Source: Candidatus Kuenenbacteria bacterium HGW-Kuenenbacteria-1 (GTDB lineage Bacteria; Patescibacteriota; Patescibacteriia; UBA2591; PGYQ01). Taken from it: DNA of 33,970 nt. The position numbers and the translations under genes were made by a program. Below are positions 1-33,970 of the stretch, piece after piece (within the stretch, counting starts at the first letter, position 1; every line of letters starts with the position of its first letter). The notes beneath the pieces are model-generated. The model was not told the origin of the DNA. It was given only the letters and a program-made list of their open reading frames with translations, and ran no database searches. The stretch is from positions 1-33,970 of the forward strand of contig PGYQ01000004.1 of the NCBI GenBank assembly GCA_002839745.1. Reading direction: 5' to 3'.

Positions 1-2
1 AA

Positions 3-2741
3 GATATAACAATAAAAAGCAATGTTATTATTCAGAAAAAACTTACTGTTCAAGGCGGAGCAACTTCTCAATTTAATGGCGCGTTAAAGGTTTTAGGGGG
101 TGGAGATGAAAAAGGTTTAATGATTGGTGATGCTACTTTGAAGTTAACAACAGATCAAAATTTAATTTATGGAGTAATAAAAGCCGATTCTGTTGGCAAT
201 TTAATGCTTTTACAAACAGGTGCTGGGAATGATAAATTTAAAGTTGATAAAGATGGAAATGTTACAGCGACAAAATTTAATGGAAATTTAACTGGAAATG
301 TTACTGGATCTTTAACTGGCAATGCAACTTCAGCCACAACCGCTACTTCTGCAACAACCGCTACTTCTGCAACAACCGCGACAAATTTAGTAGGCGCGCA
401 ATGGAGTATTCCTTATCAAAGCACTACAAATATTACGGCTATGTTGGCATCAGTAGCCGAAGATTCTGGCAAATTTTTAAAATCCAATGGAGCAGGAGCT
501 CCTACTTGGGCGACTGTTGCAGCTGGATCTCAAACTCCTTGGACAAGTGATATTAACGCCAATAGTAAAAATCTTTCTAATGTAGGAAACATTAGCTTGC
601 CGGATACAACAGCAACAACGGGTATAATTAAAGTTGGCACAGATAGATTTATTCATAATTTTGGGACTAATAATGTTTTTGTGGGTAGAAATGCTGGAAG
701 TTTGGAAATAGAAGAAGGGACTGGAAAGAATAATTCTGCATTAGGCAGTTCAGCTCTTTCTTCGCTCGTTAACGGCGATAATAATATTGCTATTGGAACT
801 TTAGCTCTTCAAAATAATGCATTTGGCAATAATAATATTGCAATAGGAGTTAAAGCTCTTGATGGTTATTCTTCTGATGGTGGTGATAATGTTGCTATAG
901 GAAATTCAGCTCTTTTAAAAGCTGAAAGTGGTAACTTTAATACTGTTCTTGGATCTAATGCAGGACATTTTAATTATACGGGAAGTAATAATGTTCTTTT
1001 GGGTTATCGAGCGGGATATGGAGCAGCAAATAGAAATTTATCAAATAATGTTCTTATTGGATATAAAGCTGGTTATACTATTAATAGTGGAGACTACGGT
1101 ACAGGAGGCATTGGCAATATAATTATTGGATATAATCAGGATGTGCCAACCCCAATAACTAGTTATCATCTTAATATTGGCGGGTTAATTTATGGAGATT
1201 TACTTAAGGGCAATGTCGGGATTGGGACAACAGGACCACTCGCGTCTCTTGAAGTAAAGCGAAATACACCGGATACAAATTTTGCCGCATGGATTGAGGG
1301 AACTGATGACAAAAATTATGGGTTGGGAGTGAATATTTTAAATACAACATCAAACAAAGCCATCGCTGATTTTAGATCTGGCAATGTTTCAAAACTTTTC
1401 ATCAGAGCGGATGGTAATGTCGGCATTGGAACAACAACTCCGAGAGCGTTTTTTGAAGTAAAACAAAATATAGCGAATATGAGTTTTACCGCATGGATTG
1501 AGGGGGCTAATGACTACAATGATGGGTTAGGAGTGAGTATTTTAAATACAGCATCAAACAAAGTCATTGCTGATTTTAGTTCTGGTAATGTTTCAAAACT
1601 TTACATCAGAGCAGATGGTAATGTCGGAATCGGGACAAGAGTACTGAGGAGAAAATTAGATATAAATGGAGATTTAACTACAAATGGTAATCTTTTAACT
1701 CAAATAGAAGGTGGTGCGTATTTTGGTAAAGTTGGGATTAAAGAAAATCAATGGGGTTTGAGTAATTACGGCAATACTTGGACAGCAACAGGTTCAGCAA
1801 AAAAGAATTGGTGGGCAGTTGCTATGTCTTCTGACGGCAAAATCCAGACAGCTGTTATTAATGGTAGTGACTACATCTATGTTTCTTCTAACTATGGTAA
1901 CACTTGGACAGCAACAGGTTCAGCAAAGTATTGGTTAGGAATTGCTATGTCTTCTGACGGCAAAATCCAGACAGCTGTTGCTTATGGTGGCTACATCTAT
2001 GTTTCTTCTGACCATGGCAACACTTGGACAGCAACAGGTTCAGAAATGAATTGGTTAGGAATTGCTATGTCTTCTGACGGCAAAATCCAGACAGCTGTTA
2101 CTTATGGTGACCACATCTATGTTTCTTCTAACTATGGTAACACTTGGAAAGCAACAGGTTTAGCAATGAATTGGCAAGGAGTTGCTATGTCTTCTGACGG
2201 CAAAATCCAGACAGCTGTTGCTACTGTTTGGGGCGGAAGACAAATCTATGTTTCTTCTAACTATGGCAACTCTTGGACAGCAACAGGTTCAGTAATGAAT
2301 TGGCAAGGAGTTGCTATGTCTTCTGACGGCAAAATCCAGACAGCTGTTACTTATGGTGGCTACATCTATGTTTCTTCTGACCATGGCAACACTTGGACAG
2401 CAACAGGTTCAGTAGTAATGAATTGGCGGGCAGTTGCTATGTCTTCTGACGGCAAAATCCAGACAGCTGTTGCTTGTGATGGTGGCCAAATCTATGTTTC
2501 ATATGCAAATTCGTTTATAAATGGTAATGTTGGGATAGGGACAACAAATCCTCAAAGTGCTTTACATATTCCGGATGGTAAATATATTCAAATTGAAGAT
2601 AATAATACAGGAACTCCACCTGTGGCAGATTGTGATAATAATAACGAAAGAGGAAGAATAAGTATTGACACAACTAATAATCGTCTCTATATTTGTAATG
2701 GAGCGTCAAGGGGTTGGGATTATATTCCTTTAACAAATTAA
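3..2741 (+). CDS. 5'-truncated giant repeat surface/adhesin-like protein (tail-fibre-like modules plus six Asp-box/BNR-like repeats)
   Basis: The frame is open from position 3, with no stop upstream of ATG 120, so the N-terminus lies outside the window. It contains (SATTAT)x3 from an 18-nt tandem repeat (330-383) and NxxAxG-type repeats like trimeric-adhesin or tail-fibre heads. It also has four GNVGIGTT motifs, a duplicated ~70-aa module, and six ~40-aa units carrying SxxxGxTW Asp-box signatures. Confidence 0.8.
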   Translation, partial: DITIKSNVIIQKKLTVQGGATSQFNGALKVLGGGDEKGLMIGDATLKLTTDQNLIYGVIKADSVGNLMLLQTGAGNDKFKVDKDGNVTATKFNGNLTGNVTGSLTGNATSATTATSATTATSATTATNLVGAQWSIPYQSTTNITAMLASVAEDSGKFLKSNGAGAPTWATVAAGSQTPWTSDINANSKNLSNVGNISLPDTTATTGIIKVGTDRFIHNFGTNNVFVGRNAGSLEIEEGTGKNNSALGSSALSSLVNGDNNIAIGTLALQNNAFGNNNIAIGVKALDGYSSDGGDNVAIGNSALLKAESGNFNTVLGSNAGHFNYTGSNNVLLGYRAGYGAANRNLSNNVLIGYKAGYTINSGDYGTGGIGNIIIGYNQDVPTPITSYHLNIGGLIYGDLLKGNVGIGTTGPLASLEVKRNTPDTNFAAWIEGTDDKNYGLGVNILNTTSNKAIADFRSGNVSKLFIRADGNVGIGTTTPRAFFEVKQNIANMSFTAWIEGANDYNDGLGVSILNTASNKVIADFSSGNVSKLYIRADGNVGIGTRVLRRKLDINGDLTTNGNLLTQIEGGAYFGKVGIKENQWGLSNYGNTWTATGSAKKNWWAVAMSSDGKIQTAVINGSDYIYVSSNYGNTWTATGSAKYWLGIAMSSDGKIQTAVAYGGYIYVSSDHGNTWTATGSEMNWLGIAMSSDGKIQTAVTYGDHIYVSSNYGNTWKATGLAMNWQGVAMSSDGKIQTAVATVWGGRQIYVSSNYGNSWTATGSVMNWQGVAMSSDGKIQTAVTYGGYIYVSSDHGNTWTATGSVVMNWRAVAMSSDGKIQTAVACDGGQIYVSYANSFINGNVGIGTTNPQSALHIPDGKYIQIEDNNTGTPPVADCDNNNERGRISIDTTNNRLYICNGASRGWDYIPLTN
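1761..2500 (+). repeat. Six tandem, near-identical 120-129 nt coding repeats (Asp-box/BNR-like blades)
   Basis: The 36-mer gctatgtcttctgacggcaaaatccagacagctgtt recurs at 1821, 1944, 2064, 2184, 2313 and 2436. The flanking tatgtttcttct...ggcaacacttggacagcaacaggttca is also conserved. Confidence 0.9.
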
Positions 2742-2821
2742 TCACAAATTTATTTTTTTTGGGCATTTAGTTTTTTCCCCTATCCTTGGCATTTGTTATT
2801 TTTATTGGCTAATTTAAACAA

Positions 2822-2858
2822 AAAAAAATAGCTATTTTACTATAATAGCTATTTTTTT
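2822..2858 (+). terminator. A-tract / hairpin / T-tract (bidirectional-type intrinsic terminator) after the surface protein gene
   Basis: In aaaaaaatagctatt-ttactat-aatagctattttttt, the palindromic atagctat arms (2828-2835 and 2845-2852) are extended by A/T runs. Confidence 0.5.
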
Positions 2859-2920
2859 ATTACAATTTTTTTATTTCTAATATGTTAACACAATGAAAAA
2901 AAGTGAGACCCTACATAAAA

Positions 2921-2949
2921 TTGTGTCTGGCATAGTTAAAATGTATAAT
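2921..2949 (+). promoter_or_regulatory. Putative transposase promoter inside the IS left end (TTGTGT-17-TATAAT)
   Basis: TTGTGT at 2921-2926, a 17-nt spacer, TATAAT at 2944-2949, and the ATG at 2979. Confidence 0.4.
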
Positions 2950-2978
2950 TAATTTTTATTAATTTAATTTTAAAAACT

Positions 2979-4178
2979 ATGCAAGACAAAAATAATAAGA
3001 CAACAAAAATTTTAGAGAAAAGTATTAAAAGTTTAAGAGAAAATTTAGATTCATTATCAATGGATAAGTTTATTGCAACAACTATTGAATCTTTAATGAG
3101 TATAGAAAGAGATGAATATTTGGAAAAAATTAATGATCCAAAAACAGATAAAGGAAATGGATATTATGGAAGAGCTATGAAAAGTCTTTCAAGCAATTCT
3201 CTTGTTGTAAACATTCCAAGAACAAGAGCAGGTTTGTTTTCTCCAGCAACATTAGAATTGTTAAAAATAAATAGAGGAAAGGTCGATGAAATTGCTTTGT
3301 CTTTATATAAAAGAGGAATGACCTCGCAAGACATTCAATCATTTCTTGATGAAGTTTTTGAAGAAGGAATGTCTCCAGCTAAAATATCAAATTTAGCGGA
3401 AACGTTTAATAAGTTTAGAGTTGCTTGGCAAAACGCAAAACTTGAAAAACATTATAAAGTTGTTTTTGGTGATGTTATTTTTATAACAGTAAGAAGAGAT
3501 AATGAATATACAAAAGAAGGCGCTTTTGTGGCTTATGGCGTAAGAGAAGATAATCGTAGAGAATTGCTTATTTTAGAGCTTAATCCGACTGAAGGAGCTA
3601 TATTTTGGGGTGAATTATTAAAAGATTTAAAAGAAAAAAGAGGTGTCGAAAAAATAGATTTATTTGTTGCTGATGGGATTCAAGGATTAGAGGATGAAGT
3701 ATTAAAATATTTTCCTGAAGCAGAATTTCAAAAATGTGTTGTTCATAAAATGAGAAATATTTTAAACAAAACTAGACCAAAAGAAAAAACAGAAATAGCA
3801 GAAGATTTAAAAGAAGTTTTTGATAATTTTGATAAAGATGCTACTATAAAGAAAGCTTTGGAAAAAGTAAATAATTTTTTGAAAAAATGGAAAAATAAAT
3901 ATCCAAATTTTAAAAATTATTTTAAAGAAGGAAACATAGAATATTATTTTACTTACATAAAATTTAATCCTGTTGTAAGAAGAATGATTTACACGACAAA
4001 TAGTCTTGAAAATTTAAACAGACAAATTAGAAAAACAACAAAAAATAAATTATCATTTGAATCACCTGAAAGACTGCTTGATTATTTATTTATGATTATT
4101 AAAGAATTTGAAGAAAAAAATTATATGAAATATCCAGTTTCAAATTATAAATATTTTAAGAAAATTACAAAAAGATAA
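2979..4178 (+). CDS. IS256/Mutator-family transposase
   Basis: DGIQGLEDEVLKYFPEAEFQKCVVHKMRNIL and YTTNSLENLNRQIRKTTK match the conserved DDE-region motifs of IS256 transposases (D-G-x-x-G-L, CxVH, YTTN-x-x-E-x-x-N). The 399-aa length is typical. Confidence 0.9.
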   Translation: MQDKNNKTTKILEKSIKSLRENLDSLSMDKFIATTIESLMSIERDEYLEKINDPKTDKGNGYYGRAMKSLSSNSLVVNIPRTRAGLFSPATLELLKINRGKVDEIALSLYKRGMTSQDIQSFLDEVFEEGMSPAKISNLAETFNKFRVAWQNAKLEKHYKVVFGDVIFITVRRDNEYTKEGAFVAYGVREDNRRELLILELNPTEGAIFWGELLKDLKEKRGVEKIDLFVADGIQGLEDEVLKYFPEAEFQKCVVHKMRNILNKTRPKEKTEIAEDLKEVFDNFDKDATIKKALEKVNNFLKKWKNKYPNFKNYFKEGNIEYYFTYIKFNPVVRRMIYTTNSLENLNRQIRKTTKNKLSFESPERLLDYLFMIIKEFEEKNYMKYPVSNYKYFKKITKR

Positions 4179-4398
4179 AAAAGCTAGACACACTTTTATG
4201 AACGGTCCCAAAAGTTTTTTGAAAATAGGAGGGAAAAATGTGAAATAATAATAATATTACAAGCGCAACACTTTGTCAATGGTTATTTAACTTAAAAGAA
4301 AAGGAATCACCATTCATCCTCATTTTTTTTGTTATCTCTTAATAAAGATGGAGGTTGTGTAAAAATTTTTGACAAGTATTTAAAATAAGACTACTAAC

Positions 4399-4443
4399 TT
4401 ATTTAGTCCATGGAACAGTCTATGGACTATTGGCTAAAATTAG
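4399..4443 (+). repeat. R2 hairpin module, copy 1 (A part only)
   Basis: The sequence is ttatttagtccatggaacagtctatggactattggctaaaattag. It contains the inverted repeat agtccat(g/a)g-N6-ctatggact. Confidence 0.85.
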
Positions 4444-4482
4444 TCCAAAAGCAATCTCTTTGTTCTTGTATTTGTATTTTTA

Positions 4483-4620
4483 TTATTTTAGTCCATAGAA
4501 CAGTCTATGGACTATTGGCTAAAATTAGATAAAATTGGCTAAAATTAGATAAAATAATTTGGGTTTAATGGTTAAAAATGGTTGCTATAATAGTTAAATT
4601 TGTTTTATTATTAGAATAAA
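4483..4620 (+). repeat. R2 module, copy 2 (A+B, with an internal 20-nt tandem duplication)
   Basis: The same hairpin with a perfect 9-bp stem, then ataaaattggctaaaattag duplicated. The shared B part follows: ataaaataatttgggtttaatggttaaaaatggttgctataatagttaaatttgtttta. Confidence 0.85.
4583..4591 (+). promoter_or_regulatory. Extended -10 promoter element TGcTATAAT inside R2 (second copy at 4862-4870)
   Basis: An exact TGnTATAAT match on the + strand in both long R2 copies. Confidence 0.4.
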
Positions 4621-4658
4621 TATTAAATTTATTATTAAAACATTTTAACTATTATGAC

Positions 4659-4710
4659 AAAATTAATTATACATTTTTACTATGCTAGACACAATTTTAT
4701 GTAGGGTCTC
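4659..4710 (-). repeat. Solo 52-bp inverted copy of the IS256 left end
   Basis: The reverse complement of 2905-2956 matches 4659-4710 at 50/52. It retains the TTGTGT-17-TATAAT promoter, pointing leftward. Similarity stops exactly at 52 nt. Confidence 0.85.
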
Positions 4711-4723
4711 AAAATATATAACT

Positions 4724-4754
4724 AAAACCGGGTTTTAATTTAAGACCCGGTTTT
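4724..4754 (+). terminator. Bidirectional-type hairpin terminator
   Basis: aaaaccgggt-tttaatttaag-acccggtttt: a 10-bp stem with A/T-run flanks. Confidence 0.45.
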
Positions 4755-4782
4755 AAAAATGATCCAAATTTATTTTAGAAAT

Positions 4783-4900
4783 TTATTTAGTCCATGGAAC
4801 AGTCTATGGACTATTGGCTAAAATTAGATAAAATAATTTGGGTTTAATGGTTAAAAATGGTTGCTATAATAGTTAAATTTGTTTTAAGATTAGAATAAAA
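4783..4900 (+). repeat. R2 module, copy 3 (A+B)
   Basis: Near-identical to 4483-4620, but without the internal 20-nt duplication. Confidence 0.85.
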
Positions 4901-4912
4901 TAATATAATTTG

Positions 4913-4959
4913 GATTATTTTTTTTCTTTTTTTCATCCCCACCGTGTTAACACAGTGGG
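4913..4959 (+). repeat. R3 boundary module, copy a (T-rich tract plus palindromic hairpin)
   Basis: The sequence is gattattttttttctttttttcatccccaccgtgttaacacagtggg. The hairpin is ccac-c-gtgttaacac-a-gtgg. Confidence 0.85.
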
Positions 4960-5036
4960 GGGTGGAGTTATGGGTTGGGGTGTTGTGAAAAAAATTAATT
5001 TTAATTTAATCACTAACCCCAACCCTATTTTTTCCC

Positions 5037-5780
5037 CTATTCTATCCTCCTTGGGGAGGCTGGGTCGGTGCAGTTAATTATTGCATCAACCATTCTTTCC
5101 CCCCCTCTCTGAGAGGTAAATAAGTACGAGATCTTAACGATCCCCCCTTTTACCTCAAGAATACGACAATTATTAGGGGCTGTCCAGTCGCCCCCATTAA
5201 CTTCAAAAAACGAAAACTGCATGGTGGTCAGATCCACTATGCAGAGGCCGGCTTTTTCACCGGCCTTACCTCCCGTTCCTACTCCTATGTAGGCACGGGT
5301 TCCATCCACCACGATGGAAAAGCCAACTCCAGGAATAGAGAGCTGGCCTGTCAGTAACGGAGTATTAGGGTCGCTGACGTCGACCCGCAACAACAGATTA
5401 TTGCCCTTTGTTAAAAGGGCACCCCCATCTGCTGTCGCAATATAGGCTATACTGCCTATATTAATCGCAATTTGGGGTATTTGATAAGAGGGTACCCCAA
5501 CCCTTGCCAAGTCGAAACTTGGCTCTCTTGGCTCAGCATAAGCGACCCATTCGTCGCTTATCCTTGCCTTCGGTACCACCACCACTGACGGTGGAGGCAA
5601 CATACCGTGGTCAACTACCACGGTAGTTCCATCCGGGAGTATCAAGGGAGCGAGTTCTGGCGGAACTCGCAATTCCTTTGCTTGCTGGTAGATGGCCCCA
5701 GCAAGACTTTTCGCATTGGCTGGGGCAATGGCCCCAGCCAACAACGCTACTGTTACTACGCTAACTAATAACTTTCTCAT
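5037..5780 (-). CDS. Secreted protein of foreign composition, possibly with LVIVD-like beta-propeller repeats
   Basis: N-terminal signal peptide MRKLLVSVVTVALLAGAIAPANA. GGAG sits 9 nt upstream of the ATG. About 48% GC (29/60 at 5041-5100). The segments ...LLLRVDVSDPNTP... and ...GLCIVDLTT... resemble LVIVD repeats; that family call is weak. Confidence 0.7.
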   Translation of the reverse strand: MRKLLVSVVTVALLAGAIAPANAKSLAGAIYQQAKELRVPPELAPLILPDGTTVVVDHGMLPPPSVVVVPKARISDEWVAYAEPREPSFDLARVGVPSYQIPQIAINIGSIAYIATADGGALLTKGNNLLLRVDVSDPNTPLLTGQLSIPGVGFSIVVDGTRAYIGVGTGGKAGEKAGLCIVDLTTMQFSFFEVNGGDWTAPNNCRILEVKGGIVKISYLFTSQRGGERMVDAIINCTDPASPRRIE

Positions 5781-5814
5781 TTTTTTTGTCTCCTTTTAAT
5801 TTAAATTTTTTGGG

Positions 5815-6291
5815 CTAGAAGAAAAAAAATAGCCCAAAATTTAGAATTTTTTCTTCGGTTTTTTTTTCATCTCCCACGCCAGAGAGATTTAAAAAAACCT
5901 TGCCATAATCTATGTTTAAAAAAATTTTTTTGGTGAATTTGAGCTCAATTCCTCCAAAAAAATTTTTTGAATCTGTAGATCCACTTATTTTGTCGCCTTC
6001 ATCATTGACGACTGTGAATCTACCTTTACCTACTCCCATCCCGGAGTAAAAAATTACCCTCCAGGCGGGATTAAGGCGGTAGATACCTCGGATGGTACCT
6101 ACTAGAACTCCAGGAACAGCGCTTCCTTGGAGTTCTACGCCAAGATGATCAAGAATGATCACCTTGGCATTAAGTGAGTCGAGTCCAAACCCGACTCCAC
6201 ACATAATATTATCATCGGAAGTGGCATAGGCTGGCGCAATTACCAGCATCATCAATGCCATTACTACTACGCTAACTAATAACTTTTTCAT
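5815..6291 (-). CDS. Small secreted protein, possibly beta-barrel-like with a C-terminal Phe
   Basis: Signal peptide MKKLLVSVVVMALMMLVIAPAYA. AGGAGG sits 8 nt upstream of the ATG. Alternating G/hydrophobic pattern, ending in ...NFGLFFFF. The 5' two-thirds are GC-rich and the 3' third is AT-rich. Confidence 0.6.
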   Translation of the reverse strand: MKKLLVSVVVMALMMLVIAPAYATSDDNIMCGVGFGLDSLNAKVIILDHLGVELQGSAVPGVLVGTIRGIYRLNPAWRVIFYSGMGVGKGRFTVVNDEGDKISGSTDSKNFFGGIELKFTKKIFLNIDYGKVFLNLSGVGDEKKTEEKILNFGLFFFF

Positions 6292-6426
6292 TTTTTTATC
6301 CTCCTAAGACTTGAATATACCGCTATAAATCTAGCGGTATTGTGTTTGAAAAGAAATTTTTTTTATGCCATGTTTAGGGGTCGTATCCCCAAACATTAAA
6401 TTCTTATTTTCAAACAAAATACCACT

Positions 6427-6466
6427 CTTTTGTCAATCTATTTATTCACTTTTGTGTTACCATATT
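6427..6466 (-). repeat. R4 boundary/promoter module, copy a
   Basis: cttttgtcaatctatttattcacttttgtgttaccatatt is 38/40 identical to 7647-7686. It carries TTGACA on the minus strand (6431-6436). Confidence 0.85.
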
Positions 6467-6490
6467 TATGGGTGTTGAAAATTTATAGTT

Positions 6491-6535
6491 GATTATTTTT
6501 TTCTTTTTTCGTCCCCACCGTGTTAACACAGTGGG
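6491..6535 (+). repeat. R3 boundary module, copy b
   Basis: gattatttttttcttttttcgtccccaccgtgttaacacagtggg has the same orientation as 4913-4959. It differs only in T-run lengths and one a/g change. Confidence 0.85.
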
Positions 6536-6706
6536 AATTTAAAATTTATAATTTTTTAAATTATTAAAGGATGAATTTTCTCTTTATTAAATAATTAGAA
6601 AAGGTTTCTGATTATTTAGCAATGAAGAAAAAAGAAAAAAAATAACCTCTATTCGCATAATAAAATAGGCAAAATTTGTCTGACAAATTTTACACTTGAA
6701 ATATTT

Positions 6707-6841
6707 TGTCATTCCCGCCCTTGATGAAACTCGTGGCAGGTTCCAAAGGGAATCCAGAGAAGACTGTCATCCTCGCGAATGCGGGGATCCAGATTTAATT
6801 AACTTATGAAACCTGGATTCCCGTTGTCACGGGAATGACAG
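6707..6841. repeat. GC-rich REP/MITE-like hairpin repeats (GTCATTCCCG...CGGGAATGAC type)
   Basis: Three units: 6707-6757, 6764-6792 (ctgtcatcctcgcgaatgcggggatccag) and the inverted 6812-6841 (cctggattcccgttgtcacgggaatgacag). The last two form a ~78-nt inverted pair. Confidence 0.7.
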
Positions 6842-7077
6842 AAAGAGAATAATCATTCAAATTCCGATACAATAAAATAAGCCTTTTCACACATTTAAGT
6901 CTCCCTGATAGAGTTTGCCCCGTTGAATAACTGGGAAAAATTTAGAGGGTTTCTGTTTTTAAAATCCCCCAACCCCCTTTATCAAGGGGGCTAATCAATT
7001 CTGTCTCCCTGATAAGGGGGATTAAGGGGGTTTCTTTTTCTTTGTAATATTCAAATTCCGATGCAATAAAAATTATT

Positions 7078-7325
7078 TTATTGATAATAATCGTTGATAT
7101 CAATAATTTCAATTGTGCGTTTTTCTCGAAAAATAAAAATTACCCTATACTTATGATTAATTCTGAAACTCCAGATTTTCATTTGTTTTGGTTCAAGAAG
7201 TTCTGTTTGCAAACTTGGATAAAAAGGATTTTCTTCAAAAAATTTCTTTTGTTTTTCAAATTTTTTTTAAGATTTTTCTTTTTAAGATATTTTTCAATAT
7301 CTGGATGAATAGGGAAAATTTTCAT
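7078..7325 (-). pseudogene. RelE/ParE-superfamily toxin, frameshifted in an A8 homopolymer
   Basis: ATG 7325 opens a 48-codon frame. Adding one A to the A8 run (plus-strand T8 at 7261-7268) gives an 82-aa ORF ending at 7078. Its C-terminal half is NPFYPSLQTELLEPKQMKIWSFRINHKYRVIFIFREKRTIEIIDINDYYQ, typical of RelE/YafQ-like toxins. Confidence 0.7.
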
Positions 7326-7337
7326 TATTTTTTAAAA

Positions 7338-7565
7338 TTATATAAAATAAGATGAGCGTTTTAATCCTTTTTCTAAACTTTTTAAAAAATCATCATTATA
7401 TTTATTTGTTTCTTTAAAAGAATTTATAATTTTTTTTGTATTTCGGATAGGAGGAGAAGCAAAAATATCCTCTTTTACTACTTGTTTAAAATATTCAAAT
7501 CGAAAAAAATTTTCAATTAATTTTTGATATTCTTTTTTCGGAATAGTAATAGTTTGAGTGTTCAT
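7338..7565 (-). CDS. Putative antitoxin of the RelE-like toxin
   Basis: A 75-aa ORF 12 nt upstream of the toxin start on the same strand, the usual antitoxin-first arrangement. No family was recognised. Confidence 0.5.
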   Translation of the reverse strand: MNTQTITIPKKEYQKLIENFFRFEYFKQVVKEDIFASPPIRNTKKIINSFKETNKYNDDFLKSLEKGLKRSSYFI

Positions 7566-7646
7566 AGAATTTTATTTTTAAAATATTTTTATTTTTAGAT
7601 ATAATTTTTAAAAAACTTATTATCATATTTTTAACACAAAATTATG

Positions 7647-7686
7647 CTTTTGTCAATCTATTTATTCACTTTTATGTTAACATATT
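7647..7686 (-). repeat. R4 boundary/promoter module, copy b (TTGACA-17-TGtTAAAAA on the minus strand)
   Basis: Sequence cttttgtcaatctatttattcacttttatgttaacatatt. On the minus strand, TTGACA (7651-7656) is followed by a 17-nt spacer ending in TGT, then TAAAAA (7628-7633). This lies upstream of the antitoxin start at 7565. Confidence 0.6.
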
Positions 7687-7749
7687 AGCCCAGCTTGGGA
7701 GCATGTTAATAGTTGGTTAGAATTATTTTATATTATATGTTATATTTTA

Positions 7750-7778
7750 TTGATAAAAATTAAAATATATTATATAAT
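7750..7778 (+). promoter_or_regulatory. pilM promoter (TTGATA-17-TATAAT), predicting a leaderless mRNA
   Basis: TTGATA at 7750-7755, a 17-nt spacer, TATAAT at 7773-7778. Only 6 nt separate the -10 from ATG 7785. Confidence 0.5.
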
Positions 7779-7784
7779 CTAATT

Positions 7785-8882
7785 ATGTTAAAATCATTTC
7801 TTTCAAAAGAACAAAATTATTTGGGCGTTGATATTGGAATGGGCAGTATTAAAATAGTGGAATTAAAAAATAATAAAGGTAAACCGCAATTAGTTACTTA
7901 TGGGTTTGTTGAGCAGAGTGCGGATATTATTCATGATAATTCCGAAGAAGCAAAAAAATATATTGCTTCTTTAATTTTAAAAACTTGTAAAAAAGCCGGG
8001 GTATCTACTCAAAAAGTAATTACTGGGTTGCCTACTTTTTCTGTTTTTAATTCAATTATAAATTTGCCTTTAATCTCCAATAAAGATTTGCCTGCGGCAA
8101 TTAAATGGGAAGCTAAAAAATTTATTCCTCTACCAATAGACGAGGTAATTTTGGATTGGAAAATATTAAAAGAAGAAACTTCTAAAAAAAATAAAACAAA
8201 TTTAGTTGAATCTAATTTAGATCAAAAAGAAATAAAAACAAAAAAAGGATTGCGTATTCTTTTGACAGTTGCGCCTAAAAATTTAATTAAAAAATATGTA
8301 GATATTTTTAAAGAAATTAATTTTGAACTTTTAAGTTTAGAAACGGCATCTTTTGCTCTTACACGTTCTTTGGTTGGATATGATTTAAATCCAATAATGA
8401 TCGTTGATATAGGGGCGGCCATAACAAGTGTTATTGTTGTTGAAAAAAGTGTCCCTATTTTAAATAGAAGTATTGATGTGGGAGGAATTTCTGTAACGCA
8501 AGCCATTGCTAATAGTTTAAATATTAATTCTAAAAGAGCGGAACAATTTAAACGTGATATAGGAATATCATTAAATGATTCTACACAGGAAGGAACTTCT
8601 AAAATAATTCAAACTATTTTAGATAATATTATTAATGAAATTCGTTATACAATTGAACTTTACGAACATCAAGGTTTAAAAAAAATAGAAAAAATTATTC
8701 TTACTGGCGGTTCGGCTTATCTTCCAAATTTACCTGATTTTTTTTCTAAGGTTTTAGAAAAAAGGGTTTATGTTGGGGATCCTTGGTTTCAAACTATTTA
8801 TCCTTTGGAATTAAAACCAGCCTTAGAAGAGATCGCTCCTCGATTATCAATAGCCATTGGTTTAGCAATGAGAGAAATATAA
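7785..8882 (+). CDS. pilM: Type IV pilus assembly ATPase-fold protein PilM
   Basis: Actin/FtsA-like fold motifs: GVDIGMGSIKIVEL near the N-terminus, IVDIGAAITSV and ILTGGSAYLPNL. Size 365 aa, followed by pilN/pilO-like genes. Confidence 0.85.
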   Translation: MLKSFLSKEQNYLGVDIGMGSIKIVELKNNKGKPQLVTYGFVEQSADIIHDNSEEAKKYIASLILKTCKKAGVSTQKVITGLPTFSVFNSIINLPLISNKDLPAAIKWEAKKFIPLPIDEVILDWKILKEETSKKNKTNLVESNLDQKEIKTKKGLRILLTVAPKNLIKKYVDIFKEINFELLSLETASFALTRSLVGYDLNPIMIVDIGAAITSVIVVEKSVPILNRSIDVGGISVTQAIANSLNINSKRAEQFKRDIGISLNDSTQEGTSKIIQTILDNIINEIRYTIELYEHQGLKKIEKIILTGGSAYLPNLPDFFSKVLEKRVYVGDPWFQTIYPLELKPALEEIAPRLSIAIGLAMREI

Positions 8883-8936
8883 GAAATTATAAATTATAAA
8901 TTATAAATTAAATTACAAATTAAATTATAAATTTTT

Positions 8937-9923
8937 ATGCAAGATCCAAATTTATTACCTGACGAATTAAGAAAAAAAGAGGAGGAATTAGAAAAAAGAA
9001 AAGTTGAAATAGAGCCAGAAAAAATAAAATTAAGCAATCCAAAGGAAAGATTAATAATGAATAAAGATAAAAACAGATTTTTAAATAAAATTAAATCTTT
9101 TTTCTATAAAAAATCAGAAAAATTTAAAAATGAAGAAATTCAAGACGTTGTTTCAAAATTAAAAAGAGAAGAAAAATTTAGAGAAAAAGCTTCTTTTTTG
9201 GCTTCGGCTCCTTTACAAAAAATGCCTGATAAAAAAATAGAACAAAAATTAACAGAGTCAGCAGAACAAATTAAAAGAGAAAAAGAAGATGATCAAACTT
9301 CAAAAGGAATAGAAATTAATTTAATTCCCGAAGAAATGAGAAGTTTTGTTAAGCCAGTGAAACAGATGAAAGATTTAGGAAAAATTTTTATAGGAAGTGT
9401 TGTTGTGGTGGTAATATTTTGCGTCGGTTTATTTTTTTATAAAATAAACATTGATGATCAACTTCAAAATATTCAAATACAAATAAAAAAAATAGATAAA
9501 GAGTTAATTAATTACAGCGAATTTAAAGAAAAAGATCAATTAGTTCAAATGAGAATAAAATTGACTCAAAAATTAATAGATAACCATATTTATTGGATGG
9601 ATGTTTTAAATTTTTTAGAAGAAAATACTATAAAGGATATTGTTTATACTAATTTAAATTGTAATTTTGATTTATCTCAAAATAATGATAAAGCTGGAAC
9701 AATAGCAAAAATAAGCATTGAAGGCGTAGGTAAGGATTTTATTAGTATAAAAAATCAATTATTAATATTTCAAAAAGCTACAAATTTTGTAAAAAAAGTT
9801 GAAATTAGCGAGCTTTTATCTACAAAAGAACGAAAGAAAAAAAAGGAATCAAAAGATATAGAAGGCATTGGATTTAAAATCGATATAGAATTACAACCCG
9901 GAATTTTGCAACATGCTTATTAA
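8937..9923 (+). CDS. pilN: PilN-like protein with an unusually long charged cytoplasmic linker
   Basis: An N-terminal NLLP motif (residues 5-8) and a single TM segment (IFIGSVVVVVIFCVGLFFY) only at about residue 150. A periplasmic-type C-terminal domain follows. It sits directly after pilM. Confidence 0.6.
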   Translation: MQDPNLLPDELRKKEEELEKRKVEIEPEKIKLSNPKERLIMNKDKNRFLNKIKSFFYKKSEKFKNEEIQDVVSKLKREEKFREKASFLASAPLQKMPDKKIEQKLTESAEQIKREKEDDQTSKGIEINLIPEEMRSFVKPVKQMKDLGKIFIGSVVVVVIFCVGLFFYKINIDDQLQNIQIQIKKIDKELINYSEFKEKDQLVQMRIKLTQKLIDNHIYWMDVLNFLEENTIKDIVYTNLNCNFDLSQNNDKAGTIAKISIEGVGKDFISIKNQLLIFQKATNFVKKVEISELLSTKERKKKKESKDIEGIGFKIDIELQPGILQHAY

Positions 9924-10557
9924 AAATAAATTAATTTTTATGAATCAATTTCAACAAAAAATTACAATAATTTTTGTTCAACATTTTAAGGTTTTTTTTC
10001 TTTTAACAATATTAATAGTTTTTGGATTAGGATATTTTTTATTTGTCAAACAATTTTATTTAGAATTAAAAGAAAATAGAAAAAAATTAATAGATTTAAA
10101 ACAAAATGAATTAATATCAAAAGCAAAAGATTTAAAAAATTTAAAAATCTTAAAAGAAGAATATCAAAAATTAGAAGGATTGGAAGTTCAAAAATTAATG
10201 GCTATTTTACCATTTAAAAAAAATGTTCCAGATCTTTTTAAAGAATTAGAAAATATAACACAAAAAAGTGGAGTAACCTTGCTTTCTTTAGATATTATTG
10301 AAGGGGGAGCAATAGATATTTTAAATACCAGTGGAAATGAAAATGAAATTAAAGCCACAGAAATTTCTAAAATCGAAAGTAAAAATCTTAAAAGTCTTGA
10401 TATCTCAACGGAAATTGGAGGATTAAATTATTATACTTTAAAAGTGTTTTTAAATAATTTAGAAAAAAATATTCGTTTAATAGATGTAATTTCATTTAAT
10501 TTTAGTCCAAATGAAAAATCTCAAAAAATAAATTTAAGGACATACTATTTAGAATAA
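9913..10557 (+). CDS. pilO: PilO-like bitopic protein
   Basis: One TM segment (FFLLTILIVFGLGYFLF), then a coiled-coil-like K/E/L-rich segment and a C-terminal domain. It overlaps the pilN-like gene by 11 nt; an alternative start is ATG 9940. Confidence 0.5.
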   Translation: MLIKNKLIFMNQFQQKITIIFVQHFKVFFLLTILIVFGLGYFLFVKQFYLELKENRKKLIDLKQNELISKAKDLKNLKILKEEYQKLEGLEVQKLMAILPFKKNVPDLFKELENITQKSGVTLLSLDIIEGGAIDILNTSGNENEIKATEISKIESKNLKSLDISTEIGGLNYYTLKVFLNNLEKNIRLIDVISFNFSPNEKSQKINLRTYYLE

Positions 10558-10606
10558 CTTTTTAGAAATTTTAAATAATAAATTTTAAATTATAAATTAA
10601 TTTTGT

Positions 10607-11506
10607 ATGTTTAAAAAAATATTTCTTTTATTTATATTAATACTTATTCCTATAACTTTAACAGGATGTATTTCAATAAATATTGGGAAAAATGAGGAAA
10701 AAATTAATAAAAAAAATATTCCTAATGAATCTAATGAATCTAATGAATCTAAAAAATCTAAGATTCCTTTATTTCTTTATTCGTGGTTTAGTGAGTTAGA
10801 ACAACCAATAGATCAAAGGGTGGCTTTTCAATACAAAGCAATTCCTCGTCATCCAAAATTTCCTCCCTCGCCTACCAATATTAATGTTACAGATCCTAAT
10901 ATTGGAACAATTTTAAATATTAGCTGGATTAATCCAAAAGAAATTATTTTTAAAAATATTCGAATTTATAGAGCAATAGAAAAAAATAAGTTAGGGGAGT
11001 TGATTGTTACTTTAGATGGAAAAACGACATTTTTTCAAGACAAAGAAGTACAAAGAAATATTTATTATTATTATACTGTTCGTTCGGTTGTTTCATGGGT
11101 TGATCCTAATGATCCTAAAAATGTTAAAGATCAAGAATCAGATAATATTGATCAAAAATCAAGCAGGGCAATAGATAAAATTCCTCCTTTTCCTCCAAAA
11201 GATATTCAAATTATTACTGGTCAAGAAAGTAGCAGTTTATTAATTAAATGGATTAATCCTGTGGATGAAGATTTTGATCATGTTCAAATTTATAGATCAG
11301 AAATGCCTAATAAAATAGGAATGTTAATTGGAAGCAATATTAAAAATTTATCTTTTCAAGATCGAGAGTTAAAAGATAATTTTTCTTATTATTATATATT
11401 AACCGCAGTAGATAAGAGTGGAAATGAATCTTTAATAAAATTAATAGACACAGGGAAAAAGGATCCTTTTAGATCTTTTGATAAGGAAAAAGAAGAAATA
11501 AAATAA
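10607..11506 (+). CDS. Lipoprotein with two FN3-like beta-sandwich modules (in the pilP position)
   Basis: Lipobox LTG|C after a hydrophobic signal, and (NES)x3 from the aatgaatct tandem repeat. There are two modules: ...ISWINPKE...IRIYR...YYYYTVRSV and ...IKWINPVDEDFDHVQIYR...YYYILTAVDKSGNES. Confidence 0.65.
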   Translation: MFKKIFLLFILILIPITLTGCISINIGKNEEKINKKNIPNESNESNESKKSKIPLFLYSWFSELEQPIDQRVAFQYKAIPRHPKFPPSPTNINVTDPNIGTILNISWINPKEIIFKNIRIYRAIEKNKLGELIVTLDGKTTFFQDKEVQRNIYYYYTVRSVVSWVDPNDPKNVKDQESDNIDQKSSRAIDKIPPFPPKDIQIITGQESSSLLIKWINPVDEDFDHVQIYRSEMPNKIGMLIGSNIKNLSFQDRELKDNFSYYYILTAVDKSGNESLIKLIDTGKKDPFRSFDKEKEEIK

Positions 11507-11540
11507 CCAAAAAATTTTTCTAATTTTTAATTTTTAATTT

Positions 11541-12281
11541 ATGGCTGAACTATTTAATATAATTTGTTATCAACCAATTTACAATTTATTAATTTTTTTA
11601 TATAATGTAATTCCTGGAAATAATTTAGGAATAGCAATAATTCTTTTGACAATAATTATTAAATTACTTTTGAATCCTTTTTCTTTACAAATGATAAAAT
11701 CGCAAAAAGCGCTTCAAGATTTACAACCCAAAGTGGAAGAAATTAAAGAAAAATTTAAGGATCAAAAAGAAAAAATGAGTTTAGCAATGATGGAACTTTA
11801 TAAACAAGAAAAAATTAATCCTTTTTCTTCTTGCTTACCATTATTAATTCAATTTCCTTTTTTAATTGCTATTTTTCATGTTTTTCAAAACGGGTTTAAT
11901 GTTATAAATAAAGACATTCTTTATCCATTTATTTCTAGTCCAGAAAAAATAAATTCTATTTTTTTAGGAATAAACTTGTCTCAGCCTAGTAATTTTCTTG
12001 CTATTTTAGCTGGTATTGCTCAATTTTATCAAACAAAAATGATGATGAGTAAACAGCCTCCTTCTGAAGTGGCAAATACAAAAGAAGCTAAAGATGAGAG
12101 TATGGCCGCAATGATGAATAAACAAATGCTTTATTTTATGCCAGTTATGACTGTTTTTATTGGGTTTACTTTGCCAGCTGGACTTACTTTGTATTGGTTT
12201 GTTCTTACTTTATTTATGGTTATTCAACAATATTTATTTTTTAAAAAACCAAAGAATGAAAAAACAATAAAACTTAAGTAA
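11541..12281 (+). CDS. yidC: Membrane protein insertase YidC (short, Oxa1-like form)
   Basis: Polytopic, with the conserved amphipathic stretch QMIKSQKALQDLQPKVEEIKEKFKDQKEKMSLAMMELYKQEKINPFSSCLPLLIQFPFLIA. Size 246 aa. Confidence 0.85.
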   Translation: MAELFNIICYQPIYNLLIFLYNVIPGNNLGIAIILLTIIIKLLLNPFSLQMIKSQKALQDLQPKVEEIKEKFKDQKEKMSLAMMELYKQEKINPFSSCLPLLIQFPFLIAIFHVFQNGFNVINKDILYPFISSPEKINSIFLGINLSQPSNFLAILAGIAQFYQTKMMMSKQPPSEVANTKEAKDESMAAMMNKQMLYFMPVMTVFIGFTLPAGLTLYWFVLTLFMVIQQYLFFKKPKNEKTIKLK

Positions 12282-12321
12282 TTATAAATTATAAATTTGT
12301 AGCTAAAAACGGCTATTAAAT

Positions 12322-12393
12322 TCCGGGGTAGCTCAGCGGTAGAGCAGTTGGCTGTTAACCAATTGGTCGTCGGTTCGAATCCGACCTCCGGAG
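12322..12393 (+). tRNA. tRNA-Asn (anticodon GTT)
   Basis: The cloverleaf was folded by hand. Acceptor stem TCCGGGG/CTCCGGA (one G-T pair), D arm GCTC-AGCGGTA-GAGC, and anticodon stem GTTGG/CCAAT with loop CTGTTAA. T arm GTCGG-TTCGAAT-CCGAC, discriminator G, no encoded CCA. Confidence 0.9.
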
Positions 12394-12417
12394 TTTAGTA
12401 GCTGTTTTTTTATTGAG

Positions 12418-12448
12418 TTTTTCACATTTCATACACATTTTCTTCACA
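12418..12448 (+). promoter_or_regulatory. Three DnaA-box-like 9-mers in 11-bp phase (putative oriC / dnaA autoregulatory region)
   Basis: TTTTTCACA (12418), TCATACACA (12429) and TTCTTCACA (12440) each match TTATCCACA at 7/9. All have the same orientation and are followed by a ~90-bp almost pure A/T stretch before dnaA. Confidence 0.45.
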
Positions 12449-12538
12449 AAATTAGTTGTTTAAAATTTTAAATAATATTTTTATATGTTACTATCTGAAA
12501 ATATTATTTAAAATATTTTTATTTTAATCAAAATAATT

Positions 12539-13927
12539 ATGGATAAAAAACAACTTTGGGAAGCGGTTTTAGGAGAATTAGAATTAATTATTAGTAAGGC
12601 AAATTTTAGCACTTGGTTTGAAGATACTTTTATTTCTTCTTGGCAAGGAGATGAGGTTACTATTGGAACTCCTAATGCTTTTACTCTTGCATGGGTAGAA
12701 AGAAAATATCATAAGGCAATTATTCAGGCCTTAGAAAATATTACTGATCATAAAATTAGAAAAATAATTTATAAAGTGGAATCAATAGAAAAATCTAAAC
12801 CTCAAGAAGATGCTTTTTTTCAAATTAATGAGAAAATGCCTACACAAACATCTGTAAGAGAAGATCAAGAGCAAAAAGAATTAAAAGAACAAGAAATTAA
12901 AAAACAATTTAATTTAAACTCTAAATATTCTTTTAAAAATTTTGTTGTTGGAACAGGGAATGAATTGGCAGTTGCGGCCGCTTCATCAATAGTTAGACAA
13001 TTAGGAATTAAATATAATCCTCTTTTTATTTATGGAGGAGTAGGATTGGGAAAAACTCATTTAATGCAAGCAATTGGTAATGAAATTTTATTAGAATATC
13101 CAGAGAAAAAAGTTTTGTATGTTAATTCAGAAAATTTTGCTAATGATTTTATTAAATCAATAAAAATAAATAGAACAGAAGAGTTTAAAAAAAAATATAG
13201 GGATGTAGATATTCTTTTAATGGATGATATTCAATTTATTGCTAATAAAGAAAGAACACAAGAAGAATTTTTTCATACTTTTAATTCTCTTCATGGACAA
13301 AACAAACAATTAGTTTTTACTTCTGATAAACCTCCAAAAAATATTCCTGCTTTAGAAGAACGGCTTATTTCTCGTTTTTCAATGGGGATGATTGCAGATG
13401 TGTCTCGACCAGATTTAGAAACCAGAATAGCAATTTTGCAGGCAAAAGTTAAAGAACGTCAATTTAATTTAGATAAAGAAATAATTCAATATTTAGCAAC
13501 AAATATTCAAACTAATATTAGAGAATTAGAGGGAGCTTTAAATAAAATTGTTGCTCAATATGAACTTGATAGACAGCCCGTTACTTTAGAAAGCACTAAA
13601 AATGTTTTATCAACCTTATCTTCTAGATCATCTGATAAAGCTGTTAATTCTAGAGAATTAATTAAAATTGTAGCGGATTTTTATAATATAAAAATAGAGA
13701 GTTTAACTGGAAGTTGTCGAAAAAAAGAATTAGTTAATCCTAGACAAATAGCAATGTATTTATTAAGAGAAGAATTAGAAATGTCTTTTCCTGCAATTGG
13801 GCAAGAATTTGGCGGTCGGGATCATACTACAGCAATGCATGCTTGTCATAAAATTAAAAAAGTTTTAGAAAATAATAACAGAGTAAAACAAGAAATAGAA
13901 TTACTTAAACAAAAACTTTATTTATAA
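12539..13927 (+). CDS. dnaA: Chromosomal replication initiator DnaA
   Basis: Walker A GGVGLGKTHL, Walker B/sensor LLMDDIQF, and box VII NIRELEGALN. C-terminal DNA-binding signature GGRDHTTAMHACHKI. Confidence 0.95.
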   Translation: MDKKQLWEAVLGELELIISKANFSTWFEDTFISSWQGDEVTIGTPNAFTLAWVERKYHKAIIQALENITDHKIRKIIYKVESIEKSKPQEDAFFQINEKMPTQTSVREDQEQKELKEQEIKKQFNLNSKYSFKNFVVGTGNELAVAAASSIVRQLGIKYNPLFIYGGVGLGKTHLMQAIGNEILLEYPEKKVLYVNSENFANDFIKSIKINRTEEFKKKYRDVDILLMDDIQFIANKERTQEEFFHTFNSLHGQNKQLVFTSDKPPKNIPALEERLISRFSMGMIADVSRPDLETRIAILQAKVKERQFNLDKEIIQYLATNIQTNIRELEGALNKIVAQYELDRQPVTLESTKNVLSTLSSRSSDKAVNSRELIKIVADFYNIKIESLTGSCRKKELVNPRQIAMYLLREELEMSFPAIGQEFGGRDHTTAMHACHKIKKVLENNNRVKQEIELLKQKLYL

Positions 13928-14064
13928 ATAAAAATAAAAAAATAATTTAATGCTGGGATATGAACTTTTGACATTAAATAAAAATAAGATGTCAGGATTG
14001 ATTTTTTAATTGATTTGGTATAAATTAGTATTATTTTTTACTAAAATTTTAAATTAATTTATTT

Positions 14065-15099
14065 ATGTATAAATATTCAATTATTCCGCAAGCAAAACAA
14101 AAAATTAATAAAACATTAAAAGAATTAGGCATATCTATTTTAGATAAAAATTTTACAATTAAAAGAAATATAGAAAATAAAAAACGTTTTTTTATGCCTA
14201 TTTGTGCTGACAAACAAGGTCGAAAATATTTTTTTAAAGCCAGATTTCAAAATACAGATGAATTATTAGTAGCCTTAAAAAAAGAAATTGAATTTAATAA
14301 AAAAATTACCCCAGTAATTTCTTCAATTGAACCTCATTTCATTACTCCTGGAGTACTAAAGACAGGAGAAGACAAGGATGGTTATGTTTGGTTTTGTAGA
14401 GAATGTTATGAAGAAAATTTTGCTGGCACAATGGATATTGATTCTGGCATAACAAAGGATTTTTTAAATAAATGTTCTTCCAAAAGTTTTGCTTTAGAGC
14501 TTTTTTCTTTACAAAAAGAAACTGTGAAAATTAAAAAAATAATGCGATTGCATTGTCATAATCATCATTGGTATATGGCTGATTTTGGTTATTATTGTCA
14601 TACAAAAATTCTTCAAAAAATAATTCCTAAAGAATTAAAAATAATAAAAGAGTTACTTGAAAAAAATAGAATTTTATTAAATAGAAACGCAAATTATTTA
14701 ACACATGGCGATTTTTATCCTAATAATATTTTACTTTCAGATAATCAATTAGTAGTCATTGATTGGGAATTGATTCATTTAAATAATCAGGCTTTTGATT
14801 TTACTTTTATTTGGATGAATGCCTTTAGAAATCATGAATGGCAACGAGAATTTTTTAAAACATATTTTCAAAAAGTAAAAGACAAAAAGAAATTTAAAAA
14901 GTTATTTAAAATTGTCGCATTAACTCTTTGTTTACGTTTTTTGCATCATGCTTATATTACAATAAAGACTTTTAATAAGGGCTATAAAGAAAAATTAATT
15001 TCGCGCGGATTTACTATAAAACAAGTTCAAAGTACAGTTAAAAATGCGCGTGAAGCACAAAAAGCGCATCTTGCAGTTTTAAAAAAATTAATTAAATAA
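14065..15099 (+). CDS. Aminoglycoside/choline-kinase-like phosphotransferase (APH family)
   Basis: Catalytic loop HGDFYPNNILL, followed by VVIDWE (the Brenner and DxD-type motifs of the APH/ChoK fold). Confidence 0.6.
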   Translation: MYKYSIIPQAKQKINKTLKELGISILDKNFTIKRNIENKKRFFMPICADKQGRKYFFKARFQNTDELLVALKKEIEFNKKITPVISSIEPHFITPGVLKTGEDKDGYVWFCRECYEENFAGTMDIDSGITKDFLNKCSSKSFALELFSLQKETVKIKKIMRLHCHNHHWYMADFGYYCHTKILQKIIPKELKIIKELLEKNRILLNRNANYLTHGDFYPNNILLSDNQLVVIDWELIHLNNQAFDFTFIWMNAFRNHEWQREFFKTYFQKVKDKKKFKKLFKIVALTLCLRFLHHAYITIKTFNKGYKEKLISRGFTIKQVQSTVKNAREAQKAHLAVLKKLIK

Positions 15100-15114
15100 A
15101 TTTAAAAACCTTTT

Positions 15115-16032
15115 ATGAAAAAATCTTTTATTGATCTACATATGCATTCCGTTTATTCTGATGGAATGTTGGAGTTAAATCAAATTATCGAAAAAGTCAA
15201 AAAAGAAAATTTTTCAACATTTTCTTTAACTGATCATAATACAATTGCAGGAGTTGAAAAAATGATTGCGTTGGGCAAAAAAAACAAAATAAGAGTAATT
15301 CCCGGAATAGAATTGTATACTTTTTTTCAAAATAAAAAACTTCATTTGTTGGGTTATAATTTTGATTTAAAAAATAAAGAATTAAATAATTTAACTTCTC
15401 AGGCACAAATAAACCATTATAATTGGGGTGTTGAGACTTTAAAGCAAATGGAAAAAATTGGTTTTAAAATCGATTTTAAAGAATTAGATAAGATTAAATT
15501 AAAATATTTTGGATTTATTCATTTGAAAAATATTTTAATGAAATTTTCAAAAAATAAAAAAAGAATGATTGAGGATTTAAAATTAAAACAAAGGGCAAAG
15601 GCAATGAAAATAAAAAAAATTCCAAATCCAGATCTTTTTGAAATGATAAATTATTATTTTATTAAGGGCAAACCAGGATTTGTGCCTGGAGAACATTCGG
15701 AAATTTCTACTTGTTTAGCAATAAAAACAATTTTAAAAGCTGGTGGAATTCCTGTTTTGGCTCATCCGGGGCAACAATTATCTTATGATGATGATAAAAT
15801 AATTTTTGAATTAAAACAAAAAGGATTGAAGGGTATTGAAGCGATTACTCCCTATCATTCATGGCATCAAATTGAACATTATCAAAAATTAGCCAATGCT
15901 TTAAATTTAATAATTACTTTTGGCACTGATTTTCATTGCGATCTTATTGACCTATCTTTAAAAAATCAACCCATTAAAAATCAATGGAGTTATTTTAAAA
16001 TGTTGGAAAAAAATTTAGGATTAAGCTTTTAA
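15115..16032 (+). CDS. PHP-domain metal-dependent phosphoesterase
   Basis: N-terminal IDLHMHSVYSDG, then LTDHNT, AHPG and a C-terminal GTDFH, the PHP histidine/aspartate motif series. Confidence 0.7.
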   Translation: MKKSFIDLHMHSVYSDGMLELNQIIEKVKKENFSTFSLTDHNTIAGVEKMIALGKKNKIRVIPGIELYTFFQNKKLHLLGYNFDLKNKELNNLTSQAQINHYNWGVETLKQMEKIGFKIDFKELDKIKLKYFGFIHLKNILMKFSKNKKRMIEDLKLKQRAKAMKIKKIPNPDLFEMINYYFIKGKPGFVPGEHSEISTCLAIKTILKAGGIPVLAHPGQQLSYDDDKIIFELKQKGLKGIEAITPYHSWHQIEHYQKLANALNLIITFGTDFHCDLIDLSLKNQPIKNQWSYFKMLEKNLGLSF

Positions 16033-16161
16033 TTTTGGCTCTGTCATTTATAAAGGGTAGCTCATTACACTTGGTAAATTACCAATAAATATCTAACATT
16101 AGAAATACAGTATTAATTAAAATTTGCAATACTTTACAATATTAATTTTATTATAGGGATA

Positions 16162-16190
16162 TTGTTAAATTTTATTAATTTATATATAAT
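16162..16190 (+). promoter_or_regulatory. Putative ppsA promoter (TTGTTA-17-TATAAT)
   Basis: TTGTTA at 16162-16167, a 17-nt spacer, TATAAT at 16185-16190. The ORF-track TTG start coincides with this -35 element. Confidence 0.4.
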
Positions 16191-16224
16191 GGATTTATTA
16201 TTTAATTTTAAAATTTTAAAATTT

Positions 16225-18651
16225 ATGAAAAAAAAATATATTCATTGGTTTAAAGAAATTGGAATTAAAGATGTTCCTTTGGTAGGAGGGAAAAATGCAT
16301 CTTTGGGAGAAATGTATCAAAATCTTGCTAAAAAAGGGATTAATATTCCTAATGGTTTTGCGGTTAGCGCTAAGGCTTATTTTTATTTATTAGAAAGCGC
16401 CGGGATTAAAGATAAAATAAAAAAAATTCTTTCTGATTTAGATACAAGTGATATGGAAAATTTAGCCGAAAGAGGACATCAAGTTAGAGAAACTATTTTG
16501 AAAGCAAAATTTCCAGAAGATTTAGAAAAAGAAATTATTCAGGCTTACCAAGAATTATCTAAAGAATTTTTTTCAAAAGCTATAAATTGTCAAACAGATG
16601 TAGCAGTAAGAAGTTCGGCAACAGCTGAAGATCTTCCTGATGCATCTTTTGCTGGACAACAAGAAACTTATTTAAATGTTAAAGGCGATTACGCATTATT
16701 AGAGGCTTGTAAAAAATGTTTTGCTTCACTTTTTACTAACCGCGCTATTTCTTATCGAGTAGATAAAGGGTTTGATCATTTTTCTATTGGTTTATCAATT
16801 GTTGTTCAAAAAATGATTCGTTCGGATAAAGCTTGTTCTGGAGTTGCTTTTTCTATTGATACAGAAACTGGATTTCAAAATGCAATTTTGATTAGTGGTT
16901 CATGGGGGTTGGGAGAAAATGTTGTGCAAGGAGCAGTCAATCCTGATGAATTTTTTGTTTTTAAACCTACTTTAGAAAAATTTAAACCAATTTTAAATAA
17001 AAAATTAGGCGCTAAAACAATAAAAATGATTTATAGCCAAGAGGGGAATAAACCAGTTAAAAATATAGAAACAAGTGAAGAAGAAAGAAATAAATTTGTT
17101 TTAAATGATGATGAAATTTTACATTTAGCTAAATGGGTAAAAATAATTGAAGAATATTATAAAAAACCAATGGATATTGAATGGGCTAAAGATGGAGTAA
17201 ATAATCAGCTATATATTGTTCAGGCTCGTCCAGAAACAGTTCAATCTCAAAGAAATGTTAATATAATTACAACCTATAAATTACAAACTGTAAACTGTAA
17301 ATTATTATGTAAAGGGGCTGCAGTAGGATCAAAAATTGGACAAGGGAAAGTTAATGTTATTAAAAATGTTCATGAGATTAAAAATTTTAAAAAAGGAGAA
17401 GTTTTGGTCACTGAAATAACTGATCCAGATTGGGAACCAATTATGAAAATTGCCTCAGCTATTATTACTAATAAAGGTGGACGTTGTTGTCATGCGGCGA
17501 TTGTAAGTCGTGAATTAGGAATTCCTTGTGTTGTTGGAACGCGAAATGCAACTCAAGTTTTAAAAAATGGACAAGCAATTACAGTTTGTTGCGCTGAGGG
17601 AGAAATTGGAAAAGTTTATCAAGGAATTATTCCTTTTAATATTCAAGAAACTAATCTTAAAAAATTTAAAAAGCCAAAAACAAAAATTATGATGAATATT
17701 GGCGAACCAGAGCAAGCTTTTTCTTCAAGTTTTATTCCTAATGATGGAATTGGTTTGGCGCGCGAAGAATTTATTATTAATAATTTTATTAAAATACATC
17801 CAAATATATTATTAGCCATTGATAAAAAACAGCCAATTATTAATAATAAAAAAATTGATAAAGAAACCTTGGGAAAAATTGAAGAAATTACACGAGGTTA
17901 TAAAAATAAATCGCAATTTTTTGTTGATAAATTAGCAGAGGGAGTAAGTATGCTTGGCGCTGGTTTTTATCCTAAAGATGTTATTGTTCGTTTATCTGAT
18001 TTTAAATCAAATGAATATGCTAATTTAATTGGCGGAAAATATTTTGAACCAGAAGAATCTAATCCAATGATTGGTTGGCGTGGAGCTTCACGTTATTATA
18101 GCGAGCAATATAAAGAAGCTTTTGCTTTAGAATGTCAAGCAATAAAAAAAGTTCGCGAAGAAATGGGTTTAACAAATATTATTGTAATGGTTCCGTTTTG
18201 TAGAACTATAGAAGAAGCAAAAAAAGTTTTATTAGAAATGAAAAAAAATAAATTAATTATTAATGCTTATAAATCATCAGCTAATAATTTAAAAATATAT
18301 ATGATGGTTGAAGTTCCTTCAAATGTTATTTTAGCTAAAGAATTTGCTAAAATTTTTGATGGATTTTCTATTGGGAGTAATGATTTAACCCAACTTGTTT
18401 TAGGAGTTGATCGTGATTCAGAATTAATTAGTCATGTTTATGATGAAAGAAATGAAGCAGTAAAAATTTTAGTTAGAGATGTAATTAAAATAGCTAGACA
18501 AAGTAAAGTAAAAATAGGATTTTGCGGACAAGCACCTTCAGATTTTCCAGAATTTGCTAAATTTCTTGTTGAATGTGGAATTGACAGTATATCTTTAAAT
18601 CCTGATTCAATAATAAAAACTACTTTGCAAATTTCAAAAATGAAAAAATAA
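16225..18651 (+). CDS. ppsA: Phosphoenolpyruvate synthase (pyruvate, water dikinase)
   Basis: The start was moved to ATG 16225 (MKKKYIHWFKEIG...VPLVGGKNASLGEM). Phospho-His motif GGRCCHAAIVSRELGIPCVVG, and a C-terminal PEP-utilising TIM barrel with GSNDLTQL. Confidence 0.9.
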   Translation: MKKKYIHWFKEIGIKDVPLVGGKNASLGEMYQNLAKKGINIPNGFAVSAKAYFYLLESAGIKDKIKKILSDLDTSDMENLAERGHQVRETILKAKFPEDLEKEIIQAYQELSKEFFSKAINCQTDVAVRSSATAEDLPDASFAGQQETYLNVKGDYALLEACKKCFASLFTNRAISYRVDKGFDHFSIGLSIVVQKMIRSDKACSGVAFSIDTETGFQNAILISGSWGLGENVVQGAVNPDEFFVFKPTLEKFKPILNKKLGAKTIKMIYSQEGNKPVKNIETSEEERNKFVLNDDEILHLAKWVKIIEEYYKKPMDIEWAKDGVNNQLYIVQARPETVQSQRNVNIITTYKLQTVNCKLLCKGAAVGSKIGQGKVNVIKNVHEIKNFKKGEVLVTEITDPDWEPIMKIASAIITNKGGRCCHAAIVSRELGIPCVVGTRNATQVLKNGQAITVCCAEGEIGKVYQGIIPFNIQETNLKKFKKPKTKIMMNIGEPEQAFSSSFIPNDGIGLAREEFIINNFIKIHPNILLAIDKKQPIINNKKIDKETLGKIEEITRGYKNKSQFFVDKLAEGVSMLGAGFYPKDVIVRLSDFKSNEYANLIGGKYFEPEESNPMIGWRGASRYYSEQYKEAFALECQAIKKVREEMGLTNIIVMVPFCRTIEEAKKVLLEMKKNKLIINAYKSSANNLKIYMMVEVPSNVILAKEFAKIFDGFSIGSNDLTQLVLGVDRDSELISHVYDERNEAVKILVRDVIKIARQSKVKIGFCGQAPSDFPEFAKFLVECGIDSISLNPDSIIKTTLQISKMKK

Positions 18652-18692
18652 GTAGTTTGTAATTTTATTTTATATTTTAACTTCTAATTTAT

Positions 18693-18947
18693 ATGTTTTG
18701 GTCTATTGTTATTGGTTTATTAATATTAGTGTTTGGATCTTTGTTGGTAATAAAAACAGAGTGGTTTCTTCAAATTGTTGGAAGAGTAGATTGGGCAGAA
18801 AAATGGTTGGGAGTTGAAGGTGGAACTAGATTATATTATAAATTATTAGGAATATTATTTTGTATTATTGGATTTTTAACAATGACTGGACTTTTAAAAT
18901 CAATTGTTTTGAATTTGGTTGAACCATTTTTTGGAGGATTTAGATAA
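18693..18947 (+). CDS. Small membrane protein (two TM segments), function unknown
   Basis: An 84-aa ORF with hydrophobic segments at each end, non-overlapping with neighbours. Confidence 0.45.
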   Translation: MFWSIVIGLLILVFGSLLVIKTEWFLQIVGRVDWAEKWLGVEGGTRLYYKLLGILFCIIGFLTMTGLLKSIVLNLVEPFFGGFR

Positions 18948-19001
18948 TAAAAAATATAAAAGTTAAATAATAATACTTTTTTCATGGTCATTAGAGACGG
19001 T

Positions 19002-22000
19002 TTAAGAAAGAATTTTTAATTTTTTAATTTCTTCTTTTATTTCTTCATTAAAATTAATAAATAAATTTGTGTAAATTTTTTGGCTTTGACCATTATTTAC
19101 ATAATTAAAATAAACTTGTTGTTTGCCAGGGCAATTGATTAAAATATTTTTTAATTTTTGAATTAAAATTTGATCAGTGGCAGGGGAGATATTAAAACAA
19201 ACAGACGGGAAAGTTTCTATTGGTTGTGTTAAACAATTTTTTTGTTCTTTGGATTCTATAGAATTTAATTGTCTAGAGCTGAATTCTCGATAATTTTTTT
19301 TTTCATAAATAAAATTTTTGCATTTTTTTACTAATTGTTGAATATTTTCTTCTGTTATTTCTTTGGCTTCATCGGCGATAAGTTTAATATTTCCATCTTT
19401 ATCAGATAATTTTCCTTGGATTAAAATCATTTTATTCTCTTGCCAAATTTCGGAATTATTTTTTAAAATTGTCGGAAACACTAAAATTTCTAAAGTTTCA
19501 ATCCCATCTTCCATTGTTACAAAAAGCATTAATTCTTTTGATTGACGAGTATAAACTTTTTGTATTTTAGCGATTAAACCAGCTGTTTGGATAAAATTAT
19601 TTTTATAAGTGACTTTTTTAAGTTCAGAATAAATAGGAAAATTAAATAATAATTTAAATTTTTCAAAGGGATGTTTTGAAACATATAAACCTAATAATTC
19701 TTTTTCCCAAGTGAGATTTTGTTTTTCATTTGTTAATTCTGTTGTTTTTAAATTTAATTTAGGCAAAGTATTTAAACAAAGAATATCAAAAAGATTAATT
19801 TGATTTGAGTTATTTTCTTTATTAATTTTTCGACCATAATTTAAAATCTCTTCTAAATTTTCTAAAAATTGAATGCGTTCTCCTAGTTGATCAAATGTGC
19901 CACATTTAATCAAGCTTTCTAATGATTTTTTATTTAAATCTTTATGATTAACTCTTTGCATAAAATTTTCCATGCTTTCAAATTTTCCATTTTTTTTCCG
20001 TTCTTCAATAATTGCTTCAATTATTTTTTTTCCAACATTTTTTATTGCGGACAATCCGAAACGAATAATTTGTTGTTTATTTAATACAATTACTGTAAAA
20101 TCGGCAAAACTTTCATTAATGTCTGGTGGCAAAACTTTAATTCCCATTTCTTTGCATTCCATAATTTCTATGGCTATTCTATCGGCATTACCTTGATCAG
20201 AAGTAAGAAGGCTGGCCATAAATTCACAAGGAAAATGAGCTTTTAAATAGGCTGTCCAATATCCGATAAGAGCATAACAAGTGCCATGGCTTTTATTAAA
20301 TCCATAACCGGCAAAAGGTTCAATAATAAGGACAAAAACTTTGTTGGCGATTTCTTGAGAGATTTTATTAGCAACACACCCTTTAATAAATTTTTCTTTT
20401 TGTTTAATTAAGAGATTATGGATTTTTTTCCCCACAGCTTTTCTTAAAATATCTGCTTCTGCCAAAGTAAATCCAGCCAATGTTTTGGCAATTTCCATCA
20501 CTTGTTCTTGATAAATACAAATGCCATAAGTTTTTTCTAAAATGGATTCTAGTTTTGGATGTAGATATGATGTTTTCTTTTTCCCGTGTTTTCCATTTAT
20601 ATAATCAGGAATCCATTCAATTGGTCCGGGTCGATAAAGAGAAATCATAGCGATAATGTCTTCAAAATTATTAGGCTTTAGTTGCTTTAAATATTTTTTC
20701 ATTCCGCTACTTTCTAATTGGAACACGCCAGTTGTTTTTCCATCTTTGAAAAGTTTAAAAGTTTTTTTATTATCAAGAGGAATTTGGTTTAAATCAATTT
20801 TTATATTATGAATCCATTTAATTAATTTAATTGTTTTTTGTAAGATTGTTAAATTTTTTAAACCTAAAATATCGATTTTAAGTAATCCTAAATTTTCAAC
20901 AATATTCATAGAATATTGTGTGACAATTGTTTCATCGTCTTGATGAGGATGTTGTAAGGGAACATAATTGTTAAGAGAATTTTTAGTAATAATAATTCCG
21001 CAAGCGTGAGTAGAAATATGACGAGCCACGCCTTCTAATTTTTTAGAAATTTCAAGCAATCTTTTGATTTTTGGGTCAGTTTCAAAAAATTCTTTTAATT
21101 CTGAAACATTGTCAATGGAATCTTGAATAGAATGTCCGAGAATTAATTTAGCAATTTTATCACAAAGACTATATTCTATTCCTAAAACTCGACCACAATC
21201 ACGAATAGACGCGCGTCCGGCCATGGTTCCAAAAGTGGCTATTTGGGCTACATGGTTTTTCCCATATTTTTTTTCTATATATCCTATTACTTCATTTCGA
21301 CGATCATCGGCAAAATCCAAGTCAATGTCAGGCATACTGATTCTTTCTGGGTTTAAAAATCTTTCAAATAATAAATTGTATTTAATTGGATTAATTTCTG
21401 TGATATTTAAAACATAGGAAACCAAACTGCCTGGCGCTGAACCACGACCAGGACCAACAAAAATTTCATTTTTTTTTGCCCAATTAACAAAATCTTGAAC
21501 AATAAGAAAATAAGAGGCAAAACCTGTGGTTTTAATTATGTCTAATTCATATTTTAAGCGAGACAAAATTTCTTCATTACATTGAGGAAATTTTTCTTTT
21601 AACCCTTGATAACAAAGTTTTTCAAGATATGTGTTTGCGTCAAAATCTTTTGGAACATCAAAATGTGGCAAGAGAATTTCTTTTAAGGGAATTTCTAAAT
21701 TACACAGTTCTACTATTTTTTGTGTATTTTCAATGGCTTCGGGCACATCTTTAAAAGAATCAATCATTTGTTCTTGAGAACGCATTGAAAAATCTTCCCC
21801 AACAAAAGTCATTCTATTTGTGTCTGCTATTTTTTTTTGAGTTTGAAGGCAAATAAGAATATCTTGGGCTTCCGCATCTTCTGGTTGGAGATAATGAACA
21901 TCATTAGTTGCAATTAATGGAATGTTTAATTTTTTTGCCATTTCTATTATTTTTTGGTTAACAGTTATTTGGGCTGAAAGGCTAGGGTGATCTTGAAGTT

Positions 22001-22517
22001 CTAAATAAAAACTATCTTTGCCAAATAATTTTTGATATTCTAAAGCGATTTTTTCTGCTTTTTGATAATTTTCTGCTAAAATAGTCTGCGGAATAGCGCC
22101 TTTTAAACAACCACTTAAAGCAATTAAACCTTCGCTATGTTTTTTTAATAATTCATTGTCAATACGGGGTTTATAATAATATCCTTCTAACCATGCTTTG
22201 GATGTTAATTTAATTAGATTTTTATAACCTTGTAAATTTTTAGCCAAAAGAACAAGATGATATTGTTTGTTATCAATATTGGGTCTTTTATTATACATTC
22301 CATCAGTGGCGACATAAAATTCAACGCCAATAATTGGTTTTATTCCTTGCGCTTTTGCTTTTTGGTAAAATTCTATTACCCCATACATATTTCCGTGATC
22401 AGTCAAAGCCAAAGAATTCATATTTAATTTTTTTGCGTATTCTAAAAGTTCGTCGATTTTTGGTAAACCGTCGAGTAAACTATAATGGCTATGAATATGA
22501 AGATGAGAGAAGAGCAT
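19002..22517 (-). CDS. dnaE: DNA polymerase III alpha subunit
   Basis: N-terminal PHP domain (HLHIHSHYSLLDG), the palm/fingers region (MPDIDLDF, GLLKIDILGL) and a C-terminal OB-fold region. Size 1171 aa. Confidence 0.95.
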   Translation of the reverse strand: MLFSHLHIHSHYSLLDGLPKIDELLEYAKKLNMNSLALTDHGNMYGVIEFYQKAKAQGIKPIIGVEFYVATDGMYNKRPNIDNKQYHLVLLAKNLQGYKNLIKLTSKAWLEGYYYKPRIDNELLKKHSEGLIALSGCLKGAIPQTILAENYQKAEKIALEYQKLFGKDSFYLELQDHPSLSAQITVNQKIIEMAKKLNIPLIATNDVHYLQPEDAEAQDILICLQTQKKIADTNRMTFVGEDFSMRSQEQMIDSFKDVPEAIENTQKIVELCNLEIPLKEILLPHFDVPKDFDANTYLEKLCYQGLKEKFPQCNEEILSRLKYELDIIKTTGFASYFLIVQDFVNWAKKNEIFVGPGRGSAPGSLVSYVLNITEINPIKYNLLFERFLNPERISMPDIDLDFADDRRNEVIGYIEKKYGKNHVAQIATFGTMAGRASIRDCGRVLGIEYSLCDKIAKLILGHSIQDSIDNVSELKEFFETDPKIKRLLEISKKLEGVARHISTHACGIIITKNSLNNYVPLQHPHQDDETIVTQYSMNIVENLGLLKIDILGLKNLTILQKTIKLIKWIHNIKIDLNQIPLDNKKTFKLFKDGKTTGVFQLESSGMKKYLKQLKPNNFEDIIAMISLYRPGPIEWIPDYINGKHGKKKTSYLHPKLESILEKTYGICIYQEQVMEIAKTLAGFTLAEADILRKAVGKKIHNLLIKQKEKFIKGCVANKISQEIANKVFVLIIEPFAGYGFNKSHGTCYALIGYWTAYLKAHFPCEFMASLLTSDQGNADRIAIEIMECKEMGIKVLPPDINESFADFTVIVLNKQQIIRFGLSAIKNVGKKIIEAIIEERKKNGKFESMENFMQRVNHKDLNKKSLESLIKCGTFDQLGERIQFLENLEEILNYGRKINKENNSNQINLFDILCLNTLPKLNLKTTELTNEKQNLTWEKELLGLYVSKHPFEKFKLLFNFPIYSELKKVTYKNNFIQTAGLIAKIQKVYTRQSKELMLFVTMEDGIETLEILVFPTILKNNSEIWQENKMILIQGKLSDKDGNIKLIADEAKEITEENIQQLVKKCKNFIYEKKNYREFSSRQLNSIESKEQKNCLTQPIETFPSVCFNISPATDQILIQKLKNILINCPGKQQVYFNYVNNGQSQKIYTNLFINFNEEIKEEIKKLKILS

Positions 22518-22547
22518 AAAGAAATTTTATATTTTTAATTTCTTGCA

Positions 22548-22874
22548 TTACTGATTTTTATTTGTATTTTTTACTTTTATTTTTATCTTTTTATCCTCTT
22601 TTTCTTGTTCTTTTTTTTCTTTGATATGGTCAATAAGAGCGGAAAAACCATGCGAAAATAATGTTAAAAAGGCGCCCATAGAAGTTACTCTATTTTTTAA
22701 TGCTTCAATTAATTCTCCAAAGGCTTCAATTTTTCGATTGACATTTTTTGTTATTTTATAGGTATCGCGAAGCATTGCGATAAAATAGAATAATCCCCAA
22801 CAAAGTAGGATTGTTATCCATAATGCGCAAAAAGCAAGAACAATAAATAATAAATCTTGGCTTGTTTGAATCAT
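22548..22874 (-). CDS. Membrane-anchored hypothetical protein with a K/E-rich tail
   Basis: A 108-aa ORF with an N-terminal hydrophobic hairpin. It lies 30 nt upstream of dnaE on the same strand. Confidence 0.45.
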   Translation of the reverse strand: MIQTSQDLLFIVLAFCALWITILLCWGLFYFIAMLRDTYKITKNVNRKIEAFGELIEALKNRVTSMGAFLTLFSHGFSALIDHIKEKKEQEKEDKKIKIKVKNTNKNQ

Positions 22875-23150
22875 AAAATTATTTTTATCGCAGAATCACG
22901 TGGATTTTTACGTGGATATGCAGATAAATTAAGAATTAAATTTTTGAATTCGACCTTTAAAATTATTTTTTAAAAGCTAAAATAAAAAAAGCTAGGAAAC
23001 TATTTTATATTTTAGCTTTTTTTTAAAAAAAATTAAAGAGGGCTAAAATTTTGTCTAAGCAATATACTAATTTAAATATTAATTTAATTATTTTAAAATT
23101 TTAAAAATTATTGTATACTTAAAATATCTTATTTTATTTTTATTATTATT

Positions 23151-24386
23151 ATGATGGATATTGTAATATTTGGGATGAATAATTTTTCAAGATGGTTTGA
23201 AAAAGAAACATTTAATCGTAGCGCATATATTTTGAAAAATTTATTAGAAGATAAGCGAATTGGAAAAGTTCTTTATATTGATTTGTTGCCTTGCACAAAG
23301 AAACAAGGAATTAAAAGTTATATTCGAAATCAAATTCAAGCACCTCAAAAAAAAATTATTTATCGAGATGTTTTTAGTATTTGTCGCCAAATTCAATCCG
23401 TCAGTTGGCAAACTGAATTTTTAAATATTTCTAAGGGTTTTTTTGTTTATTCAACAATAGATTCTGTTTTTAGAGAAGAAGTAATGATTAAAAAAATAAA
23501 TAAAATTTTAAAAAAATTAAATTTTAAAAATACAATTCTTTGGTCATGTAATCCAATGTTTTGCGAATATTTTGGCAAGTTAGGAGAAGATGTGTCTTGT
23601 TTTGATACAATTGACAATTGGATAGAATATCCGGGATATAAAAATCAAAAACAAAGGCTTGAAAAAAATTACAAATTAATTAAAGAAAAAGCGAATATTA
23701 TTTTTACTGTTTCCACAGAATTGATAAATTTATTTTTTCAAAATAGAAAAAATGTTTATTGTGTTTCGCAAGGCATTGATTTGAGCAGATTTCAAAAAGA
23801 ATTGATTTGTCCAGAAGATATGAAACAAATTTCGCATCCGATCATTGGTTGCGTAGGCGTCATAAATAATCGCCTTGATTTTGATTTAATTTCTAAAATA
23901 ATAGAGAAAAATAATCCGTCAGCTGGCGGATTAAGTTTTGTTTTTATTGGACCAATTTGGCAGGATAAAAATTTAAAATCTGAAATAGAAAAATTATCTC
24001 GTTTTGATAATGTACATTTTTTAGGATCAAAACATTTTGAAAAAGTTCCGGCTTATATTAATCAATTTGATGTTTGTTTCACTTTTTATAAAGTAAATTT
24101 AAGCACAAAATGTGGAGATTCAATGAAAATGTATGAATACTTGGCTTTAGGAAAACCAATAATAGCAACTAATACAGGGGGAGTAGAAAAATTTTCTAGT
24201 TTGATTGAAGTTGTTAATACAGTAGAAGAATTTAGCAATGCTTTAAAAAAATGTTTGAAAGAAAAAGATGAAAATTTAAAACAAAAAAGAATAGAAGAAG
24301 TAAAAAGGCATGATTGGAAAAATAAAGTGGAAGAAATGTTGGATAAAATTGAATCATATAAGTCGGTTTCTAAAATTTTAAAATAA
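23151..24386 (+). CDS. Glycosyltransferase, GT-B fold (family 1/4-like)
   Basis: C-terminal donor-binding region with the E-x7-E-like motif MKMYEYLALGKPIIATNTGG. Confidence 0.6.
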   Translation: MMDIVIFGMNNFSRWFEKETFNRSAYILKNLLEDKRIGKVLYIDLLPCTKKQGIKSYIRNQIQAPQKKIIYRDVFSICRQIQSVSWQTEFLNISKGFFVYSTIDSVFREEVMIKKINKILKKLNFKNTILWSCNPMFCEYFGKLGEDVSCFDTIDNWIEYPGYKNQKQRLEKNYKLIKEKANIIFTVSTELINLFFQNRKNVYCVSQGIDLSRFQKELICPEDMKQISHPIIGCVGVINNRLDFDLISKIIEKNNPSAGGLSFVFIGPIWQDKNLKSEIEKLSRFDNVHFLGSKHFEKVPAYINQFDVCFTFYKVNLSTKCGDSMKMYEYLALGKPIIATNTGGVEKFSSLIEVVNTVEEFSNALKKCLKEKDENLKQKRIEEVKRHDWKNKVEEMLDKIESYKSVSKILK

Positions 24387-24389
24387 TAT

Positions 24390-25691
24390 ATGAAATTACA
24401 AATTAAACAATTTAAATTTTTTATAAACAAGACTATTTTTTTAATGATATTTTTGTTATTGTGTTTTTCGTTTGCTCTGATGCCTATTGGGGTGAATTTT
24501 TTTGTTTTTTCTGAAGAGTTGTTAACTAATAAACCAACAAATAATAAACCAATAACTGATACAAAATATAAAAGTGAAGAAATATTAACAATAGAAAAAC
24601 AAATAAAAGATAAAGCGGACAGAATAAAAGATTTAGAAATGCAAAATGAAAATTATAAAAGAAATATTGAAATAAAAAAAATGGAACAAGTGACATTAAG
24701 TGGTGAATTAGAAATGTTAGGAACTAAAATTAGTGTTGTTCAAAATGCTCTTGAAAGAACGCAGTTAAGAATTAAACAAGTTAATTTAGAGGTTCAAGGT
24801 GCAGAATTAAAAATTTTAAGACAAGGAGCAAAAATAGAAAATCAAAAAGAAAAAATAGCGGAATTTATAAGATTAATTTATCATTTAGATCAACAGACTC
24901 CTTTGGAAATTTTGCTTTTAAATAATTCAATATCAGATTATTTTAATCAAGTAAAATTTGTTAAAAAAATAGAATATCAAATTCAGGGAATTTTAGATGA
25001 ATTTCAAGTAAATAAGCAAATTTTAAAGGAAGAAAAAAAGAATCTTGAGGATCAAAGATTAAAATTAGAAAATTTAAAAAAAGAACATAAAGAGGAAGGA
25101 TTAGCATTAGAAGAGCAAGAGAAAACCAAAGAAGTTTTTTTAGAAAGAACAAAAAAATCTGAATCAAGATTTCAGGCTTTACTTTTAGCTGTGAAAGAAG
25201 AAACAGAGGAAGCAAATGGAGAAATTGTTAGTTTGGAAAAAAAATTAAGAGAAAAATTAAGCAAAGAATTAGCTAGAGAAAAGGAAACAATTTTTATTTG
25301 GCCTGTTTTTAGAAATGTTATTACATGTAAATTTCAAGATCCTACTTATCTTTTTAGAAAATATTTTTCACATAATGCCATAGATATTCGAGCGTCACAA
25401 GGAACTTCAATTACAGCGGTCGCTTCTGGTTATGTAGGTAGAGCTAAAAATGCTGGTTTAGGATATAGCTATATATTAATTATTCATAATAATGGACTTT
25501 CTACTGTTTATGGACATACTTCAAGAATTTATGTTAAAGAAGGGGATTATGTAAATCAAGGACAAATTATTGGATTGAGTGGAGGAATGCCAGGAACTCC
25601 GGGAGCTGGTCAATTTAGCACAGGTTCACATTTACATTTTGAAGTTCGTCTTGATGGTAACCCAGTTAATCCAGAGAAATATTTACCTTAA
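24390..25691 (+). CDS. Coiled-coil M23 family metallopeptidase (EnvC-like architecture)
   Basis: An N-terminal TM segment, about 250 aa of heptad-like K/E/L-rich sequence, then the M23 motifs HNAIDI, GHTSRIYV and GSHLHFEVRLDGNPVNP. Confidence 0.85.
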   Translation: MKLQIKQFKFFINKTIFLMIFLLLCFSFALMPIGVNFFVFSEELLTNKPTNNKPITDTKYKSEEILTIEKQIKDKADRIKDLEMQNENYKRNIEIKKMEQVTLSGELEMLGTKISVVQNALERTQLRIKQVNLEVQGAELKILRQGAKIENQKEKIAEFIRLIYHLDQQTPLEILLLNNSISDYFNQVKFVKKIEYQIQGILDEFQVNKQILKEEKKNLEDQRLKLENLKKEHKEEGLALEEQEKTKEVFLERTKKSESRFQALLLAVKEETEEANGEIVSLEKKLREKLSKELAREKETIFIWPVFRNVITCKFQDPTYLFRKYFSHNAIDIRASQGTSITAVASGYVGRAKNAGLGYSYILIIHNNGLSTVYGHTSRIYVKEGDYVNQGQIIGLSGGMPGTPGAGQFSTGSHLHFEVRLDGNPVNPEKYLP

Positions 25692-25706
25692 AAAAGATTA
25701 AAAAAA

Positions 25707-25737
25707 ATGTTGTTTTATAATATTTATAAAACAACAT
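25707..25737. terminator. Bidirectional intrinsic terminator between the convergent M23 and lemA genes
   Basis: atgttgttttat-aatattt-ataaaacaacat, flanked by an A-run and a T-run. Confidence 0.6.
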
Positions 25738-25763
25738 TTTTTAAAAATAAAAATTAACTTTTA

Positions 25764-26321
25764 TTAAAATTTTAAAACCACATTTTCTTTTTCTTCTTTA
25801 TTTTCGATTTCAAAGAAATTTTCAGTTTTAAAATTAAATATTGAAGCAATTATATTATTCGGAAAGATTTGAATTTTAGTATTAAAATCTCTCACATTGC
25901 CATTATAGAATCGGCGAGCGGCTTGAATTTTATTTTCTGTGTCAGAAAGTTCGTCTTGAAGTTTAGCGAAATTTTCACTGGCTCGAAGAGTAGGATAATT
26001 TTCTGCTACGGCAAATAAACTTTTTAAGGTATTACTTAACATATTTTCTGCTTCAGCTTTTTCGGTTATTCCTTGCGCTCCCATTGCCATGGTTCTTGCT
26101 TGGGTAACTTTTTCAAAAAGTTCTTTTTCATGAGTTGCATAACCTTTAACGGTTTCTACTAAATTAGGAATAAGATTATAGCGACGTTTTAATTGAATAT
26201 CAATATCGCTCCACGCTTCTTTGACTCGATTTCGAAAAATAATTAAAGAATTATATGCCCAAATTATCCAAAGAATAATAACGACAATAATTCCTAAAAC
26301 AATCCATGATATATTTTTCAT
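25764..26321 (-). CDS. lemA: LemA family protein
   Basis: An N-terminal TM segment, then [40 protein letters not shown] and [13 protein letters not shown], the characteristic LemA signature. Confidence 0.85.
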
Positions 26322-26399
26322 ATTTTTTCCTTGTTCGCAAATGTATAAGTTTGATTTATTTGCGAATAAATTAAATTTAAATTAAGTTTAAAACTTTTT

Positions 26400-26651
26400 A
26401 TGAATAATAAAAAAAATGATAAAGAAAATTTTTTAACAACATTATCTTTGGCTTGGGAATTAGGATATTTAATTGCCTTGCCATTAATATTTTTTGCTTT
26501 GGTCGGACATTTTTTGGATAAATATTTTTTTACTTCGCCATGGTTGTTTCTTTTTGGAATTTTATTAGCCATTATAATTTCAGTGTATATTGTTTATAAA
26601 AAAACCATAAAGGTGATAAAATCAATAGAAAAAATAGAAATAAAAAAATAA
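26400..26651 (+). CDS. AtpZ/AtpI-like small membrane protein (putative F0F1-ATPase gene-1 family)
   Basis: 83 aa with two TM segments, in the pattern LAWELGYLIALPLIFFALVGHFLDKYF..SPWLFLFGILLAIIIS typical of the ATPase_gene1 family. The call rests on pattern recognition only. Confidence 0.4.
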   Translation: MNNKKNDKENFLTTLSLAWELGYLIALPLIFFALVGHFLDKYFFTSPWLFLFGILLAIIISVYIVYKKTIKVIKSIEKIEIKK

Positions 26652-26670
26652 AATTATTTTATTTTTTTAT

Positions 26671-26892
26671 TTAAAAAAGTATTTCAATTATTTTATTTTT
26701 TGAAACAAAACCAGAAAAAATTTTTATTGAAGATTGAGAAACATTGAAATATTTAGCTAAAAGTTTAATAATTGCTTTATTTGCTTTTCCTTTTTCTATT
26801 AGCTTTGTTGTTGAAACAATAAAATTATTTTCATCAACTTTTTTTACTTCATTTTTTTTTGCCATTGGCTTTGCTTTAACAAAAATTTTCAT
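26671..26892 (-). CDS. DUF167 (YggU-like) protein
   Basis: KAKPMAKKNEV...GKANKAIIKLLAKYFNVSQSSIKIFSGFVSKNKIIEI matches the DUF167 pattern (GKAN...L...l.v......i..G..s..K.i.i). It lies 6 nt downstream of atpC. Confidence 0.5.
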   Translation of the reverse strand: MKIFVKAKPMAKKNEVKKVDENNFIVSTTKLIEKGKANKAIIKLLAKYFNVSQSSIKIFSGFVSKNKIIEILF

Positions 26893-26898
26893 AAAAAA

Positions 26899-27324
26899 TT
26901 AAAATCTTTTCTTTTTTGTTTGGTGTTTTTTGGCTATTTTAAGTCGCATTAAGGATTGGGCTAAAATTGCTTTTACATCCGCGATTTCCACATCTTCTCT
27001 TTTTTCTTCTAAAAGTTTTTCTGCTTTTTTTCTCGCTTCTTCAGCGCGAATTTCATCAATTTCTTCAGCTCTTTCTGCTGTGTCAGCTAAAATAATAATT
27101 TTGTTTTCTTTTTGGACTTCTAAAAATCCACCAGAAATCATTATGGAAAATTCATCAGATCCTTTTTTTAATTTTAATTCTCCAGCTGGCACTATAATGC
27201 TAATTAATGGAATATGATTAGGTAAAACAGTAATTTCCCCATCTTTTGTGGGGATTATAGCTGAGTCGATTTTATCTTTAAAAATTGTTTTAGAAGGAGT
27301 TGTAATTTCAAAATCAATTAACAT
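26899..27324 (-). CDS. atpC: F1 ATP synthase epsilon subunit
   Basis: An N-terminal beta-sandwich (ITTPSKTIFKDKIDSAIIPTKDGEITVLPNHIPLIS) plus a C-terminal helical hairpin (AERAEEIDEIRAEEARKKAE). It is downstream of atpD. Confidence 0.85.
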   Translation of the reverse strand: MLIDFEITTPSKTIFKDKIDSAIIPTKDGEITVLPNHIPLISIIVPAGELKLKKGSDEFSIMISGGFLEVQKENKIIILADTAERAEEIDEIRAEEARKKAEKLLEEKREDVEIADVKAILAQSLMRLKIAKKHQTKKKRF

Positions 27325-27411
27325 AAAACAAAAATCAAAATGTAAAATTAAAAAAACATTAAAATTATAAAATAAGTAACAAGTAAAAAGAATTAAATTT
27401 TATTTTTCATA

Positions 27412-28818
<1,407 letters not shown>

Positions 28819-28868
28819 TTATTTTACCAAATCTTGACAAAAAGGTAAAAAAATGCTAAGTTAATTTA

Positions 28869-29004
28869 AATTAATGCTGTTTTAAAATCTGTAGGCAAGA
28901 AAGCATAAAGCTTAATCAAGGGATTAAATTGGTTAATTCTCCTTTTCCTTTTCAATCCTTTGATTTTTTTCTTTTGTCTACAGATTTTAGATCGGCATTT
29001 TTTT
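28869..29004 (+). ncRNA. Candidate structured small RNA (unassigned family)
   Basis: A + strand promoter: TTGACA (28834-28839), a 17-nt spacer ending TGC, then TAAGTT (28857-28862). Nested stems 28883-28900/28971-28989 and 28914-28925/28954-28965 include G-T pairs that work only on the + strand. A T7 run lies at 28998-29004. Confidence 0.3.
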
Positions 29005-29005
29005 A

Positions 29006-30859
29006 TTATTCAACAGTTTTTCCTACTAAACAAACAGCGCCCCAGGGTTTGTAGTGACTTTTAAAGGTTTTACTTTTTTTTTCGCCATTAGGATAAATAA
29101 CAGTTTGTGTAAATTCTGCATCAGCGCCTTTGTGCGCAATTTCAATACATTTTTTATTTCCAGGTTTTAAATCTTCTGTTTCAATAATTTTAATTTTTGG
29201 CGAAGCAACAATATTATAAATTTTAGGTTTTGTTGTTTCAACTTTTCGTCCATCTTTAATTCCCCAAAATTCAAAAATTAAATTATCGCCTTCTATTTTA
29301 GCTTGAATCAAAATGTAATTTACAGAATCATTTTTGAATTTTAAATCTGGATGAGGATTATAAATAGCTGCATCTGTACCAGCTGGTTCATAATATTGAA
29401 CGCGATAAGAATGCGGGCGTCTTTCTAAAATTGGAAGTCCGGCATTTAAAGCAGCTCTGAATAATGTTGTTCCTATTTGGCACAATCCTCCTCCATATTC
29501 TTTGGTTGTTTTGTTGCCTTTAATAACCAATTCTTGTAAATAGCCAGTTTTTCCATTTATTGCTCCTAAAGTTTTAACAGTTGAAAATTCTTCCCCGGGT
29601 TTAATTAATAAACCATTTAATGTTATTATTGCTGTTTTAATATTTTGTCGTCGATTTTTTGGACTTCCTTTAAAGTTAGATTTTCCTATGCCAATTATTT
29701 CTTTGATGCCTAAATTATTAGCATTTTCTGTAGTAATTTCAGGTTCTACTTCATCAACAATTAGTTCAATTGCTTTATTTTTTCTAAAAGCAATTTCTTT
29801 ATTTATTTTTTGATAACTTTCTTTTTTATTTAATTTTCTCCCTTTTTTACTTATTTGAAATTCAGAAATTTTTTCTTTGTCAGTTATTTGTTTGTCTATT
29901 AGTTCGGGCGGATTAATTTTAAATTTAGCATTTTGCGCTTCTTGATTTATTTCTGTTTCAATTATTTTTAATTTTTTTTCTATTTTTTCTTGATTAAATC
30001 CAATAATAATTTCTTCTTGATATTCTTCTAAATCTTTAAATTGATTGGGTTGAAATTCTAGCCATTCTTTACCTTCGTCTTTATTTATTTCCCATTTTTT
30101 ATTTTCATAATTTAAAGTAATGGGGAATAAATTAATAATTTCTTGAGCAATAGGAATAAGTGTTTCAATTTGCTTTTTGTTTATTTTAGGATTTTCGATG
30201 ATTAAAGTCAAGTCAATTGGTTGAATATCTAAAGATTTTAAATTTTGTTCCAATTCTTCCATTGCTTTTTGATAATCAAAAATATAGCCTTCCTCCTCTT
30301 TAATAGTTGCTATTTGATAATTTTTATTAATTTCGAAGTCAGCATTTTTAGGAGATTTTTCTAATGATTGAAAATTATCTTTTAAAATTTTAATTAATTC
30401 TTCTTTTTTTAAATCATATTTTATTTTTACTTGATAACCATAAAAAAAAGCATTTATTTGTTCTTTGATAAAATTTTTTTGATGATTTCTGCCTATTTGA
30501 AAAGCTTGTTTAATTGTATTTTCTGAATCAATCTCTAAAAGATTATATGATAAATCTGGATCAGTTAAACCTATTGTGAAGGTATCAATTTTAACAGTTT
30601 TATCTTTCCAAATAAAAACAAATCCTTTTTGATTAATTTGTTCTACTTTTTCTTTTAAAAGAATTGTTGCTTGTTCTTGAGTTTTTCCAGATAAATTTAA
30701 ATTTCCTATTTTTATTCCTGGATAAATTTTTTGATTATAATATCCTTCAAAAATTCCTATAGAAATAAGTAAAAAAAAAATTACCCCTCCGAATATCCAA
30801 ACAAAAGGGCTAATTTTTTTTTGTTTTTTTTTAAGAAAATTTATTTTCATAAAGAACAT
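29006..30859 (-). CDS. VanW family protein (N-terminal TM anchor)
   Basis: The C-terminal VanW domain has the motif GGGLCQIGTTLFRAALNAGLPILERRPHSYRVQYY. The N-terminus has a single TM segment. Confidence 0.8.
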   Translation of the reverse strand: MFFMKINFLKKKQKKISPFVWIFGGVIFFLLISIGIFEGYYNQKIYPGIKIGNLNLSGKTQEQATILLKEKVEQINQKGFVFIWKDKTVKIDTFTIGLTDPDLSYNLLEIDSENTIKQAFQIGRNHQKNFIKEQINAFFYGYQVKIKYDLKKEELIKILKDNFQSLEKSPKNADFEINKNYQIATIKEEEGYIFDYQKAMEELEQNLKSLDIQPIDLTLIIENPKINKKQIETLIPIAQEIINLFPITLNYENKKWEINKDEGKEWLEFQPNQFKDLEEYQEEIIIGFNQEKIEKKLKIIETEINQEAQNAKFKINPPELIDKQITDKEKISEFQISKKGRKLNKKESYQKINKEIAFRKNKAIELIVDEVEPEITTENANNLGIKEIIGIGKSNFKGSPKNRRQNIKTAIITLNGLLIKPGEEFSTVKTLGAINGKTGYLQELVIKGNKTTKEYGGGLCQIGTTLFRAALNAGLPILERRPHSYRVQYYEPAGTDAAIYNPHPDLKFKNDSVNYILIQAKIEGDNLIFEFWGIKDGRKVETTKPKIYNIVASPKIKIIETEDLKPGNKKCIEIAHKGADAEFTQTVIYPNGEKKSKTFKSHYKPWGAVCLVGKTVE

Positions 30860-30888
30860 GACTTGTTGAAGACAGTCTTCAACAAGTC
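30860..30888 (-). promoter_or_regulatory. Perfect 13-bp hairpin abutting the VanW start codon, downstream of hsp20
   Basis: gacttgttgaaga-cag-tcttcaacaagtc. On the minus strand it lies between the hsp20 stop (30900) and the VanW ATG (30859). Confidence 0.4.
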
Positions 30889-30899
30889 AATCTTTTATT

Positions 30900-31349
30900 C
30901 TATTTTGCTTGGACTTTTATATTAATAGATTTTGATTTTGTTGCTTTTGGTAAATTAATAATTAAAACGCCATTTTCTAATTCAGCTGAAATTTCTTCAG
31001 TTTTTACTTCAACTGGCAAAATAATGGAACGAGAAAAACTACCCCAATAACATTCTTGATAAAAAAAATTATCCTTATTAACGGTTTGTTCTTGATGTCG
31101 AGAACCACGAATAGTAATCATATCATTGTTAATAGAAATATCTATATCTTCGGGTTTAACACCAGCAATAGGCGATTTTATTATAATATTATCTTTGTCT
31201 TGATAAACGTCGACTGAAAGTTGTCCATCTTCTTCCAACCATTCTTCTTCTTGTGAAGATTTAACTGGTTGATTATCTTCTTTTGTTTCTTCTGTTTCGT
31301 CATTGTCATTATCGCCATTCTGTTGATTTGTTTGAAAAAGAAATTTCAT
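30900..31349 (-). CDS. Small heat-shock protein (Hsp20/alpha-crystallin family)
   Basis: Alpha-crystallin domain: LSVDVYQDKDNIIIKSPIAGVKPEDIDISINNDMITIRG...GSFSRSIILPVEV...ISAELENGVLIINLPK. AAGGAG sits 8 nt upstream of the ATG. Confidence 0.85.
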   Translation of the reverse strand: MKFLFQTNQQNGDNDNDETEETKEDNQPVKSSQEEEWLEEDGQLSVDVYQDKDNIIIKSPIAGVKPEDIDISINNDMITIRGSRHQEQTVNKDNFFYQECYWGSFSRSIILPVEVKTEEISAELENGVLIINLPKATKSKSINIKVQAK

Positions 31350-31365
31350 AATTCTTTCTCCTTTT

Positions 31366-31394
31366 TTAATCTGCGAAAAATTTTTGCAGATTAA
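31366..31394. promoter_or_regulatory. Perfect 9-N11-9 inverted repeat TTAATCTGC-N11-GCAGATTAA just upstream of the hsp20 SD
   Basis: Arms at 31366-31374 and 31386-31394. The architecture resembles heat-shock operators, but the sequence differs from CIRCE and HAIR. Confidence 0.4.
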
Positions 31395-31485
31395 TTAAAA
31401 AATAAAAATTTAATTAAAAAATTGAAATTTTTTATCTTGTTATTATTTGAATAATATATTAAAAAATATTTTTTAGCAATTATTT

Positions 31486-32376
31486 TTAAATCATTTTTCG
31501 TAAAGATTTGATGCGATCTTCAATTGGAGGGTGGGTAGAAAAAAGATTGCTTAAAAAGTTTTTCTTTTCTAAAAATGGATTTGTAAAATAAAGATGAGCG
31601 GTTGCGTGATTAGCTTTTTGTAAAGGTTGTTTGTAAAAAGAAATTTTTTCTAAAGCTGAAGCCAATCCTTCTGGATAACGAGTCAAAAGGGCGCCTGAAG
31701 CATCAGCTAAAAATTCTCTTTTTCTAGAAACAGCCAATTTTATTAATTCAGCAATAATAGGAGATAGAATAGCTAAAATTATTCCAATAACAACTAAAAT
31801 TAAACCAAGTTGATCATTTTTATCATTTCGGTTTCCTTTGCCAAACCAAAAAAAATGATGCAAAAGCCAATCTGATAAAAGCATAATAATTCCAACCAAA
31901 ACAATGGTAATTGTCATTAATAAAATATCATAATTTCGAATATGAGATAATTCATGAGCAATCACGCCTTCCAATTCTTCATTTTCTAACATTTCAACAA
32001 TTCCTGTGGTTAAAGCAATTGAAGCATGTTTAGGATTTCTACCACAAGCAAAAGCATTTGGTGCTGAATCTGGGATAAGATAAATTTTAGGTAAAGGTAA
32101 TCCAGCAGTGATGCATAAATTTTCTATCATTTGATAAACATAAGGATTATCTTTTTGTTCTATAGGTTTTGCGCCAGCCGTCCATAAGGCAACTTTATCC
32201 CCTTGAAAATAACTAAAAAGAGACATTGCAATAGAAAAAATAATAGCAATAATTAAGCCATTATAGCCATAATTTGTTATTTTTCCAAATACAAAACCCA
32301 AAGCAAGAATGATTATTATAAATAAAGTCATTATTAAAATAGATTTTTGTTTATTAGAAGTAATTTGATCGTACAT
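31486..32376 (-). CDS. htpX: Zinc metalloprotease HtpX (M48 family)
   Basis: Four TM segments, HELSHIRNYD (HExxH), a downstream EFLAD, and a C-terminal STHPPIEDRI. Confidence 0.9.
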   Translation of the reverse strand: MYDQITSNKQKSILIMTLFIIIILALGFVFGKITNYGYNGLIIAIIFSIAMSLFSYFQGDKVALWTAGAKPIEQKDNPYVYQMIENLCITAGLPLPKIYLIPDSAPNAFACGRNPKHASIALTTGIVEMLENEELEGVIAHELSHIRNYDILLMTITIVLVGIIMLLSDWLLHHFFWFGKGNRNDKNDQLGLILVVIGIILAILSPIIAELIKLAVSRKREFLADASGALLTRYPEGLASALEKISFYKQPLQKANHATAHLYFTNPFLEKKNFLSNLFSTHPPIEDRIKSLRKMI

Positions 32377-32468
32377 AAAAAATGTAAATTAAAAAAATAA
32401 AGTTAATTCAATTTTAATAAATTTTTAAAATTTGTCCATATAATAAATATTTAGTATAATAAGTCCAT

Positions 32469-33170
32469 ATGAAATTTAAATCAAAAATTGCCATTATTAG
32501 TTTTACATCTTTTAATGGATGCCAAAAAGAAATACTAACTTTAGGAAAGAAATTTTTAAATAATTTAAATATAGAAATTAAAAAATTTCCTTTGATTAAA
32601 AAAGAAAAAGATGTTAAAAAATATGATATTATTTTTATTAAAGGTAGTCCAGCAACTAAAGAAGAGTTAAAAGAATTAAAAAGCATTAGAAAAAAAACAA
32701 AATTTTTAGTTGCCTTGGGCGCTTGCGCGTGTTTACACGGTGTTTCTAAAATAACAATAAAAAATATTTGTCAATTTGTGAAAAGAAATGATAAATTAGA
32801 AATTAAACCATTAAGAGATTGTATTAAAATAGATTTTGAATTACCAGGTTGCCCTGTTAATAAAAATGAATTTTATTGGGTTGTTTGTCAGCTCTTATCT
32901 GATAAAATTCCAAAAATTTCTCAAACACCCGTTTGTTATGAGTGTCAATTAAAAGAAAATGAATGTTTACTTCAAAAAGGTTTAATTTGTTTGGGTCCTT
33001 TAATTTTAGGTGGATGTGAGGCAGTTTGTTTAAAATTTAATTTATTATGCGATGGTTGTCGTGGTTTATTAAAAGATCCAAAAATAGAAAATTATATTGG
33101 AGTTCTTGAAAAATATGGAATTAATAAAAAAGAATTTGAAAAAAGTTTAGAAAAATTTAATTTAAAATAA
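32469..33170 (+). CDS. Group-3 (sulfhydrogenase-delta-like) NiFe-hydrogenase small-subunit homologue, orphan
   Basis: The motif series runs FTSFNGCQ (family: TSC-x-GCQ), GACACLHGV and LPGCP. It continues with PVCYECQLKENECLLQKGLICLGPLILGGCEAVC...LCDGCRG. This matches the Oxidored_q6 plus C-terminal FeS-cluster layout of cytoplasmic hydrogenase small/delta subunits, as recalled from memory. Confidence 0.6.
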   Translation: MKFKSKIAIISFTSFNGCQKEILTLGKKFLNNLNIEIKKFPLIKKEKDVKKYDIIFIKGSPATKEELKELKSIRKKTKFLVALGACACLHGVSKITIKNICQFVKRNDKLEIKPLRDCIKIDFELPGCPVNKNEFYWVVCQLLSDKIPKISQTPVCYECQLKENECLLQKGLICLGPLILGGCEAVCLKFNLLCDGCRGLLKDPKIENYIGVLEKYGINKKEFEKSLEKFNLK

Positions 33171-33181
33171 AATGATATTTT

Positions 33182-33862
33182 ATGATAGTTTTAAAAAATG
33201 TTACAAAAGCATATTCTCAAAATTTAACGGCTTTAAAAAATATTAATTTACAAATAAAGCCGGGAGAGTTTGTTTCTATAATTGGACAAAGTGGTGCTGG
33301 AAAAACAACTTTGGTTAAACTTTTAATTGCCGAAGAAAAAGCCGATGAAGGGGAAATAATTATAGGCGGGTGGGATATTACAAATATTTCTGATCAAGAA
33401 ATTCCAACTTTGAGAAGACAAATTGGAGTTGTTTTTCAAAATTTTGAACTATTGCCCAAAAAAACTGTTTTTGAAAATGTTGCTTTTGCCTTGGAAGTAA
33501 TTGGAACTTCTTATCAAAAAATAAAAAAAATTGTTCCTCAAGTTTTAAAAATTGTTGGATTAGAAGAAAAAGCAAATTATTTTCCTGAATATCTTTCTGG
33601 AGGAGAAAAACAACGAGTTGTAATAGCTAGAAGTCTTTCTCATTGCCCTAAACTTTTAATTGCTGATGAACCAACAGGTAACTTAGATTCTATTAATGCT
33701 CAAGAAATTATTAATTTACTTTTAAAAATTAATAATTTTAAAACAACAGTGGTTTTGGTGACGCATAATAGAGAAATAGTAAATGTTTTAAAAAAAAGAG
33801 TAATAACTTTAGATCGTGGTATAATTATTAGTGATCAAGATAAAGGAAGATATGTAATATAA
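33182..33862 (+). CDS. ftsE: Cell-division ABC transporter ATP-binding protein FtsE
   Basis: Walker A GQSGAGKTT, signature LSGGEKQR, and Walker B LLIADEPTGNLD. The 226-aa size and overall pattern are typical of FtsE. Confidence 0.85.
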   Translation: MIVLKNVTKAYSQNLTALKNINLQIKPGEFVSIIGQSGAGKTTLVKLLIAEEKADEGEIIIGGWDITNISDQEIPTLRRQIGVVFQNFELLPKKTVFENVAFALEVIGTSYQKIKKIVPQVLKIVGLEEKANYFPEYLSGGEKQRVVIARSLSHCPKLLIADEPTGNLDSINAQEIINLLLKINNFKTTVVLVTHNREIVNVLKKRVITLDRGIIISDQDKGRYVI

Positions 33863-33970
33863 GTTAAAAGTTAAATAGTACTATATAGTACTCATAGTAT
33901 ATAATGGTTAAATATATTTATCAAAATATATTGCATTAATTTTTTAACTATTAAACTCTATGAGTAAAAA

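Follow-up and report, generated by a model that had tools for sequence, protein, structure and literature searches.

Alternating R3 and R4 repeats between a surface-protein gene and pilM in a Kuenenbacteria-like genome: stacked cassettes or the footprint of local duplication?

When two short repeat modules alternate in strict order around different cargo genes, do they record a stack of integrated cassettes or the scar of local duplication? The question is raised by a 5-kb island in the chromosome of a tiny-celled groundwater bacterium whose very AT-rich genome is Kuenenbacteria-like (Patescibacteria/CPR). In the window, by which we mean the whole stretch of 33,970 nt that was analysed, this island lies ~5 kb from dnaA and is bounded on the right by pilM (7785-8882, plus strand; Pfam PilM_2, E 2.5e-43), the first gene of a conserved core block; the remaining 26 kb consist of housekeeping genes. 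Two modules, R3 and R4, run along it in the order R3-X-R4-24 nt-R3-Y-R4, and the copies of each are direct repeats, ~95% identical. Order and orientation are as an earlier note on this DNA had described them, and the modules are non-random (shuffle expectation 0). The R3 copies do span 4913-4959 and 6491-6535 once the T-tract is counted, and the gap between R4a and R3b (6467-6490) is indeed 24 nt. The two units measure 1,576 bp (1,714 bp in the full allele) and 1,220 bp. By our own arithmetic, direct orientation plus alternation has a prior of roughly 1/12 when there are two pairs, so that the order of the modules at n = 2 is weak evidence. We incline, if only slightly, to the view that the alternation was left behind by local, non-site-specific duplication, and that the stretch between a surface-protein gene and pilM is a rearrangement scar.

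R3 is a module of ~47 nt composed of a T-tract and a GC-rich palindrome. Its two copies, R3a (4913-4959) and R3b (6491-6535), both assigned to the minus strand, are 95% identical over 41 nt (4919-4959 versus 6496-6535) and share an exact 23-nt core, CCCCACCGTGTTAACACAGTGGG, at 4937 and 6513, where shuffles expect 0. The palindrome has 9-bp inverted arms, CCCCACCGT and ACAGTGGGG, around a 6-bp GTTAAC spacer, with the same C...A asymmetry and orientation in both copies. That it forms a strong hairpin, as claimed earlier, was confirmed: the best folds are those of the minus-strand RNA (-19 and -17.1 kcal/mol, z -3.4 and -4.7), R3a forming a GC-rich stem of 10 bp closed by a UUAA loop. It does not have the layout of an intrinsic terminator, since what comes after the stem on the minus strand is an A-tract, the T-tract lying ahead of it on the plus strand, and a scan of the window for terminator-like sites called R3 on neither strand. 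The homology between R3a and R3b reaches the palindrome's 3' base and goes no further. The flanks of R3b, on both sides, resemble those of the single R3-like palindromes found in two Patescibacteria MAGs, L012 (DnaA 82% identical), where the palindrome occurs once with a T-rich left flank, and L011; R3b is thus probably the ancestral-type copy. One pair of the R3-like stem shows a compensatory change, and covariation over the four sequences, too thin a set, is non-significant (64/500 shuffles).

R4 is 40 nt long in the window; in three further assemblies of this locus its length is 81 nt. R4a (6427-6466) and R4b (7647-7686), both on the minus strand, agree at 38 of 40 positions and share a 27-nt core that is exact in the two copies (0 expected). 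At full length (7606-7686, minus strand) R4b covers the promoter region of a toxin-antitoxin (TA) operon and ends in the palindrome ATATGTTAACATAT. Of the description of R4 as a promoter module, the part concerning R4b stands, since TTGACA is followed after 17-18 nt by TAAAAA/AAAAAT (minus strand, 7656-7627), but R4a of the window has no -10 element and, judged from its sequence, is no functional promoter. The three other assemblies contain 138 bp more between 6426 and 6427, an indel flanked by imperfect 21-nt direct repeats, and their 81-nt R4a is 95% identical to 7606-7686. The only palindrome in R4b is AT-rich and of 14 nt; R4a has none. A supposed R4-like core at 4271-4280 proved to be merely another promoter-like site (TTGACA-17-TATTAT).

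The earlier note had suggested looking for further copies of R3 and R4, and none came to light in genome, metagenome or viral collections, which do not include this organism, or in the window outside the island, where neither module is dispersed. Neither the R3 core nor R4 had a match in the metagenome contig collection; that collection did not return the JGI contig that carries R3a either, so that its null result for R3 is uninformative on this organism. A relaxed R3 core had seven matches in the genome contig collection against a chance expectation of ~8.7 (our own arithmetic), five of them unrelated hairpins in GC-rich genomes and two intergenic palindromes of Patescibacteria. In viral collections R3 had only two chance matches, inside a phage coding region, and R4 had none; blastn comparison of the modules and the cargo with plasmid and phage sequences was unproductive.

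The cargo of unit 1 is as previously described, with two minus-strand genes for secreted proteins: one of 247 aa (5037-5780; LVIVD/beta-propeller-like repeats; AlphaFold model of low confidence, pLDDT 46) and one of 158 aa (5815-6291; weak OMP beta-barrel-like match). Their 33-nt 5' ends are near-identical. With GC contents of 50% and 39%, respectively, they stand well above the window average of ~28%, and their GC3 of 0.49 and 0.36, compared with ~0.13 in core genes, could result from recent import. A homologous two-gene operon (36% and 40% amino acid identity) is found in related groundwater contigs (L034-L039), where it converges with a homologue of the BNR surface-protein gene (47-53% amino acid identity), and there too, in independent Hainich samples, it sits in AT-rich flanks. 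Because these relatives keep the operon beside the surface-protein gene while IS256, R3 and R4 are all absent from their contigs, cargo 1 is not some arbitrary set of captured genes. The stem-loop at 4972-5025 (minus strand; -31.1 kcal/mol, z -4.8), immediately downstream of the 247-aa gene, resembles the terminator of the L034 homologue in its G-rich stem but lacks the U-tract present there. The non-coding sequences bordering the operon in the window could not be aligned with those of L034 or L037 (p = 0.25 and 0.70), and CCYCCAAACATT, a motif found on both sides of the L034 operon, shows no enrichment in the window.

Unit 2 is of a different make. It holds a remnant of the start codon and 5' region of scpA (6656-6691, minus strand), 94% identical over 36 nt to the Kuenenbacteria relative L026, where this sequence abuts the scpA ATG; the gene proper is gone from the locus. 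GC-rich palindromic repeats of the GTCATTCCCG...CGGGAATGAC type follow (6700-7071), including a 171-bp GC-rich block between 23-nt direct repeats (6855-6877 and 7049-7071), with only a weak Wolbachia sRNA-like Rfam match. The earlier note had read the cargo as GC-rich hairpin repeats plus a RelE-type TA pair; repeats, antitoxin and HigB/RelE-like toxin are all there, but the toxin gene (7078-7325, minus strand) is frameshifted. Its frame switch is evident from tblastn with intact homologues, and on the joined, frame-corrected reading the product scores 29.3 bits with Pfam HigB-like_toxin (cut-off 27 bits); it is either a pseudogene or a homopolymer sequencing error. The gene in antitoxin position (7338-7565, minus strand; 75 aa) is intact and has 39 homologues, the toxin gene always coming after it. 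The pair thus belongs to the type II TA systems of the HigB/RelE superfamily, and its gene order is kept in many Patescibacteria. Homologues at 70-72% nucleotide identity occupy varied contexts in other Patescibacteria, with homology ending at the gene ends and neither R3 nor R4 around them. Given an scpA start without its gene and a decayed toxin inside, unit 2 is a patchwork and not a discrete unit.

The left part of the island holds an IS256-family insertion sequence (2904-4210, plus strand; Pfam Transposase_mut, E 1e-72). Its Mutator-type transposase (2979-4178) lies between a left inverted repeat (IRL, 2904-2956) and a degenerate right one (IRR, 4176-4210), and an extra, near-perfect right inverted repeat (4659-4711; 53 nt, 96% complementary to IRL) is found 450 bp past the element proper. 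There is no target duplication at either candidate right end (the family norm is 8-9 bp). Three M modules (4399-4443, 4487-4620 and 4783-4899, plus strand), each a hairpin with a TGcTATAAT box, are direct repeats of 98-100% identity and occur on either side of the outer IRR. Local duplications that are short and of high identity thus number at least six within 2.8-7.7 kb, namely M (three copies), the IS256 IRR (two copies), R3, R4, the 33-nt 5' ends of the operon genes and the 23-nt direct repeat; repeats in the other 26 kb of the window are low-identity, AT-rich matches. An Rfam scan of the island gave nothing above threshold. Upstream of pilM, relatives share only ~50 nt of sequence, those with PilM identities of 81-85% carry unrelated genes, and the contig of the closest relative (PilM 95%) holds just 39 nt there. 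The scpA remnant, the unrelated genes upstream of pilM, the odd ends of IS256 and the 138-bp indel together make the locus a demonstrable site of rearrangement.

We propose the following account. R4 would have originated as the ~81-bp promoter region of the HigB/RelE-type TA operon (R4b), and its second copy, R4a, would have come to lie upstream of the secreted-protein operon, where the full-length allele would add an upstream promoter; in the window allele, a 138-bp slippage deletion would have removed the -10 of R4a. R3 would be a cis element, present once in at least one close relative, of which R3b would retain ancestral-type flanks and R3a would be a partial copy, cut off after the final palindrome base and directly adjoining the terminator stem of the operon. 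Illegitimate recombination associated with palindromes and IS256, or template switching during replication, may have copied short stretches of 23-130 nt from one site to another close by; or else a single ~1.7-kb tandem duplication may have been overwritten afterwards. Functionally, R4 may act as a promoter, and R3, instead of terminating transcription, may be a palindrome bound by a protein or a hairpin at the 3' end of an RNA.

Local duplication is favoured because the 5-kb island contains all these duplications and the other 26 kb none like them, because the locus is a site of rearrangement, and because the operon is syntenic in relatives without R3, R4 or IS256 and the TA homologues do without the modules. 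The R3-like palindromes of L012 and L011, the end of R3a homology at a palindrome base, the adjoining terminator stem without the U-tract of L034 and the like divergence (~95%) of R3 and R4 argue in the same direction. Against it count the absence of similarity between the units beyond the modules, the 24-nt filler, the high GC3 of the operon, and five clustered TGTTA(A/C)CA sites, one of which (2877-2903) looks like a hybrid, as random patch copying does not predict. Its special case, one tandem duplication of an ancestral R3-Z-R4 whose interiors were later replaced or decayed, seems to us improbable though tenable. Units of similar size and equally diverged R3 and R4 pairs are consistent with a single event, but two complete interior replacements would be required and the filler (6467-6490) would go unexplained, as no other flank resembles it significantly (p = 0.16 against the sequence after R3a). 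Alignment of the units beyond the modules, which the earlier note had named as the way to expose a simple tandem duplication, reveals no shared sequence (p = 0.16-0.94 for the flanks, except the R4 extension), and since the units share only R3 and R4, a simple recent event of this kind is not demonstrable. That the locus is an assembly artefact, with haplotypes or organisms stitched together via short shared sequences and GC-rich foreign DNA mis-joined, we consider very improbable. The contigs of four other assemblies do break between 6357 and 6599, in or near R4a, the GC jump is sharp, and the 138 bp differ between assemblies; however, contigs from ENA, JGI, NCBI and Logan reproduce 1-6426, including IS256, R3a and the operon, at 100%, an NCBI contig reproduces 6328 onward (R4a, filler, R3b, unit 2, R4b and pilM) at 99.95%, and the homologous operon likewise has AT-rich flanks in the Hainich samples.

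The remaining possibility is site-specific integration, in which R3 and the right end of R4 would be related sites centred on TGTTAACA and the recombinase would be encoded elsewhere; we regard it as unlikely. The units would then have entered as circles, leaving R3 as an attL-like and R4 as an attR-like site, and 2877-2903 would be an unoccupied or excision-product site. The positions that the earlier note gave for TGTTAACA (2883, 4945, 6521 and 7675) are its only four in the window, where 0.79 are expected and 2 of 100 shuffles reach four; the R3 duplicates account for two of them. Within the 5-kb island there is a cluster of five TGTTA(A/C)CA-centred sites, and the motif total in the window is 11 (both strands, including two coding-repeat sites) against a shuffle mean of 0.93; GTTAAC (an HpaI-type site), with 9 observed and 6.2 expected, is neither avoided nor enriched window-wide. 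The inverted site at 2877-2903 (minus strand), which abuts the left end of IS256, reads CTTTTTTTCAT-T-GTGTTAACATATTAG as reverse complement and thus looks like R3-left, TGTTAACA and R4b-right joined over a common core: over 14 nt, 2877-2890 is identical to the right end of R4b read as reverse complement (7688-7675), and 9 + 11 nt match the R3a core and the end of its T-tract. Direct orientation of all four unit-flanking sites, R3 arms and spacer reminiscent of a tyrosine-recombinase core, an IS abutting a site as IS1202-family elements target pdif/dif (PMC10132070), contig ends in or near R4a and the foreign-looking GC3 are all in keeping with integration. Opposed to it are a window that contains, as the earlier note had observed, no recombinase or integrase (the IS256-family transposase is its sole transposase), the failure to find further modules in collections without this organism, a degenerate core in R4a (GTGTTACCAT), and a hybrid site without the CCCCACC stem of R3. 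Moreover, serial integration predicts one hybrid site in mid-array, where two separate sites lie ~45 nt apart; cargo 1 is syntenic in a relative, unit 2 holds a native promoter remnant, and the TA homologues do not travel with R3/R4 sites. The bolder version, in which Patescibacteria would have a hitherto undescribed cassette system that works with a recombinase in trans, uses the TGTTAACA-centred sites for attachment and stacks promoter-bearing units near the origin region, with the site at 2877-2903 later hit by IS256, is more doubtful still. In suggesting "capture or duplication" the earlier note was fairly hedged, but self-contained captured cassettes are unsupported, given the syntenic cargo 1, the patchwork of unit 2 and TA genes that occur without modules.

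How does the array compare with known systems? The earlier statement that the modules are not integron attC sites was upheld: the only candidate cores, TGTTAAC and GTTAACA, violate the Y and R positions of RYYYAAC/GTTRRRY, the AAAAAAC on the left of the R4a-filler-R3b segment does not fit the core either, and 6400-6545 folds into an 11-bp R3 stem plus weak AT pairs instead of a single hairpin of ~57-141 nt. Neither intI/attI nor a CALIN is seen, with no integrase in the 34-kb window and just two units. Co-oriented cargo split by structured repeats, TA cargo and no adjacent integrase recall integrons and CALINs, which differ in that R4a-filler-R3b is not one long imperfect palindrome, each unit here has its own promoter and no other copies were found. 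To our knowledge, integrons are not known in Patescibacteria. A dif site comprises 28 bp (11-bp XerC arm, 6-bp spacer, 11-bp XerD arm), whereas R3 has 9-bp arms and lacks CATAA...TTATG inner arms; TTATGTTAAAT of R4b matches 10 of 11 positions of what we take to be the E. coli-type XerD arm, a consensus that may not be that of this clade, and has no XerC arm. The pdif (dif) modules of Acinetobacter, moved by XerC/XerD (PMC6449649, PMC13141974) and with sites targeted by IS1202-family elements (PMC10132070), are likewise small and recombinase-free, often carry TA pairs and have short palindromic sites with a 6-bp spacer, here with an IS beside one. In contrast to their 11-bp arms and alternating inverted C/D-D/C orientation, R3 has shorter arms without resemblance to the dif consensus, its two copies are direct, and the locus is chromosomal with only two or three sites. 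As an intergenic GC-rich palindrome, with an IS inserted beside a related site, R3 resembles REP/BIME elements, which have many dispersed copies per genome, yet within the window it is not dispersed (0 copies in the other 26 kb, one per related contig). IS200/IS605-type (HUH) elements and their non-autonomous derivatives have subterminal hairpins at either end, a conserved tetranucleotide as target or cleavage site and a TnpA in the genome; here R3 has a hairpin, the window has no TnpA, and the outer sequences of the two units do not match. The likeness is to an IS-associated plasticity zone, with short, high-identity direct repeats clustered around an IS, palindrome breakpoints, gene remnants, a deletion between imperfect short direct repeats and lost synteny with relatives, except that random patch copying would be expected to leave a less regular picture than this strict R3-X-R4-R3-Y-R4 order with its shared TGTTAACA core.

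If the cassette reading were true, this would be the first cassette-type integration system described in Patescibacteria, and a tidy repeat order at n = 2 should be taken with caution as weak evidence of one. If the ordinary reading of local duplication holds, streamlined CPR genomes would still form small plasticity zones, where an IS256 element, TA genes in decay, remnants of genes and duplications of short patches put a promoter and a palindrome to renewed use.

The two repeat families on which the earlier note built its proposal of a cassette array are real, but the capture of discrete cassettes, one of the two origins that it suggested, is not supported, given that the second unit is a patchwork and the gene order of the first is found elsewhere. 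R3, a hairpin module made of a T-tract and a GC-rich palindrome (R3a, 4913-4959; R3b, 6491-6535), and the promoter-like R4 (R4a, 6427-6466; R4b, 7647-7686) each have two copies: a 23-nt core of the former and a 27-nt core of the latter occur exactly twice, with none expected from shuffled sequences, and both pairs are 95% identical (over 41 nt and 40 nt, respectively). A gap of 24 nt separates R4a from R3b, as had been claimed, and the four reported positions of TGTTAACA were likewise recovered (0.79 expected; at least four reached in 2 of 100 shuffles). By our own arithmetic, the alternation of the modules in direct orientation has a prior probability of about 1/12 given just two repeat pairs.

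R3, the palindrome of which can be written CCAC(Y)GTGTTAACACAGTGG, forms a GC-rich stem of 10-11 bp capped by a UUAA loop, in agreement with the hairpin originally proposed, and the fold is stronger on the minus-strand RNA because a C·A mismatch turns into a G·U pair there. It is not an intrinsic terminator, since its T-tract precedes the stem on the plus strand and R3 was absent from the intrinsic-terminator scan of both strands; nor does it show, within the window, the dispersion characteristic of REP-like palindromes. The consensus-like promoter attributed to R4b is indeed matched on the minus strand; however, this match is weak by itself, since the AT-rich region holds 45 promoter-like matches versus 26 expected.

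Contigs of the same locus were found by exact-protein look-ups in NCBI (GCA_017973855.1), ENA, JGI and Logan, and these other assemblies match the window at 100% over 1-6426 and at 99.95% from 6405 onward. Three of them contain 138 bp that are missing from the window between 6426 and 6427 (100-237 in contig L001), namely 97 bp of AT-rich sequence with another promoter-like TTGACA site and the 41-nt left half of R4a, such that R4 is in fact an 81-nt module (7606-7686, 95% identical). The window allele has thus undergone a deletion between imperfect direct repeats of 21 nt, which takes out the -10 of R4a, and the position of its end points in an imperfect direct repeat suggests population heterogeneity or slippage. 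Contigs of the other assemblies terminate at points from 6357 to 6599, a hint that the assembly graph branches around R4a and R3b.

The array lies in a 5-kb island bounded on the left by a large gene (120-2741) for a BNR-repeat surface protein and on the right by pilM (7785), in a window that is very AT-rich (about 28% GC overall, 15-25% in many stretches). Downstream follow core genes, among them pilM/N/O, yidC, tRNA-Asn, dnaA, dnaE and ATP synthase. The window PilM shares 81-85% identity with proteins labelled Candidatus Kuenenbacteria or Patescibacteria, which makes the source a CPR bacterium, and in these relatives the genes upstream of pilM are unrelated to those of the window, only about 50 nt of the pilM promoter region being common to both. 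At least six short high-identity duplications, including R3, R4 and a 23-nt repeat, are crowded into the island, and the other 26 kb of the window hold solely low-identity AT-rich repeat matches. The sole strong perfect hairpin outside the island is a palindrome with a 15-bp stem, TGACTTGTTGAAGAC A GTCTTCAACAAGTCA, at 30859-30889 between VanW-like and Hsp20 genes.

The island also carries an IS256-family element. The right inverted repeat of the element proper (2904-4210) is degenerate (4176-4210). A further right repeat, this one nearly perfect, lies 450 bp beyond it (4659-4711), and no target duplication was found at either candidate right end. A module of 45-130 nt, designated M, is present three times at 98-100% identity, on both sides of the outer right repeat (4399-4443, 4487-4620 and 4783-4899), so that the stretch between the two right repeats holds M copies and a further copy is located outside the element. 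Each M copy has a perfect hairpin of 10-11 bp, AGTCCATAGA...TCTATGGACT, and after it the extended -10-like TGCTATAAT.

In unit 2, a stretch of 36 nt (6656-6691) is 94% identical to the scpA 5' region, start codon included, of a relative from the Kuenenbacteria (contig L026, 4967-5002), with no scpA gene following in the window; this remnant marks a rearrangement breakpoint. Between it and the toxin gene lie palindromic, GC-rich repeats (type GTCATTCCCG...CGGGAATGAC, 6700-7071), which contain a 171-bp GC-rich block bracketed by direct repeats of 23 nt (6855-6877 and 7049-7071), an arrangement like that of a small insertion. In Rfam, a Wolbachia sRNA family matches these palindromes weakly and below threshold. 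Many Patescibacteria contigs carry counterparts of the antitoxin-toxin pair (7067-7553), with 70-72% DNA identity, in unrelated surroundings; none of these homologues is accompanied by R3 or R4, and homology ends at the gene ends. The antitoxin is intact and the HigB/RelE-like toxin gene is frameshifted within an A/T-rich stretch (7179-7230), reflecting either a decaying module or a homopolymer sequencing error. With its scpA remnant, palindromes and frameshifted toxin, unit 2 thus amounts to a mosaic of remnants rather than a discrete cassette.

As for the secreted-protein operon of unit 1, a word-sharing search returned no relatives of its 247-aa protein, and a full HMMER scan tied it to repeat proteins of the LVIVD/beta-propeller type as well as to a single full-length homologue, P0163. 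The gene for P0163 lies on contigs from Hainich groundwater (L034-L039), behind a homologue (145 aa) of the 158-aa gene, and is convergent with a gene that shares 47-53% identity with the window surface protein; the order of a surface-protein gene and then the two-gene operon is thus common to another lineage. There, the 300-bp intergenic region contains two canonical terminators, and IS256, M, R3 and R4 are all absent. In the window, the stem-loop at 4972-5025, directly behind the 247-aa gene, is similar to the terminator stem of L034 but has no U-tract, and R3a starts 12 nt beyond it; we read 4960-4972 as a breakpoint. The operon genes (5037-6291) have GC3 values of 0.36 and 0.49, versus 0.11-0.17 for core genes and about 0.13 for the genome, and GC3 is raised also in the L034 operon (358-1630; 0.30 and 0.40); such an elevation should not have survived ancient vertical descent. 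Moreover, the 33-nt start regions of the two genes (5754-5786 and 6265-6297), which comprise the ribosome-binding site and first signal-peptide codons, are 97% identical. The L034 homologues share no such region, and the pattern resembles that of local gene conversion or duplication.

The surroundings of the homologous operon have repeats of their own. A 15-20-nt direct repeat, AAACCTCCAAACATT, flanks it in L034 (108-127 and 1847-1866) and in L035-L039, with a third, inverted copy downstream, and the similar CCCCAAACATT lies within a hairpin of the window operon leader (6371-6397). Every Hainich contig with this operon breaks off some 360-400 bp upstream, at the GC-rich palindrome GTCGGAAGTCGGACTTCCGAC (for example L037 1-45 and L038 1-12), which echoes the breaks near R4a and R3b in the window's organism.

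How, then, did the array arise? An assembly artefact is very improbable, since both junctions of the GC-rich block are reproduced in other assemblies and are real, not chimeric. We consider local short-patch or segmental duplication within an IS256-bearing rearrangement scar the most likely origin, though only modestly favored, and its variant of pure tandem duplication unlikely. Alternatively, R3 and R4 could be sites of a trans-acting site-specific system, the nearest functional analogies being dif modules (PMC6449649, PMC13141974) and pdif-targeting insertion sequences (PMC10132070). R3 and the right end of R4 have in common a T-rich tract, TCAY and (A/G)TGTTA(A/C)CA(C/T), and this motif clusters in the island (five sites), the window total being 11 matches, both strands and two coding-repeat sites counted, versus a shuffle mean of 0.93. 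In addition, directly beside the IS256 left end, 2877-2903 (reverse complement CTTTTTTTCAT-T-GTGTTAACATATTAG) joins 11 nt of the R3a left side, across the core, with 14 nt that match the R4b right side exactly, a composition that would be expected of an empty or excision-product site. However, this hybrid-looking site lacks the CCCCACC stem of R3, the R4a core is degenerate, the middle of the array shows two sites about 45 nt apart instead of one hybrid site, and the 34-kb window holds no recombinase, as already noted at first reading. R3 also departs from Xer dif modules in arm length, in the absence of dif-like arms and of alternating orientation, and, as originally judged, the modules are unlike integron attC, both its core sites and its long single hairpin being absent. 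A site-specific system is possible but unsupported, and we regard it as improbable.

Local duplication also fits with what is seen of R3 beyond this locus. A relaxed scan for its core in 596 Gbp of species-representative genomes, from collections without this organism, gave seven matches versus 8.7 by chance according to our own arithmetic, most being extended palindromes in unrelated GC-rich genomes. Two of the seven are intergenic in Patescibacteria MAGs (L012 6873-6906, L011 6148-6181), where they form a perfect palindrome, (T)TCCACTGTGTTAACACAGTGGA(A), with some flank similarity to R3b on both sides; the DnaA of L012 is 82% identical to that of the window, marking a close relative. The L012 palindrome lies near a tRNA-Gly gene and is followed, at the contig end, by the candidate start of an IS481-type transposase-like ORF. 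Across the four R3-like sequences compared, one stem pair carries a compensatory change, too little to reach significance. We take R3b to be the ancestral-type copy of a palindromic cis element conserved in the clade, and R3a to be a partial copy.

Follow-up and report, generated by a model that had tools for sequence, protein, structure and literature searches.

A hairpin-tiled, compositionally atypical operon for two predicted secreted proteins in a Patescibacteria bacterium

Results

The stretch of DNA analysed here (the window, 33,970 nt, 27.8% GC overall) carries an operon of two genes on its minus strand, the first encoding a protein of 158 aa and the second a protein of 247 aa. Gene 1 (5815..6291) is an ORF for a secreted, beta-rich protein with the predicted C-terminal sequence ...GLFFFF, and gene 2 (5037..5780) is an ORF for a secreted protein that would combine a new N-terminal part with about three LVIVD-like blades. 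The genes are separated by an AT-rich, host-like spacer (5781..5814). AGGAGG at 6300-6305 lies 8 nt before ATG 6291, and (A)GGAG at 5790-5794, in the spacer, lies 9 nt before ATG 5780; a Shine-Dalgarno (SD)-like sequence precedes just 3 of the 25 other genes in the window. The original prediction, of two Sec-secreted proteins encoded in one operon and of genuine SD sites at these spacings in a window that otherwise has few, was borne out.

The 5' UTR (6292..6407, minus strand) folds into two hairpins followed by an open AGGAGG (fold z = −4.4). The 3' UTR (4960..5036, minus strand) contains a long GC-rich hairpin, GGGTTGGGGT...ACCCCAACCC. When 4905-5040 was folded, z was −5.9 for the minus strand and −4.4 for the plus strand. 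Upstream of the operon lies a repeat (D9, 6408..6466, minus strand) with a putative promoter, assigned from its TTGACA consensus; a second copy (7606-7686) lies upstream of 75-aa/HigB-like ORFs. An indel polymorphism is present between 6426 and 6427, where other assemblies carry an additional 143 nt and then rejoin the window sequence. Direct repeats, with no strand assigned, flank the unit, copy 1 (4911..4959) 78-126 nt downstream of the operon stop codon and copy 2 (6488..6535) 197-244 nt upstream of the first ATG. Copy 2 consists of a T-rich tract and the palindrome CCCCACCGTGTTAACACAGTGGG, and its 40-nt core (D8) agrees with 4920-4959 at 93% of positions. The window as a whole has exactly two occurrences of the 22-nt palindrome (0 expected), which is predicted to form a hairpin of 10-11 bp on either strand.

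The operon is situated about 6 kb from dnaA, in a variable island of surface genes that includes an IS256-family element (2904-4711), a BNR adhesin gene and, beside the operon, the type IV pilus genes pilMNO. The best matches of DnaA (48-52% identity) are to Magasanikbacteria, Doudnabacteria and 'Patescibacteria group' MAGs, identifying the host, by sequence similarity, as a member of the Patescibacteria (CPR), as had been considered.

The segment 4955-6400 reaches 52.8% GC. In 500-nt sliding windows the maximum was 0.528 at 5251-5750, compared with 0.272 ± 0.049 in background windows (z = 5.3), and earlier counts of 29/60 G+C at 5041-5100 and 33/60 at 6061-6120 were reproduced. The segment is therefore an outlier by GC, as proposed, but not by GC-normalised tetranucleotide usage, which was not discriminating at its length of 1.45 kb (r = 0.35 vs 0.40 ± 0.11 for background windows). 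The surrounding genes were given earlier as about 25-30% GC; the adjoining BNR gene (120-2741) is also moderately GC-raised (0.38). GC and GC3 are 0.50 and 0.49 for the 247-aa gene and 0.39 and 0.36 for the 158-aa gene, compared with a GC3 of 0.08-0.23 in the remaining genes of the window and about 0.13 in core genes. The summed fraction of Gly, Ala, Val and Pro is 0.38 and 0.30 in the operon proteins and 0.09-0.26 elsewhere, except in the BNR protein, which also reaches 0.30; the earlier description was of G/A/V/P-rich products among otherwise K/I/N-rich proteins.

When an AT-rich genome contains a GC-rich island, horizontal transfer is the usual reading. The original prediction was of this kind, namely recent acquisition from an organism of higher GC, perhaps a host or partner with a diderm envelope, with the composition not yet ameliorated; any hairpins would then be incidental. 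Besides the raised GC3, it draws on codons ending in G (AAG, CAG, CTG, GGG, CCG), as in a genome of intermediate GC, on SD sites unlike those of host genes, and on the 40-48-nt direct repeats that flank the unit beside the IS256-family element. Atypical GC, flanking repeats and an insertion element are all features by which genomic islands are recognized.

Sharp composition boundaries coincide with the repeats (4911-4959 and 6408-6535) and several assemblies break near 6380-6460, as might be expected if DNA of a GC-richer organism had been joined artificially to a Patescibacteria contig. However, five other contigs from four independent assemblies matched the window at 99.9-100% identity, and between them crossed both operon boundaries. 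Four of these (from ENA, JGI, NCBI and Logan/SRA) are 100% identical to the window and all cross the left boundary; two span 1-6426, and the others 2309-6382 and 4870-6357. The fifth, NCBI JAEMOG010001084.1, extends at 99.9% identity from 6328 through the repeats into pilM and on into dnaA. The same architecture is also present in nine contigs of a second lineage (see below). A chimeric assembly, raised earlier as an alternative, can for practical purposes be dismissed.

The 158-aa protein had been described as beta-barrel-like. Its only Pfam match is to PF13505 (OMP_b-brl), with 25.4 bits and E = 1.8e-5, under the gathering score of 28.7. The same family is the sole match of its orthologue P0152 (34-36% identity; 16.4 bits, E = 0.011). 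NCBIfam gave only an N-terminal match of 19.5 bits to an outer-membrane barrel family with a cut-off of 135. Like the OMP_b-brl barrels, the protein has a signal peptide and an all-beta mature part of about 135 residues rich in Gly and aromatic residues. It ends in ...NFGLFFFF, and its orthologue in ...WGFIWYFK, with a terminal Lys. It differs from the barrels in its score below the curated cut-off and in its host, from a phylum thought to lack an outer membrane and BAM machinery. The beta-amphipathicity of the family was not above that of shuffled sequences (z = 0.6 and 1.4), and an AlphaFold2 model of the mature protein from a two-sequence alignment had a pLDDT of 32, too poor for a fold search. 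A weak resemblance to outer-membrane beta-barrels, in line with the earlier description, is suggested by the sub-threshold match. Patescibacteria have been proposed to lack an outer membrane, and sporadic genes of diderm type in the phylum have been ascribed to transfer (PMC12102498). A barrel signal, even a weak one, is of note in a phylum thought to be monoderm, and it is a further point for transfer from a diderm.

A phmmer search with the 247-aa protein against 1.84 billion representative sequences gave 4971 matches at E ≤ 1e-3. The top matches had 7-23 matched stretches against query residues of about 100-171, and six of seven matches checked carry 6-14 LVIVD (PF08309) repeats. The exception is P0005, which alone among the relatives is full-length (identity 40-44%, according to the alignment used). 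PF08309 itself matched the 247-aa protein at residues 127-146 with 10.4 bits and E = 0.43 (gathering score 20.2, not reached), and did not match P0005. An AlphaFold2 model of the protein alone placed 12 strands in residues 100-247 (pLDDT 46, too poor for a fold search), and a profile search of PDB sequences with either protein family gave no match. The C-terminal 150 or so residues resemble LVIVD blades, and the LVIVD-like repeats proposed earlier were upheld by this remote homology, which marks the protein as a probable three-blade propeller fragment with a novel N-terminal part. It differs from known LVIVD surface proteins in having room for only about three blades (residues 100-247) in a mature protein of 224 residues, whereas ordinary LVIVD genes encode 600-6000 aa. 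A closed propeller in one chain needs six or more blades, and closure by oligomerization of three-blade units is possible.

The predicted signal peptides are MKKLLVSVVVMALMMLVIAPAYA for gene 1, with cleavage before TS, and MRKLLVSVVTVALLAGAIAPANA for gene 2, with cleavage before KS. They have 15 of 23 residues in common, and 26 of the first 27 nt are the same. As noted previously, the DNA contains a 22-nt identical run (5754-5775 and 6265-6286), which we found to lie within an 82-nt repeat of 77% identity. Because the two signal peptides in the window are so alike while that of the small orthologue from the second lineage differs (7/20 identical), the pattern supports the proposed exchange of signal peptide between the operon genes, and points to intra-operon gene conversion in the lineage of the window. 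This segment is the sole repeat family found by a repeat scan inside the coding sequences; the scan detected no tandem repeats in the operon genes, and no hairpin copies another.

The only full-length relatives of the two proteins are a syntenic gene pair (P0152 and P0005, 35-43% identity) from another AT-rich groundwater lineage (Hainich). The pair occupies the same position, convergent with a BNR-repeat gene, and is compositionally odd too. All four coding sequences of the two operons are tiled by short stable hairpins. Folding was compared with dinucleotide shuffles and, as a second null, with synonymous-codon shuffles that keep the protein and the codon usage. Against the first, sense-strand z was −12.9 for gene 2, −10.1 for gene 1 and −21.5 for an orthologue gene, and a second computation for the four genes gave −12.6, −10.9, −25.8 and −13.7. 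Against synonymous shuffles, z was −13.5 for gene 2, −9.0 for gene 1, and −21.5 and −9.4 for the orthologue genes. The excess folding is lost on synonymous shuffling.

Elsewhere in the window, such structure is rare. Scans of 240 nt outside 4900-6450 gave a mean z of −0.47 ± 1.65 in the first 22 kb and −0.69 ± 2.0 in the remainder, and outside the zone 4321-6840 only a tRNA and a few intergenic or gene-end windows had z < −4. Within that zone, the non-coding neighbours of the operon (4321-4920 and 6481-6840) are also hairpin-dense. Control genes (pilM, dnaA, atpD, BNR, transposase and two ordinary LVIVD genes) had z of +0.4 to −2.1. The ordinary LVIVD genes (z = −0.3 to −1.9) rule out the hairpins as a general property of LVIVD coding sequences. 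Perfect hairpins containing G or C occur at 6.4/kb and 9.4/kb in the two operons vs 0.11/kb in the rest of the window. By the same count, 530 windows from 80 bacterial dnaA loci had at most 4 per 1250 nt, compared with 8 and 12 in the operons, and an independent inverted-repeat search found 10 and 19 pairs in the operons vs 3-4 in controls.

The array in the operon comprises about 40 hairpins, with stems of 6-17 bp and loops of 3-15 nt. The four genes have 23 (gene 2), 16 (gene 1), 24 and 13 local helices of at least 5 bp, the two window counts being approximate, and more than 92% of the pairs are Watson-Crick. The hairpins span conserved protein motifs such as TVVVDHG and ISYLFTSQ, and the in-frame antisense phase is preferred (316/636 pairs). 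A structured non-coding RNA in place of genes was ruled out by the single open frame and by codon periodicity (identity by codon position of 0.52/0.63/0.35 and 0.55/0.66/0.39). Rfam at gathering scores detected the tRNA alone, with chance-level miRNA-like matches in the operon region.

With pairs so largely Watson-Crick, the antisense strand and cruciforms in double-stranded DNA are nearly as structured (z = −9 to −19), although the sense strand folded better in every case. A modest sense bias is seen in G.U pairs (50/636 on the sense strand vs 18/528). Internal mismatches include 11 G.T vs 3 A.C (P = 0.057), in a strand slightly enriched in G+T. Start regions are more open than coding sequences, with P(unpaired) of 0.45-0.60 vs 0.30-0.35; the value is 0.55 for the SD and start of gene 1 and 0.60 for the spacer before gene 2, compared with 0.33 in the CDS.

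GC3 at paired and unpaired third positions is 0.55/0.37 and 0.40/0.26 in the window genes and 0.47/0.24 and 0.32/0.27 in the orthologue genes, where the unpaired values are near the 0.21 of the neighbouring BNR gene. Part of the excess in GC, and of the unusual codon usage, is attributable to G:C stems. Since unpaired GC3 in the window genes is still above the host value of about 0.13, the hairpins do not explain the whole anomaly. GC was not more concentrated in stems than in folds of shuffled sequences.

The orthology evidence comes from the two operons known. In the orthologous locus (L005), the structured zone (nt 121-1920) comprises the operon and its flanks and ends at the convergent BNR gene. 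Hairpin apexes are at homologous positions in 11 of 15 cases, where chance gives 3.7 ± 1.7 and 5000 random shifts never produced as many as 11, and in 5 of 9 for the other comparison (P = 0.03). In most hairpins of conserved position, the stem sequence differs between orthologues. Two-sided compensatory changes at fixed alignment columns were not in excess (26 vs 21-28 in slid controls), so that conservation sits at the position of the hairpin. This could in part reflect limits that the protein sequence sets on the placement of palindromes. Over the operon the Hainich strains show 100% identity, which leaves no polymorphism on which to test covariation.

These patterns bear on a purely DNA-level process, in which template switching or palindrome 'conversion' at replication generates hairpins that are tolerated or selfish, with GC as a side effect. 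Stems that are mostly perfect Watson-Crick palindromes, strong structure on both strands, turnover of stems without excess compensatory pairs, and the hairpin-dense non-coding flanks are all consistent with it. The coding palindromes of Nematomorpha mitochondria, for which template switching has been proposed as the source, provide precedents and a mechanism (PMC6649704, PMC8794818). Nevertheless, such a process leaves unaccounted for the confinement to a single operon, the sharp stop at the convergent BNR gene of the orthologous locus, the conservation of apexes, the sense-strand advantage and the open SD and start regions. We consider it unlikely, and favor selection on the folded transcript, which we infer.

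The orthologous operon also bears on recent transfer. Two word-index protein searches, a profile search and an exhaustive HMMER search detected no donor-like homologue in 5.8 billion clustered proteins and 1.84 billion representatives. GTDB genomes, JGI metagenomes, plasmids and phages yielded nothing beyond the window and Hainich lineages, and IMG/VR viral contigs, searched by protein and by DNA pattern, contained no copy of the operon. A co-occurring partner ought to have been sampled in the same metagenomes. The unit is instead present, diverged, compositionally odd and syntenic, in the only related lineage known, which is itself AT-rich. Moreover, the intergenic spacer is AT-rich, and the Hainich operons are identical while the neighbouring BNR gene varies. 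Ordinary GC-rich LVIVD genes have no hairpin excess, so transfer alone fails to explain z = −10 to −26. Recent acquisition from a higher-GC partner is thus distinctly unlikely, the hairpins offering another cause for the composition, although an old foreign origin of the operon is possible.

In both lineages the operon lies between direct repeats, set at comparable distances from it. In L005, these are 15-nt copies of AAACCTCCAAACATT at 107-122 and 1846-1861, the motif occurring 3 times vs 0.10 expected. Contigs of both lineages end just upstream of the operon. Together with the strong structure on both strands and the location in a variable island beside pilMNO, this arrangement would suit a non-autonomous cassette that is part of the time single-stranded DNA (for instance in uptake by type IV pilus and competence, or in folded-site recombination), with hairpins protecting or priming the strand and the direct repeats serving as recombination sites. 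However, no recombinase, relaxase or integron integrase is encoded in or beside the unit, its place is the same in both lineages, and neither an empty site nor a circular junction nor a second copy was seen, nor any copy in viral contigs, plasmids or phages. The flanking palindrome departs from the attC R' consensus GTTRRRY. We regard a mobile single-stranded cassette as very unlikely. An integron cassette was specifically rejected, because GTTAACA in the palindrome has C where a purine is needed and no integrase is found among the window genes. A dif/Xer module was likewise rejected, the operon lying about 6 kb from dnaA with no dif-like site.

Discussion

We suggest that this is a genuine, lineage-restricted operon whose foreign-looking composition follows mainly from a constraint on the nucleic acid itself, the tiling by hairpins, and give this reading about an even chance of being correct. 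The operon would encode two Sec-secreted all-beta envelope proteins, a small barrel-like one and a three-blade LVIVD-type fragment. Its whole transcription unit would form a beads-on-a-string array of hairpins, positioned by which synonymous codons are used and in what order. For stems to be stable in a genome of 27% GC, G:C pairs would be needed, which would raise GC and GC3 and lead to non-host codon usage. An otherwise folded transcript would also need strong, open SD sites, which the unstructured AU-rich leaders of the host do not. The property under selection would most likely be a compact, nuclease-resistant and long-lived, or translation-paced, mRNA, serving two abundantly made surface proteins. 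The hairpins probably arose by short template-switch mutations and were then kept by selection. The unit may have arrived as a cassette long ago, rather than by recent acquisition.

In a further variant, the hairpins would serve a unit that acts or travels as single-stranded nucleic acid, beyond what an ordinary cytoplasmic mRNA does. It could be a gene cassette lacking a recombinase and delimited by its direct repeats, which would pass from cell to cell through the neighbouring type IV pilus and competence system as folded, nuclease-resistant ssDNA. More radically, it could be a stabilised transcript that the episymbiont passes to its diderm host. In the latter case, the BAM machinery of the host could insert the barrel-like protein. 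We give this variant only a very slight chance; if true, genetic units of this mobile or exported type would be new.

Should the structure act at the level of the mRNA, as we favor, this would be to our knowledge the first bacterial whole message that selection has kept folded across deep divergence. Folding of a whole message is a design principle engineered into therapeutic mRNAs ('superfolder'). The same reading would open a way to study how mRNA is degraded and translated in slow-growing Patescibacteria that are uncultured. Were the cause mutational, the 'coding palindromes' of hairworm mitochondria would extend to bacteria. In either case, the operon advises caution in calling horizontal transfer, because dense secondary structure in coding sequences can lift GC, distort codon usage and require strong ribosome binding sites.

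The Nematomorpha palindromes are the closest analogues. They too are perfect inverted repeats in functional coding genes with both arms translated, use the degeneracy of the code for pairing, and turn over between related species, template switching having been proposed for both. The stems of the operon are 6-17 bp, compared with up to 284 bp, yet they tile the genes nearly end to end. The operon is bacterial and single within 34 kb, whereas the Nematomorpha palindromes are genome-wide; its hairpin positions are largely kept between orthologues, and it has, in addition, raised GC and strong SD sites within a genome that is AT-rich and poor in SD sites.

Two bacterial systems are more distant. 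PARCELs (2010; PMC2996958) are likewise dyad-symmetric DNA encoding surface- or membrane-targeted proteins, in small-genome monoderms, with links to mobile elements and an atypical origin. They differ in being HMM-defined tandem repeats of 25 residues with imperfect dyad symmetry, whereas the operon hairpins are each unique, and DUF285/TIGR02167 gave no match in the operon proteins in Pfam or NCBIfam at E ≤ 10. Rickettsia palindromic elements and MITE-like insertions resemble the operon in that GC-richer palindromic sequence is translated within proteins of an AT-rich reduced genome. Theirs are dispersed copies of a repeat family in normal genes, whereas the hairpins of the operon are mutually unrelated and cover conserved protein motifs.

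An operon of unusual composition in a CPR chromosome

The window is a chromosomal piece (GC 27.8%) carrying dnaA, yidC, pilMNO, dnaE, a PPDK-type gene (pyruvate phosphate dikinase / PEP synthase family) and ATP synthase genes. The best matches of its DnaA among GTDB genomes, at 48–52% identity, are Patescibacteria (e.g. Magasanikbacteria, Doudnabacteria and 'Patescibacteria group' MAGs), so that the host is a CPR bacterium, as originally considered, with no close sequenced representative.

On the minus strand, the operon encodes proteins of 158 aa (5815–6291) and 247 aa (5037–5780). The G+C counts first made by hand in two 60-nt stretches, 29/60 and 33/60, are exact. The GC maximum over 500 nt is 0.528, compared with 0.272 ± 0.049 elsewhere (z = 5.3), and GC3 is 0.49 and 0.36 in the operon genes versus 0.08–0.23 in the remaining genes of the window. 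Both genes have the canonical SD sequences that had been noted (AGGAGG 8 nt and GGAG 9 nt upstream of the start codons), and an SD-like sequence was found in just 3 of the 25 other genes. Each of the two proteins begins with a textbook Sec signal peptide that has an AxA cleavage site, in agreement with the proposed operon of secreted proteins. The two signal peptides have 15 of 23 residues and 26 of the first 27 nucleotides in common, and an identical 22-nt run (5754–5775 and 6265–6286) is part of an 82-nt repeat spanning the SD and signal-peptide regions.

Four further contigs, each from a different source (ENA ERZ27239245, JGI 3300029891, NCBI GCA_017973855.1 and Logan SRR3546457), encode the 247-aa protein base for base. 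They match the window at 100% identity, two of them over 1–6426 and the shorter two over 2309–6382 and 4870–6357. A second NCBI contig runs from 6328 through repeats and AT-rich DNA into pilM and on into dnaA at 99.9% identity. Independent contigs thus cross both composition boundaries at 99.9–100% identity, refuting an assembly chimera. The contigs differ from the window only by a 143-nt indel at 6426/6427, where the extra bases in three other assemblies complete a longer copy of the repeat at 7606–7686; the indel and this shared repeat explain why several assemblies break nearby.

A word-index search of a 5.8-billion-cluster protein set returned no relative of either protein except itself. 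An exhaustive HMMER search matched the 247-aa protein to 4971 proteins, the long ones aligning repeatedly to its residues ~100–171. Six checked matches carry 6–14 Pfam LVIVD repeats (PF08309, a beta-propeller repeat), so its repeats were rightly called LVIVD-like. The protein does not reach the PF08309 model itself and has room for only about three such blades; a low-confidence AlphaFold2 model has 12 strands in the blade region. The 158-aa protein gives a weak signal for the suggested beta-barrel character: its sole Pfam match is the outer-membrane barrel family OMP_b-brl (PF13505), at 25.4 bits, below the threshold of 28.7, and its orthologue described below matches the same family at 16.4 bits, but an amphipathicity test was not significant. 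Structure prediction gave no usable model of this protein. An outer-membrane barrel would be odd in Patescibacteria, for which the absence of an outer membrane has been proposed (PMC12102498).

An orthologous locus in a second lineage

A 232-aa protein, P0005, aligns end to end with the 247-aa protein (40–44% identity by alignment). It was found on nine short contigs with records named Hain_H41 and Hain_H43, which we take from the names to be Hainich groundwater wells. Upstream of its gene there is always a 145-aa gene, 34–36% identical to the 158-aa protein, and downstream always a convergent BNR/Asp-box repeat gene, ~50% identical to window 120–2741. The window has the same order, plus an IS256-family element (2904–4711) between operon and BNR gene. 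The Hainich pair also has AGGAGG sites, a GC of 0.34 and 0.42 (flanks 0.23–0.27), and a GC3 of 0.30 and 0.40, compared with 0.21 in its BNR gene. Because the signal peptide of the small Hainich protein is unlike that in the window (7/20 identical), while the window pair shares 15/23 residues, the sharing is an event of the window lineage, bearing out the proposed signal-peptide exchange.

The original prediction had read the deviant composition as recent acquisition, possibly from a host or partner of higher GC. A recent gift from a co-occurring GC-rich partner is unlikely and hard to sustain, because no donor was found among protein clusters, GTDB genomes, JGI metagenomes, IMG/VR, plasmids or phages (nor, in the last five, any further family member), and because the unit is old enough to be common, in place, to two lineages in which the copies have diverged to 35–43% identity. 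The observation is confirmed and its interpretation partly supported: recent transfer fails, but the operon, its secreted products, the signal-peptide exchange, the LVIVD likeness, a weak barrel signal and the CPR host stand.

The operon is tiled by hairpins at synonymous sites

The predicted fold of the 247-aa gene, first run as a routine control, consists of short local hairpins in a row, mostly perfect, and has an energy of −335 kcal/mol, compared with −242 ± 7 for dinucleotide shuffles (z = −12.9). Sense-strand z-scores were −12.6 (247 aa), −10.9 (158 aa), −25.8 (Hainich 232 aa) and −13.7 (Hainich 145 aa), and antisense scores ranged from −9.3 to −18.9. The folding tool behind the −12.9 confirmed two of these (z = −10.1 for 158 aa and −21.5 for 232 aa). 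Local helices of 5 bp or more number 13–24 per gene and often abut one another, with median stems of 8–10 bp (longest 17 bp) and median loops of 6–11 nt.

Scans of 240 nt outside 4900–6450 gave a mean z of −0.47 ± 1.65 in the first 22 kb and −0.69 ± 2.0 in the remainder; beyond 4321–6840, z fell below −4 only over the tRNA and in a few scan windows that lie between genes or at gene ends. The structured zone of the Hainich locus comprises nt 121–1920 and ends at the BNR gene. Genes folded as controls scored between +0.4 and −2.1: pilM, dnaA, atpD, the BNR and transposase genes, and two ordinary LVIVD genes with a GC of 59–68%. In the two operons, the density of perfect GC-containing hairpins is 6.4/kb and 9.4/kb versus 0.11/kb in the rest of the window, and an independent repeat finder agrees. 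Per 1250 nt, the operons contain 8 and 12, compared with a maximum of 4 among 530 windows from the dnaA neighbourhoods of 80 bacteria.

Synonymous-codon shuffles that kept the protein and the gene's codon usage removed the excess stability (z = −13.5, −9.0, −21.5 and −9.4); the structure is encoded at synonymous sites. The genes still code, as seen from orthologue identity by codon position (0.52/0.63/0.35 and 0.55/0.66/0.39) and from the annotated frame being the only one open, the other five holding 4–21 stops. Half of all stem pairs are in the in-frame antisense phase, also reported to be favoured in Nematomorpha coding palindromes (PMC6649704).

Positional conservation is clear at the hairpin level. 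Of 15 terminal hairpins in the large gene, 11 have an orthologue partner with apexes at most 6 columns apart (3.7 ± 1.7 by random placement; none of 5000 random shifts reached 11), and in the small gene 5 of 9 apexes matched (P = 0.03). Base pairs common at exact alignment columns number 43 and 22, versus at most 12 in shifted controls, the excess being unchanged pairs, not two-sided compensatory changes. Stem sequences mostly differ, e.g. GTTGGCTGGGGC/GCCCCAGCCAAT versus TTTGCGTTTGCCGT/ACGGCAAACGCAAA.

Perfect stems and their turnover would fit a palindrome process that is purely mutational or selfish, of the kind considered for Nematomorpha mitochondria (PMC6649704), but confinement to one operon does not, and we consider this account improbable. 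Less probable still, with only a slight chance, is that the operon is a cassette moving as ssDNA: both loci have direct repeats on either side of the unit (48 nt in the window; 15 nt, AAACCTCCAAACATT, at 107–122 and 1846–1861 of the Hainich locus), but no recombinase, empty site or second location was found.

A folded transcript as the proposed explanation

Several features favour the transcript. In all four genes the sense strand folds more stably than the antisense, G.U pairs are more frequent in sense (50/636) than antisense (18/528) folds, and internal mismatches comprise 11 G.T versus 3 A.C (P = 0.057). SD/start regions are more open than coding sequences (0.45–0.60 versus 0.30–0.35), and the Hainich structured zone coincides with the operon and its flanks. 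These signs do not settle the matter, because more than 92% of stem pairs are Watson–Crick, so that the antisense strand and double-stranded cruciforms are almost equally structured.

GC3 is 0.55, 0.40, 0.47 and 0.32 at paired third positions versus 0.37, 0.26, 0.24 and 0.27 at unpaired ones; the unpaired values are close to the neighbouring gene's 0.21 in the Hainich genes and leave a residue above the host's ~0.13 in the window genes. Our best reading is a conserved surface-protein operon whose message stays folded into a compact array of hairpins, which probably serves stability or paced translation. This benefit is inferred, whereas the hairpins, their specificity, their encoding at synonymous sites and the conservation of their positions are observed. 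The GC and codon anomalies would arise because stable stems in a 27% GC genome require G:C pairs, and the strong SD because a folded message requires an open, strong site, which the host's AU-rich unstructured leaders do not. The hairpins were probably born by template switching (PMC8794818) and afterwards retained by selection.

The closest analogues are Nematomorpha coding palindromes, which are longer, genome-wide and mitochondrial; PARCELs (DUF285/TIGR02167), tandem 25-residue repeats whose models the operon proteins do not match; and Rickettsia palindromic elements, dispersed copies of one repeat family, whereas the operon hairpins are each unique. From the literature searched, we know of no described bacterial operon with its entire coding sequence tiled by positionally conserved hairpins. 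The locus extends coding palindromes or structured coding sequence, and advises caution in composition-based calls of horizontal transfer; its interest, greater than first proposed, lies in the hairpin tiling.

Neighbouring elements

The IS256/Mutator-family element at 2904–4711, missing from the Hainich locus, has 53-nt terminal inverted repeats (96% complementary), a 399-aa transposase (2979–4178; Pfam Transposase_mut, E = 1e-72), host-like composition (GC3 0.13) and no obvious target-site duplication. About 150 nt of its 3′ non-coding part recurs just beyond its right end (4367–4620 and 4751–4899, 82–98% identity), including three copies of the hairpin TAGTCCATGGAACAGTCTATGGACTA; the stretch 4321–4920, too, folds strongly (z = −5 to −6.6). 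Just left of the element and downstream of the BNR gene, 2858–2897 resembles the flanking repeat weakly (63%) and forms an AT-rich third copy that shares its central palindrome, TGTTAACA.

The BNR/Asp-box protein (window 120–2741; Hainich locus 1931–3523) is large, with adhesin-like or tail-fibre-like N-terminal repeats. Its gene has moderately raised GC (0.38; GC3 0.23), enriched C-ending codons and normal folding (z = +0.4), and varies among Hainich strains (91.6% identity), the adjacent operon being 100% identical. The motif YCCAAACATW occurs three times in the 3.5-kb Hainich locus (0.10 expected) and once in the window (6388–6397), in the operon 5′ UTR hairpin.

Between the operon and a toxin–antitoxin remnant, 6700–7040 holds GC-richer MITE-like palindromic elements, GTCATTCCCGC ... 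GGGAATGAC, with GGGGG/CCCCC stems; the two stretches of ~146 nt folded there gave z = −2.6 and −3.8. The remnant, probably a decayed type II pair on the minus strand, comprises a truncated 44-aa HigB/RelE-like toxin ORF (7078–7212; Pfam E = 8.5e-7) downstream of a 75-aa ORF without a family match (7338–7565), which follows the second copy (7606–7686) of the repeat bearing TTGACA. Two very strong intergenic hairpins, which matched no Rfam family, probably act as terminators or in regulation: convergent genes are separated by a perfect, AT-rich stem of 19 bp (25702–25742), and upstream of atpD there is an extended stem-loop of ~110 nt (~28876–28985; z = −5.5 to −11).
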